From: Chiloscyllium plagiosum
Taxonomy: Eukaryota
Direction: 5' to 3'
NCBI RefSeq assembly: GCF_004010195.1
Contig: NC_057735.1
Location: 52,216,018 to 52,280,017, forward strand
Length of the DNA: 64,000 nt
Part shown: piece by piece, positions 1-64,000 of the stretch
Numbering within the stretch: position 1 is the first letter of the stretch
Layout: each line of letters begins with the position of its first letter
The notes under the pieces: generated by a model
Seen by the model: only the letters and a program-made list of their open reading frames with translations
Told to the model about the DNA's origin: nothing
Database searches by the model: none
Program-made: the position numbers and the translations under genes

Positions 1-525
1 CCACACCCAAGACACACACACACTCCCACACTCACGCATGCACCCCCTCACGGACTTAGAGACTCTACGTTCACATATACACACATGTACACTCTTTCTC
101 ACACTTACAACCCCCTACTCCAGACAGCCAGACACACACCACACACACACACAAAAACCCACATGCACACATTTGCACATGCATGCACATTTGTGGAGTG
201 ATTTGGAGTTGCAGAGTTACATTGTTCTTTGCTCAAAAACTACATGAATTCATGGAAGACCTGTTAACTCACTTTTTAGATTAGAATCAGTCTAAACATT
301 AGGGCACAGACAGAGAACACAGGGGGCTAACACCTTGAACATACTATCTGGCTAACACCAATTGTTACAGTTAACCTGAGAATGTAACTTAAAAAAAAAG
401 GTTTTATGATTTACACATGAAAGAAGTGAAACTATCATGATATTCGAACAGATGAAAGACTCAACAAACAATCAAGATATTTTTCAATGTATAATTTCAG
501 TTACATCATATTTTCAGTGTCATAT
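1..525. mobile_element. Penelope-like element 3' region with CA-rich tract
   Basis: Reverse-complement similarity to 43800-43900 and 44150-44250 (TTTGAACAAAA...ACAAATGTGCA block). Confidence 0.45.
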
Positions 526-597
526 TCAATGACGCAATTACAGAATTCATAAAACATATTCAGCTGCTTGACTTGTGAAAGGTTTGATTTTTCTCAC

Positions 598-1050
598 CAT
601 CACCAAAATGATGGCAGCCCTGTAGAAAATACTGAGGAAGAACAGAGTGATGAATGTGGAAGCAATTGCCCAGATGTTGCCATTATCATCGTCAAAATTT
701 CAATTCAAGTGGGCGGCACGGTGGCACAGTGGTTAGCACTGCTGCCTCGCAGCGCCAGAGACCCGGGTTCAATTCCCGCCTCAGGCGACTGACTGTGTGG
801 AGTTTGCACGTTCTCCCCGTGTCTGCGTGGGTTTCCTCCAGGTGCTCCGGTTTCCTCCCACAGTCACAAAGATGTTCAGGTTAGGTAAATTGGGCCATGC
901 TAAATTGCCCGTAGTGTTACATAAGGGGTAAATGTAGGGGTATGGGTGGCTTGCGCTTTGGCGGGGCGGGGCGGTGTGGACTTGTTGGGCCGAAGGGCCT
1001 GTTTCCACACTGAAAAGTAATCTAATCTAATCAAGTGCGATGTATTGAAT
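598..1050 (-). pseudogene. IgM transmembrane exon TM1, split by a SINE
   Basis: TTGTAG|DSIHRT [SINE 711-1030] *IE (shift) DDDNGNIWAIASTFITLFFLSIFYRAAIILVM|GTGAGA; CART-like TM motif. Confidence 0.88.
711..1030 (+). mobile_element. HE1-type tRNA-derived V-SINE
   Basis: A/B-box head GGCACGGTGGCACAGTGG...GGTTCAATTCC, V-domain, (TAATC)n tail; TSD TCAAGT(G) at 705 and 1031. Confidence 0.92.
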
Positions 1051-1096
1051 CTACAAATATAACACCGAGAGAACACATTTAGATGGTTTATTGATC

Positions 1097-1333
1097 CGTC
1101 ATGGATAACAAGCTGTACATGCAGAAGGTGGTGTTGTCGCTCTCCACCATCACCTCAGTATTCTTGCAACTGCAATTAACTGGGATTAATCGGTTTGTCA
1201 ATTTTTGTCCACATGACAAAGATCTCTTAGGGGGAGAAACCTCTCACTAAACACATGAGGGAGAGAAACCGCTGAGCGGAGAATTTTGTTGGTGGCATGA
1301 GGACAGGTACTGATGGATCCAGCGGATTTATCG
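1097..1333 (-). pseudogene. IgM CH4 exon, 5' half only, with stops and a frameshift
   Basis: PSVPVLMPP...SAQRFLSLMCLVRGFSP*EIFVMWT...(shift) KNTEVMVESDNTTFCMYSLLS, then homology stops. Confidence 0.88.
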
Positions 1334-1486
1334 CTGCAGAATATTTGAGACAAATCAATCAAATATAAATATTCAGAATTAATATTGCGACTTCACTACA
1401 CATTAAAATGTGTGATTTTTAATTTGGGAATTATTTACCTTCATTTTATTAAAAGCAACAGAATGGTGTCCATTCTATTCATTAAA

Positions 1487-1675
1487 CATAGAACATTAAA
1501 GTGCAGTACAGGCCCTTCGGCCCTCGATGTTGCGCCGCCCTGTCTTACTAATCTGAAGCCCATCCATCTACACTATTCCATTTACATCCATATGCCTGTC
1601 CAATGAAGACTTAAATGAACTTAAACTTGGCGAATCTACTACCATTGCAGGCAATGCATTCCATATCCTTACTGC
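1487..1675 (-). mobile_element. CR1-clade LINE 3' end
   Basis: Reverse complement of the 3620-3802 tail (VRIWNALP...FKSSLDRHM). Confidence 0.85.
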
Positions 1676-3802
1676 AGTAATGACTAGGGTAGGAATAGGT
1701 CCAGTCAAGGATAGTAGTGGGAAGTTGCGTGTGGAGGCTGAAGAGATTGGGGAGACACTGAATGAATACTTTTCGTCCATATTCAATCAGGAACAGGACA
1801 TTATTGTCAATGCGAGTACTGAGTCACAATTAAGTAGAATGGATGGCTTTGAGGTATGTAGAGAAGAGGTGTTGGAAATTCTGGAAAGGGTGAAAATAGA
1901 TAAGTCCCCTGGGCCTGATGGCATTTATCCTAGGATTCTCTGGGAAGCAAGGGAGGAGATTGCAGAGCCATTGGCCTTGATTTTTATGTCCTCGTTGTCT
2001 ACAGGAATAGTGCCAGAAGACTGGAGGATAGCAAATGTGGTTCCCTTGTTCAAGAAGGGGAGTAGGGATAACCCTAGTAACTATAGGCCGGTGAGTCTCA
2101 CTTCTGTTGTGGGCAAAATCTTAGAGAGAATCGTAAGGGATAGGATTTATGAACATCTGGATAGGAATAATGTGACCAAGGATAGTCAGCATGGTTTTGT
2201 GAAGGGCAGGTCGTGCCTCACAAACCTTATTGAATCCTTTGANNNNNNNNNNNNNNNNNNNNNNNNNNNNNNNNNNNNNNNNNNNNNNNNNNNNNNNNNN
2301 NNNNNNNNNNNNNNNNNNNNNNNNNNNNNNNNNNNNNNNNNNNNNNNNNNNNNNNNNNNNNNNNNNNNNNNNNNNNNNNNNNNNNNNNNNNNNNNNNNNN
2401 NNNNNNNNNNNNNNNNNNNNNNNNNNNNNNNNNNNNNNNNNNNNNNNNNNNNNNNNNNNNNNNNNNNNNNNNNNNNNNNNNNNNNNNNNNNNNNNNNNNN
2501 NNNNNNNNNNNNNNNNNNNNNNNNNNNNNNNNNNNNNNNNNNNNNNNNNNNNNNNNNNNNNNNNNNNNNNNNNNNNNNNNNNNNNNNNNNNNNNNNNNNN
2601 NNNNNNNNNNNNNNNNNNNNNNNNNNNNNNNNNNNNNNNNNNNNNNNNNNNNNNNNNNNNNNNNNNNNNNNNNNNNNNNNNNNNNNNNNNNNNNNNNNNN
2701 NNNNNNNNNNNNNNNNNNNNNNNNNNNNNNNNNNNNNNNNNNNNNNNNNNNNNNNNNNNNNNNNNNNNNNNNNNNNNNNNNNNNNNNNNNNNNNNNNNNN
2801 NNNNNNNNNNNNNNNNNNNNNNNNNNNNNNNNNNNNNNNNNNNNNNNNNNNNNNNNNNNNNNNNNNNNNNNNNNNNNNNNNNNNNNNNNNNNNNNNNNNN
2901 NNNNNNNNNNNNNNNNNNNNNNNNNNNNNNNNNNNNNNNNNNNNNNNNNNNNNNNNNNNNNNNNNNNNNNNNNNNNNNNNNNNNNNNNNNNNNNNNNNNN
3001 NNAGAAAGGTGGCAAATGGTGTTCAATGTAGGTAGGTGTGAGGTGATTCACTTTGGTAAGAGTAATAAAAAGATGGGGTACTGGGCTAACTGTCGGATAC
3101 TTGGTAGTGTGGATGAGCAGAGGGATCTTGGTGTCCATGTACATAGATCTCTGAAAGTTGCCACCCAGGTAAATAGTGCGGTGAAGAAGGCATATGGCGT
3201 ACTGGCTTTTATTGGTAGAGGAATTGAGTTCTGGAGTACTGAGGTCATGTTGCAGTTGTATAAGACTCTGGTGCGGCCGCATCTGGAGTATTGTGTGCAG
3301 TTTTGGTCGCCATACTATAGGAAGGATGTGGAGGGACTGGAACGGGTGCAGAGGAGGTTTACCAGGATGTTGCCTGGTATGGTAGAAAGATCGTATGAGG
3401 AAAGGCTGAGGCACTTGGGGTTGTTTTCATTGGAGAAAAGAAGGTTTAGGGGTGACTTGATAGAGGTGTACAAGATGATTAGGGGTTTAGATAGGGTTGA
3501 CCGTGAGAACCTTTTTCCACGTATGGAGTCAGCTATTACGAGGGGGCTAGCTTTAAATTAAGGGGGTGGTAGGTATAGGACAGATGTTAGGGGTAGGTTC
3601 TTTACTCAGCGAGTCGTGAGTTCATGGAATGCCCTGCCAGTAGCAGTGGTGGGTTCTCCCTCATTATGGGCATTTAAGCGGGCATTGGATAGGCATATGG
3701 AGGATAGTGGGCTAGTGTAGGTTAGGTGGGCTTGGATAGGCGCAACATCGAGGGCCGAAGGGCCTGTACTGCGCTGTATTCTTCTATGTTCTATGTTCTA
3801 TG
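1676..3802 (+). mobile_element. CR1-clade LINE ORF2 (RT) fragment with 3' tail, spans a gap
   Basis: KSPGPDGIYPRIL, NYRPVSLTS, QHGFVKGRSCLTNL, RPHLEYCVQFWSP; (GTTCTAT)n tail. Confidence 0.93.
2243..3002. other. Assembly gap
   Basis: N run. Confidence 1.
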
Positions 3803-5160
3803 CACTTTGAGTAAAGAAATACCTCTGACATTTGTCTTGTACCTCTCTCCCCTACTTTAAAGCTGTGTCCACTCACGTTTGCCTTCCCCATGCACTTCCC
3901 CTGTCCACCCATGTAACCCTCTGATTAACTTGTACGTCTCTATTAATTCACCTCTCAACCTTCTTCTCTCGAGTGAGAACAACCTCAAGGTCCGCAGCCT
4001 TTCCTCGTAAGACATTCCCTCCATACCAGGCAACATCCTAGTAAATCTCCTCTGCAGCCTCTCCAAAGCTTCCACATCCTTCTTATAATGCGGTGACCAG
4101 AACTGTATACAATACTGAAAGTGTGGCCGCACCAGAGCTTTGTACAGCTGCAGCATAAGCTCCTGGTTCCGGAACTCAATCCCTGTATTAATAAAGGCCA
4201 AAACACTGTATGCCTTCTTAACAACCCTGTCAATCTGGGTGGCAACTTTCAGGGATCTGTGTACATGGACACTGAGATCCCTCTGCTCATCCGCACTCCC
4301 TAGAATCATACCATTAGCCCAGTACTCTGCATTCTGATTACTCCATTCAAAGTGTATCACCTCACACTTGTCCACATTCAATTCCATTTGCCACCTCTCA
4401 GCCCAGCTCCAACCTACTACATCCTTCATCACTATCCACAACTCCACCTACCTTAGTGTCGTCCACAAATTTGCTAACCCATCCTTCTATGCCCTCATCC
4501 AGGTCATTTATAAAAATGACGAACAGCAGTGGGCCTAACACTGTCCCTTGTGGTATGCTACTAGTAACTGGACACCAAAATGAACATGTTCCATCAACTA
4601 CAACCCTCTGTTTTCTTTCAGTAAGCCAATTACTTATCCAAACTGCTATGTCTCCCACAATCTCATTCCTCTGCATTTTGTATAATAGCCTACTGTGGGG
4701 AACCTTATCGAACGCTTTGCTGAAATCCATATACACAACATCAACTGGTTTACTCTCATCTACCTGTTTGGTCACTTTGTCAAAAAATCAATAAGATTCG
4801 TTAGGCACGACCTACCCTTCACAAAACCGTGCTGACTTTCCAGATGGTTGTAAATCCTATCTCTTATAATCTTTTCCAACACTTTACCAACAACTGAAGT
4901 GAGACTGACTGGCCTGTAATTACCAGCATTTTCTCTACTACCATTTTTGAACAGGGGAACCACATTTGTTATCCTCCAGTCCTCAGGCACTATTCCTGTA
5001 GACAATGATGATTTGAAGATCAATGTCAAAAGTTTCACAATCTCTTCCCTTGCTTCCCAGAGGATCCTAGGATAGATCCCATCTGGCCCAGGGGACTTGT
5101 CTATCTTCACATTCTGTAATAATTCCAATACTTCTTCCCTATGAACCTCAATCTCTTGAA
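3803..5160 (-). mobile_element. CR1-clade LINE ORF2 fragment
   Basis: YMDFSKAFDKVPH, PQGTVLGPLLF, FVDDTK motifs with frameshifts. Confidence 0.92.
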
Positions 5161-5477
5161 ATTCTTGAAAAAAAGTAGTAAAGTGTTTAATTTGGAAGTG
5201 GGCTCCATATTTCCAGCCCGCAACTCGGACATTCTGTAGATTTGTCATTGCTGATGGTTAAGTCACAAACCAGACTTCTTTCCACCTTATCTGACTTAAT
5301 CAGAATAGAATATCTTTTGCTCTGTCTTTTTCTTAATCAACTACTTAGCTCTCCTGCCATCTGATGCATCATTAATACTCCCAACGCTGTTTGCTCATTA
5401 CCAACATAATCATATCATTGATGTACCTTGGTCTAAATTATACATGGCATACTTTGCGCTTTAATCTCACCGCTCAC

Positions 5478-5788
5478 CTTTCTCCTTGTGGATGGAGTGT
5501 CTCAAAGGAGTCGATATAAATACTGATGGTTCACCACACATTCAAAATTAACACCACTCAGCCAGGTTTCAGTAGAAATGTTTAATTTGCTGATCACGCT
5601 GTCGGGATTCTCTCCAGGCTGGTCATGAATCTCCAGTTTCAGAGCCTTCTTTTCTTGTATCCAGGTGACATTGACTCCAAAAGGAAGATTGCACACAACG
5701 CAGGTTAACGTCACCATTGCCTCCAGTAAGACCTGTTGTATTGGCGGTTGGAGGATTTTAACTGTGCAATCATGGCACTCGCTATATC
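5478..5788 (-). pseudogene. IgM CH3 exon with frameshift
   Basis: [22 protein letters not shown]...[10 protein letters not shown], then a 2-nt insertion near 5514 shifts [12 protein letters not shown]|GTGAGC. Confidence 0.9.
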
Positions 5789-6658
5789 CTATGAAACAGA
5801 ATTCTTGTTTAGGATCAAATCTCACAGTCTTCAGACTATTTTCTCAGAAAGTGAAGAAACCACCTTTCTAATGGCAACTTACAGCTATTACTGAAATGGT
5901 GTTTATTATTGTTTGCATATTTTGATTTGTGAAAACATTCGTGATTACTTATAACATACCCTGTGTAATTATTTCTAAGATTTGCTTTGTAACAAGTGAA
6001 ACTTGTGAAAAAAGTCAAAATCAAAGAAACCATGATGAAACCCATGTAATTACCTTTCTTTCAGAGTTCTTCTCTCACTAAACACCATCTATTGATACTT
6101 GAGATGAGTAATCTGAATATAAAGACTTCATTTCTATGTTCATGTTCCTTACATGCAAATGCTCGGTGCGAAATCACATCCCGAATTTTGGGGAAACTGA
6201 TCAATCATAATTGTTCTTTGTCCTCCTGAATTTGAGGCTTTTCAACAAAAAGTGTAACACGAGATTTGAATGGCCACGGAAATTCTGTCTTATATGTTTA
6301 ACGTGATCGAAAATAATTTGCATTGTTGGTGTGAGATTGTTCATTAAAATATGTCATTAAATATTATTCATGTGTCGGATTTGGAATAGATCTGAAAACA
6401 AGACACTGAGTAAACATTGGAGATAGCGTAGGGCACCAATCATTCGGTTAGTTCATGACTGGTCTCCACTTTCACTTTTTATATTTTTTCATAGAATAAA
6501 AAAGGAACGTCTGAAATTAGTCTACAAACTCGATGGAAATTTCCTTAGCGTTATTCAGACTACCACTACTCACTGTATGAACATCCCCATCCTGAAACCA
6601 GGCTGAAATAACCTGGGTGCAGTCTCTAGTTCATTCATCCCTATTGTAGCAATCCCAC

Positions 6659-6959
6659 CAGAATTTATTCTCCTGACTTTGAATGCTCTCTCCATGAGTG
6701 ACCTGGCAGGTATAGACTGCGTTGTTGGACCATTCACCATAACCGACTGTCAGCCGACTCGTCACCGAGAAGTTGTCGTTCGCCTCACACACAGGAGACG
6801 TGAAGAAGCCAGAATCCATGGACTGGCCATTTTTTAACCAACTTATGGAGATTGACTTCGGATGGAAATTGATGATGGAACAGAGGACGTTTGCAAATTT
6901 GGTGCTTGCAATTTCTTCACTGGTACTCACAGTTAGGTGAAGATTAGGATGGAGAATAC
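6659..6959 (-). pseudogene. IgM CH2 exon
   Basis: [16 protein letters not shown]...[22 protein letters not shown]...FSVTSRL...YTCQVTH. The 3' donor position is uncertain; the candidate GTGGGA is out of phase. Confidence 0.87.
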
Positions 6960-7119
6960 CTGATGGAAAATCATTATATACATTGTCTATCAAATTTGAT
7001 AGCAAATGCAACCAGGTCTTAATATTAATGTTTATTATCGTTAATAGATACCAACCTCGATATTGCAAAAATCATAATTGTTCCGAGTTCTATAGAAGCT
7101 GTGATCTGTACAGAAAGAT

Positions 7120-10100
7120 TAGTAGAACGACGTGAAGGGCCAAAATTAAAGGGCACAGCAAGGAAGTCAATAAGGTATAGAAATTGTCGGCCATTTAATT
7201 CAGCAAGGAGGTAGCGGTGGTGGATGGCATTCGTTTTAATGAAAGGAGTCTGACGAGCAAACCAAAATGAACTAAAGGCATAAATGAGTCATTGGTGCAA
7301 TTGATATCATGGAGGCATTTTGAAAGAGGGACAAGAGTGGCAGTTTAATGTTCCAGGGTATAGTGTCTTCAAGAAAAGATGTAAAAGGGTGGGGGAGGGG
7401 GCGGTGTAGAAAATGTCTGCTCCATCAATTCTGACAACAGTATTTTCAGCTGTAAAGAGAAATGAAATCATGGATACCTCCACAAATGAAGGCAAATGGA
7501 CAGTACATCAAAACCAAACTAAAGCAAACATAACTTCTGTGAGAGCAGTACAGACCTCACTATAGGTCCAAAAGATGGAGAAGTGCAGATACACGGGCTA
7601 ATTTCAGAGAAGTGTAAATTAAATTGGGGGAATGATAAAAGAGCATTTACCTCACTCAATGTAAGCTTGGGCATTCATCGTGTCAAAAGTTTAATGGCAG
7701 CAGAATTCTGAAAATGACCCCAGGAGAACATTTTAATAAAGTATGTGTTTAACCCAGACCTTGCAAAAGAGGGTCGAAGCTGGGCTTAACTTTAGGTAAT
7801 GAAATCGACCTAGTGGCTAAAACATCAATGGTGGAGCACTTTGCAGACAGCAATCAAATCTGGTGGATTCCAGATTGTTCTGGAATGAGATAGGAATGGG
7901 CCTTAACCAAAGTTATGAAGTGGGGTAAGGACAGTTTTAATAAGATCAAGTGATGATTTGACCAGAGTGGATTGAAAGCGGACACTTATTGTTAAGTTTG
8001 AGCCAAAGCAGTAGGACATATTTAAGAAAGAATCAACAAAAGCACAGGGGTGACTGCTCCCATAAAGCCAGTGTGGGACCAAGTATGCAGCAAACCCTGG
8101 ATATCAAAGGACATGGAGGGTGAGATAAAGAGGAACAAGGGAGGCTTATGGTATCTATTGAAGTCTCAAAAGAATAGAAACTCTCATGGAGTACAGAACG
8201 TGCAAGAGGGAGTTTCAGAGAACGAGAAAAGGACTATGAAAATTAATGAAAGTCAAAATAAAGGAAATTATAAAAAAGTTACAAGTTCATTCATAATAAA
8301 AGGATAATGCAGGAAACTGTAATGCCCTTTAAGTTCTACAGTGTTATAATTGGTGTGGAGTCAGAAAATTAGGTTGCATTCGAGAACGCAGAGGCTGAGG
8401 GGTGACCTTATAGAGGTTGACATAATTATGAGGGGCATGGATAGGGTAAATAGGCAAAGTCTTTTCTCTGGGATCGGGGAGTCCAGAACTATAGGGCATA
8501 GGTTTAGGGAGAGAGGGGAAGATATAAAAGAGATATTTGGATGGGTACATGCATAGGAAGGGTTTGGAGGGATATGGGCTGAGTGCTGTAGGTTGGACTA
8601 GATTTGGTTTGGATAGCTGGTCGGCATGGACGAGTTGGACCGAATGGTCTGTTTCCATTCTGCACATCTATATGACTCTATGAATGCATTGTATCAGTAT
8701 TCACTGGTAAGAGAGGCAATATGGGTATAGAAAAAATGGAGAAGTGTTGTGATGTACTTTCAGAAATTAGGGTAGATGATGTGATGTTCTGTGTTGCCTC
8801 ACTGGATGAAAAGCAGTTAGATTTCCATGTCAAATAAAATGTATACCATGCCGATGAGCGATACAAAGGATGAAATATTTGGATCACTGGCAATAATTTA
8901 GAATCCCTGTCTGACCACAGAGGTTGTGCAATGAGTGTAGATCAGCCAACGTGGTAGCGATACAGAGGAAGGGATAAACAATCAAACCACAGGCTTGTCA
9001 AGCTCGGTTCAATAGTAGGGAAATTATTGGAACTATTGAGAAGTGTAATTAAGCTTTATTGGGAAAATCAATCAACAATTCTCAGCATGGTTTTATTGAG
9101 GGAACGTCATGTCTAAACAATTTAAAAGGTAGTTTTTAAAGAGATAAGTTGATGTCCAGATGATAGCAAAGATCAGAGCCAATGGGATCAGAGTTAATTT
9201 GTCAAATTGGATCCAGAACTGGCTTAGTAGCAGGGAGCAGAGGATAATGGTTGTAGGATGTTGGTGTAACTGGAAATCTGTGTCTAGTGGTGTTCTGCAG
9301 GGATCAGTGTTGATTTCCTTACTATTTCTTTAGCATATAAAATAACTTAGACTGGAATGTAGGAAGGTTGACCAGTAAGTTCGCAGATGAAACAAAAATT
9401 GGTTGGCCATATGAGGTGAGAAGTTGCAAATGGAAATCATTTTTATGCAGAAGAATCTATGAGATATTACATTTTGATTGGTGGAACCCTAGAAAAGACT
9501 GAAGACCTTTGGTGTACATACCCACTGATCCCTTTTAGTACTGTAGCAGGTATGAAGGATATTTGCTTTTATTAGCTGAAACATTGACATTAAGAGTAGG
9601 GAGAGGATACTGGAACTTAATTAATGCTTGTTAGGCCATACTGAAACATTGCATGCACTGTACCAATGCATGCTATCAAAGGAATGTGATTATACTGAAG
9701 GCAGCATTGATCAGATTTGCCAGGATTTTGCCTAGGTTGGAGGGTTTTAGTTATGAAATGAGCTAGACAGACTGGGGTTTGCCTTGGAGCAGAGGAGAAT
9801 GAGAGAGAAGATGATTGTGATATCTGGAATTATGGCAGCCATAGACAGGGTAAAAAGGATGAAACCTTTCCCCCTGATGGAGGGATAAATGCCTCAGGGT
9901 TAAGGTGAAGCCAGGAGGATGTCAGGGGAAAACAAAATCAAACAGAATGGTTAGAATCTGGAGCTCATGTCTGTAAGTCATGTAGAGGCCAAGCCCCTCA
10001 TAATGTGTATGAAGTATTTTAGATGCATATTTGCAATTGCAAGTCACACAAGGCAGTCGATAAAATGCTGGCACATTAGACTGCAATATTTAGATAGCTG

Positions 10101-10160
10101 ATATTGACTGGACTGAAAGGGCTGAAGGACCTTTACTGTGCCGTATACATCTATGACTCT
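7120..10160 (+). mobile_element. Old degenerate CR1 LINE with a nested younger CR1 3' fragment (about 8381-8681)
   Basis: Decayed endonuclease-to-RT motifs (CAGCATGGTTTT, CAGGGATCAGTG, GCAGATGA) ending in a CTATGACTCT tail. Confidence 0.7.
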
Positions 10161-10235
10161 GAAATGTGTTATAAATAATACCTTATTCATATTAATCGCA
10201 GATGTTCTGTTTATCTCAGTTCCCACAACACTTAC

Positions 10236-10534
10236 ATAGCATTCTGTGCTCTGCTAGGACCCGCTGTGTTGAACCTCACAGTAGATTTTGTTACAATCTA
10301 TCTCTGACTCAGGCAGGGTAAACTGGCTGCTCAAGGTGTAAGTTCCCTTCTGGTTTCTCACTGATGGGTATGTCTTCAATCCAGCCGTGATTGGTTGCCC
10401 ATGTTTCTTCCAGGTCACATTGGTGACGTCAGGGAAATAGTCCATCGTCAAACAACCAAAGACCGCCGAACCGTTGGTGTTGTGTTTCTGACAGGAGGAG
10501 ACTAGGCCATAAAGTGTGGGGGTAGACGGCGTCT
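10236..10534 (-). pseudogene. IgM CH1 exon with nonsense codon
   Basis: [15 protein letters not shown]...[19 protein letters not shown]...YTLSSQ...YCEVQHSGS*; TAG at 10254-10256; flanked by AG and GTAAG. Confidence 0.9.
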
Positions 10535-11826
10535 CTAGGGTAGAATGATCAATTGAGCAAGTTAGATTATGTTAATTCAACCTTAACAGTTAATCAAATG
10601 TATCCTCAGCGGTAAATGTATGCCTGTATATTTCCTGCTAAAATTTACAATGTAACTTGAGTATATTTTTATTTTCTATCAGTTGTTGATCATGATCTAT
10701 TGGTTCCCTCTTAAGAAACATGCCCTCTCCCTTGACAATTGCCATGCAATTTAGGAATAAGAATGTCCTGATCCCACCCCCAGTAACTGTTTGAAAATCT
10801 TGCCGTTTTACACTTTCATTGGATTGCAAGTGAAGAGCAGAGAAGTTTCACGAAATGTGGATGTTGGAAATCAAAAACAAAAACAGAAAATGCTGGAAAA
10901 ACCCATCATCTGAGGACAGAGATCAGAGTGAACGTTTCAGGTCTAGTGAGCCTTCCTCAAATTATCAATGTAAGTCTGATTGTTCCTTTGGAAAGAAGGT
11001 CACTGGCAGCAGCACAATCAGGAACTGAGCACTGGGAGTGGAATGATATCTATCACAGTTAATTTCATGCTAATTGCCTGAAAGTTGAAACTTTAACAAT
11101 TATCTCAATTCTGGAGACCAAGGTAAATTGATGTTCCTCCATTGAGGTTCAGAGACTTGAGTGTTACAGCTAACTAAACTGAACATTTACATGGATATGA
11201 TTTGAAAAAATTACAAGTACTCTTTAACTTCAATAACTATCAAACTGACATTGGCAGTTCACTGCTAAAACTCTAATATCTTAGACTAACCACCACATTC
11301 ACTCTCAATCTCGACCACAATTTCCACTCGCATTGACAAATCCAACCCAGTACAGCCCATTCACCCTGGAACACACAACCCCGATCACAAGAGAGTAACA
11401 CATTCCAAGACAATTTGTATTCCGGATGGACATGTGAACTACATTCCCCTCACTTAATTCCACTCCTGTCACCCTGCACCTGGTCCATAGTAAATCTGGC
11501 ACAATCATTTTCACAACGTATGACAGGACCCGTCTTCCCCAGATCACCTTAGCCCTTGATCACTGATCTCTCATCTTCCCCAAGTCAATCTGTGCACATT
11601 GCATCAAAGCTCCCTTCCATCTGTCCGTTACTACCTGCCACTTTGCCAGACTGCAAGCTTTGCATTTTGACATCATGACCACTGTGACTTCATTACAGTG
11701 ACCTTCTATCCCTTTACTCCCCCGGCACCCTGCTCACCTCTCAACTCACCATCTTGGCACAGATAGAACTCCTGCATGACTGCTCAAAACTACTCCAAAC
11801 CAACTAAGCACAACTCAACCAACTTA

Positions 11827-12143
11827 GATTTTTAGATTAGATTACAGTACAGTGTGGAAACAGGACCTTCGGCTCAACAAGTCCACACCGACCTGCCAAA
11901 GCACTACCCACCCATACCCCTACATTTACCCCTTACCTAACACTACGGGCAATTTAGCATGGCCAATTCACCTGACCTGCACATCTTTGGACTGTGGGAG
12001 GAAACCGGAGCACCCGGAGGAAACCCGCGCAGACACAGGGAGAACGTGCAAACTCCACACAGTCAGTCGCCTGAGGCGGGAATTGAACCCGGGTCTCAGG
12101 TGCTGTGAGGCAGCAGTGGCACAACTGTGCCACCGTGCCGCCC
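11827..12143 (-). mobile_element. HE1-type V-SINE
   Basis: Full reverse complement of the 711-1030 element. Confidence 0.92.
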
Positions 12144-12309
12144 ACTTATTTCCTTGTGACCATTATCATTTGCCTTGATGCCACCCTGTCAGACTAGATG
12201 CATGCCAGCTTACCCAGCAGCCACCCAACACCTCGCAGCCTGCCAGCTCAAACTCTACCACATTCCCACTCTATCCCGCATTAGCTCACCACCTTCCAAC
12301 TTCGAGCTG

Positions 12310-12890
12310 ACAGAGTCACAGAGTCAAAGTCATGCAGCACAGAAACAGGGCTTTCAGTGCAGCTTGTCTATGCTGACCAGGATTCACAAATTAAACTTAC
12401 GCCATTTGTCTGCATTTAGCCTATATCCACCCAGATCTATCCAGTTGGTCTACCTGTCCAAGTGTCAACAAAATGTTCTAACTGTATCTGCATTTAACCA
12501 TTCCTCTGGCAGTTCATTCCAATATCAGGTACAGCTGCAACATGAAGCCCCAACCCCTATACTCGATGCTCTTAGCAAAGAAGACATGCATGTCAAACAC
12601 CTTCTTCAACACGCTAGCTACTTGAGACACCACTTTCGAGAATCTAAGTATCTAAAACCACAGGTGCCTTTGTCCGACAACACTACCCAGTGCCCTACCG
12701 TTAACTGTAAATTGTGACAAGATTTTTCTTCCCAAAATGCAATGTCATATTCAGTTAAATTAAACTCCATCTGCCACTCCTCAGCCCAATGGCCTAGCTG
12801 ATCGAGATCTCATTGTACTTTCAGATAACATTCTTCACTGTCAACTATGACACCAATTTTGGTGTCATGTGCAAACTGACCAACCATGTT
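12310..12890 (-). mobile_element. CR1 LINE 3' fragment
   Basis: AGAGTCA tail and reverse KWQMEFN-type motif (AACTCCATCTGCCAC). Confidence 0.7.
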
Positions 12891-13118
12891 CCATTCAGTG
12901 GTTTCATGGTTTTCAACCAATATTGTACCCTGTTCACATTTTCCCCAATACCCATTTTTTAAAGGTTGAGGGAAACATCTCCTTCTTGAACGGATTTAAT
13001 ATTTTGACTGCAATCACTCTCTGTGAGAGAGAAATCCAAACAATGAACCGTAAACAGAATGGTTCAATTTTAACAGGTGTTGGAAAAGAGCAGCAAGATT
13101 CATGATGATCTCATGAAT

Positions 13119-13824
13119 CTCATTTACCTTCCCTTGCAACCGCAGGAGGTGCAACACTTGCGCCCACACACCTTCCCTTGCAACCGCAGGAGGTGCAACA
13201 CTTGCGACCACACCTCCCCCCTCACTTCTCTCCAAGGCCCCAAAGGAAACTTCCACATCCGCCACAGATTCACCTGCACCTCCACCCACATCATCTACTG
13301 CATCCGCTGCAGCCGGTGTGGCCTCCTCTATATTGGGGAGACACGCCGCCTACTTGCGGAGCGATTCAGAGAGCACCCCTGGGCCACCCGGACGAACCAA
13401 CCCAACCAACCTGTGGCACAGCATTTCAACCCCCCCTCCCACTCCACCGAGGATATGCAGGCCATTCGACTCATCCACCGCCAAACCACAACAACCCGAC
13501 GGTCGGAGGAGGAGCATCTTATCTTCCGACTGGGAACCCTCCAACCACAGGGGATGAACTTGGACTTCACCAGTTTCTTCATCCCCCCTCCCCCCACCTT
13601 GTCTCAGCCGAATCCCTCCAGCCCAGCACCGCCTTCCTGACCTGCAGTCTTCTTGCACTCCCTCGCCACTGACCCTCCGACAGTGCGACACTCCCTGAAG
13701 AAGGGCCTGTGCCCGAAACGTCGAATCTCCTGTTCCCTGGATGCTGCCTGACCTGCTGTGCTGTTCCAGCAATAAAGTTTCAACTTTGATCTCCAGCATC
13801 TGCAGACCTCAGTTTCTCCTCGAA
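13119..13824 (+). mobile_element. Penelope-like element 3' part with GIY-YIG endonuclease
   Basis: CNRRRCNTC...HIIYCIRCSRCGLLYIGETRRLLAERFREH; 12-bp TSD GATCTCATGAAT (13107 and 13825); 37-bp duplication at the 5' end. Confidence 0.9.
13690..13728 (+). ncRNA. Minimal hammerhead ribozyme motif in a Penelope terminal repeat
   Basis: CTGAAGA-AGGGC-CTGT-GCCC-GAAAC-GTC matches the CUGANGA / stem II / GAAA / GUC core. Confidence 0.75.
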
Positions 13825-14163
13825 GATCTCATGAATGGACGAGCATTCTAGAGGGAGCACAGTGTCTCCTTCAGCTTCTAAATTTGCTGTGTTCACATGT
13901 TCTTTAGGCAGTATGGCCCGAAACTGCATTGGTCTGTTCTTCAGATTATTATTTCAAGCAGAATTGCTAAATAGTCTTTGTCAATGATCTTTTAAAGCCA
14001 CAAAACGTGTGTGTTTAGTGTACAGCGGAATTGAAAGGTTATTCGTGATTAATTATATCACAGTCATGGCATTTTCGCTCAATAGCAAGAATTAGATTAT
14101 ACTTTTGAAATTCTATTTATATTTTTGTGACTTGTAAACTTTTTAAAGACATGATATAGCGGA

Positions 14164-14410
14164 GCCAGTGTTGGAATGGGGTGAACAAATTTTTAAAACA
14201 TCACAACAACAGGTAAAGTCCAACAGGATTATTTGGAAGCTTCGCACTCTAGAAATATTCAATACATCAGTTCAGTTGCATGACACTGATCTTTTTCCAT
14301 AAATTCTGGATCTTATGATCCTGTTCCACAGCTACCTGATGCGCCGAAAGCTAATGCTTCCAAATAAACCTGTTGGACTAAAATTTGGTGTTGTCTTATT
14401 TTAAAATTTT
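14164..14410. mobile_element. Inverted pair of Penelope-like terminal repeats
   Basis: GTCCAACAGGATTATTTGGAAGC ... GCTTCCAAATAAACCTGTTGGAC; remnant CTGATG...GAAA core. Confidence 0.6.
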
Positions 14411-15548
14411 GTTCAAAGCTGGACCTTGTGTTCGAAGTAGATAACTGACTTCTGAATTTGGAATGTAAGGCATGGATTAGTTTAAATCTTCAATTATGTG
14501 TAAGTAAATATCGTGCCCTAAAGGTAACTTCATTTTCCCTTCATTTCCAAAACCTTTGCGATCTGCTTTTCAACATAATATTCGGCTTTATAAAAGTTCA
14601 ATACGCATGCTGTTTGCATTCAATGTGAAAACTGTAGCGGTTTACTGTCACCAACCATGTAAACAGTGCAAAAACAATGTAGAAACCAGAAACAACTTCA
14701 CCAATATAACAAATTTAATGTCGCCCAAGCACATTCTCTCCTCAAAAAGAACAAAGAACATTAAGTTACAACACTGAGGAACAACGATGTATTTGCAGCA
14801 GAACTAACTCTGCAAACATTTTCAACAGAATCAAGAACATAAATCTAACCACAAAACAATCCCAAACTGGAATCCAAAAACACTGCTTACCATCAAACAA
14901 GCTAATGAAAAATATTGAATAGAAACAAGGAGTCATATCAGCAGCCTTGTTTGTGAGTCAACTTATTTAAAAAACACTAAGTTTTAATGTTTTCAGCAAC
15001 AATTCAATTTATTTCCAACCCGTACACCTTTCCTGATCATTTCAATCTTGTGTAATGCACAGTAAAGCAGTTAAAGGCATTTACTGATTAATCACTAAAA
15101 TCAAACAAAATGATTTCAATGGACAAACATTACCATTATAATCGTATGATAAGTTTAGTCTCAATTACGAAACCTGATGAATTCAGCAGTTTAATACTTT
15201 AGTCCCAAATTTCATATGAATGTGGCCAGACAAAACAGACTTTACTTAATTTACAATTAGAACGGATATATTTTTTAAAAATGTCAATGCATTAAAAAGT
15301 CTAGTTCATTTCTCACACTTCCGTGCTTCTGCCTTAATTTGGTACTCAGTTACAAATGGATACAACATTTTTCAATCAATCAAAAAAAAATCGCCACGAG
15401 AGTTTAACAAAGCAGAAATGATTCAGGACAAATAAAGAACTTCACAAATATTCGTTATTAAAAGTCATCCAGACACATACACACTGCAAAAAAAAAACGC
15501 CAATTACTGAAAGCATGAAACGCAGTTCAATTCCTGAAATTGATTAAA

Positions 15549-15750
15549 AATCCAATCAACTCAATTCAACAGAATCATATAAAATAAAATCAGATTCCAA
15601 TCAACAAAACAACAGAATTAAATGAAAGAGAATCAGAATCGAATCAACTCAATGTAACAGTATCACATAAAACAAATTCAAAATCCAATCAATGCTGCTC
15701 AACAGAATCAAATAAAACAAACTCTGAATTCAATCAACAGAATGAAATAT
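15549..15750. repeat. Degenerate ~45-bp minisatellite in the J-C intron
   Basis: About 4-5 copies of AATCCAATCAACTCAATTCAACAGAATCATATAAAATAAAATCAG. Confidence 0.75.
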
Positions 15751-16242
15751 AACACTGCAAGAAAGTTTCATGACAGAATCTAATGTGCTTGACATCAACC
15801 AAATTAATAAACTGAATGACAAACTACAATCACGGTAAGAAAATTATGTATATGTAGAATAGATTCAAGAAATTAATATTGATATTTTAGCATAGTTGAT
15901 CATGTTTGGTAATATTTCGAACATCTTTAAATTCTTAGCATTTGCTGACAATAATAAAACTCAGAGTGGGTGTCACTGACATTAAACATTATTTCTACCT
16001 TACTGCTTAAGATACTGTTGGCGTTTCAATTAACCCAGCCACACAGATTCACAGAGCAGTTGACTCCCTCACCACCATTTAGTTATTTGCTGAGACTTAA
16101 ATTAATTTTATAATCAGTTTTAACAAAAATCAATTACAACCAAATCAAGCTCAGCACAGAACATGTGTTTCATTTAATTCAGGAATTATTACCATGAATA
16201 GAAAGTTAAAAGAAATTCATCAAGGAAGTTCAAGTTTCTTGC

Positions 16243-16290
16243 CTGCAGTTCCCGTCACCATGGTCCCTTGGCCCCAGCAAGGAAGGTAGT
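16243..16290 (-). CDS. JH segment
   Basis: YLPCWGQGTMVTGTA (WGxG motif); donor reads G|GCAAGA rather than GT. Confidence 0.9.
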
Positions 16291-16329
16291 CACAGTGTTA
16301 CATTCTCTGAAGTGGTTCACACAATAACG
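16291..16329 (+). promoter_or_regulatory. JH recombination signal sequence, 23-bp spacer
   Basis: CACAGTG (16291-16297) + 23 nt + ACAATAACG, directly abutting JH. Confidence 0.92.
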
Positions 16330-16658
16330 GGCTCGACAAATAAAAAAAATCTACCATTATTTTAAATATTTCTTACCACAAGCAAAATAAATTCACGATA
16401 AATCTTCATCACATTACGATTGTGCTAGTGAATACTGATCACTCTTGATAAATGATATTCACTAGCACAGTCTTGATAAATGATTATAATGATTTATACT
16501 TCACAGAGTAACACGAGCTGGACCTCAAAATCACCAACTGGTGCATCAATAATTTACAAATTAAACTGTGATATTTACATCATATCCCACAGAAGAAATG
16601 CAAGTTAAGAGGTTTGGAGAAGTAAACATTGACTGGTTTCAACAGCAAGGGCTGAACG

Positions 16659-16686
16659 GGCTATTATATTGATCATAATTGCAGTG
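16659..16686 (-). promoter_or_regulatory. D 3' recombination signal sequence, 12-bp spacer (degenerate)
   Basis: CACTGCA + ATTATGATCAAT (12 nt) + ATAATAGCC. Confidence 0.75.
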
Positions 16687-16706
16687 ACACTCCAGTCACA
16701 CGTACG
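16687..16706 (-). other. VH-D junction plus D segment, pre-joined to VH
   Basis: CGTACGTGTGACTGGAGTGT sits between the end of VH and a 12-RSS; the frame reads [10 protein letters not shown]. Confidence 0.8.
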
Positions 16707-17010
16707 TCTCTTGCACAGTAATAGATGGCGGTGTCTTCGATCTTCAGGGTCTTCATGTTCAACGCGAAGATATTTTTCGAAGTGTTGTTGGACGCAGTAA
16801 ATCGATCCTTAATCGCTGGGGCATAGTCATTGCTGGATGAACTGTAGTAGTGAAGCAGCCACTCCAGGCTCTGTCTGGGAACCTGTCTGAGCAAGTACAT
16901 ATAGCAGTTACCAAGATCAATACCACTAGTTTCACAGGTCAGTTTCTGAGTGCCTCCGGGGCGGCCGCTCTCTGCCTCTGGTTGAGTCAAAATAACCTCC
17001 GACTGGATAC
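16707..17010 (-). CDS. IgM VH exon (open frame, conserved FR2 Trp replaced by Leu)
   Basis: [29 protein letters not shown]...YMYLLRQVP...[12 protein letters not shown]...[14 protein letters not shown]. Both Cys are present, WVRQ reads LLRQ, and no RSS follows TGTGCAAGAGA. Confidence 0.93.
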
Positions 17011-17118
17011 CTTTAAAAAGAAAACAAAATGCTGATGAAATGACACCTGAGTCTTTTACATTCCTGGGGTAGACGAACATTGACTCAGTGACAAAGAGAG
17101 ATGAACAAAAACACTCAC

Positions 17119-17167
17119 ATGAAAAGAAAGTCACTAACAAACTGAGAAACATTGTTGACATAATCAT
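17119..17167 (-). CDS. IgM VH leader exon
   Basis: [16 protein letters not shown] followed by a phase-1 GTGAGT donor; 108-bp intron (17011-17118) ends in TTTTTAAAG. Confidence 0.9.
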
Positions 17168-17253
17168 TCTGCTAACTTGTGGAAAGCGGTTCTGACAAGA
17201 CCTTTCTAAACAAACCAGATTTAGGAGTATCGAATGACGGTCCAGTGACCAGG

Positions 17254-17260
17254 ATTTATA
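17254..17260 (-). promoter_or_regulatory. Candidate VH TATA box
   Basis: TATAAAT about 87 bp upstream of the leader ATG, with an E-box at 17292-17297. No ATGCAAAT octamer seen nearby. Confidence 0.45.
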
Positions 17261-18902
17261 TGGCCATCAGAAGGGGCAGGCTTACATGTTCCACCTGTTG
17301 GTTTCCTGGTATCACCTTGCACAGCCCTAAACGATGGGCTCATATATTTATACGAGATATTTTCGTAAACATGGATGTACACACATCTTGGGAATAGCTT
17401 GTTTGGAAGTGTTTTTTAATGGTGAAAGTGAAATTGAAAAGTTTGAGGTCTGTTTCAGATGATAGTTTAAATGTTAGCTCTCTTTATTTCAACATTCATT
17501 CACAAGCAGATAAAACTAAAATCAAAGATATTATTATCCAAGAAAATAACTAACTTTTCTTCTGGACTCTCCAAGTCTCCGTCACATGTAACTCATAAGG
17601 GACGTGTCTAAATTCAATTAAGGCAAGTGAATACAGAGAGTGTCCAAAGTGATTATGTTTAGAATATTCAATTAGAAATTAACTCCCTTTAATTCTACAT
17701 TCAACCACAAGCAGATAGAGATAAAAAGGAGTGCAATTAATTTATCAGACAATAAAATTACTGACTTTATGTTCGCTAACATTCAAGATTTCTCTCACAT
17801 TACAAAATAACATATAATTTCTAATGGGCGTTTCTAGATTCAATCTTGGCAGCCCAATATGAAGATATCTAAAGTGATTGTGTTCATAATGTGGGTGCAT
17901 TAAACAGTTTGGACCGGGAGATTAGAAGAAATTCTTCACATTGCAGAATATCTGTCTTTGTATCTTTTTCAACCCTAAGATTTGAAAATGCATAGTGAAG
18001 GAAAACTGTGTGCCTGATCAATAAAAAGTGAATTGACAGTGATACATAACACTCAATAAACTTGTGAAAGAGAATCTAATGAACTGAAGCAGGCCGGTTG
18101 ATAAGTTAAAAAAAACACCAACATCCAAATCTTTGGAAGCAATTGTGTGGATATATCAGGAGTGTCTGGCAACTTACGGAGTATTAAAATAATAAGTTCT
18201 GTAGATGTAGGTCATAAACTGCACATTTCTCTACTCTTTGGTGGCTATGACAATGTTTGTTAATTAATTGAAAGCAGCAAAAAATAACCATTACATTACA
18301 CCAGTATAAAGGTCCCACTCAATTGTTATGAGATGCATTAATCAGAGAATGGTGCAACAAGTTATGCAAGTTCAATTCAAGTTTGTTAATTTACTTTCAG
18401 ATGATTACAAATGTTACTGCAATGTGGGAGTTTGAATCCATTAACTTTATATTCAGGAAGGATAATGAATAAACACGCTTAACTAACTAGAATGACCTTT
18501 AGGTGAAAGTAACAGAAATTTCTGGCCTGCAATCAATTTCCTGTTTTCTGATTGTCACACAGTGAACACTGTATTCAGCGACCTTCCCAGTTAAAGAAGA
18601 AATGCCAAGCGAAATGTGTCCATTGTGGGTAAATGGGAAAAATATAGTTTGCTTGCTTAGATTTTATTTAATGGGGTTCATGCTCCCTTTTAATCTGCCA
18701 GATACAATAGTTGGCAACAATTAAGCTGACTGCAGAAATGGTCCTCGAGTTCTCAATTTCATTTACCGGAAGCATCTGAAGTTTCTGCAGTAGATCAAAG
18801 ATATTGCCTATGGCAATACTAGTTTGAAAATGTCTGATCTTGGAAGCTAAGCAGTATTTGGGTAGGAAACCACCTGGGAACACCAGGTACTATAGGCTCT
18901 AG

Positions 18903-19240
18903 GGCAGGTACGGTGGACTCAGTGGTTAGCACCGCTGCCTCACAGCGCCAGGGACCCAGTTTCAATTCCGGCTTCGGGAGACTGTCTGTGTGGAGTTTGT
19001 GCATTCTCCCCGCATCTGCGTAGATTTCCTCTGGGGTTCTCTGGTTTCCTCCCATGATCCAGAGATGTGGAGCTTTGGTGAATTGGCCATGCTAAATTGT
19101 CCATAATGTTCAAAGATGTGTAGGTTAGGTACATTAATCAGGGGAACTGTAGGGTAATGGGTCTGGGCGGAATACTCTTCGAAGGGGCGGTGTGGATTTG
19201 ACAGGCCTTTTCTGCACTGTAGGAATTCTAATTCTAATAT
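18903..19240 (+). mobile_element. HE1-type V-SINE (older)
   Basis: Same head and V-domain, more diverged. Confidence 0.85.
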
Positions 19241-19494
19241 CTTGTCTCCTGTTGACCATTTGCCAGAAAGCCAACATCAAACCATAATCAAACCACTGCC
19301 TCCGGTTAAACAGATCCACTCAGCAACAATGTTGACTGAAATATTATTCTTGAGTTGTATAACTTGAAGAGGTAGTCCCTTCTCTTATTAATGGAAATAT
19401 TTGTGGAATCTCTGACATACTCGAAACATTAACAGTTCACTGGAGAATCACTATAGCGCTCTATCATATTGAGAAAAAAATAAGCAGATAGTTA

Positions 19495-19890
19495 GTCATG
19501 GAGTGAACAGCGGGAAAATAGTCCTTTCAGTCCAACCCGGCCATGCAGACCATAACCCAAATCAAACTAATCCCAACTGTGTGCACTTGGCCCATATCCT
19601 CCCAAACATGTCTTTTAAAAGATGTATCTGTACCCACACCCAACTCTTCCTCTGGAAGTTCATTCCACGCATGAATCATTCTCTGTGAAAAAATGTTGCC
19701 TCTGATATCTTTTTAACTTTTTTATCCTCTCACCTTAAAATATGTCACATACTCTTGAAATCCTCCCCCCCCCCTCCCCCCTCCACCCACCACTCTAGGG
19801 AAAAGACATTTGCCGTTCACCTTACAAACTCATGTGAGCTCATCTCTCGAACTCTTACGTTCTAGTGAAAGAAAAAAGTTCCAGTCTATC
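19495..19890 (-). mobile_element. CR1 LINE 3' fragment
   Basis: Similarity to the 26287-26673 tail. Confidence 0.65.
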
Positions 19891-21842
19891 TGGATTGCCA
19901 AAAGTGACTCAGTTCCCCCACACTCTCCATATTGTTAAACTAAAGATCGTCCTTCCACCCCGGGTCACATATAGCGTCCATTGATTCAAAGCATTAAAAG
20001 AGAGTTGTCCTTTCTGTATTGTTCAATTTTATTTTGCTTCAAACACCATCAAACAAAAATAGATCCCCATGTCATTGCTGATTTATGGAATCGACTGGAC
20101 AGTGTCGACTGAAATACCAACAGTACCATCCTGAACGTACTTTGCAGGTTCACCTCTTGCTCAAAAACGCAATGAGACGCCAGAGAACAGTGAACACCCT
20201 CTCCGTTACATCCCCCCTCCCCCTTATACTTTGATCCGTGTGAAAACCATGTTGCCAACAATGGTCAAAGGACAGTGTTTTTTTTTTTAACTTGCTTAAT
20301 TCATGTCTCTGATGATGGTCGAATAAAGAAGTGTTGCTGCCAGCATTTCTGGGTAACATGTGTGCATTAATTTTCATGTTAGCTTCCTTTGAGAAATAAG
20401 TCAAGAATAGCTAAATGACTCGAGAAACAAAATATGGGAACACGTCATTAAATTCCTTAGGGCTGCACTAACTGTTTGAATAATGATATAGTTCTGCCTC
20501 TACTTTACCCCCACAAGCCAGCACTTACAGGATTGGAGATCATACCTGTTTTGATAATGGATTAGATCTTACAAAGTGTTCCCTAATGTAACAGCAGCTC
20601 ATTGTTTTTGCACTATTTTCATCATATTTAGATGTGAATACTCGGTAACGACAAGTAATTTCCACAGTTGCTGGAGGAATACTGTAGTTAATGCGATATT
20701 AGTTAACGTTAACAAAACAAAAAATAAGAACAACTACAATTTGGAATAAATGAAGACATCCACACAGACATACTCATGGTCACACACACACTCACTCACA
20801 GTCTCATCTAATCGCAGAATAATTGGTCACCTCATTACAGTCAAATTGTAAGTAATTTAGAATGAGTGTCGGTGGATCCTGCTAAGGCAGAAAGAAATCA
20901 GCACTAGCAAATTCTAGTTGCCTGGAATTGTTCATGTTGGAGCAGAGGAGGTTGAGGGATTTTTTTTTTGAGAAGCACATCAATGTCATATCCGGATGAA
21001 GTAGATGGGAAAAAAACTCTTTAGATTGGGTGGGAAAGTTCAGTGAATGAGGTGCTTACACATAAGTGTTTGGCTGCAAAATGACATGGAAGATTCAGGA
21101 AACTCAGTCCATGAAAGGTAGTAGATGCAGGAACACTCAAATCATTTAAAATGTGCTAGACTACTGTATATACTTCAAGTGCGAGAACCTGCAGGTTCCC
21201 GAACGATATGCTACAAAGTGTTGGCCGAAGGTTCTGTTTTCTGGTAGCATGCCCGATGGGCAAAGTGATCTCTCTCTGTCATGAAAACTTTCCACTGCAG
21301 GGGACTCTAAATCCATCCCTCCTACTTTGTTTAATTCAGAGGCTCTAATTCACATGATTTATATCATACATGATCCAAGCTTTCGTTTCAATTACATATC
21401 AATAAACTCCACCCAACACTCTGGTGATGTGGAAATTAATGGTCCGATTAATGGTCCCAGACACTGTTTGGGGCAACATCCCTTTGTTCAACTAAGGTCA
21501 GTAAAACAAATTAACAAAGTGAAAGGCACACACCATACTTTTATAGAAACCATCCAGTTTCATCTCCAACCAGACGCAACTTAAATTCAGAACATTGCGC
21601 AGAAGATAAATGAGCCCTCACAACACCTTGCTTGTTTTTTTGTGTGTGGAATAACACACGAAAGGTTAATTTAACCTGACTGATTTGCACTTCACAAGTT
21701 ATTTGTCAACGTCTCTCAACAGACATGCAAGCAACTTTCAGAAATCATGGATCAAAGGGGCATCTGTTTTTTTTGGAGTCAAGAAAGATCCACAGTGATA
21801 TTTTGCAGGTATAACTGTTTAGGCTTGAGACTGCTTCCATTA

Positions 21843-21937
21843 AATTCCTGATGAAGGGCTTATGCCCGAAATGTCAATTCTCCTGCTCCTCGGATGCTGC
21901 CTGACCTGCTGTGTTTTTCCAGCACCACACTCTCGAC
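21843..21937 (+). mobile_element. Penelope terminal repeat with hammerhead motif
   Basis: CTGATGAAGGGCTTATGCCCGAAATGTC followed by GGATGCTGCCTGACCTGCTG. Confidence 0.75.
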
Positions 21938-23049
21938 AGATATAGGTACAGAAAAGGCGATCTCTCCAAATATTGATTCTTTTACACTGACACACGGACA
22001 TACCTATCTGTACATAAAGAGTGTATCCGTTGCCTTTGTTTTGTTTATGAAATCGAGGAAATAAATCAAACACTGTGTTAGAGTGAGGAAGTGATGGATT
22101 CAGAAAAAAATCTAAAACTGGGAACATTAAATAAGAAGAGAGAATAACAAAATGCACAAGATCAAATACATTAAAAGGTGCAGTCGATGTGTCCCAGACT
22201 TTAGAGAATCGAATGAGTTTGTTACGTGGTCCAGAGGCTCGTCCAACGACTTCCTGGAACTGGACCATGAAACAGATGGACAGGTCGATTTGGTAAATGT
22301 CACTTCAATGTGATCATATACGGCCCCACGTATTCTGTATCCTGACACAGGCCACATTGGCAGATGTCTCCTCCTGATCGTGTCCCCTGGGTTTATTTTC
22401 TGATCAGAAGTGAGATGTGCTGCTTGATGCCGGCGCTTAGAAACAGGAAGTTGTGTGTCAGTTGAGAATGATAAACCAGGTGCCACTTTCCTGTTATCAA
22501 CACAGTCTTCCTGCCTGTGAGGGTGAACACACACTGACAACATTGAGAGCAAACGGCCAGATTACTGTTGGTCTTAACATTATGTTCAATTCCATTCCCA
22601 ATTACGAGAATGAAACATGAGAAACACAAGATTATTTAAACTATAGTGCATTAACTGTCAGAGAGATAAGGTGAGCGTTATCACCAGGCGAAAGCAGTTA
22701 AATGACAATAAGTAATTTCGCTCATTCACCTCAGTTTAAAAGTAGAAAGCTTTAGGCAAGTTGGGCGCTATCTCAGATAAAATGCAAAAAGACGTTGCAT
22801 CAGAAAGAACAGGTCTTTCTGCCTTGGAATGTTCCTTTGTTAATAGTTTGCTATTTTCTTTTTTTTCTTCCATTCATGTACAATATCAAGAAGAAACTTA
22901 AGATCTGAGAATGTGTGTGAGACAAATTTCTGAGAGAAAGAGAAGAGATTACGTGGTTTAGTAGATCTGGTGTTACATTTGATTAAATAATGATCCCATG
23001 TAGTCCTCTTTCGAATTCCTTCTGAGGTCACAAGTAGAGGGCACAAGAC

Positions 23050-24850
23050 TTATGTTCTTAAATTAAATAAGGACAATTCCGAAGATATGAAAACAGTACT
23101 ACTTAAACTGAGCGAGTACATCATTTAAAGGAATAGTTAATAACGGTGCAGTAACGGACATTAGATTAGATATTTCAGACTATACCGCAGAGATAATTTC
23201 TGTCGAGTGAGAAAACAAAACTCAAGGAAAACAGTCATGATCCATGGTTTAAAATTAAATAATAACACCAAATAAATGTAAATTTATATTATTGCACACT
23301 GATAGGTATTAAGTCAGAAATTGGATATATTTGGACAAGTTGAAGAATAAAAGTTTAAGAAGGAAACAAGTATCTGACTAAAAGTGAAAGTTAGCTAGCA
23401 AGATGAAATAGACAGTTAGAGATAGTACTGACATGCTTTCAACAATAGAGTTAACAATAATGATGTTGGTACTGTCGAAATTGAGTCAGTCAAACTAGTA
23501 ACCATAAGTAGATAGACAATTAATTGTACAGGTATGCTCCAGTCCAGTCGATAGAGGATATGTGTAACACATCAGAAATAGGTGGTAAATCGGGAAAATA
23601 AAAGGAGGTTAAGATAGAAACAAAATGACAATCGTCAGTGAAGTGTTCCTGAACAAATAGCTGGAGCTCCTTGTTGACAACCCGGGATCATGGTCAACTT
23701 CATGCACGGATATTAATAGATAAGCAACTCGAGAAATATTTCATACATTAGTTTTTCGCTTCCAAAATTTCCGAGGTTCAGGGAATGTTCCAGTAGATTG
23801 GAATATTGTGAATTGAAATTCATTATTAAAAAGGGGAGATATAGAAAGCAGAAAACTGCTTGTCAGTTAACATAGCTTCGGGCATGGGGAATATATTAGA
23901 AGCTATTTTTCGGAATTATCAAGCCCATCAGGTAAAATTAATATTACTTTGTAATGGGAAAATCATGCCTCCAGTTCATTGTAGGTTTTTGACGAATTGC
24001 CGCAGTTGATAAAGGAGGAGCAATACATGCATTGTACTTATTTACAGGAATCATAGAAACATAGGAAAATAGTGACCAGGAGTAGGCTATACACATCACT
24101 GAGTTTGTCCCGTGATTCAATAGAATCTTGGTTGATGAAAGTCTGCTGAACTTTCGCAGCATTCCCTCTCTGGTTGCCAAGGAAATTATGGGAAAAATAA
24201 ATCTAAGAGACAGCATTCATTAAAAGTCAGTTTTAAACATTAAAATTCAGCGTGGCTTTGGTGGAAGTGATATCATATCGGATATGGTTGATACTGTTTT
24301 CCGAGGAGGCAATGAGATGTGTGGTTAAGTGTAAAAAATGGATGCAATCCTTCCTAACTTCAATCAGATTTTTGACAAAATTTTGCACCTTCAATAAATT
24401 AAGAGCGCAGGGGATCCGGTGCAATTTGGGAAATGCATCTGAACTTTATTTGGTAGCAGAAGGCAGAGGGAAATGGTCGAAAGTACAGTTTGTGAAGAAA
24501 TCTTGTGTCTGGTGGTGTATTAAAATACTTTGGTACCGGATCCTTTGCTGATTGCAGTCAGATTAATGGTTTGGCCACGAAGTAGCACTTTTGATCAGTA
24601 AGTTCAAAGATGAGGCGAAAAATTTATGGCTTTGCAATTAACCAGGAAGAAAGCCTTAGAATACAACATTATATCGATGGCTTTGCTTGTGAGGCAGAAG
24701 AATTGAAAGTAGAATATTATCCTGAAGCCTGTGAAGTGAAGCGCTTTTAAGGACCATCACTTCAAGAGAATGTGCGAGGTATGGTTGGAACCTATAAAAT
24801 TCAAAGGATAAGCGGTCTTTTGCTGTGCATATCGACTTCACTGGGGGTGG
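23050..24850 (+). mobile_element. Highly decayed CR1-like LINE
   Basis: Remnant motifs (CCAGTAGATTGG, GGAAAATCATGCC, GATGAGGCGAAAA). Confidence 0.5.
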
Positions 24851-24999
24851 AGTGGGGGTGGAGGAGGCGATGGTCTCGAGGTTTTGTTGCTAGATTAGTA
24901 ATTCAGGAAACTCAGATCTAACTATAATTCAGGAGACTTGGGTCTAAGTCCCGCAGTGCTACTACATCAAGCTGTGAATTGTGGTGGTTAATTAAACAA

Positions 25000-26285
25000 C
25001 TCATTGGAAAACTAGGCTGCACAGATCTTACCATCCTCCAAGGTGGAGAGCACAACACATCAGTGCAAACGTTAGGACTGAAGCATTTGCAGCAATCTTC
25101 AGTTAGAAGTGCCAATTATGTAATCCATCTCCACATCGTCGGGTCACTAATATGACAGATACCTGTCTTCAGCCAATCTGCTTCTCTCTACCTGATATCA
25201 AGACATGCTGAGAGGCACTGATTAAGGCAAATATTATGGTGCCTGACAAAAGTCTGGCAATAATACTGATGATGAGTGCTAACCAAGTACTTCCAGTGCA
25301 GCTACAACACTGGCATCGACCCAACAATGTGGAAAATAGGCCAGACATGCCCTGTGCACAGAAAATAGTTCAAACCAACCTGGCAAATGAATGCCCCATC
25401 AGTCCATGCTCAGTCATGAGTTAGGTGTGGGAATATATTATCAACAAAATGATCAAGCAGCACTAGCTCAGCAATAACCTGCTCAGTGACGCACAATGTG
25501 GGTTATGCAAGGCCCATTCAGCTCCTGACCGAATTACAGACTTGATTTAAACAAGGAAAAAGAACCAAGTTCCAGAAATGAGGGGATAGTGAAAACCCTT
25601 GACATTTAGGTCACATTAAGCTAAGTGTGATATTACAGAGCCCTAGCAATTTTGGAATCTATGGGTATGGGGTGACAAACTCTCCGCTGCCTGGAATCAT
25701 ACCTCACACATTGGAAGATGGTTCTGGTTGCTGGAGGTCAGTCTTCTCAGCCAAAGCACATCTCTGTTGGATTTCGTAAAGGTAGTGTCTGAGGTCCAAT
25801 CATCTTCAGCTGCTTCATCAATGACCTTCCCTCCATCATAAAATCAGAAGAGAAATCTGCATTGATGATAGCATAGTTTGTGATTTTTCACACACAAATG
25901 TAATCCATTTTACAACAAGATCTGGAAAATATCCAGTCTTAGGCTGATAAGTAGCAAGTGGCATTCACATCCCAAAAATGCCAGACAATGACCACCGTAA
26001 ATAAGAGACAATATAATCAGAACACCTTAACAGTGTTACCATCACTGAATCCTTCACTATCAAAATGCTGGTTCTTATTGTCAACGAGAAACTGAACTGG
26101 ACACTCCATATAAACACAGTTGTCACAAGTGCAGACCAGAGGCTAGGAAAACTGCAGCGAGTAACTCACCCTCCTGAATTCCAAAGCTAATCGACTCTCG
26201 AAAGGCAGATGTCAGGAGTGTAATGGTATACTTCTCCACTTGACTGGATGGATGCAGCTTCAACTACACTCAAGGAGCTTGACAT
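25000..26285 (+). mobile_element. Decayed L2/CR1-group LINE RT fragment of a different lineage
   Basis: NNLLSDAQ.G...HSAPD and GPIIFSCFINDLPS-like remnants. Confidence 0.6.
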
Positions 26286-26286
26286 C

Positions 26287-26673
26287 GAGTCATAGAGATG
26301 TACAACACAGAAACAGACCCTTCAGTCCAACCCGTCCATGCCGACCAGATATCACAACCCAATCTAGTCCCACCTGCCAGCACCCGGTCCATATCCCTCC
26401 AAACCCTTTCGATTCACATACATATCCAAATGACTCTTTAATGTTGCAATTGTAGCAGCCTCCACTACTTCCTCTGGCAGCTCATTCCTAACACGTACCA
26501 CCCTCTGTATGATAATGTTGCCCCTTAGGTCTCTTTTATATCCTTCCCCTCTCACCCTAAACCTATGCCCTCTAGTTTTGGACTCCCGGAGCCCAGGGAA
26601 AAGACTTTGCCTATTTATCTTATCCATGCCCCTCATAATTCTGTAAATCTCTATAAGGTCACCCCTCAGCCTC
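26287..26673 (-). mobile_element. CR1 LINE 3' end
   Basis: MRGMDKINRQSLFPG...TRGHRFRVRG; GAGTCATAGAG tail. Confidence 0.88.
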
Positions 26674-28615
26674 AGATAGTTAGAGGCAATAAGGAAAGGA
26701 AAGGTAAGACAGGTAGGCAGGTAGTGCAGGGGTTTTCTACGGCTATCCCCACTTCAAACAAGCTAGCTGTTTTGGAAATTGTAGAGGGTGATGGATTCTC
26801 AGGGAAATGTAGCACAAATAGCCAAATTTCTGGTATCGAGACTGGCTCTAATGCATTGAGGGTACTTTGGGTTCCAAGAGATCAATTGTGTTAGGGGACT
26901 CCCTATTCCAAAGCATAGACAGATGTGTCTGTGGCCAGCAACAAAAATCAGAATAGTGTGTTGCTTCCCTGGTGCCAGGATCAAGGATATCTCTGAGAGG
27001 GTGCAGAATGTTGTCAAGGGGCATAAGGCCCAGCAGGTGATCATAGTACACATTTGAACTAATGACATAGGAAGGGAAAAGGATAAGATTCTGAAGGGAA
27101 ACGCTAGAAAGTCAGACAAGAATTTAAAAAGGAGGTCGTTGAGAGTAGTAATATCTGGAATACTCCTGGTGCTACGAGCTAGTGAGGGTAGGAATAGGAG
27201 GGTAGAGCAAATAAATGCATGGCTGAGGAGCTGGTGTATAGGAGAAGGAATCACATTGTTAGAACATTGGAATATCTTCTGGGGTAGAACTGACCTGTAT
27301 GAGAAGGACGTATTGCACCTAAGTTGGATGGGCAATAATGGGCACAGGGAGATTTGCGCGAGCTGCTCGGGCGAATTTAAACTAGTAAGATGGGGGTGGG
27401 GTGGGGTTGGAGTGGTTGGACCCGGGGAGATAGTGAGGAAAGAGATCAATCTGAGACTGGTACAGTTGAGAACAGAAGTAAGTCAAACAGTCAGGGTAGG
27501 CATGGAAAAAGCAAAGAACAAGGTAGGACTGATAAATTAAACTGCATTTATTTCAATGCAAGTGGCCGAACAGGGAAGGCAAATGAACCCTTCCCTGTTA
27601 GGAATATGGGACTGGAATATCATAGCAATTACAGAAACATGGCTCAGGGATGGACTGGACTGGACTGGCAGCTTAATATTCCAGGATACCGATGCTACAG
27701 GAAGGAAAGAAAGGGAGTCAAGAGAGGAGGGGGAGTGGCGTTTTTGATAATGGATAGCATTACCGCGGTACTGAGGGAAATTATTCCCAGAAATGCATCC
27801 AGGGAAGTTATTTGGGTCGAACTGAGAAATAAGAAAGGGATGATCGCCTAATTGGAATTTATTATCGACTACCTAATAGTCAGTGGGAAATTGAGAAACA
27901 ACTTTGTAAGGATACTTTAGTTACCTGAAAGAATAATGGGGTGGTTATAGTAGGGGATTTTAACTTTCAAAACATAGACAGGGACAGCCATAGTGTTAAG
28001 AGTTTAGATGGAGATGGCATATGTTAAGTGTGTACAAGAAAAATTTCTGATTCAGTATATGGATGCACCAAATACAGAAGGTGCAAAACTTGACCTACTG
28101 GGGGCAGATGTTCGCAGGTAAAGGGATTTACAAGGATGTTGCCAGGATTGTAGGATTTGAGCTATAGGGAGAGGCTGAAGAGGCTGGGGCTGTTTTTCCC
28201 CGGAGCGTCGGAGGCTGAGGGGTGACCTTGTAGAAATTTATAAAATCATGAGGGGCATGGATAGGGTAAATGGACAAGATCTTTTCCCTGGCGTGGGTGA
28301 GTGCAGAACCAGAGGGCATAGGTTTAGGTGAGAGGGGAAAGATATAAAACAGACCTAAGGGGCAATGTTTTCAAACAGAGGGTGGTGCATATGTGGGTTG
28401 AGCTGCCAGAAGAAGTGGTGGAGGCTGGTACAATTGCAACATCGAAAAAGCATCTGGATGGATACATAAATAGGAAGGGTTTGGAGAGACATGGGTCGGG
28501 TGCTGGCAGGTGGGCCTATATTGGATTGAGAAATGTGGTCTGTATGGATATGCATTTTGACCCAAAGGTCTGTTTCTTGTGCTGTACATCTCTATCACTC
28601 TATCACTCTATAACT
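26674..28615 (+). mobile_element. CR1 LINE: ORF1 SGNH/GDSL esterase region, endonuclease start and 3' end (internally deleted)
   Basis: LGDSL, VCCFPGARIKDI, VVISGIL, IIAITETWL, RGGGVA motifs; 3' tail at 28130-28615. Confidence 0.85.
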
Positions 28616-28852
28616 CTTCTTTAAAACCAATGAAGCATTTATGTAAATAAAAACAGGAATAGACGTCTCAAAAATGATTATAGGACAAGAAAATCCAAGT
28701 TTGTATTTCCCCACAAGCACAGCACGCGAATAGTGGCAAAACTGGAAATAATTCAACGGATTCCAATGTTAATTGATATTTGACCTTTTAATATATCAGT
28801 GGTTTTACCGTAGAAGCACAGTGATCATTTTACATGTTTATTCATAAAAAAA

Positions 28853-29148
28853 CGGCACGGTGGCACAGTGGTTAGCACTGCTGCCTCACAGCGCCAGAGA
28901 CCCGGGTTCAATTCCTGCCTCAGGTGATTGATTGTGTGGAGTTTGCACCTTCTCCCCATGTCTGCGTGGGTTTCCTTCGGGTGCTCCGGTTTCCTCCCAC
29001 AGTCCAAAAAAATGTGCAGGTTAGGTGGATTGGCTATGCTAAATTGCCCATAGTGTTAGGTGTAGGGGAATGGGTCTGGGTGGGTGTGCGTCGGTGTGAA
29101 CTTGTTGGGCCAAAGGGCCTGTTTCCACATTGTAAGTAATCTAATCTA
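28853..29148 (+). mobile_element. HE1-type V-SINE
   Basis: Same consensus; TAATC tail. Confidence 0.9.
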
Positions 29149-30364
29149 AAATATGTCGGCACAGCTGATGTTTCTGTCTCTGTCGCTCATTCTTTCTTCG
29201 CCTCCTGCCTTTTCCCCATTTTTTTATTTATCTGATGCCAGATTTTGCCTCTCCAAAATTGTTTTTCTCAATACCATGAAGTCAACAACGTATCGTCTCC
29301 GCCAAATCCATTCAATTCTTTCTCGAGAGATTTGAATCCATTGGGCAATATTTTCTCAAAAACCCGTCTGAGTATTAAGTGAACTGGAAGTGCTTGATGG
29401 GAACACACGGAAGTTCTCTGCTCAGCATCTAAGCTCTAATGTATCAAAGCTGCGATGCTTTAGTCTGTTATTGTGAAAAGGACTTTTCATTGTATCTCAC
29501 CAGTATTATTCTTAGCTGAGGAATGTTTGATGGCTCAGTGTGATGCATATTTAGTTTATAATTAACTTCTACTAAAAATCTCTGGGAATGTTTAATATTA
29601 AAGTGAAGAGGGAGGTTAATTCTGTTTCGAATGTATTGTGCATACACTGAGGGTGTTTTCCCTGGGGGAAATCTTGAATGCAACTCTACTCTGCAGCTTA
29701 ACCAAATGTGTTTGACAAGATTGCACAGCACAATGTAGTGAAAGATTTACATATCGCATACGTGAGCTGTACAATCATGGAAAATATTAGATGTAACAGT
29801 GTAAAGGGATTTGAACCTCTACCATTGTCTTCTTGATTTCAGAATGTTGATGCTAGAATGAACATGGAACATAACTATGCATTTAACTTTGCTGTACAGG
29901 TAGACAATAATCTATGGGCACTGACACACAAACACACACACATGCAAAATGTCTTTTAACAAGTCTTGCAGTATTTAATGAATGAGCACTGAGAGAGCTT
30001 TAATATGTGATGTGTGTAATATTTGCATATTCCATGCCCCATAAGCCTACAGTGTGTGAGATAGGGTGGTTTAAATATAGTTTTAATCTCCTCTGCAGTA
30101 GCCTTCATTGTGTTTGACAAATATTCAACAGAACTGAAGGGTTATAAATGAAGTCTCTGCATAGGGAAATAATGCAACCCCACAAAAGAGGGAGAAAGGT
30201 GATCTGTCAATGATGTTATCGAGACTTGTCTTTATTCACGAGGAAGTGGAATTGAAGCACTGGGCTGTTCTTGTAAAAGATGAAATTGAGGAAAATTTAA
30301 GTAAGACCTATCATAATTCTGAAAAGACTAACTTAGAGCTAAAGTCAATTGTAAAGAACCAGAC

Positions 30365-30575
30365 GAAGGTAAACGTGAGGACAGCAGATGCTGGAGATCA
30401 GAGTCAAGATTCGAGTGGTGCTGGAAAAGCACAGTAGGTAAGGCAGCATCCGAGGAGCAGGAAAATTGGCGTTTCAGGCAAAAGCCCTTCATCAGAAATA
30501 AGACAGGGAGTCTCCGGGGTGGAGAGATAAATGGGTGGGGGCTGGGGCTGGGGAGAAGGTGGCGAAGAGTGACGC
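30365..30575 (-). mobile_element. Penelope terminal repeat with hammerhead motif
   Basis: Reverse CTGATGAAGGGCTTTTGCCTGAAACGCC. Confidence 0.7.
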
Positions 30576-30649
30576 AGATCATTCAGCAAATGAAGTTGGG
30601 TCTTTCATTCAATGACATCATGGATGAACTAATAATTCTCACCTCCACT

Positions 30650-32925
30650 TTTCAGCCTTTACCCCAGAAGCATACCGAATCAAAATTTGTCCATTCCAAC
30701 CTTGAAAATACTGAATGACAGTCTTCTGTGGTAAAAAAACTCCCAGAGATTCACTGCATTCAGGGAAAGGACATTCTCTTCTGCCTTAAATTTGTAACGT
30801 CTAATTCATACTCCCAGTCCTACACTTTCCCATAAGACATAGGGACTGAAATTAAGCCATTCAGCCCATTAGTCTGCTCTGCCATTCAATGATGGCTGAT
30901 AAATTTCTCAACGCCATGCTCTCCCATAACCCTTGATCCCTTTGATACTCAAGAACCTATCGATGTTAACTATAAATATACTCAATGACCTGGTCTCCCA
31001 CAAAGGGAAACAACCTTTCTGCATATAACCCATCAAATTTCCTGAAAATAATAGATATTTAAGAAAGTCAGTACTGAATCTTCTTTGTTTCAATTAGTAC
31101 AGGCCCAAACTACTCAATCTCAGCTCTCAAGACAGTCTCTCCATCCTCAGGATCAGTCCACTGAACCTCATGTGGATTGTCTTACATTCCAGTCTATCTT
31201 GCCTTTGATATGAGTCTCAGAACAGTTCACAGTATTCCAGTGTAGTACAGAGTCATAGAGTCATAGAGGTGTACAGCATGGAAACAGACCCTTCAGATAT
31301 CCCAACCAAATATAGTCCCACCTGCCAGCACCCAGCCCATATCCCTCCAAACCCTTCCGATTCATATACCCATCCAAATGCCTCTTAAATGTTGCAATTG
31401 TAGCAGCCTCCACCACATCCTCTGGCAGTTCATTCCATACACGTACCACCCTCTGCGTGAAAAGGTTGCCCCTTAGGTCTCTTTTATATATTTCCCCTCT
31501 CACCCTAAATCTATGTCCTCTAGTTCTGGACTCCCCGATCCCAGAGAAATGACTTTGTCTATTTATCCTAGCCATGCCCCTCATAATCTTGTGAACCTCT
31601 ATAAGGTCACCCCTCAGCCTCCGATGCTCCAGGAAAAACAGCCCCAGCCTCTTCAGCCTCTCAGATCCTCCAACCCTGGCAACATCCTTGTAAATCTTTT
31701 CTGAACACTTTCAAGTTTCACAACATCTTTCCGATAAGAAGGAGACCAAAATTGAACGCAATATTCCAACTGTGGTCTGACCAATGCCCTGTGCAGCCGC
31801 AACATGACCTCCTAACTCCTCTACTCAATACTCTGACCAATAAAGGAGAGCATACCAAACGCCTTCTTCACTATCCTATCTACCTGCGACTTCCACCTTC
31901 AAGGAGCTATGAACCTGCACTCCAAGGTCTCTTTGCTCAGCAACACTCTCTAGGAACTTACCATTAAGGGTATAAGTCCTGGTAAGATTTGCTTTCCCAA
32001 AATGCAGCACCTCACATTTATCTGAATTAAACTCCATCTGCCACTTCTCAGCCCATTGGTCCATCTGGTCCAGATCCTGTTGTAATCTGAGTTAACCCTC
32101 TTCACTGTTCACTACACCTCCAATTTTGGTGTCATCTGCAAAGTTACTAACTGTACCTCTAATGCTCGCATCCAAATCATTTATGTAAATTACAAAAAGT
32201 AGAGGGCCAGCACCGATCCTTATGGCACTCCACTGGTCACAGGCCTCCAGTCTGAAAAACAACCCTCCACCACCACCCTCTGTCTTCTATCTTTGAGCCA
32301 GTTCTGTATCCAATTGGCTAGTTCTCCCTGTATTCCATAAGATCTAACCTTGCTAATCAGTCTCCCATGTGGAACCTTGTCGAACGCCTTACTGAAGTCC
32401 ATATAGATCACATCTATTGCTCTGCCCTCATCAGTCTTCTTTGTTACTTCTTCAAAAAACTCGATCAAGTTTGTGAGACATGATTTCCCACCCACAAAGC
32501 CATGTTGACTATCCCTAATCAGTCCTTGCCTTTCCAAATATATGTACATCCTGTCCGTCAGGATTCCCTCCAACAACTTGCCCACCACCGAGGTCAGGCT
32601 CACCGGTGTATAGTTCCCTGGCTTGTCTTTACCACCCTTCTTAAACAGTGGCACCACGTTTGCCAACCTCCAGCCTTCCAGCACCTCACCTGTGACTATC
32701 AATGATACAAACATCTCAGCAAAAGGCCCAGCAATCACTTCTCTAGCTTCCCACAGAGTTCTCGGGTACACCTGATCAGGTCCTGGGGCTTTATCCACTT
32801 ATAACCGTTTCAAGACATCCAGCACTTCCTCCTCTGTAATCTGGACATTTTGCAAGATGTCACCATCTATTTTGCGACAGTCTATATCTTCCATATCCTT
32901 TTCCACAGTAAATTCTGATGCAAAA
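30650..32925 (-). mobile_element. CR1 LINE RT-to-3' end (31251-32925) next to an older CR1 piece
   Basis: KAPGPDQVYPRTL, YMDFSKAFDKVPH, KWQMEFNSDKCEVLHFG. Confidence 0.9.
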
Positions 32926-32958
32926 TAAGTATGTTGAGAACTTTTTTAAAAAAAGTAT

Positions 32959-33465
32959 TGTGGGAAGTTTGGTATAACACAACTGGCCATTTTGTCACAT
33001 ATTAAAAGCCTCGAATCCATTATATTTTTCATAGAAGCGTCTGTTTGTACGTTCCCAGACTCAGTGAGGTGGTGGACCTTGTAGCTGTGTTAGCACCTGG
33101 TAGTGAGCTCTTTCCCAGTATAGGAACGTTCGTCTTTCCCAAGAATCTACTGTAATAATAACACCTGCATATCAGCTACTAACTAACACTGTCCAGACAG
33201 CTACATGACTGGGGCTAGTGATTGGGTCAATTGCCCACATATTCATTATGATTCAGTTAACAGTTTGCTAATTGTTAAATGATTGGAACCTATATAACCA
33301 CGCAACTCGGTATCTCGTTGGAGAGACTTGTGACCAGTAGGCCAGCTTGTCTCTCCCCATGAGCTCGTGGAATAAACAGTCAATAACTCAAGGCTTGTAC
33401 GGTGTGAGTCATTCTCTTTAATTCGAGCGAGTCTCAGGCTGAATATTTTCATCCCATCCCCCACA
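32959..33465 (+). mobile_element. ERV 5' LTR (~507 bp)
   Basis: TGTGGG...CCCACA terminal inverted repeat, TATATAA near 33291, AATAAA at 33371, followed by a PBS. Confidence 0.75.
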
Positions 33466-33468
33466 GTT

Positions 33469-33486
33469 TGGCGTAGTCAGAAGGAC
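33469..33486 (+). promoter_or_regulatory. Retroviral primer-binding site, tRNA-Ser
   Basis: TGGCGTAGTCAGAAGGA matches the complement of the tRNA-Ser(AGA) 3' end, TGGCGTAGTCGGCAGGA, at 15 of 17 positions. Confidence 0.8.
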
Positions 33487-36420
33487 CTCTATTGTGCAAG
33501 GTGACCAGAACTTTCCCTTAATTTTCTTTTCCTTTTGATTTATTATTCAGCCTGTTTGAATCGGCGGGTTTTATTTGCAACTAGTCGGCAGGAGTTTTGC
33601 GAATAGTCGGTGGATTTATTTGTGAGAAGTGAGCGGGTTCATTTTGCGATTACTGGCCGGGTATGCTATTGCGATAAAACAGGACAAGCTGTGTTCACCA
33701 GGGGCGACTGTTTTTCTCTATTCTGCCACTCGCGGAAATAAGCACACTGGGCCGTGTAGAGGCCAGTGTTTCAGTTCTGATGTCTCTGTGTCTGTGTTAA
33801 AAGGTTAAAACGCTGGTAAACGATACCTAAACAAATGTTGCTTTATACGACTCCTGTAAACATTCTCCCTTGTCCCTAAATTAGATAAGATTGACTATTG
33901 GTTGGTTGACATTCAGGGAGGGTGTGGAGACTCCCCCTGGGATCGTAATTAAATGCTTACTTGTCTCAAAAGTTTCAAGAGATTGGTAAATGACACCAGC
34001 CTCCCAGAACAAAATATCCTCACCGATCCCCTGGGTGTTCTCCTTCTCCTACACCCTTGGCTCCCCTGCCTTATTCTCCTCAGTACCCCAAAATCCTTAT
34101 TTCACCTTCCCAATCTGATCCCCTTATGGAGGAGATTGGTGCCCTTTGTTACTACTGGCAATGGGGAGCAGACGGTGCTGTGCCCAGTGCTGCTCCAGTA
34201 ACATGTTGTGAATCCCGCCCCCAGGGGAGTGGTCTTGCGTTGTCCCAGGCAACGTCTGGTGTTTCATTGCCACAGCCACCTGATTCCACACACTGTGGCC
34301 ATCGCTACTGTACTCACTTAAACCAGAAGCAATCACCCCTTGAATCAGAAGGAGGCAGCTCCTCAGATCTTGATTGTTGTCTCAACCCGCAGTTGCCTAG
34401 AATAATGATAGGGCGCACTCCACTTGATAAACGATGGACACACACGGAAGTCTGTGGAATGTTACAAGACACCCCTGACCCAACAAAGTGACCTATACCC
34501 TTTTTTATTGGGGGCTTTTACAAATTTGTGACATTTATGACTGCCTTCCCCAGAAGGGGCCGACTTTATTGCAATTGGCTTACGCTTCCCATTGGTGTTC
34601 AGTTCGAGGCTTTATTGATTTTCCATCACAACACTGGGACATGCCTGAGGAGTGCTCTGTTTGGTCCGGTATATGTGTTACAGATGCCATTATGAATGTC
34701 CCTGATTTCCTTGCTCCATTTAGAGATACATGGGAAGGTTCAGCAAGGATTCTTATGTAGGATAATAAAAAAAAACTAGCCGTTCAGATGCTTATCAATT
34801 GACTTCTGCCTCACCATGCCCTGGTTTATATGGCTCAGAACCTCACTTGGAAAAATGCCTCAAATCTTACTACACTTAACAACATGGATCGACAGGGTCT
34901 GTTATGCAAAAACGTTGATAAGGTAGCTCAGCCATGATTATATGTTGTTCCTTCTCATTCCCAGGGTCTGCACCACATTGACAAATGAGTTCAGTATTGA
35001 CAAATGACTTGTGGTCAGTATGGGCACTGGGAGCGGAACTGCTGTGTGGCCTCTTCATGGCGTGGTGCGCCCACACGTACCGCTTTTAATTCACAATACC
35101 AACACCAGCCCTTTAAAGATCCTTCCCGACGCCCTAGTGTTTAGGGAGAGTGCAATAGGTATCTCGATGTGCAATAGGTATCTCGATATGCCTCACCGTT
35201 CCCCATCTGAAAATCCTATGACTGCAGTGGAAATGGGAGAGCGTTCTGTTCCAGTTTTGGTGGATTCAGGGTCCACTCATCTTTCCTATGTATCTCTAAA
35301 TTGAGCAAGAAAATCAGGGACAGTCTCAGTGGCTTTCTGCAAGCAGCGTGCAACTTCACCCAAGTCACTCTGTTGCCTGGCGGCACTCATAATGGCATTT
35401 ACCCCTGAGTTCCGACTTAGTCCGCATTGTCGGTGCCTCTGGTATTACTTTGGTTGAACACCTCTCTGATACTATCCCTATTACTGTTGGACCTTATGGT
35501 TCCAGATTCAGCCATTATTTCACCTTCCTGCCTGTCCACTTTGCTAGGTTGTGAGACTCTGTGTAAACTTAATGTCTCTATTCATTGTTCCCCTGAAGGC
35601 CTTGCTTTAGAGAGTCCCGAGTCACACTACGCTATGTTACGTGTGGCCTTGACTGAAACATCGCCATCGCCCCCTCTGGCGTCGCCGTGTATGGTTGGCA
35701 CTGTGCCACTGAGCCGCTTCACTCATTTTCATCTTCCCTCATTGCGCAGGTACAGTTCCTCTTTGTCTCCTCTGTTTCTTTTCTGCGCTGGATCCTTTTA
35801 ATGGGTCGTCCCTTTAAGGATTTTTGTTGTGCTGTGGCCCACCTCTCTGTCCCTGATCTGCCATACTCTATGCTTGCTGATCTTCACTTGAATACAGTTT
35901 CAGATATGACCCTGACTGCCCTTTGTTATGTTGGGCTTCAGGGTTTTGCAGCTGAGGTTTCTCTTTCCACCTCACTGTCCCAGGTTCTTTCCTCTGAGGT
36001 GTCTCCTTTTATTCCCTTTGTCCTGTAAAAAATCTGTTCTGTTGATGATTTGGCTTCCATGCACAAGCGTTCTCATTTGTTTCCAACTTCATTTAAGCTT
36101 CTTGTTCCTGGTGATTCGCCTTCCCTATACATTGCAGTGCTTGGTCCGGACTGTTTCTGCCTGCGTCTGCCTGCTTTTACAGCCAGTGCAACCTGTCCTC
36201 TGCTAAACCCCTTGGATGCTCTTTCCTTTGATCGTCCGTGGCTTTTAAATGATTTACCTCCCGCGCTGTGGGCCCTCCAACCTAACCATGTGGGTTTAGT
36301 CCTTTCTGCTCCTCCACATACTGTTACTTTAAAACCTGGAGCTCAATTACCATCGGTCCGGCATCATCTACTCACACCTACTGCTACTGAAGGCCTAGAC
36401 CTGTTATTGCTTTCTTTTTG
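33487..36420 (+). mobile_element. Degenerate class I (gamma/epsilon-like) ERV: leader, gag, protease, inter-domain insert, RT N-terminus
   Basis: Zinc knuckle CGQYGHWERNC (35010-35042); protease VLVDSGST and LLGCETLCKLNVSIHCSPEG; RT start LWALQPNHVGLV...VTLKPGAQLP. Cut off by a CR1 at about 36425. Confidence 0.82.
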
Positions 36421-36424
36421 CTGC

Positions 36425-37000
36425 AAGTTGAAAAATGTCCAGATTACAGAGGAGGAAATGCTGGGTGACTTGAAACGCACGAAGGCGGAAGAATCGCCAG
36501 GACCTGATCAGGTGTACCCTAGAACTCTGTGGGAAGCTAAGGAAGTGATTGCTGTGCCTCTTGCTGAGATAGTTGTATCATCGATAGTTACAGTTGAGGT
36601 CCTGGAAGACTGGAGGTTGGCTAACGTTGTGCCACTGTTTAACGAAGGTGGTAAGGACAAGCCTAGTAACAATAGACCAGTGAGCTTGACTTTGGTGGTG
36701 GGCAAGTTGTTGCATGGAATCCTGAGGGACAGGATGTATTTGTATTTGGAATGGCAAGGACTGATAAAGGATAGCCAACATGGCTTTGTGCGTGGGAAAT
36801 CATGGCTCACAAACTTGATTGAGTTTTTTGAAGAAGTAACAAAGAGGATTGATAAGGGCAGAGTGGTAGATGTGTTCTACAAATACATGGATAGGAAAGG
36901 TTGAGAGGGATATAGGCCAAATGCAGGGAAAACATCTTGGTCAGCATGGGCCAGTTTGGACCAAAGGACCTTTCTCTGTGCTGCAGGATTCCATGACTCT
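36425..37000 (+). mobile_element. CR1 LINE RT fragment with 3' tail
   Basis: SPGPDQVYPRTLWEA...QHGFVRGKSWLTNL. Confidence 0.88.
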
Positions 37001-37731
37001 GTTGTTGACCTGTTAACATAAGATTTTCCACATTCAGGAATCAATGTTGGGGATTTCTATGGTAACTCCTTTCCTTATTGTATCCCACAAAATCCCCACC
37101 ACTGATGGGTCTGTCCTGTTGGTGGGATTGATATACCCAAGGATGGTGATGGGCTTTCATGAAACGTGACCCATCAGATATGAAATCAAATGATCAAGGT
37201 ATTTACTTCATCTTATTGCTTTTGTTATGCAAAATGCGAGTTGTCTTGAATTTGGGGAGTGATTTCCGACATGAGGTTGACTGGATTTTACCAAATTCCC
37301 CACATTAAATGGCATTCAAGCCCTCGCAGTGAGAATCACATTGGGTTTCCCTCAGCTTTTTCCTGCACGCCATTCCCAGAACAACTTAGCACTCACCGGA
37401 GATCCTGGAATTAACCAGTATCCTGGGAATCAGTGCCACTTTGAAAGCCCATAGTGCACCTGGACAAGCACAGTCTGTGCGGAGCTACCCTGCATAGTGC
37501 CTGATATTGAGCCTGCTTCAAAACCTGCATTACAGGCGTGGGCATGGAGATCCTCATGGGTGGGGAGGTGCACAAGCAGGACTTCCTCCCCACCCCCGCA
37601 TCAGGATTGCTTACCTGCTCTGATGTTGTCCTCAGGTTAGAGCAGTCTCAGACCTCAGGAGGAATGTACAACATTGTTGGGACATCACTGTCCTTCTCCA
37701 CTCTAGGGGAAAGTGAGGACTGCAGCCCTTC

Positions 37732-37870
37732 CTGAAGAAGGGCTCATGCCCGAAACGTCGATTCGCCTGCTATTCCTGAAGAAGGGCTCATGCCCAAAAC
37801 GCCGATTCTCCTGCTCCTTGGATGCTACCTGACCTGCAGCTCTTTTCTAACAACACATTTTCAGCTTCTT
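37732..37870 (+). ncRNA. Tandem pair of minimal hammerhead motifs in a Penelope terminal repeat
   Basis: CTGAAGAAGGGCTCATGCCCGAAACGTC at 37732 and a mutated copy at 37776. Confidence 0.7.
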
Positions 37871-37899
37871 CTCCACTCTGCCAAGGTAAGGCAAGACCC

Positions 37900-39150
37900 A
37901 GTGAGAATCTCACCATTCCTCCTATGAAGAACGAACAACAGACTGTAAGCTTATTATGTCCAAATTGGGAGAAGAAGAAAGCATATACCAGGTATAGACA
38001 GGATAGATCGAGTGAATCCTTCGAGTATAATGGCAGTAGGAGTATACTTAAGAACATTTTGCATCAGTGTTTACTGTGGAAAAGGACATGGAAAGTATAG
38101 AATGTAGAGAAATAGAGAGTGACATTTTGCAAAATTTTCACATTACAGAGGAAGTAGTCCTGGATGTCTTGAAATGCATAAAAGTGGATTAAATCCCAGG
38201 ACCTGATTCGCTGTACCCTGGAACTATGTGGGAAGCTAGGGAAGTGATTGCTGGGCCTCTTGCTGAGATATTTGTATAATAGATAGTCATAAGTGAGGTG
38301 CTGGAAGACTGGAGTTTGGCTAACGTGTTGCCACTACTTAAGAAGGATGGTAAGGACAAAATAGGGACAGACTGTTGACTGTTGCTTTTCCAGCATCACA
38401 CTCTTGACTAAGATATCTGGTTGGCATGGATGCGTTGCACTGAAGGGTTTGTTTCCCTGCTGTACATCTCTATGACTCTATAACCTCCCAACTCTTATAA
38501 TCAATGTTTGAATACGAAAGTATCCCGTATATATTCTTAATTATCTTAGTAAACACTCCTGCCCTCCTTCAGAGATTTGTCTTTCTGCTGTCTCCCCACC
38601 TGCACAACACCACCTGTCCCTCCATCTATCTTTGAGTCATCTGTAAGTTCAGCAACAATGCTTTCAGTTCCTTCATCCAGCTCGTTAATGTACAGAGTGA
38701 ACAGTTGTGGTCTCAAATATATGAAACTCTGCTGATCATTGGCTGCCATCTCGTAGACCTCTTTATCCTTAATCTCAGCCTCCTGCCGGTCAGCCAATCC
38801 TCCATGCACGTCAGTATCTTATCCCAAACATCATGGGCACTTATCTTATACAGCAGCCTCCTGTCTGGCAGTTTATCAAAGCCTACTGAAATCCAAGTCT
38901 ACTGGCTCACCTTTGTTTAGTTTGTTCATTACATCTTTAAAGAAATCGAACAGAATTATCGGGCATGAGTTCTACTTGATGAAGCCATGCTGACTTGCTC
39001 TTATTTTGCTTTGCACTTCCAAGTAATCCACAATCTCTTCCATAATAATCGATGTCAAATCTAACCATTGACCAAGGTCAGTCTAAACAGTCTATAATTT
39101 CTCTCTTCTGTCTCCCTACCACCTTAACAGGGTGTTACATTAGTCATTTT
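37900..39150. mobile_element. CR1 fragments (plus strand 37900-38480, minus strand 38540-39150)
   Basis: RT motifs in both orientations. Confidence 0.75.
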
Positions 39151-40217
39151 CCTGTCTTCCCACTCTTTCCTTAGTATGATGTGGAGGTGCCAGTGTTAGA
39201 CTGGGTGGACTAGGTCAGAAGTCACACAACACCAGGTTATAGTCCAACAGGTTCATTTGAAATCACAGCTTTTGGGGTGTTGCCCCTTCGTCAGATGGAG
39301 ATTCCACCTGCCAAAGGAGACCGCTCTGAAAGCTTGTGGTTTCAAACATGGAGCTCAGGACACCATCAGATCAGCCCCCATCTTACTGAATAGTTGACCA
39401 GTTTTGAAGGGCTGACTGACCTCTTGATGATTGTAATTTTATGTACCTATATGGATGAAAAACCAGACCTTGCCCATCTTAGTGTGTCACATACTGGTGG
39501 AAACTGGCCTTTTCCTGAACCTGGGAATTATCCAGATGATTGTCTGGAACGCTCTGTAACTGACATTCTCCATAATATTATTTAACCAACATTCTCCGAA
39601 ACATTCGAGAACTGGCATCCCCAGAAAATTCTAGAGCTGACATTATTTTTGAACGGTCAAACTTCAGTTAATTGAACAAAAAGATCTCAAAGGAAGAGAT
39701 CCCGTACTGTGGAGAAGGAGATACTGTTTCAAGGTTGCCTCAGGCATTTAAGGGGTGAATACATTTCCCCTGCCTTTATATTTCTTCACGACAGAGGATC
39801 GACCACAATTTAGACTAAAAGGCAAACATTTCCAACCTCAGTTTATCTTCAAGGTAGTGGGAGACAAGTTTTCAGGATGTCAATGTTTTCACCCTCTGTT
39901 TTATTGTGCAGAACACAATAAGAAATATTGATGGGTTTGAAGGCCAATAAGGTAAACGGGGAAGTACTGAGAATTAAACTGTATAAATTGTGGAGTAATT
40001 TCTGGATTGGGGTGGCTACTTGCTAGTCACCCCTTCTTGCAAGAACGTTTCAATAAAATTCGGTGCTTCAGAATTTGACTCGGACTGAAATTTATTATAT
40101 TATGAGCTTTTTTTCTCACACAATGAACATAGTGACGATCTTTTTCCAGTGTTACAAAAACCGTGGATTGTCTCCATGTGTCAGACGTTACCGGGGTGGG
40201 GCGGGGGGGGGGGAGGG

Positions 40218-41031
40218 GTGATCGCACTGGCAGATCTACTGGTCATTATGCTCAAGATTGAGGCACATTCCCATTTTTATAAGGAACAGTTTGATTTCCT
40301 GTGGTCCATCCTCATGTGTAATATCCACGCCATCCTGCTTTATACAGCCATTGATTATTCTGTCTGGTTTACCATCATTTTCACCTTAGTTCGATTTATG
40401 GCCATTTGTTGGCAGAAACTGAAAAGTAAATATTGCAGTGGGAAAATAGTGGCTGTGATTCTGGGAAGTGTTTGTGCTGAGCTGTTTAAAGAACATATGA
40501 TATTTTATATTCAGAGCTCAATATGCGCTGAGGAACTACCCTGGTTTTGTGAGGTAACAACTGGTGTTTATTACTCTTGTGTCTGGGTCACAGTCGAGTT
40601 CCTCCACCTCATTCTAATACTGGCTCTGCCATTTCTCCTGACACTGCTGCTCAATGTTTTCACATATTTTAGTAACCATCAGAGCCCATGAGAAACTCTG
40701 GGCTCACACCAATGAGGATGTTCAGTGTGACACAGAAATGCAAAATCGAAAAAAAAACATCATTTTACTATTTGTGATCTCAGCCAATTTCATTGTGCTA
40801 TGGTCAACATTAATGGTGTATTCTATATGGTTCCGTATGTATCATATTGGACATCGGGCTGTGTATTTGCATTGGTTTGTGCGGGAATTGGGTTACATGT
40901 TGCAGCTCCTCAGTTGCTGCACAAACACCGCAATTTATGCCGTGACCCAGACTAAGTTCAGACAGCAGATGAAGAACGTGCTGAAATATTCCTTTACCCA
41001 AATTAATCAATCAATCAAATTCACTCATTAA
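40218..41031 (+). pseudogene. GPR139/GPR142-like class A GPCR, frameshifted and 5'-truncated
   Basis: ADLLVI, CNIHAILLYTA...VRFMAICWQKLKSKYC, LLFVISANFIVLW, LQLLSCCTNTAIY; several frameshifts relative to the 54236-55143 paralogue. Confidence 0.85.
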
Positions 41032-41349
41032 CCAATCTATCCCGGATATTGTCATTTCAGGTCAATGTTTCTGCAATGAATGCACCTGTCACTATAGTAA
41101 CAGATTGAGGGTCGTGTTCGTTTGCCCAACATCATCCCACAGAGGGTTTTAGGAGCACATTTCAATGTTTCTCACACACAGGGGCAGTGATAAATGTTAC
41201 CATACTACTCACTAGATGTGCAGTGTATTTTTAAAGAATAAAACAGTTCAATAAAAAGTGCCACGAGGCAGAGATGTTTGTCTTTGTTTGGAAAAATCTG
41301 AGGTGGAGAGTAACAGACGCAGCTCAAGTCCTGGCCCTCAGGACCGGGA

Positions 41350-41455
41350 TGTGACAATGGGGGAGTGTGTGGGGAAGTGAGTGTGATGATGGGGGAGTGT
41401 GTGCGGGAGTGAATGTAACAGTGGGGGCTTGTGTGGGGAAGGTGAGTGCGATGGT
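41350..41455. repeat. G-rich ~33-bp minisatellite running into a gap
   Basis: Repeats of GTGACAATGGGGGAGTGTGTGGGGAAGTGAGT. Confidence 0.75.
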
Positions 41456-42275
41456 NNNNNNNNNNNNNNNNNNNNNNNNNNNNNNNNNNNNNNNNNNNNN
41501 NNNNNNNNNNNNNNNNNNNNNNNNNNNNNNNNNNNNNNNNNNNNNNNNNNNNNNNNNNNNNNNNNNNNNNNNNNNNNNNNNNNNNNNNNNNNNNNNNNNN
41601 NNNNNNNNNNNNNNNNNNNNNNNNNNNNNNNNNNNNNNNNNNNNNNNNNNNNNNNNNNNNNNNNNNNNNNNNNNNNNNNNNNNNNNNNNNNNNNNNNNNN
41701 NNNNNNNNNNNNNNNNNNNNNNNNNNNNNNNNNNNNNNNNNNNNNNNNNNNNNNNNNNNNNNNNNNNNNNNNNNNNNNNNNNNNNNNNNNNNNNNNNNNN
41801 NNNNNNNNNNNNNNNNNNNNNNNNNNNNNNNNNNNNNNNNNNNNNNNNNNNNNNNNNNNNNNNNNNNNNNNNNNNNNNNNNNNNNNNNNNNNNNNNNNNN
41901 NNNNNNNNNNNNNNNNNNNNNNNNNNNNNNNNNNNNNNNNNNNNNNNNNNNNNNNNNNNNNNNNNNNNNNNNNNNNNNNNNNNNNNNNNNNNNNNNNNNN
42001 NNNNNNNNNNNNNNNNNNNNNNNNNNNNNNNNNNNNNNNNNNNNNNNNNNNNNNNNNNNNNNNNNNNNNNNNNNNNNNNNNNNNNNNNNNNNNNNNNNNN
42101 NNNNNNNNNNNNNNNNNNNNNNNNNNNNNNNNNNNNNNNNNNNNNNNNNNNNNNNNNNNNNNNNNNNNNNNNNNNNNNNNNNNNNNNNNNNNNNNNNNNN
42201 NNNNNNNNNNNNNNNNNNNNNNNNNNNNNNNNNNNNNNNNNNNNNNNNNNNNNNNNNNNNNNNNNNNNNNNNNNN
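41456..42275. other. Assembly gap
   Basis: N run. Confidence 1.
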
Positions 42276-42625
42276 CCTAAGTCGTGCCTCACGGCATCAT
42301 AATTTCCCTGCCCCCAGCTATAACTCTTGCCCTGTAGTGCACATTTATCCCTCTCCATCACCAGAGTAAAAGTCACCGAATTGTGGTCACTGTCCCCAAA
42401 GTGCTCACCTACCTCACCTCTTGTTGGCCTATCTACATATTGTGTCAGGAAACCCACCTGCACACATTGGACAAACACCGACTCGTCTAACGAACTAGAG
42501 CTATAGCTTTCCCAATCAATATCAGGAAAGTTAAGTCCCTTATAAAAACAACCACCCTATTACTTTCACTCTTCTCCTGAATCATCCTCGCAATCCTTTC
42601 TTCTACGTTTCTAGGACTATTAGGC
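42276..42625 (-). mobile_element. CR1 endonuclease fragment
   Basis: FLTQYVDRPTRG...HFGDSDHNSVTF. Confidence 0.85.
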
Positions 42626-43150
42626 CTAACATGATAGGTTAAGTGTGAAATAGAACACCAGTGAGGCAGAAGATGATTAGTTTAGAAAGACAACGCAACC
42701 TAATTATGACTGGTTATGCTAATAACATCAGATAAGCGTGTCAAGTAGAAAAATATAAAAACTGGCGAGCCCCAAGAATCGGGGGCACTCGGGAAGCCAT
42801 TTTCTGATTGTCACAGCTTTTGTTTGCAAATAAAAGTTTAACTTCTTGAGGAATTCGCTGCATCTCCTGGTGATTCTCACAGAACATCAAGTACAAGCTC
42901 TCCACAACAAATTTGATGCTGCGAGCAGGGTGGGAAATAGACCTACAAAAGGAAGGACAGTTCCCGGTCCATTGGGGACCCTCCTGAGCCTGATATAATA
43001 AGGGCCGGACACCCACAAAAAGATCAGCATTTTACTGATATTTTGATTCACATTCTGTTGAGTGAGGGAGGTCCTTGGGGACGTAGAAGTGCAGAAAAGC
43101 CGCTGAAAGGTCTCTCCGATCCAAAAAACCAAAACGTCCGGTAATAAATT
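42626..43150 (+). mobile_element. Second ERV LTR (3' part) with tRNA-Ser PBS and leader
   Basis: TATAAAA near 42753, AATAAA near 42829, ends ACAACA at 42909. TGATGCTGCGAGCAGGGT (42914-42931) matches the tRNA-Ser(TGA) complement at 15 of 18 positions. Confidence 0.65.
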
Positions 43151-43409
43151 GAAATTTGAAGTGCCAGGCAGCAGAATGAACGATATTATTGCTTGTCTTT
43201 GTGTTGGAATAGCTGAGCTGGAGAGAGACTGACTGGTCCTCAGGGAAGGGGAGAGGACTGGAGCTGAGATCAAGAGTTAGGTTTAAGATCATTCTGTCGC
43301 TGCTTTCACCTCAGGGTCACCCACTCTGACCTGGCCTCAGCACAATTCATCTCTCTTCCTTGTTACCGCTCTCTCTATATATCCCATCCATAATATTTAA
43401 AACACAGTG

Positions 43410-44580
43410 AAAAAAAATCATACACCACCAGTTTATAGTCCAACAAGTTCATTTGGAAGTACAAACTTTTGAAATGCTACTTCTTTGTCAGGTGGCTAGT
43501 TTAGCAGGATCATAGAACAGAATTTATAGTAAAAGACCAAAGTGCCAGACAACTGATGCGAGGTATTGAGCAAACCCAGATGTTGTTAAGTCTTTAATCA
43601 CTTAGAATGGGGATGCCAGCTTTGTGTGTATAATATGCAAATCCCAGAGCTTCTTTCAAGTCATCGTTCTGAGATATCTTAAGGTTTTACAAAAATAAGT
43701 TGAGACCTCAGCTCAGACAATGTAATAAAGCTATGAGGTCTGCATCCCAAACTTGAGTCAGACTGGTTCTTTTTCTAAAGTAAGAAGTTATAAAATCTCA
43801 TATGGACTGACTGCCGACAGATTATGTGCTTTTGAACAAAATAGAATATATCGGTAAATACAAATGTGCAAATTCACATTCACTCCATAGATTTATATGT
43901 GTATGTGTGTGCGTGTGAGGGACAGAGCGCGCGCGAGAGAGAGTGTGTCTGCGTCTGTATGTGTGTGCACGTGAATGTGACGGAGGAGATGCCTGTTAGA
44001 GGGCGTGTATATTTTTGTCTGAGGGAGACCCTGTGTCTGAGAGGGTCTGTGTGAGTGCGTGAGTATGCAAGTGTGTGTGTGTGTGCATGTGTGGGTGCTC
44101 GTGCATGAGAGAGAGTGTGTAGTGTAGTCGGGTCACCTATAATTCGTGTGTGATTTTGAACAAAATAGCATGTATCGGTAAATACAAATGTGCAAATGCA
44201 ATTTCACCCGATAGATGTGTGTCTGTGTGTGTGTGTGCGTGTATATGCATGTGTGAGGGAGGGAAGGAGAGAGACAGAGTGTGTGTGTGCACGTGTGTGC
44301 GTATGCGTGAGGGAGGGAGAGACAGAGTGTGAATGTGTGCATGCGTGTGTTTTTATCCCTATTCTAAATGTTTAACGACTTAACAGCAATCTTGGTTTGT
44401 TCAATACTTGGCATCAGTTGTATGACTTTGATCTTTTATGATAAATTCTGTTTAATCCAATCCTGCCCCACTAGTTACCTGATGAAAGAGCAGTGCTCCT
44501 GAAGTTTGTACTTCCAAATAAGTGTTGTGTGGTTTTTAACTTTGTTCACCACAGTCCAACACTGGCACCTTCACATCATC
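43410..44580. mobile_element. Inverted Penelope-like terminal repeats enclosing GT/GA microsatellite
   Basis: 43420-43580 is reverse-complementary to 44370-44545. Confidence 0.65.
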
Positions 44581-44589
44581 ACTTCAAAC

Positions 44590-45245
44590 ACAAGAGGGAG
44601 ACAGAGAGACACTCAGCCTTTGATTCATCACTTTATAATTAATTCATTAATTCAGACTTCGCTCCAGTGAGTCAATTGCAGCCAGAGATAGACAGATACA
44701 AACACAGAGAGAAACACATATCAACATGCCCTTTGTATCACTTTTAAACTCAAGGATGACAGACAGAGAGAAAGGAGTGAAGAGGTTAAACCTACTTTGA
44801 TAGATTCACTCCCAAAATAACGGAGAAACTGCTGCACAGAGGCACAGACACAGAGACACACACAGATATAGAGACACACATCAACACACAGACACACTAG
44901 CACATAACACAGCTGCAAACACTCAGAGACAGTTCAACAGAGATAGACACGCACTGTTACAGAGGCAGAAGCACATATACAGAGACAATCACTGACACAT
45001 ATATGCACACACACATATACACAGACAGACAGAGAAACAGTCATACAGAGACAGAAACACGCAGATAGATAGACGCACATACACTGAGGCACAGACAAAC
45101 AAACAGACACTGACACACAGAGAAACATACATATACAGACGGATGCACTGACATTCACACCATAAAGACACACTGACACATACAGACAAATACACACACA
45201 CACGCAGAAAGATACACAGAAACACATGCACAGAATGTGTGTGCT
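44590..45245. repeat. CA/GACA low-complexity repeat
   Basis: Direct inspection. Confidence 0.85.
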
Positions 45246-45720
45246 GTAACTGATACTGCCCCGAGTTTAACAAAGTTTAACACAGTATGTGTCAATTACA
45301 TAATTCCCAGCTTTTCCTGATGAAATGTCAATGAGAAAGTGTGACAGTGATGTGAACTCCCTCGCTCTATTGCCAGGGAGGAGGCAAATGTGTTTAATAA
45401 ACTCATGATCATTTGTGCAGTGGACGACCACCCACTCGTACAACAGATCCACGTATTACCTTCATTGATGTTCGTTCTAAACACAAACTCATCACAAGTA
45501 AACTCACTACTTTGCTGCTTAAGTTCAGTGCCACTGGCACCTTGTGTTGGTCTGTGTGAAAATACTGTGTTCCGTGGGATAAATCTGCGTTCCCTGGTTG
45601 TGGGAGACTCTGCTCCCTTGTCTGAAAATAAGCTGGTTTTAAACTGCAGCTCTGTCTCTGCGTGGATTTCAAGTCTGGAGCCTATGTGTGTTAGGAGTGT
45701 ATGAGAGAGTCGAATTCCTC

Positions 45721-46982
45721 TGTTAATTAAAACAAACACCCAAAAATGCTCACCTTGCCTCATAACCTGTTCCAGTGTTAGTGACAGAGAACTCCCAAAT
45801 TCCACTATTTAAAGAAAAATACCAATTTATTTTCTTAACTCTAACTGTGAACACTAAACAACTATTCATAAATAGCCCCCATTTTCTTAACTACTTAGTA
45901 TCTGATCCACAAATCTATGAAAATATGCTATTCCAATAACACACTTATTAAACATTACGTTAGCCTAATCTCAAGACCAATTATCTCTGTCTTCCCCTCC
46001 TGTTCCATGTTATGGACCAGGTCAGATCCCTCAAAACATTTCAAAAAGATAGCCAGACACTAACTTTGCTATTTGATTTAAGCAAGTGTATAATGGATAT
46101 TCCAGTACAGAATCAGCTAGCCAGACTACTTAGTTTTAAACGAAAACAATTTACTTACAAGATTATTGAGTAAAACAAAAAGAACAGAATACCGAATAAC
46201 TTATCTTACCCGATAACCTGATCGACTATCTTAAGTTAATGATGCTATTTGAAAATACTGAAACAATCCCAATAAACACCATTTGGCACAAAATTAACAT
46301 AAAGTAACGTGTTACAGGATTGAAGCCAGAAGAGAGAGCCCAGCCTTTCTTCTCAAACACTACTGCTTCAGAACTGAGTTGCCGAACGCAAGAATAACTT
46401 TGCAGCCAGAGCTGGCAACTTCCCTTTCATTACTGAAGTGTTTTTAAAAACTTTCTGCCTGATGTATTATCAGCTAGCTGTAAATAACTGGGTCCCCAAA
46501 TCCATCACCACTCAGGCTGGTTGGAGCCTTGAGTCGTTTACAACCTCTTTGAAAAAGAAACAAGGACGACATCACCTTACCAGAATGAGCAGCTTCGTCA
46601 CATCTTCAATGTTCCAGCTACCATTTCCCTGAGTCGTCGCCTTTTTTATAAACCACAAGTAATTTTGCCATGAGCAGGTAACACTCTTTGATAGAGAGTG
46701 TTTTCTAATTTCTTTGAGAGTAAGATGTCAGATGGGCAGTTGGCTCTCCGACTCCCTGATCGATCACAGTTGCTCTCCCTCTAATTTTCAAAATACTGGG
46801 TTTATATATCCCCATGACATATTACATTCTTACAATTTGATTGGTTTCCATGTGTTTAATCGATACAATTCAAATTCCATTGGCTTCTCTAATCCTGGCC
46901 ATAATTTAAACTAATTCATTAAATTTGAATTGTCAAAACAACAACCAAAACTCAGGTATACATTTAACAACCAATTGTTACA
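45721..46982. mobile_element. LTR-like repeat with a nested LTR-like repeat (46008-46602)
   Basis: TG...CA termini on both; the inner TGTTATGGACCAGG head recurs at 63692. TSDs were not confirmed. Confidence 0.5.
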
Positions 46983-48684
46983 TTTGTAACAGCCCGAGCG
47001 TTCACTGGTAGCTGTAGGCTGTACTTCAATTTCGAAAAATACTTTCTCTCTTAAAGTGATCGTATATGCTTTCAACAGCATAACAAGGGTGAGTGAATGT
47101 GAAAAAGGGACAGACAAGAGCCATTGGACAGAAATATTGAGTTGCTGCTTTCTCTCACACATCCTCTCTCCCTCCTTTAATCTCAAAAAGAAACATCTTG
47201 GTTTGCTCTATGCCTGGGGGAGGTATGTTCCAGATAGAGAAAGGAGAGAACTGACTGGTGAAACTGGGATTTAGAAAGAGAGAGAGAGACTTGAGTGAAA
47301 GACCTAACGTTGATAAACCAGGTCTTGGCAGCCATACATCCTTCTGCCATGTGGATGGTGCCAGGAGATGAATATCAGAGGGTTTCTAACTTCCTCTCTG
47401 TCTGTGTGTGAGAGAGACTCTATGGGTACTGCTGGAATTTCAATGCCAGGTTTGAACATTTACCACCCCCTCCCTGAAGCAACCGCAGGCTGAAGCAAAC
47501 CGCAGGAGCAGGGTCTCTCCCTCATGGGAGAGAGGGAGAGTGAGAAACCATTGAGAGAGAGCTGCAACCCACAATCCTGGTGAGTATCACCTCTTCAGAC
47601 TGTGTTTTTCCTGAACTTCTATCTGCCTCTGACTGACTTCTCCATTATTCCCTCACGCGTTACTTTCCCTTTCTCTACCTTTCTCTTTTGTGTCCCTATC
47701 TGTCATGCAGTCAAATCTTGTATCTCATTATTTTATTTTATCTCGTTGCGCTTGACTCTGCCCCTTTTCCCTCTCTTCGCCCCGTTTCGGACTCTGTCTG
47801 GGCCTTTTCTGTCTTTTTGGCCCTCACCACCCCTCCCCAAACTTCTGTCTCCATCCAAAACTGCAAACTGTGCCCCTCTTAAACATGCCACCGAGAATGT
47901 TGTGTCATGTTGTACCCACGTCTTCCTCAATTTCCTGCCCCAAGATATTCCTGAACATGTTTCTCTGACTCCCCGTTTTGCACCTCTCTTTACGCCCCAG
48001 AAATGTGTCCCCAACTTTGCACCACTCTCACACTCTTGTAACCCATCCCCAATTCTTGTGCCCCAAAACAACATCCCCCCTCAGATATTATACAGCCCCC
48101 ACACAAATATTTTGCCCCTTATCTGTGAAATATTGTTTTGTCAAATATTGCATTTCCCCATTCCAGTTCCCTTCAAATTATGTCCCCAAGTTTATGCTCC
48201 ATCCCAATTTTGGAAACACTTCCATTTTGTTTCCCCTCAAAAAATAACTCCCTTACAAATTTCTGGGTCCCCTTTAAATCTCCCCTCTCCCCAAATTTTG
48301 CCGCACAAGTATTTTGCCATCGCAAATTATTTCAGTCTCTCAATTTCTATTTGTTGTCCTTGCTTCACTCCCTCCTATTTCCTCTATCATCCCCCACCGT
48401 ACATAAATGGCCCTTCTGTGTTCAAAACATCTTGACCCCTCCCCCTCACTGAGTTTCTCTCCCCACACTGGGAGCTTGAATGCAGAAGACGCGTGGCCAG
48501 AGTCTCACTGTGCTTTTCACTGACTGCCTTACCGCACAACAAGGTCCCAGTCCCTCGGCTGATCCACCTCACTGAGAAAGGTGCTTTATCTATCAAACCC
48601 CTCTCCCTTTCAGGGTTGGTAGAAGGGGGAGGGCACAACTCAGGTGGGGCAGAGAAGAGGACGATCCCACTGCATTGCCCATGG

Positions 48685-49354
48685 AAAGAGACAGATTGAA
48701 AGACAGAGAGGGAGATGTAGAGAGAGAATCCAGAGCGAGAGAGAGAGGGACAGAAAGAAACAGAAAGAGGGACAAGCAGAAAGAGAGAGGGACAAAAAGG
48801 AGCAGAGAGTGAGGGACAGAAAGGAGCGGGAGAGAGGGACAGGCAGAAGGAGAGATGTACAGACAGATAGAGAGGGACACAGAAGGAGAGAGAGGGACAG
48901 GCGGAAGGAGAAAGAGGGACAGACAGAAACAGAGAGAGAGGGTCAGACAGAGGAGAGAGAGGGTCAGACAGAAGGAGAGAGGTACAGACAGATAGAGAGT
49001 GACAGACAGAAACAGAGACAGGGGAACAGACAACAGGAGAGAGAGGGACAAACTAAACACAGAAAGAGGGACAGACACAGAATGAGAGAGAGGGACAGAC
49101 AGAAGGAGAGAGAGGGACAGACAGCAACAGAGAGAGAGGCACAGAAAGAAGGAGTGAGATGGACAGAGAGCAAGAGAGAGGGACGACGAGTGATACGGAC
49201 AGACAGAAAGAGAGAGAGAGAGAGACAGCAACAGAAAGAGAGGGACAGACAGAAGGAGAGAGGGACAGACAGAGAGAGAGGGACAAAATGACAGAGCGAT
49301 AGGGACAAACAGAATGAGAGAAAGGACACAGAACGAGAGAGAGGGACGGGCAGA
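48685..49354. repeat. GA/GACA-rich microsatellite
   Basis: Direct inspection. Confidence 0.9.
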
Positions 49355-49854
49355 NNNNNNNNNNNNNNNNNNNNNNNNNNNNNNNNNNNNNNNNNNNNNN
49401 NNNNNNNNNNNNNNNNNNNNNNNNNNNNNNNNNNNNNNNNNNNNNNNNNNNNNNNNNNNNNNNNNNNNNNNNNNNNNNNNNNNNNNNNNNNNNNNNNNNN
49501 NNNNNNNNNNNNNNNNNNNNNNNNNNNNNNNNNNNNNNNNNNNNNNNNNNNNNNNNNNNNNNNNNNNNNNNNNNNNNNNNNNNNNNNNNNNNNNNNNNNN
49601 NNNNNNNNNNNNNNNNNNNNNNNNNNNNNNNNNNNNNNNNNNNNNNNNNNNNNNNNNNNNNNNNNNNNNNNNNNNNNNNNNNNNNNNNNNNNNNNNNNNN
49701 NNNNNNNNNNNNNNNNNNNNNNNNNNNNNNNNNNNNNNNNNNNNNNNNNNNNNNNNNNNNNNNNNNNNNNNNNNNNNNNNNNNNNNNNNNNNNNNNNNNN
49801 NNNNNNNNNNNNNNNNNNNNNNNNNNNNNNNNNNNNNNNNNNNNNNNNNNNNNN
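49355..49854. other. Assembly gap
   Basis: N run. Confidence 1.
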
Positions 49855-49856
49855 AA

Positions 49857-49935
49857 GAGGCACAGTGGTTAGCACTGCGGCCTCACAGGATTCCAGCTTC
49901 GATTCCAGCCTCGGGCGACTGTCTGTGTGGAGTCG
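49857..49935 (+). mobile_element. HE1 SINE 5' fragment
   Basis: GGCACAGTGGTTAGCACTGC...TTCGATTCCAGCCTCGGGCGACTG. Confidence 0.75.
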
Positions 49936-50045
49936 TGGAAAGCATGTTTATCGAATTGGTCACCCTGCAGATTAGGATTGCTTAGGGAGAATGGTGACCA
50001 AAAGACAGACGAAGAGCAGGAAGGCAATGCAAGTGTTCCTGTGCT

Positions 50046-50630
50046 CATAGAACCTTTGGCCTTCAATGTTTCGCTGAATTGTGGAACCAATCTGAAACCC
50101 TTCTATCCTGCACTATTCCATCCTCCTCCATATGTTTATCCAATGACCATTTAAATGCCCTTAAAGTTTGCGAGTCGACAGGCAGGGCATTCCATGCCTC
50201 TATTAATCTCTGATATCTGTCCTATATCTATCACCCTTCAATTTAAAGCTATGACCCCTCGTGCTGGCCATCAACATCCGAGGATAAAGGCTCTCACTGT
50301 CCACCCTATCTAACCCTCTGATTATCTTCTATGCCTCTATTAAATCACCTGTCAACCTTCTTCGCTCTAACAAAAACAGCCTCAAGTCCCTCAGCCTTTC
50401 CCTTTAAGACCTTCCCTCCATACCAGGCAACATCCTAGTAAATCACCTCTGAACACTTTCCAAAGCTTCCACATCTTTGCTATAATGCGGTGACGAGAAA
50501 TATACGCAGTACTCCAAATGCGTCCACACCAGAGTTTTGTACAGCTGCAGCATGACCTCATGGCTCCGAAACTAAATCCCTCTACTAATATAAACTAACA
50601 CACCATATGATTTCTTAACAGCCCTCGCTT
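50046..50630 (-). mobile_element. CR1 LINE 3' end
   Basis: CATAGAAC tail; similarity to 3900-4220. Confidence 0.85.
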
Positions 50631-50659
50631 AACAACAGGTATACATTTTTTGGTCACTG

Positions 50660-53600
50660 TTGAGGGAGTTGGCCACCCAGAGAAGGCAGCAGGAACCAGG
50701 TGCATGGCACTGTCGCTGGTTCTGCTGTACAGGAGGGTGGGGAAAAAGAGTGGAAGGGCTACAGTGATAGGGGATTCAGTTATAAGTGAACGATAGGTCT
50801 TTCTGTTGTTGAAATCGAGACTCCTGAACGGTATGTTGTCTCCCTGGTGAATGGGTCAGGGGTGTCTCAGATTAGCTGCAGGAGGTTCTGAAGGGGGACC
50901 GTGAACAAGTAACTGACAATGTGCACATAGACACCAATGATACAGGCAAAAAAAAAAGGATTAGGTCCTACAAGCAGAATTTAAGTACTTAGGAGCCAAG
51001 TTAAAAAGTAGGACCTCAGAGATAGTAATCTCAGGATTGCACTATTGATATTTGCTAGTCAAAGGAGAAATGAAAGAATAGGCAAGATGAATGAGGGCCT
51101 TGAGATATCGTGCAGGAGGGAGGGGAGTTCAGATTTTTGTGACATTGGGACCGGTTCTGGGGGAGGTGGGACTATTACAAATCGAACAGTCTACACTTGG
51201 GCAGTAATGGAAACAATGCCCTTGGGGGTAATTTTGCTAATGCTGTTAGGAAGAGTTTAAACTAATGTGGCAGGGGGATGGGAACCAAATGAAGAGGTTA
51301 GTGGACTGTAAGGAGCTAGTAACTAAAGCCTATAAAAAACTAGTTACGTTTCTACCCTACTATTGTTATAATACTGAATGGACTCACAAACTTTTAGCAT
51401 TCGCCTGTACCAGTGTTTTGTTTTTTTGCCGTTGTTTACCTATTATTTACTTACATATGCTATTTAACCATGTGATCAGCCTGGATTCCTGGCAAAGCTT
51501 GTCACTGTACCTCAGTACACGTGACAATAAATTCAATTAAATTCAATTCAAATCAGCGTGAGTAAGGGGAAGGGTAGGCAGGGAGAAGATGATAACCGCA
51601 AAGGGTCAGGTGTTCTGAGGAGCATTTGTTTAAATGCGAGAAGTGTAGTAGGTAAGGCAGCTGAACTTAGGGCTTGAATTAGCACCTGGGAGTATGATGT
51701 TATCGCTATTACTGAGACTTGCTTGAGGGAATGGCAACATCCCAGGATATGGATGCTTCTGGTGGGATAGAGAGAAACGTAAAAGGGGTGGAGGAGTTGC
51801 ATTACTGGTCAGAGAGAATATCACAGCTGTGCTGAAGGAGGGCACTATGGAGGATTCGAGCAGCTGGGACCTTAATAGATATCTTTGCAGGATCCTTGAA
51901 CATAGGTGAGGTCTCAGAAAACTTGAGAATTGCTAACATTGTCCCCTTGTTTAAGAAGGATGGCAAGGATAATCCAGGTAATTATAGACCAGTGAGCCTG
52001 ACGTCAGTGGTAGGGAAGCTGCTGAACATACTAAGGGATAGGATCTATTCCCATTTGGAAGAAAATGGGCTTACCAGTGACAGGCCACATGGTTTTGTAA
52101 AGGGAAGTTCATGTCTTACTAACGTAATAAATTTTTTTGTGGAAGTGACAAAGTTGATATATGAGGAAGGGCTTTAGATGTCATTTGCATTGACTTCAAG
52201 AAGGCGTTTGATAAGGTTCCCCATAGTGGGCTGATGGAGAAAGTGGAGTTGCATGGGGTCTAGGGTATATGAGCTAGATAGAGAAAACAGGAGACAGAGA
52301 GTAGTAGTGGAATGGTGTTTCTCAAAATGGAGAACCGTGAGCGTGGTGTTCCACAGCGCTCCGTGCTGGGACCACTATTGTTTGTGATGCACATAAGTGA
52401 TCTTGAGGAAGATATAAGTGGTCTGATTAGCAAGCTTGCAGATGACACTAAGATTGGTAGAGTAGCAGATAGTGAGGGGACTGTCACAGAATGCAGAAGA
52501 ATGGATGCAAGGTTGCTTGCTGACCTGGCAGCTTCACTTTCAGACGTTATGTCACCATACTAGATAACATCATCAGTGAGCCTCAGGTGAAGCACGGGTG
52601 ATAGTGACCTGCATTCTATTTATATGTTTAGGTTTCCTTGGGTTGGTGATGTCATTCTTTCCAACACCCACAAACAAATCTGCATTAGAACATTATTTCA
52701 ACAAGCCAACAGAAACTGCAGCACAGAGGAACTACGAAGACCAGAGGAAAAATCACCTATACAATGTATTCAAAAAGAACAGGAACCCAATTAATACAGT
52801 CCTCCAAATTCTCAGCAACAAGCCCAAACAACCAGATAAAACACATCCAAAAAGCCTAGCCACTTTCCCCTACGTCAACGACATCTCAAAAATGACTGCC
52901 AGGCTGCTCAGACCTCTTGGCATCATGGTAGCCCACAAACACACCAACACACTAAAACAGCAGCTAATGAACTTGAAATATCCTAGACAGACAATAAGCA
53001 AAACTAATATCATGTACAAAATAACCTGCAAGGACTGTAACAAACACCACATTGGACAAACTGGCAGAAAACTAGCCACCAGGATACATGAACATCAACT
53101 AGCCACAAAAAGACATGACCCACTCTCACAGGTATCCTTATGTGCAGATGAGGAAAGACAACTGGGACAACCCCATCCATCCGAAGACAAGCTAAACAGA
53201 GACACACACGTGAATTCCTAGAAGCATGGCATTTCTATCGGAACTCTATCAACAAACAAATTGACTTAGATCCCAGTTACCACTTCCTGAGAAAAAGAAC
53301 AGGAAATTGCATCGCCATAGGAAATGACATCACCATCCCAAGTAAACCTAAACACATAAATAGAATGCGAGTCACTATCACCATTCCATCACCGGAGGGC
53401 CACTGATGATGTTACTTAGCATGGTGACGAAACATCTAAAAACAAAGCTTTCAGCAAGCAAACTTACATCCAGAACCTGAGCTACAAATGTTCTCAAAAC
53501 TGACTAATGCAAAAGAATCTGGATAGATTGGAAAGTTAGGTGGAAAAATGGGAGATGAAGTTCAATCTGGACAAATGTGAGGTGATACATTTTGGAAGAT

Positions 53601-54010
53601 CGAATTCTAGAGCGGACTATACCATAAATGGAAAAGTCCTGGGGAAAATTCATGTACATAGAGATCATGTTCGTGTCTATTGTACCCTGAAGGTGGCAAG
53701 GCAGTTCGATAGAGTGGTCACGAAGGCATATGGCATGTTTTCTTTCATTGGACGGGGTATTGAGCACAAGAGTTGGCAAGTCATGTTACAGTTGTCTAAA
53801 ACTTTTGTCCGGTCACATTTAGAATACTGTATACAGTTCTGGTCGCCACATTACCAAAAGGACGTGGGTGCTTTGGAGAGGGTGCAGAGGAGGTTCATCA
53901 GGATGTTGCCTGGTATGGAGGTATACAGTTCTGGTCGCCACATTACCAAAAGGACGTGGGTGCTTTGGAGAGGGTGCAGAAGAGGTTGAGTAGATTAGGA
54001 TTATTTTTCT
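50660..54010 (+). mobile_element. Fragmented CR1 LINE (ORF1 esterase, endonuclease, RT) interrupted by a Penelope element
   Basis: VIGDS, NYRPVSLTS, PQRSVLGPLLF, LADDTK, KWEMKFNLDKCEVIHFG. Confidence 0.85.
52503..53505 (+). mobile_element. Penelope-like element with GIY-YIG domain and inverted 5' terminal repeat
   Basis: TNIMYKITCKDCNKHHIGQTGRKLATRIHEH; TSD AATGCAGAAGAAT/AATGCAAAAGAAT; hammerhead-like CTGATGA...GAAAC at 53403. Confidence 0.87.
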
Positions 54011-54235
54011 TAGAATCTAATAATCTAATCAACCTCTCTTAATAGCTTAAGAAAGAGGCCTGGTGCCTTTTCTCACTGGCCCATGATTCGAGAGAAATAT
54101 TGAAATGTGTCTCTGTAACCCGCTGTGGGATAAGGTTGGACAAGTCAGCACACTGCCCTCAGTCTATTACAATAGTGACAGGTTACTTCATTGTTGAAAA
54201 TTTGAATTGAAATGAAGAAATCAAGGATTTATTGA

Positions 54236-55143
54236 CTACTGAGTGAGTTTGTTTGATTTAATAATTTGAGTGAAGGGATATTTCAGCACATTCTTCAGCT
54301 GCTGTCTGAACTTAGTCTGGGTCATAACATAAATTGCAGTGTTTGTGCAGCAACTGAGGAGCTGCAGCATGAAACCCAGTTCCCGCACAAACCAATCAAG
54401 AGACACAGACTTATACCCAATCAAAAACATCCGGTACCATATAGAAAACACCATTAACATTGACCATAACAGGATGAAATTGGCCGAGATGACAAAAAGT
54501 AAAATGATGGATTTTTTTCAATTTTGCATTTCTGTGCAACACTGACCAGCCCCACTGGTGTGAGTCTGGAGTCTCCTGCGGGCTCTGCTCGTCACTAAAA
54601 TGTATTTGACAATGAAAACATTGAGCAGCAGAATCAGGAGAAATGGGAGAACTGGGTTTAGAATATGGTGGAGGAATTCAATTGTGACCCAGAATAGACA
54701 GAATTGAACATCCCTTGTTACATAACAAAACCATGGGTTGTTCTCCAGCCAATACCAACCCGAAAGCATAAAACACCAGAAAATGTTCTTTAAACAGCTC
54801 AGCACAGTCACTGTTCCCAGAACCACAGCAGCCGTTTTCTCACTGCAATATTTACTTTTCAGCTTCTGGCAACAAATGGCCACAAATCGATCAAAGGTGA
54901 AAGTGACGGTGAACCAGACAGAGCAGTCAGTGGCTGCATAAAGCAGGACTGCATGGACATTACACACGGGGATGGACTTCAGGAAATGAAACTGTTCATC
55001 ATAAACAATGGGAATGTGTCTCAATATCAGGTCGAGGATAATGACCAGCAGATCTGCCACTGTCATGGCCACCAGGTAACGTCTGGCACATGGAGATAAT
55101 CCACAATCTTTATAAAGCAGGATGAAGATCGTCACTACGTTAA
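54236..55143 (-). pseudogene. GPR139/GPR142-like class A GPCR main exon with one in-frame stop
   Basis: CCTCACAG acceptor, then VNVVTIFIL, ADLLVII, TFDRFVAICC, PWFC, NTAIY. TGA at 54518-54520 aligns with CGA in the paralogue. The upstream coding exon was not found. Confidence 0.88.
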
Positions 55144-55536
55144 CTGTGAGGAAGGCAAACAAACAATTTAGACATCAGTCTAGAGGCAAAGTTACCAGTT
55201 TGCTTGAGGAGTGAGTCAAATTGTCAAATGAGTCACTGTATTCAGAGGTTTATTGATGGAATTGAAGCTGAATTAATAAAAGTTTTGAATTACTTCCAAA
55301 GTGTGATGTTAATAAAACATCTCCCGCCCAAACACACAGACACACGTCCATAAAAATAGATGATTTGTGGAACAATTTTATGCACTTGATCATTCGATAG
55401 CAAACACTGGTCATATGGCTACAGTTCCTAACATGGAGGGTGAAAGTGCTGCGGTCCTCAAGGATTCCGTCTCAGTTCTTTTCAGACAAATGGAGGTTGG
55501 AAATTACCGTCTTTTAGTTTTAATTTTTATTGGTCT

Positions 55537-55845
55537 AGATTAGATTCCCTACAGTATGGAAACAGGCCTTTTGGCCCAACAAGTCTCACCAACCTCTGAA
55601 GAGTAACACACCAGACCCATTCCCCTACCCTATATTTACCGCTGACTAATGCACCTAACACTGTGGGAAATTTAGCATGGCCAATTCAACTGGCCTGCAC
55701 ATCTTTGGACTGTAGGAGGAAACCCATGCAGACAGAGAGAGAATGTGCAAACTCCACACAGACATACACCCGAAGCTGGAATCAAACCTGGGTCCCTGGC
55801 ACTTTGAGGCAGCAGTGCTAAACACTGAGCCATCATGCTGCCTGT
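55537..55845 (-). mobile_element. HE1-type V-SINE
   Basis: Reverse complement of the SINE consensus. Confidence 0.88.
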
Positions 55846-56559
55846 ACCCTCTACAGTGAAAAAGCACAAATGGAGGGATAATGTATTCACCCATTTAGCT
55901 GTCTGAGGGGATTTCCAAACAACGTCTCCTTCTCCCTGGAATGGGATCTCTTCCCTCGGAATCTTAGCTTTTGTTCAATTAATTGACGTTCAAATATAAT
56001 ATCAGATGTAAAATATACCAGAGAATGTCAGTTATGGAAAGTTCTGGATAATGTCCAGAAAATTCCCAGGTTCAGGAAAAGACCAGATTCTCCCAATATG
56101 TGACACATGAAAATGAACAGAGTCTCTTTTTCTCATAAATTCAGGTACATCATGAGGCTATTCAACCCTTCAAACCTTCTCCATCATTCATTGAGGCTGT
56201 GGCTGATCTGATGGCGTCCTGGGCTTCATGTTACAGGAACTTTTATTCATTTAATGCTCTGGGTTCCTGTCACTGACCAGTGGCCAATCAGACTCTTTTT
56301 ACACCGATTTTCTTCAAGCATGTGTTCAGGAACAAAGTCCACAATGACTGACTATCCAAACAATACATTCCATCAGATTTAAATTTTGATGTTATTTTAA
56401 GAGCACTTTACACATAACAATAAAAACAGATACTCTTTTAGTGGATATCATGATTCACTTACAGTTAGGAGATGTGGTGATTTGATTTGTCTCATCTTAA
56501 GTTATTTGATCAATGACAGCATTGAGACTCTTGATTCATTATAAAATACCACTACAAAA

Positions 56560-58550
56560 AGGCCTGTGTAGGAAATGTCAGGAATTAGGAACAAAAGTAA
56601 AGAGCAGAACCTCAAGTGTTAGACTCTCAGGATCGTTACCCAAGCCACTTGAAAATTGGTACAGAAAGAAGAAAAATCGGGGAGTAAATGTGTCACGAAA
56701 GGTTAGTGCAGGATTTCATGGGAAACAGACATCCGTATTAGGTCAGGCAGGAAGTGGACCAATGGGATGGGCTCCACCTGAACCCATCAGCAACCAGGAT
56801 CCGAGCTGAACAGTTAAACAGCGTGGTTACAGGACTGGAAATAGTTGAAGGACAGAGGGCTCAGGAGAGGTTTTTAAAATTTCCAGAACAAATAATAGGA
56901 GAGACAGTTTGCTGCTGGTCAGTAATCTAATTTCAGGCACAACAGATAAGGGACAACGATGATAAGTGAGATAATTAATGCAGCACTGAGGATGTTGGAC
57001 TTAAATGCTTGCAGTACATGAAACAAGGTAAAAGAGCTTGCAGCTCTGATTGAATCTGATGGGTACATGGATGTGGGCAATCCTGAGACAGGGCTGCAAG
57101 GGGATCAGGGTTGGGAAGTAAATATCCAAGGAATTACGTCCGATTGAAAAATCAGGCAGATGGGGAGAGCAAGAGGGGATACCTTGTTAGGAAGAAATGA
57201 AATTAAATCAATAACGAGAAGTGATATATGGTGAGAAGGTGTTGAATCCGAGTGCGTAGAGATCAGGAACAGCAAAGGAAAAATAAATTCTCCGTGGGAG
57301 CTGCATGCAGATCTCCTAACAGTTGTCAGGATGTGAGGCACAGAAGAAATTAGGAGACAGAAAAGGCATGTAAAAAAGTCACTGCTGCGACAATGGTGGG
57401 GGAATTCAATATGCAAGTGGTCTAGGAAAATCAGGTTGATAACAGATCCCAAGAAAAGGAATTTGTGGAATATATACGAGATTTCTTTTGGACAAGCTTT
57501 CCTTGGACCTCAAGGCAATTCTGGATTTGATGATGCAGACTGAGACAGACGTGATGGAGCTGAAGGAGCTTGTGTGGGCCGTGAGCACAATATGGTCAAT
57601 GACACCCTGCAATTTGAGAAGGAGAAGCTGGAAATCAGCACCGTTGACTAAACATAGCTTCAAAGACATGACGGAGGAGCTGGCCAGAGTTGATTGGAAG
57701 GAGAGGCTAACAGGGAAGTCAGTGGAGCAGCAACGACTCGAGTTTCTGGGGGTAATTTGGGAGGCACAGCATAAATTCATGCCAAGGAATAAGACACATA
57801 CTAATGGGAGAAAGAGGGAAGATAGGAAAATGGCAAACGTAACAACTGTTTAAGGCGGGGAGGGAGACAGAAATGGAAGATTATAGGCTGTTTGGGCTGA
57901 CCTCTGTCGATGATTAGATATTACCATTCATTAATAAGGATGAGATTGTGGAGTGGGTGGTAAAACAGGGCTAAGTCAACATGACTTCGTGTGAAGCAGA
58001 GGTTCCAGAAGATCTTTGATAAGGTACCGCACAAGAGGCTGCTAAATAGATTAAGTGCCCAAGGTGTTAAGGGCAAGATACTGACATAAACAGAGCATGT
58101 CTGATTGGCAGGAGGCTGAGATTAGGGGTAAACGGATCATTTTCAGGATGGCATCTGTTGACTGGCAGAGTTCCGGAGGGGACCAGAGTTAGGACACAAC
58201 TGTTCATGTTGCACATTAATGATCTGGATGCAGGAACTGAGGCCTTTGTTGCTAAGCTTACAGATGACACAAAGACTGGTGGAGGGACAGGTGAAGGCGA
58301 TGAGACAGCAGAAAGAAAAATCGCTGAAGGTGGCAGGAGGGTTTAGTGAGATAATTAAGAAAATATATGGGACACTTTATTTCTAAAGGCATTGATTGCA
58401 AGAGTGTAGATGTTATGTTGAGCAGTTCAGAACTATGGTTAGGCCAAAGCTGGAGGACTGTATACAGTTCTGGCCATCACTCTAGAGGAAGGATATAATT
58501 GCAATGGGATGGCTGCAGAGGAAGTTCACCAGGATGTTGCCTGGGATAAG
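56560..58550 (+). mobile_element. Old decayed CR1 LINE
   Basis: VPEGTRVRTQLFMLHINDL...LTDDTK remnants. Confidence 0.7.
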
Positions 58551-58767
58551 ACGACAAGACAATGGAGCCAAAGTAGGCCATTCAGCCAATCGCGTCTGCT
58601 CCGCCACTCATGGTTGATCTGATAACCCTCAAATTCCATTAACTTTCGTTTCTTCTTGATTCACTTACTGATTAAAAATCTGTCCATCTCAGCTTTGAAT
58701 GCACTTAATGACTCAGCCTCGACAGCCCCACTGTGGTTTAGAACTCAATAGAATCACGAAGAGTAAA

Positions 58768-61130
58768 TGTTGTGCTTGGAATGTGGTCAGCCAGGTAGAT
58801 ATCAGAGTATGAGTTCCTCCAACGAGGAGGTTAATCTGGGCCAAGCAGAAAACCCCAGCTGACAGCTATAAAGAGGAATATTTCAACAGGTCGAGACAGC
58901 GCGCCATGGAGGGGATCGTTATGGCCGACTGCCTGCTCCTCTTCCGTGGTTACGTTAGGGCCCGGGTATCCTTGGAGAAGGAGCACGCGGTGTCCACCAA
59001 CAACCTGGAGCTGTTCAGGGAGAGGTGGGCGCCGCAGGGAGTGGAGTGCATCATTTCTCCCTCCAACTCTATTTTGATTTAGTCCCTACCCTCCCCTTCA
59101 CTGTTTTGATCACACAGCACTGCCCTTTGATGTGAAGAGCAGTGTTTGTCACTGGCCACCCGGGTGTTTTCCTATCTTCCTGGTGGTGGAATTTGAATAA
59201 AGATTCGTGCACTTTGTGTCTTTCACTGTGTCTCACACCTGCACACACACACACCATGGGTGCTGGGGATAAAATAAGCACTACCGCACTTAGGTGGTAG
59301 TGTGGGGGTTAAATTATTTTAAAAAAAAGATAAAGAGGAATATTTCAACAGGTCGAGACAGCGGGCCGTGGAGGGGATCGTTATGGCCGACTGCCTGCTC
59401 CTCCTTCGTGGTTACGTTAGGGCCCGGGTGTCCTTGGAGAAGGAGCACGCGGTGTCCACCAACACCCTGGAGTTGTTCAGGGAGAGGTGGGCGCCGCAGG
59501 GAGTGGAGTGCATCATTTCTCCCTCCAACTCTATTTTGATTTAGTCCCTACCCTCCCCTTCACTGTTTTGATCACACAGCACTGCCCTTTGATGTGAAGA
59601 GCAGTGTTTGTCACTGGCCACCCGAGTGTTTTCCTATCTTCCTGGTGGTGGAATTTAAATAAAGATTCGTGCACTTTGTGTCTTTCACTGTGTCTCACAC
59701 CTGCACACACACACCAGGGGTGCTGGGGAAAAAAAAAGTACTACCGCACTTAGGTGGTAGTGTGGGGGTTAAATAAAAAAAAATAAACAAGAGATTCCCC
59801 GAAGAAAAAAAAAAGAACAAAAAAACAGAGGAATATTTCAACTGGTCGAGGCAGCGGGCCGTGGAGGGGGTTGTTAGGGCCGACTGCCTGCCCCTCTTCC
59901 GTGGTTACGTTCGGGCCCGGGTGTCCTTGGAGAAGGAGCACGCGGTGTCCACCAAAGCCCTGGAGTTGTTCAGGGACAGGTGCGCCCCGCGGGGAGTGGA
60001 GTGCATTATTTCCCCCTCCAACTCTATTTTGATTTAGTTCCTACCCTCCCCTTCATTGTTTTGATCACACAGCACTGCCCTTTGATGTGAAGGGCAGTGT
60101 TTGTCACTGGCCACCCGGGTGTTTTCCTATCTTCCTGGTGGTGAAAATCGAATAAAGATTCGTGCACTTTGTGTCTTTCACTGTGTCTCACACCTGCACA
60201 CATGCACCATGGGTGCTGGGGAAAAAATAAGCACTACCGCGGTTAGGCGTTAGTGTGGGTGTTAAAAAAAACCAGAGCTACACAGCATTGCCCTTTGATG
60301 TGAAGGGTACTGCTTGTCACTGGCCACTCGGGTGTTTCCTTTCTTCCTGGTGGTGGAAATTTGAATAAAGATTCGTGCACCTTGTGTAAGAAAATAAAAT
60401 AAAAGAAAAAACAAAGAGGAATATTTCAACAGGTCGAGGCAATGGGCCGTGGAGGGGATCGTTAGGGCCGATTGCCTGCCCCTCTTCCGCGGTTACGTTA
60501 GGGCCCGTGTTTCCTTGGAGAAGGAGGACGCAGTGTCCACCAACACCCTGGAGTTGTTCAGGGAGAGGTGGGCGCCGCAGGGAGTGGAGTGCATTATTTC
60601 CCCCTCCAACTCTATTTTGATTTAGTCCCTACCCTCCACTTCACTGTTTGATCACACAGCATTGCCCTTTGACGTGAAGAGCAGTGCTTGTAAATGGCCA
60701 CTCCGGTGTTTTCCTATCTTCCTGGTGGTGGAAATTGAATAAAGATTTGTTCACTTTTTGTCTTTCACTATGTCTCACACTTGTACACAAACAGCATGGG
60801 TGCTGGGGAAAAATAAGCTCTACTGCAGTTGGGCGGTAGTGTGGGGGTTAAATAAAAAAAAATAAACAGAATATCAGAGGTTCTGTTCACTCTGAGAACT
60901 GTCTCTGAGGTATCTGGATCAGTGTGTGTGCGCGTGCATAAAGGCCTCTTGGGTGTTTCCTTTCTTCGTGGTAAAAAAAAGGAAAAAAAAAAGAGGAATA
61001 TTCACGATTCTGCTTATTTTCTTCAGAAGCAAATTCTGAGGAAGCAGGATCATTGTCAAGGACTTTCCATTTGTAAATAAAGGGTGGTTTGGTGACAGAA
61101 AACCAGTCTCTGTGGAGGTATTTCTGTAAA
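58768..61130 (+). mobile_element. LTR-like host repeat split by the Tx1-like array
   Basis: TG start near 58768, TATAAA at 58868, sequence resumes near 60868, AATAAA near 61076. Confidence 0.5.
58873..60867 (+). mobile_element. Head-to-tail array of four 5'-truncated Tx1-like (L1 clade) retrotransposon 3' ends
   Basis: Units start at 58873, 59335, 59828 and 60416. Each encodes NRSRQRAVEG...FRGYVRARVSLEKEHAVST...RERWAPQGVECIISPSNSILI*, then a 3' UTR, AATAAA and an A-rich tail. Confidence 0.8.
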
Positions 61131-61966
61131 GTTATCATAGTCCTGCTTGACTGTAGGGCTGTTCTCTCATTGGAGAGAGATGCCTGGTGGTGGTATAAAG
61201 TGAGGATCACCAACCCTCAGGCAGGGGGAGAGGTAGAGGCTTTCATGGCAATCTCAAACTGTACGAGAAATGACACCATGTTGTTGGCATCCCTGTGCAT
61301 TACAAACCATCGGACTAGTGAAGTGAGCTAACCAAACCTCTAAACAGGTTCTCTACCCTCTGAGATGGAATTTAAAAAAAAACCCTTGTTCTTTGTCTTA
61401 AATGTATGACTCCTTATTCTCAGATTCTGCCGTCTGGTCTCAGACTCTCCCAAAAGGAGAAAGAACCTCTCCATGTTTATGCTGTCAAGTCCCCTAAATA
61501 TCTTGAATGTTTCAATAAGGCAAGTCGTTTTCCAGGCATCATTTATGATAGCCACCTTGTCAGTCTCTGTTTCCCAAGGGACACTTCTTCTTATCTCTCG
61601 AACGGGACAATTTATCAATATCTTCTTGGAAGCAAAAGTCCAAAGTCTAGGACAGGGCAGCAATGCTGGCTCATGTACAGTTCACAGGATGAAAGAAATT
61701 TACTGACAAAGTCCTGAAGTCAAACAATGATGTCAGATGAAGTCAAACAATGATGTGGCCGTCTGTTCTCGATCCTTCCATTGATTGTGAACTTATTCTC
61801 TCTGTCTACTTTGTTCAGGCCCCCTCATGATTTTGAGCACCTCCATCAAACCTCCTCTTAACTTTCACATCTCCAAGCAAAACAGGCAGAACTTCTGCAA
61901 TCTACCAGCCTCACTAAAATTAGACAGATTCACAGCCGACTGTATTTGGGAAATGAAAGAAGAGGA

Positions 61967-62421
61967 GAAAGTGAGGTCTGCAGATGCTGGAGATCAAAGT
62001 TGAAACTTTATTGCTGGAACAGCACAGCAGGTCAGGCAGCATCCAGGGAACAGGAGATTCGACGTTTCGGGCACAGGCCCTTCTTCAGGAACATCACTGG
62101 TCATCAAGCTGCAGGCTGAATACTTTCTATCTACTACCATCCTCTGCCTTCTATGGGCCAGCCAATTCTGAATCCAGACAGACAGGTTTCTCTGTATCCC
62201 ATGCCTTCTATCACCCTCACCTTGACCTCTTTCCACCTATCACATTTCCAACGCCCCTCCTCCAAGTGTAGGGTAGCCAGGAAGGACCTGAAGAGAGAGC
62301 TAAAAGCAGCAAGGAGGGGACATGAAAGGTCCTTAGTCGATAGGATTAGGGAAAACCCTAAGGAATCTCCTGTTCCCTGGATGCTGCCTGACCTGCTGTG
62401 CTGTTCCAGCAATAAAGTTTC
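61967..62421. mobile_element. Composite insertion: inverted Penelope terminal repeats enclosing two CR1 fragments
   Basis: 16-bp TSD AAATGAAAGAAGAGGA at 61951 and 62422. Confidence 0.8.
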
Positions 62422-62773
62422 AAATGAAAGAAGAGGACAATCGTTCGATTTCTATCCCATGTGTAACAGCACAGCAGGCTGTTCACTTGCTTCCAATGGC
62501 CAGATCAAACTGGGAGCACTGTGCACATGATGAATCATAGTCATTAATAAGAGCAATGGGGAAAACAAAGGAAGTTCTATACGCATATAACAGCCAGAAA
62601 ATTGATCTCGCTACTGCATGAAGAAGAGGAGGCAGATTTCACAGGTACATATGAATACAATGGGCCAAATAGCCTTTTTCTATACTGTAATGACTCGATA
62701 AATTTAAAAGGGACGCTCTACCAGTGTCTGAATAATAAAATAATAGGAAATGCCGAGTTTTAAATGAATACTG

Positions 62774-62897
62774 TGAATACAGGGGTGATGGGTGAATGGG
62801 GCAGTGTAGATCAGTGAATACAGGGGTGATGGGTGAATAAGACAGTGTAGGTCAGTGATTTCAGTGATAATAGTGAATGGGACAGTGTAAGTCAGAC
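62774..62897. repeat. ~41-bp minisatellite, 3 copies
   Basis: GTGAATACAGGGGTGATGGGTGAATGGGGCAGTGTAGATCA. Confidence 0.8.
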
Positions 62898-63691
62898 TGA
62901 CTGTATGTAATTTTTGAATGACTGATCGGTCAGGGATGTTGGTGCATAGAGAGAGAACTGCAGCTGAGAACTGCAGCTATGAGCTACAATTTTATTTACT
63001 ACTCGAGTAGTGTCAAAGGGGTGAATGTCCTTGTGTTTCTCGGTTCTACGTTGTAATGTTCCATTTAGCCCTTTGAAAATGTTGCACAGGAGAAGCTAGA
63101 GGCCTTTTTGATGGTTAGGTGTAAGTTGTAAAATGTACTTGGATAATCCAGTCTAGCTCAAGAATAGCTCCCTCATCCCCATTCCCAGCTTCCCATCTTT
63201 GTAACATTTGCTCCAGATATTAGTCAAGCTGCAGACCCAGATTCACTCTCAAAACAGGCCTCACCTAGGGTTGGCTCAGTCAAATCCTCTGGTCTCGTTA
63301 AATGCAACATTGTACTCACGGCCTCCAGGAAATTAAAAGTAACTTTCCCAAAGCAGAACATAAGTGTGAAGGTAATGTGGTGTTGCAAGGTGTAATTTTG
63401 AAGAGACATTTTAAGTCGAAGGTATCTTGTAGTTTGCCAGAGACACTAAATTAACCAGCTTGTAAGACCTTGGCTTTTTAAAAGTTGGAACAACAGAAAC
63501 AGCCTGAATGGGTGGCATCGAGCTCTCACAGAACCAGGAATTTTAGTTTTAAATAGGAGTTGCTGTTGAAGTCGTGAAGAAGTTAAAGCTATTCGTTCCT
63601 TCTCTATTTTACAGCCAAAAGCTGGGGTTCTGTTTTCTTACAGGAGTTGTATGTGAGACAATGTTTTTTTCTGAATTTGCCTTTTGCTAAG

Positions 63692-64000
63692 TGTTATGGA
63701 CTAGGCCAGACCACTTAAAACATTCTGAAGCAGGCAGCCTAGACCATAATTTTGCAACTTGATTTGTTAAGTGTACAGTAAAAAATCCCAGATTACGTTG
63801 GCAAGGTTGACTACCAGGTTTAAAACAGACATAAAATGTATTCACAAAATTACACAATGAAATATGAAGAACAGAATAAAGAACCACTACAAAACCCAGT
63901 CTATCCAAACTGGATTTAAATCTGCTGTTCTGAACATATACAACAGTCCCAGTAAACAAACCCCCTTTGAAACACAGTACAAAAAAGGGTCAGATGCTTA
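63692..64000. mobile_element. LTR-like repeat, same family as 46008-46602, runs off the window
   Basis: TGTTATGGACTAGGCCAGACC...AAAACATT head. Confidence 0.55.

Follow-up and report, generated by a model that had tools for sequence, protein, structure and literature searches.

A broken shark IgM heavy-chain cluster with V and D2 fused in inherited DNA, likely by an ancestral germline RAG reaction

How did a heavy-chain V segment come to run directly into a D segment in genomic DNA, with its J left apart, and can a gene in this state still be used? The question is raised by an IgM VH cluster on the minus strand of a 64,000-nucleotide stretch of Chiloscyllium plagiosum DNA (the window, by which we mean the whole stretch analysed), in which VH and D2 are fused and J is separate (Table 1). 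Clusters joined to different extents (VDD-J, VD-DJ and VDJ) were first described in 1988 and are known from horn shark and little skate, according to the accessible text of PMC2193153, PMC5192425 and PMC4279169. Our overall reading, to which we give a probability of about 0.88, is that V and D2 of a shark IgM heavy-chain cluster have been fused in inherited DNA, that the gene is broken here, and that the fusion likely arose through an ancestral germline RAG reaction, probably V-D1-D2.

Table 1. Features of the IgM cluster, with positions in the window, strand and basis of assignment
Feature	Position	Strand	Basis
TATA-like TATAAAT, upstream of leader	17254..17260	-	sequence
Leader exon, ATG at 17167, GT donor at 17118	17119..17167	-	sequence; P0001 comparison
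IgM VH exon, open frame, untrimmed germline V end	16706..17010	-	Pfam V-set E 3.5e-13; paralogue comparison
9-nt insert: GT (P-like palindrome of V end) + AC + GTGTG	16697..16705	-	sequence; comparison with organisms B and C
D2 3' 10 nt; 5' 4-5 nt and 5' 12-RSS gone	16687..16696	-	paralogue comparison
D2 3' 12-RSS CACTGCA-12-ATAATAGCC	16659..16686	-	homology to paralogue D2 signals
D2-J intersegmental DNA, 329 nt, homologous to unjoined clusters	16330..16658	-	paralogue comparison
JH 23-RSS CACAGTG-23-ACAATAACG	16291..16329	+	generic RSS scan
JH, reads YLPCWGQGTMVTGTA	16243..16290	-	sequence; J comparison
CH1: TAG at 10256-10254 and 1-nt loss near 3' end	10236..10534	-	paralogue alignment; Pfam C1-set
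CH2: open across domain; 3' boundary not fixed	6674..6959	-	paralogue alignment; Pfam C1-set
CH3: 2 extra bases near 5520, frameshift	5478..5788	-	paralogue alignment; Pfam C1-set
CH4 5' part: TAA at 1229-1227 and 7-nt insertion	1098..1333	-	paralogue alignment
TM1 remnant: Trp to TGA and 1-nt loss	596..711	-	paralogue alignment

The layout is that of an elasmobranch IgM cluster: the window retains V (82-85% identical to the V of open, unjoined paralogues), the end of D2 and J, followed by CH1 to CH4 and TM1 in order and alignable to a paralogue, and P0002, a product with four domains and a transmembrane segment, matches the same scheme. We take the isotype to be IgM from this architecture and from a general likeness to IgM; no match carried the name, and homologue searches in which 12 and 19 candidates were scored returned no protein named shark IgM. 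The leader differs by one residue from that of P0001, given by its source as a hypothetical protein of Chiloscyllium punctatum, and TATAAAT upstream of it may act as a promoter element. Among the matches listed, this cluster is the only IgM match on its contig, about 1 Mb from the contig end, unlike most of the placed IgM clusters of the genome, which sit on C8, and no second Ig cluster was seen in the window beyond it. It is a copy set apart from the main IgM group and a clear pseudogene. The rest of the window holds a pair of rhodopsin-family 7TM receptor-like sequences, both divided between two frames (40089-41031 on the plus strand and 54236-55174 on the minus strand), a GIY-YIG-like fragment at 13074-13640 (Pfam E 9e-5) that is probably from a Penelope-type retroelement, and many LINE-like fragments. 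The stretch 18830-19000 presumably combines a decayed 3' half of a 5S rRNA with a SINE head, and an Rfam search of the window, this stretch included, gave no match at the gathering score.

The expected form of the V end can be read from the other IgM loci of the same genome, where a search gave at least 58 matches (40 of 87 candidates scored) and 30 loci were fetched. Open paralogues contain one V, two D and one J, with recombination signal sequences (RSSs) in the order 23 / 12-22 / 12-12 / 23; D1 is one sequence in 14 of 15 open clusters and D2 measures 14-15 nt. At 21 of the 30 fetched loci a 3-nt V end (GAC in 11, TAC in 6, GAA in 2, GGC and TAG in 1 each) is followed by the V 23-RSS CACAGCG-23-TCAAAAACA. 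The window VH, which ends in TGTGCAAGAGAC on the minus strand, has no such signal 3' of it, just as a sequence-only reading of this DNA had observed, and alignment to unrearranged paralogues, the check proposed in that reading, reveals that the junction bases are not an extension of V, the true V end and its 23-RSS both being seen there. Because these 21 loci show a 3-nt V end, the C at 16706, counted earlier as the first base of the junction, is the last base of V; the junction and D2 end described at that stage are present, but span 19 rather than 20 nt, made up of a 9-nt insert and 10 nt of D2. From the V end to the D2 heptamer there are 22 nt at this locus vs 797-852 nt in most open clusters (outliers 643 and 1135), and what has been lost is the V 23-RSS with about 800-830 nt down to D2. 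With the V RSS and V-D spacer gone and the D 3' 12-RSS and J 23-RSS kept, the locus has the make-up of a partially germline-joined IgH cluster.

A joint of this kind could enter a genome sequence from a lymphocyte carrying a somatic VDD-J intermediate, which the accessible portion of PMC2435157 describes as frequent in nurse shark thymus, or through chimeric assembly, and the assembly has 101,977 contigs. Part of the window stretch was found in 20 of 24 listed runs (7 studies, 3 organisms), and the junction was compared in the contigs of four of these (X1, X5, X9 and X18), whose tissues are not on record. One contig from organism B (X9) covers 16437-16766 with 18 substitutions and 0 gaps, and one from organism C (X18), covering 16641-17075, differs by 34 substitutions and by 5 gap letters, which fall in V and leave the junction untouched; on either side of the junction each contig extends for over 31 letters, 31 letters being our rule for bridging. 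The same-species contigs from X1 (0 differences in 586) and X5 (1 difference in 582) reach 30 and 26 letters into V, below the bridging rule; X1 may be the assembly's own source, and both runs are without cover at 17338-17450, a gap that carries no meaning. Over the V-to-J stretch, identity to the window is no higher than 72-75% in the three further VDD-J loci compared, so the B and C contigs are orthologues of this locus. P0001 is identical at 89/101 positions over V, its predicted exons run from CARD into peptides encoded by the D2-J spacer of the window and over the J RSS, and as an orthologue it would imply an identical V-D layout. Two other species, and runs of this species from two studies, show the junction at the same position and length, and decay reaches C exons 6-15 kb away, all of which leaves a somatic or chimeric origin scarcely credible. 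A joint made in a lymphocyte could not turn up again in three species, and the join must therefore be older than their divergence; judged from the sequences compared, the V-D join is real, inherited and old, not somatic, and the idea of a fixed germline product is upheld by the gap-free junction in the two other species. Molecular clocks in sharks are slow (uncalibrated here), and this together with the 3-8% divergence would make the join probably many millions of years old.

Coding-joint marks are present where V meets D2. The V end is full, the GT that follows is the palindrome of the last two V bases (chance 1 in 16), D2 is trimmed by 4-5 nt, and the last 10 nt of the joint match the 3' end of the seven D2 variants seen at 7-8/10 positions. 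GT is the P pair to be expected, because 17 of the 21 open V ends finish in AC. The full V end, the 2-nt palindrome, the apparently non-templated bases and the trimmed D2 thus look like a RAG coding joint, which supports the RAG origin proposed from the sequence at the outset. RAG reactions leave coding joints with marks of this sort. The same marks were applied to shark light chains by Lee et al., in the accessible part of PMC2193156. Searching the whole genome for a V end followed within 8-36 nt by a D2 RSS gave 5 matches and the reversed control gave 0, so the pattern is not due to chance. An ordinary deletion, made without RAG, might also have taken the DNA between V and D2, and deletions are known in this locus (CH4 to TM1), but its left break would lie exactly at the V coding end and its right break inside a D2 of 14-15 nt with extra bases between them, and all four different VDD-J junctions of the genome break at RSS borders, so we consider this very improbable. 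As a separate observation, the P/N insert forms GTACGT, a donor-like site directly after V (16705-16700), at which the gene model P0001 appears to splice into the D2-J spacer, probably as a prediction artefact; splicing from this GT directly into CH1 was rejected, as it would lead from phase 0 into a phase 1 exon.

Whether one or two joins lie behind the RAG-like joint depends upon the origin of the bases after GT. In the same germline event V may have been joined straight to D2, with D1 skipped and all seven bases after GT non-templated (VD2-J); a V 23-RSS and a D2 5' 12-RSS are permitted partners under the 12/23 rule, and the window insert has only 3 nt in common with D1, a match with a chance of about 0.55. 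However, the GTGTG of the window reads GTGGG in organisms B and C (base G at 16698, among the differences listed, with 58 rows of the comparison outside them), and with this base, present in two of the three species, the D1 match rises to 5 nt, for which the chance is about 0.025 for a random 7-mer. Each of the three other distinct VDD-J junctions of the genome also contains 5-7 nt of D1. GTGGG in B and C is therefore likely a D1 remnant, and the comparison would favour, by about two to one, a V-D1-D2 joint in which only two bases are non-templated, the direct V-D2 join being a possible but less likely account. The VD-J configuration first described is right in that V and D are fused with J separate, but is probably VD1D2-J, built by two joins rather than by a single V-D join.

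On this two-join reading, RAG would have cut at the V heptamer in the germ line of an ancestor, the hairpin would have been opened 2 nt off its tip to give GT, and two non-templated bases would have been added after it. D1, cut back to a core of 5 nt, would then have been joined to a D2 that had itself lost bases at its 5' end, and the joined allele would have become fixed before the species split. The remaining 12/23 pair, D2 to J, would not have been used in the germ line, with decay of the copy following later.

Joining is widespread among the IgM loci of this genome, with 13 of the 30 fetched loci, the present one included, joined or part-joined and some of the other 17 cut short. Of the 13, five are VDD-J and show four junctions between them, three are V-DDJ and two VDDJ; VD-D-J and V-D-DJ occur once each, and in the last V is fused to an inverted D2J piece. 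Loci with a junction in common are 96-97% identical, which fits either alleles or copies made once the join was in place. The tree of upstream-plus-V sequences took in 28 (two loci with too little sequence were left out), and in it the window V sides with four open clusters (99/97), away from the other VDD-J loci. The differing junctions and the V grouping point to repeated, RSS-precise events among the VDD-J loci, and the window locus would be an independent joining event relative to the rest. The V-D-DJ and VD-D-J forms, the three V-DDJ copies, whose junctions are near-identical, and the two VDDJ forms are found at loci L014, L015, L016, L018, L020, L022 and L025, and the V frame of L020 is open. 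At L021 (G000:C8:41677133 onward), a V coding end without RSS is fused to an inverted piece that begins about 100 nt inside the J-C intron and runs back through a joined D2J to D1; at the intron break a heptamer was not seen in paralogues, and the cause may be misassembly or a germline RAG reaction that misfired and inverted the piece. At L006 a stretch resembling a V 3' end stands before the D2 5' signal in place of the usual spacer, reflecting either a local duplication or an assembly error.

What survives downstream of the joint bears on whether the window copy could still rearrange. As the sequence-only reading had it, the D2 12-RSS faces a J 23-RSS about 330 bp away, the nonamers being 329 nt apart. 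The D2 12-RSS was missed by a generic consensus RSS scan of the window because it departs from the textbook RSS at 3+3 positions, and it was identified solely by paralogue homology. Among the 16 D2 3' RSSs found (the window locus included) the heptamer is CACTGCA in 14 and the nonamer is ACAAAAACC in 12, and the window nonamer ATAATAGCC is altered at positions 2, 5 and 7. The J donor is GC (16242-16241) in the window and GT in all 18 other J segments compared.

The claim that the gene needs only D-to-J joining fails when taken as a statement of function. The conserved Trp41 of VH has become Leu (TTG, 16894-16892) in this species, an extra Cys lies in CDR1, and a D-to-J join would be useless here because of the Trp41 change, the three nonamer changes, the GC donor and the lesions in CH1, CH3, CH4 and TM1. 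CH4 homology to paralogues stops at 1098, and its 3' half gave no paralogue match of 100 nt or more. CH4 and TM1 are 387 nt apart, in repeat-like sequence, vs about 2,970 nt in the paralogue, such that roughly 3 kb of paralogue, the expected site of the secretory tail, is replaced by these 387 nt. The window copy is damaged in the V framework, the RSS, a splice site and the C exons, all of which would be intact in a functional one-step IgM gene, and it would give no antibody even after D2-J joining. Contigs of run X5 hold six V-to-J joints, all with other junctions; the window D2-J joint is absent from them, which is a weak negative against use, as contigs drop rare forms. None of the RNA runs is listed as containing the window stretch, which has no bearing either way on expression. 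We also considered dN/dS as a gauge of pseudogene age and dropped it: across 68 codons there are 11 replacement and no more than 4 silent changes, giving a pN/pS of about 0.74 or more, and with four pairs of open paralogues at 0.38-1.01 the measure does not discriminate.

Loss of function may be partly recent, given that the P0001 V keeps Trp41. One could suppose that the cluster is still a working one-step gene (D2-to-J) in a sister species and died only in the present lineage, for P0001 and the B contigs retain both Trp41 and Ser at the site of the extra Cys, and at nonamer positions 2 and 5 organism B agrees with the consensus. Nevertheless, the V of the C contig has suffered frameshifting losses of 4 nt and 1 nt, the P0001 V departs from the paralogue majority at five positions, some in the framework, and joined H gene expression went undetected in horn shark in the accessible text of PMC2193156; we therefore regard continued function in a sister species as unlikely. 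A bolder statement, that the locus is a fossil to which a date could be put, left by V(D)J recombination in the germ line, with its hairpin opening and TdT-like addition preserved from before the split of the three sharks, and with a one-step D2-to-J gene still competent in the sister species that keeps Trp41, also strikes us as improbable. Our preferred reading remains an inherited fusion in a gene that is broken here.

Comparison with known systems relies on the accessible parts of the papers cited. The joined IgM clusters of horn shark and little skate resemble the window locus in cluster organisation, germline V-D fusion, a D 12-RSS facing a J 23-RSS and the presence of open clusters alongside; unlike them, the window joint has been traced in three species and belongs to a clear pseudogene apart from the main IgM group. 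Nurse shark NS4 light-chain genes (Lee et al. 2000, PMC2193156) likewise derive from independent germline joins of split genes, with possible P nucleotides and the RSSs cleanly gone, whereas the window locus is a heavy chain, only partly joined and broken, and two NS4 genes are expressed in pups. The window joint also has non-templated-looking bases, and N-like stretches are described in PMC2193156 as the main mark of somatic as opposed to NS4 germline joints. Nurse shark IgM1gj (PMC4279169, PMC5192425) is a germline-rearranged IgM-type cluster too, but its VDJ join is complete, it has no CH2 and neonates express it; the window locus differs on the first two counts, its J being unjoined and CH2 present, and it cannot encode a heavy chain. 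The somatic VDD-J of nurse shark lymphocytes (Malecek et al. 2008, PMC2435157) has the identical topology, and V-D-D can precede D-J there, but it is cell-specific and the window joint is common to several species. For the bamboo shark, 37 IgM clusters are reported, and the accessible text of PMC8692893 mentions pre-joining for IgNAR D segments only. Our search of the accessible literature found no description of this locus or of a joint shared between species.

Half-joined shark IgM clusters have long been known, and the only addition made here, a small one, is that one joint has been traced across species. A joint common to three species allows one germline RAG event to be placed on the species tree, and 13 joined or part-joined loci among 30 fetched clusters are enough to estimate the frequency of germline rearrangement. 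If the orthologue in a sister species were found to complete D2-to-J joining, this would answer a question raised in the accessible text of PMC2193156, namely whether sharks ever make use of their partly joined H genes.

Follow-up and report, generated by a model that had tools for sequence, protein, structure and literature searches.

Tandem retroelement copies that share an identical 5′ truncation are usually read as products of duplication or as members of a short mobile family. The stretch of DNA analyzed here (64,000 nucleotides on contig C26 of a 3.56-Gb genome, hereafter called the window) contains four copies of this kind that are apparently separate insertions, and the question is how they came to begin at the same base. 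The first-pass annotation had proposed that a short chimeric unit, made of a target motif and the 3′ end of a Tx1-like element, regenerates its own target and is repeatedly retroposed into the same site.

The array spans positions 58870 to 61002 on the plus strand and comprises four 5′-truncated Tx1 3′ ends, U1 to U4, with unit spacings of 462, 493, and 588 nt. As annotated, the units have one common start, all of them opening with GAGGAATATT-TCAAC, and A-rich tails that differ from one unit to the next. Each unit consists of the last 65 codons of ORF2, the 3′ UTR, and its own tail. The junction had been placed at AAC; the common truncation point stands, but the boundary itself lies two bases earlier, at GAGGAATATT/TCAAC, because longer copies elsewhere read GGCCA/TCAAC, which assigns the 13-mer to the target and TCAAC to the element.

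The array is located directly at the TATAAA of an LTR-like host repeat that continues after position 61002, as had been stated. The 5′ half of this repeat (58768 to 58869, start approximate; plus strand, like all features described below) belongs to a diverged solo copy of ~250 bp as a whole, ends in TATAAA (58867 to 58872), and shows 64 to 75% identity to the corresponding halves of four natural copies. It is followed by the upstream copy of the 13-bp target, AAAGAGGAATATT (58870 to 58882), which is repeated before U2, U3 (with one change), and U4 and again after the array. U1 occupies positions 58883 to 59331, with the ORF2 stop codon at 59080 to 59082, and its junction-proximal tract (58883 to 58937) has four alleles in common with U2 and may have been copied from a resident copy. 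U2 (59345 to 59770) forms a block with its target copy and tail (59332 to 59824), the tail carrying a short foreign-head scrap near 59783 to 59801, and U3 (59838 to 60263) forms another with its target copy and a short tail (59825 to 60269). Behind the tail of U3 sits F1, a passenger piece (60270 to 60412) made of a foreign head, AACCAGAGCT, 3′ UTR sequence (60280 to 60387), and its own tail. U4 (60426 to 60849), with its target copy and tail (60413 to 60862), precedes a second passenger (60863 to 60989), in which a target and the 3′ half of another LTR copy (about 60863 to 60942; 81 to 84% identical to natural LTR copies) are joined to a 3′ UTR scrap, F2 (60943 to 60972), and a tail. The downstream copy of the target (60990 to 61002) leads into the 3′ half of the host LTR (61003 to 61124), which contains AATAAA at 61076 to 61081 and is identical at 78 of 90 positions to each of four natural copies. 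The two short 3′ UTR pieces noticed earlier are those of F1 and F2; they are present, but both begin with foreign heads, and the GAGGAATA found 3′ of them is the target copy belonging to the next block.

On protein similarity, the window units are 3′ ends of a Tx1-clade LINE, in agreement with the original assignment. The endonuclease-linker part of ORF2 from longer copies of the family matched the Tx1 ORF2 of Xenopus with 45% identity over 82% of the query (E 5e-101), whereas the match to human L1 ORF2p was weaker (E 2e-25, with a different database searched). The C-terminal 241 amino acids are also 45% identical to Xenopus Tx1 ORF2, and the ORF2 remnant in the window aligns to residues 1233 to 1292 of that protein. 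The longer copies are frameshifted; they matched RVT_1 in Pfam (E 8e-35), as well as Exo_endo_phos (E 8e-5) and zf-RVT (E 0.002), both of the latter below Pfam's cut-off. Pfam searches with the 374-aa open stretch upstream of ORF2 and with the 69-aa remnant returned no match, and the C-terminal part gave one weak match in a protein search restricted to longer proteins. The ESM Atlas returned generic RT clusters only, and an Rfam scan of positions 55000 to 64000 found no family above chance, its one chance match having an E value of 0.36. The 65-codon remnant is indeed open in all four units. This is not a remarkable feature, given that 35 of 55 copies at other loci are open too, and the open reading frame was ruled out as a sign of selection.

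A 29-nt family marker has 2,481 exact matches in the genome. From 100 of these that were listed, 72 loci on C1 and the start of C2 were chosen by position, and a further 8 loci were picked because they showed arrays; sampling by the marker leans toward younger copies that cover the marker stretch. The 80 loci and the window were parsed against one natural reference copy, yielding 340 pieces, with BLAST pieces that overlapped a better piece by at least 12 nt dropped.

The host repeat has the features of the LTR of an LTR retrotransposon, namely TG...CA ends, a TATA motif, and AATAAA. Behind some of its copies lie a primer-site-like word and an internal pol/RT fragment, and an open stretch behind the LTR copy at locus L045 matched RVT_1 with an E value of 7e-7. 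A first look for the 3′ half of this LTR gave 1,561 candidates. Of the 72 position-chosen loci, 38 have an LTR half next to the array (35 of 62 when only loci without N at their edges are counted), so that the site preference put forward in the first-pass annotation is supported and takes the form of a preference for an LTR site. It is not strict, as 27 of the 62 loci have no LTR match. A Tx1 family is considered target specific when >20% of its flanks are of one type (Kojima 2015, PMC4494074), and the flanks of this family exceed that share. The array combines a 13-bp duplication, A-rich tails, and 5′ truncation, i.e., all the features of a TPRT insertion, and target-site duplications of 13 to 16 bp were present at 8 of 14 single-piece loci. 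Regeneration of the target was thus supported, in the form of the 13-bp duplication.

The genome-wide search for dispersed loci with the window junction that had been suggested was performed with exact and one-mismatch matching. It found the four copies described here and two at a single locus on C25, compared with the 2,481 exact matches of the family marker. Fifteen matches had two mismatches, and none of the 14 that were fetched continues into the element. Because the junction was found only in the window and at C25, the window unit does not show the many dispersed loci with one 5′ end that characterize units of the SIDE or SINE type. The C25 copies are 55-nt pieces situated behind another unit's tail, within a locally doubled block whose doubled flank is 99% alike. 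For a 570-nt part of the C25 passenger block, the source locus lies on C11 and a retrocopy on C21, and no locus other than C25 was found to hold all the parts of the block as its donor would. A 2-nt deletion that marks the C25 bodies occurs at three more loci, one of which has an N gap; none of the pieces listed at these three loci carries the C25 passenger.

Pairwise differences among the four units range from 13 to 48 of 420 sites (3 to 11%), U1 and U2 differing at 13 of 420 sites and U3 and U4 being the most divergent pair, with 48 of 419. Within the window, informative shared alleles are found only on U1 and U2. In their first 55 nt, these two units have four common alleles, which were seen in 0 of 32, 4 of 32, 1 of 35, and 0 of 40 other loci. 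The remaining 365 nt contain one fairly rare shared allele (5 of 75 other loci). Their distal distance is low (0.025), with 5 of 94 other copies closer. U3 is devoid of the alleles shared by U1 and U2, indicating that the tract of U2 was not copied from U3 in its present state, and U4 has one of them; -166A is carried by U1, U2, and U4. Private changes are fewest in U1 and U2 (4 to 6), number 9 in U3, and reach 15 in U4. At about ten subfamily columns, U4 is in the alternative state, including another subfamily's 3′ UTR alleles, as expected from the earlier suggestion that the units bear alleles of different subfamilies. U4 is most readily seen as the oldest unit.

The grouping of U1 with U2 and of U3 with U4 fared unevenly: U1 and U2 do share rare alleles, but the markers that unite U3 and U4 are majority or common alleles of the family. 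Among the codon changes that had been cited, the AGA form (versus AGG) was present in 0 of 32 other loci, while ATT/ATC is polymorphic in 40 of 71 loci and TCT/TCC in 30 of 76. A clade of U3 and U4 was rejected, its markers being common alleles only. A tree of the units had also been called for. None of 200 bootstrap trees (0%) placed U1 to U4 together, but an AU test did not reject one clade for them (p 0.33); it did not reject one clade for the arrays at L150, L152, and L138 either, the tree, which covers the distal 309 columns, being poorly resolved for the most part. Beyond the first ~55 nt, the bodies of U1 to U4 are not supported as one lineage by these comparisons, suggesting that they are not descended from each other. 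The short chimeric unit as a mobile element thus finds no support, with its junction at only one other locus and its bodies apparently not mutually descended.

Identical truncation is a property of many loci of this family, each of which has its own junction. Among the position-chosen loci, 26 of 55 multi-piece arrays have a junction that is repeated within the array. The first junction of the array recurs in 17 of 50 arrays, compared with a mean of 3.8 and a maximum of 10 in 2,000 draws under a position-only null. It does not recur in the other 33 of the 50, these being arrays with new local junctions. The position of the junction is locus specific, ranging from -36 to -969 relative to the 3′ end, and in the arrays inspected visually the head that is repeated fits the target of its locus. 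The 3′ limits of the two pieces lie >20 nt from each other in 74 of 177 same-junction pairs. These ends are often internal, in sequence that is not A-rich, and carry fresh tails, suggesting that the pieces were reverse transcribed separately. These fresh tails, together with the unlike bodies and tails of the window units, bear out the earlier preference for repeated retroposition over plain tandem duplication. Three loci (L147, L080, and L134) repeat a short first piece in full together with its tail and the junction that follows, indicating that copied tracts can exceed 200 nt. An apparent cross-locus junction at -763 proved to be a break that stems from the reference copy, and no conclusion was based on it.

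We analyzed allele sharing along same-junction units, an allele counting as rare when no more than 5% of other loci had it. Columns with coverage from fewer than 20 other loci and pairs overlapping by less than 30 nt were dropped, and the likelihood fits also left out pairs that overlapped by less than 200 nt or had their junction before -560. Rare alleles are held in common mainly near the junction. In 91 adjacent same-junction pairs from 33 loci, 53 of 96 rare alleles of the 3′ unit located 0 to 50 nt from the junction were also present in the 5′ unit. The corresponding counts were 12 of 64 at 50 to 100 nt, 4 of 42 at 100 to 150 nt, 4 of 88 at 150 to 250 nt, and 2 of 92 at 250 to 500 nt, and a cross-locus control gave 7 of 341 at 0 to 50 nt. 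With the position-chosen loci only, shared rare alleles occupied 30 of 6,053 sites within 100 nt versus 9 of 7,276 beyond (p 7.5e-5). A single locus, L150, supplies 31 of the near-junction shared alleles, and pairs within one array are not independent; a per-locus sign test gave 10 of 13 (p 0.09); at 12 of 25 loci, not a single rare allele was shared. For the sequence more than 100 nt from the junction, the nearest copy was the local partner in 4 of 44 pairs, at a mean rank quantile of 0.41, and the four distal pairs are each other's nearest copies.

Allele passage goes one way, with the 3′ unit as the source and the 5′ unit as the recipient. Triplets of units displayed 15 AB patterns (9 of them from L150), 1 BC, and 1 AC. 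The 3′ unit had the greater number of private changes in 28 pairs and the 5′ unit in 12; the two were tied in 15. The rate of alleles private to the 5′ unit was flat along the unit, at 0.011 to 0.012 per site, which is the expectation for copying that takes place once, at birth.

These patterns lead us to propose that the resident copy serves to complete each new insertion made at the regenerated upstream target, so that the newcomer would inherit from it the junction and about 60 to 80 nt, the newcomer's body likely coming from another donor RNA. We regard this as the probable origin of the common 5′ end. ORF2p would first nick the regenerated 13-bp target beside the intact promoter half of the LTR, and cDNA synthesis would be primed on the A-tail of a donor RNA, any read-through passengers included. 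Because a homologous copy begins right behind the nick, the 5′ join could then be made by pairing instead of end joining. The upstream top strand might run or extend tens of bases into the resident and then anneal to the new cDNA, or the cDNA might switch to the resident's DNA or to its nascent RNA; these three variants would look alike at the sequence level. The target would be duplicated again, making the stack grow at its 5′ end, and the first junction would be kept through subfamily turnover. We also lean slightly toward a broader version, in which this Tx1 family, when it inserts again at an occupied target, routinely completes the event by homologous pairing with the resident. Each locus would then retain a heritable memory of its first truncation across many rounds of insertion and subfamily turnover, and the genome would contain hundreds of records of the tract length (about 60 to 80 nt, sometimes over 200) and polarity of second-strand priming.

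Recombination after insertion is the best surviving alternative, although we consider it unlikely. A longer copy with its own junction would insert upstream, and its 5′ part would later be exchanged for the resident's, junction included, by unequal crossover with a resident-only allele or by nick-induced gene conversion from the adjacent copy. The resulting structure would be the same, with a resident head, a foreign body, and passengers, and the arrays with new local junctions, whose first junction does not recur, fit such a history. For the switch point in 42 pairs, an exponential distribution with a mean of 60 to 80 nt gave a log likelihood of -88, compared with -97 for a uniform crossover, -143 for copying of the whole unit, and -228 for no copying. 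The 28 position-chosen pairs gave -51.5, -56.2, -83.0, and -92.8, respectively, so that the uniform crossover is behind the exponential tract by only 4 to 5 log units in these loci. Nevertheless, the switch points cluster near the junction, ongoing conversion would produce neither a one-way passage of alleles nor an undiminished 5′-only private rate near the junction, and conversion would have just 13 bp of homology upstream of the junction.

It is improbable that the unit moves as a whole, i.e., that the target and Tx1 3′ end are transcribed at the locus and retroposed together into the same site and elsewhere. The window junction does occur on one other contig and that of F1 on three, showing that junction-bearing pieces travel, and both the few differences between U1 and U2 (13 of 420 sites) and the single clade left standing by the AU test would suit this idea. 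However, the whole-unit model was 31 to 55 log units worse, U4 holds another subfamily's 3′ UTR alleles, and at C25 the junction belongs to 55-nt passengers that follow other bodies. Furthermore, transcription starting 25 to 30 nt behind TATAAA would leave out the head of the unit.

Plain tandem duplication of DNA, by slippage or unequal exchange between target copies or A-tails, is very improbable here, even though it happens occasionally, as in the locally doubled C25 block, and 4 of 44 distal pairs are nearest neighbors. Against it stand the 13 to 48 differences per 420 sites between window units, whose tails and passengers are unrelated. Same-junction pieces also frequently stop inside the element, where the sequence is not A-rich, and bear new tails, and the dependence of allele sharing on distance refutes duplication as a general cause. 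Independent insertions might also stop at the same base if the target overhang paired with the same cDNA word. A few truncation points do recur across loci (-247 in 14 pairs and -182 in 7), some of them near a GGAGTG word of the element that resembles the target. Such a microhomology hot spot is barely credible for the window, where microhomology amounts to at most 1 to 3 nt and the junction has one T beyond a microhomology join; it does not account for the rare alleles shared behind the junction and is refuted where private alleles follow the junction in several units (L150, L101, L117, and L149). Finally, a collapsed or mis-joined repeat, which had been named as the finding that would undo the array, can practically be dismissed, because short-read contigs from two studies bridge the LTR/U1, U2/U3, F1/U4, and F2/flank joints with 0 to 2 differences and flank-like depth and the units are 3 to 11% apart, although none of the listed contigs spans the whole array and the U1/U2 joint is not among the contig rows shown.

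The joining of the 5′ end of a non-LTR insertion and the priming of its second strand are the least settled step of retrotransposition. If completion on the resident copy is correct, arrays of this type would constitute a measurable genome-wide record of a homology-guided route, giving both tract length and direction. For RNA-templated gene insertion at repeated targets, it would predict that a second insertion recombines with the first. Gilbert et al. (2002 and 2005) reportedly observed that L1 cDNA in cultured cells occasionally recombines with an endogenous L1 close by, giving chimeric insertions. In those chimeras too, new cDNA pairs with a resident copy during integration, whereas in our reading of the window this would be a routine outcome that fixes one junction over many rounds. 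A literature search, with most subscription journals outside its range, retrieved no account of tandem copies that were inserted independently and yet truncated identically, nor of a short polarized copied tract. LTR targeting and stacking are already known, for Tx1 and R1; the novel part would be that a junction is inherited along with a short tract copied in one direction.

Tx1L of Xenopus laevis (UniRef YTX2, "Transposon TX1 uncharacterized 149 kDa protein") has a related ORF2 and likewise inserts into another transposon (Kojima 2015, PMC4494074). Its target is a piggyBac-type DNA transposon, whereas that of the window family is an LTR, and the available text on Tx1L describes no inherited junctions. 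Two crocodilian elements, Tx1-8_Crp and Tx1-4_AMi, prefer LTR retrotransposons, and tandem SINEU-3 copies parted by a TSD were read as sequential insertions (Kojima 2015, PMC4494074). The SINEU-3 copies share their start because they are full-length SINEs; in contrast, the common start in the window is a locus-specific ORF2 truncation. In Drosophila rDNA, new R1 copies enter the 5′ TSD of the resident and arrays grow 5′-ward (Stage and Eickbush 2009, PMC2718515), much as we infer for the window array. The 5′ junctions of R1 arrays vary unless the RNA carries upstream target, and the accessible part of that paper contains no description of copying of the resident's truncation (PMC2718515). At the "anneal" 5′ junctions of R2, homology between the 3′ end of the cDNA and the target DNA yields a seamless, repeatable junction (PMC11371274). 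There the RNA itself brings the homology, which is to upstream rDNA, whereas the source in the window would be an older copy situated downstream of the nick.

The R2 and R2/R1 SIDEs, site-specific non-autonomous units interspersed in R1 arrays (Eickbush and Eickbush 2012, PMC3414825), are the kind of unit that had first been proposed for the window. They form multi-locus families with a ribozyme-made 5′ end, in contrast with the window unit, which is found at one locus and one passenger site and whose bodies do not appear to be one lineage. Double-insertion dimers of jockey and other non-LTR elements are tail-to-internal tandems parted by a TSD (McGurk and Barbash 2018, PMC5932611), and distinct truncations, observed in 6 of 10 jockey dimers, were taken as proof of double insertion (PMC5932611). 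The data on the window family suggest that identical truncations can also be double insertions. An L1 preprint (PMC11702581) reports template switching and locally templated insertions, and the inherited-junction pattern is not seen in the part of it available to us.

Two routes are conceivable for the passenger pieces: 3′ read-through from donors that resided in arrays, or template jumps that linked independent RNAs. The arrival of the window junction at C25 would be accounted for by either. The TG-rich part of the passenger behind U4 is unique in the genome at up to 1 mismatch. The head and junction of F1 recur on three further contigs, in each case preceded by an A-tail, and the 3′ ends differ; two of the upstream bodies there are comparable, and neither matches U3. 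Pieces of the F1 type are better candidates than U1 to U4 for a small dispersed unit.

The clearest case of junction inheritance is the array at L150 (contig C25, positions 49905500 to 49915400), a locus bearing pieces of the Tx1-clade LINE. Its units range from 72% to 87% identity to the reference, and across this range the array retains the 5' truncation point at -418/-415, counted from the 3' end of the element. Five of them carry on 8 to 9 rare alleles within the first 83 nt. Stacking was also found outside the LTR-like host repeat. No LTR match was present at 27 of the 62 loci chosen by position (e.g., L113, L120, L139 and L141). Since arrays occur at loci lacking this match, some of them with repeated junctions (L113, L120 and L139), the LTR is dispensable for stacking.

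The passenger piece F1, which lies behind the tail of the third unit in the window, consists of a foreign head joined to the 3' UTR. Its head and junction (window 60270-60387) recur at L194, L195 and L197 and are thus dispersed over four contigs, on each of which they are preceded by unrelated A-tails. A search allowing at most one mismatch found no source locus with the 5' half of the LTR ahead of the head. Numerous short pieces end near -135/-130 and continue into LTR-like or TG-rich sequence (L107, L109, L123, L126, L127, L129, L141, L147, L151, L155, L194 and L197), and these may form a short family of their own or derive from an internally deleted donor.

The site was also examined in the related organism B, using sequencing runs X9 and X13. 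Both LTR flanks (window 58656-58882 and 61002-61400) are present there at approximately 94 to 95% identity. The upstream contig from X13 no longer matches once the target motif is passed, although it continues for another 26 letters; this weakly hints that the junction of the first unit is absent or different in organism B.

A unique sequence of approximately 570 nt, which ends just past AATAAA and looks like the 3' end of a cellular mRNA, was found at three loci. Its source is on C11 (L167:1502-2088), and a retroposed copy with a poly(A) tail is on C21 (L166:1500-2098). The C21 copy lies in the same LTR target as the Tx1 arrays, with an array of -112 units behind it. On C25 the piece is a passenger that bears the C21 head (L001:2020-2585).

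Two near-full-length copies of the Tx1 family, L159 (C1:54124500-54131000) and L161, contain both ORF1 and ORF2 and are frameshifted; L161 has an internal duplication within ORF2. Directly upstream of the LTR in the window is a decayed LINE-like RT region (56960-58550), which by eye we take to be CR1/L2-like. The window also contains a perfect inverted repeat whose 61-nt arms (62000-62060 and 62363-62423), 302 nt apart, look like oppositely oriented pieces of an abundant SINE.
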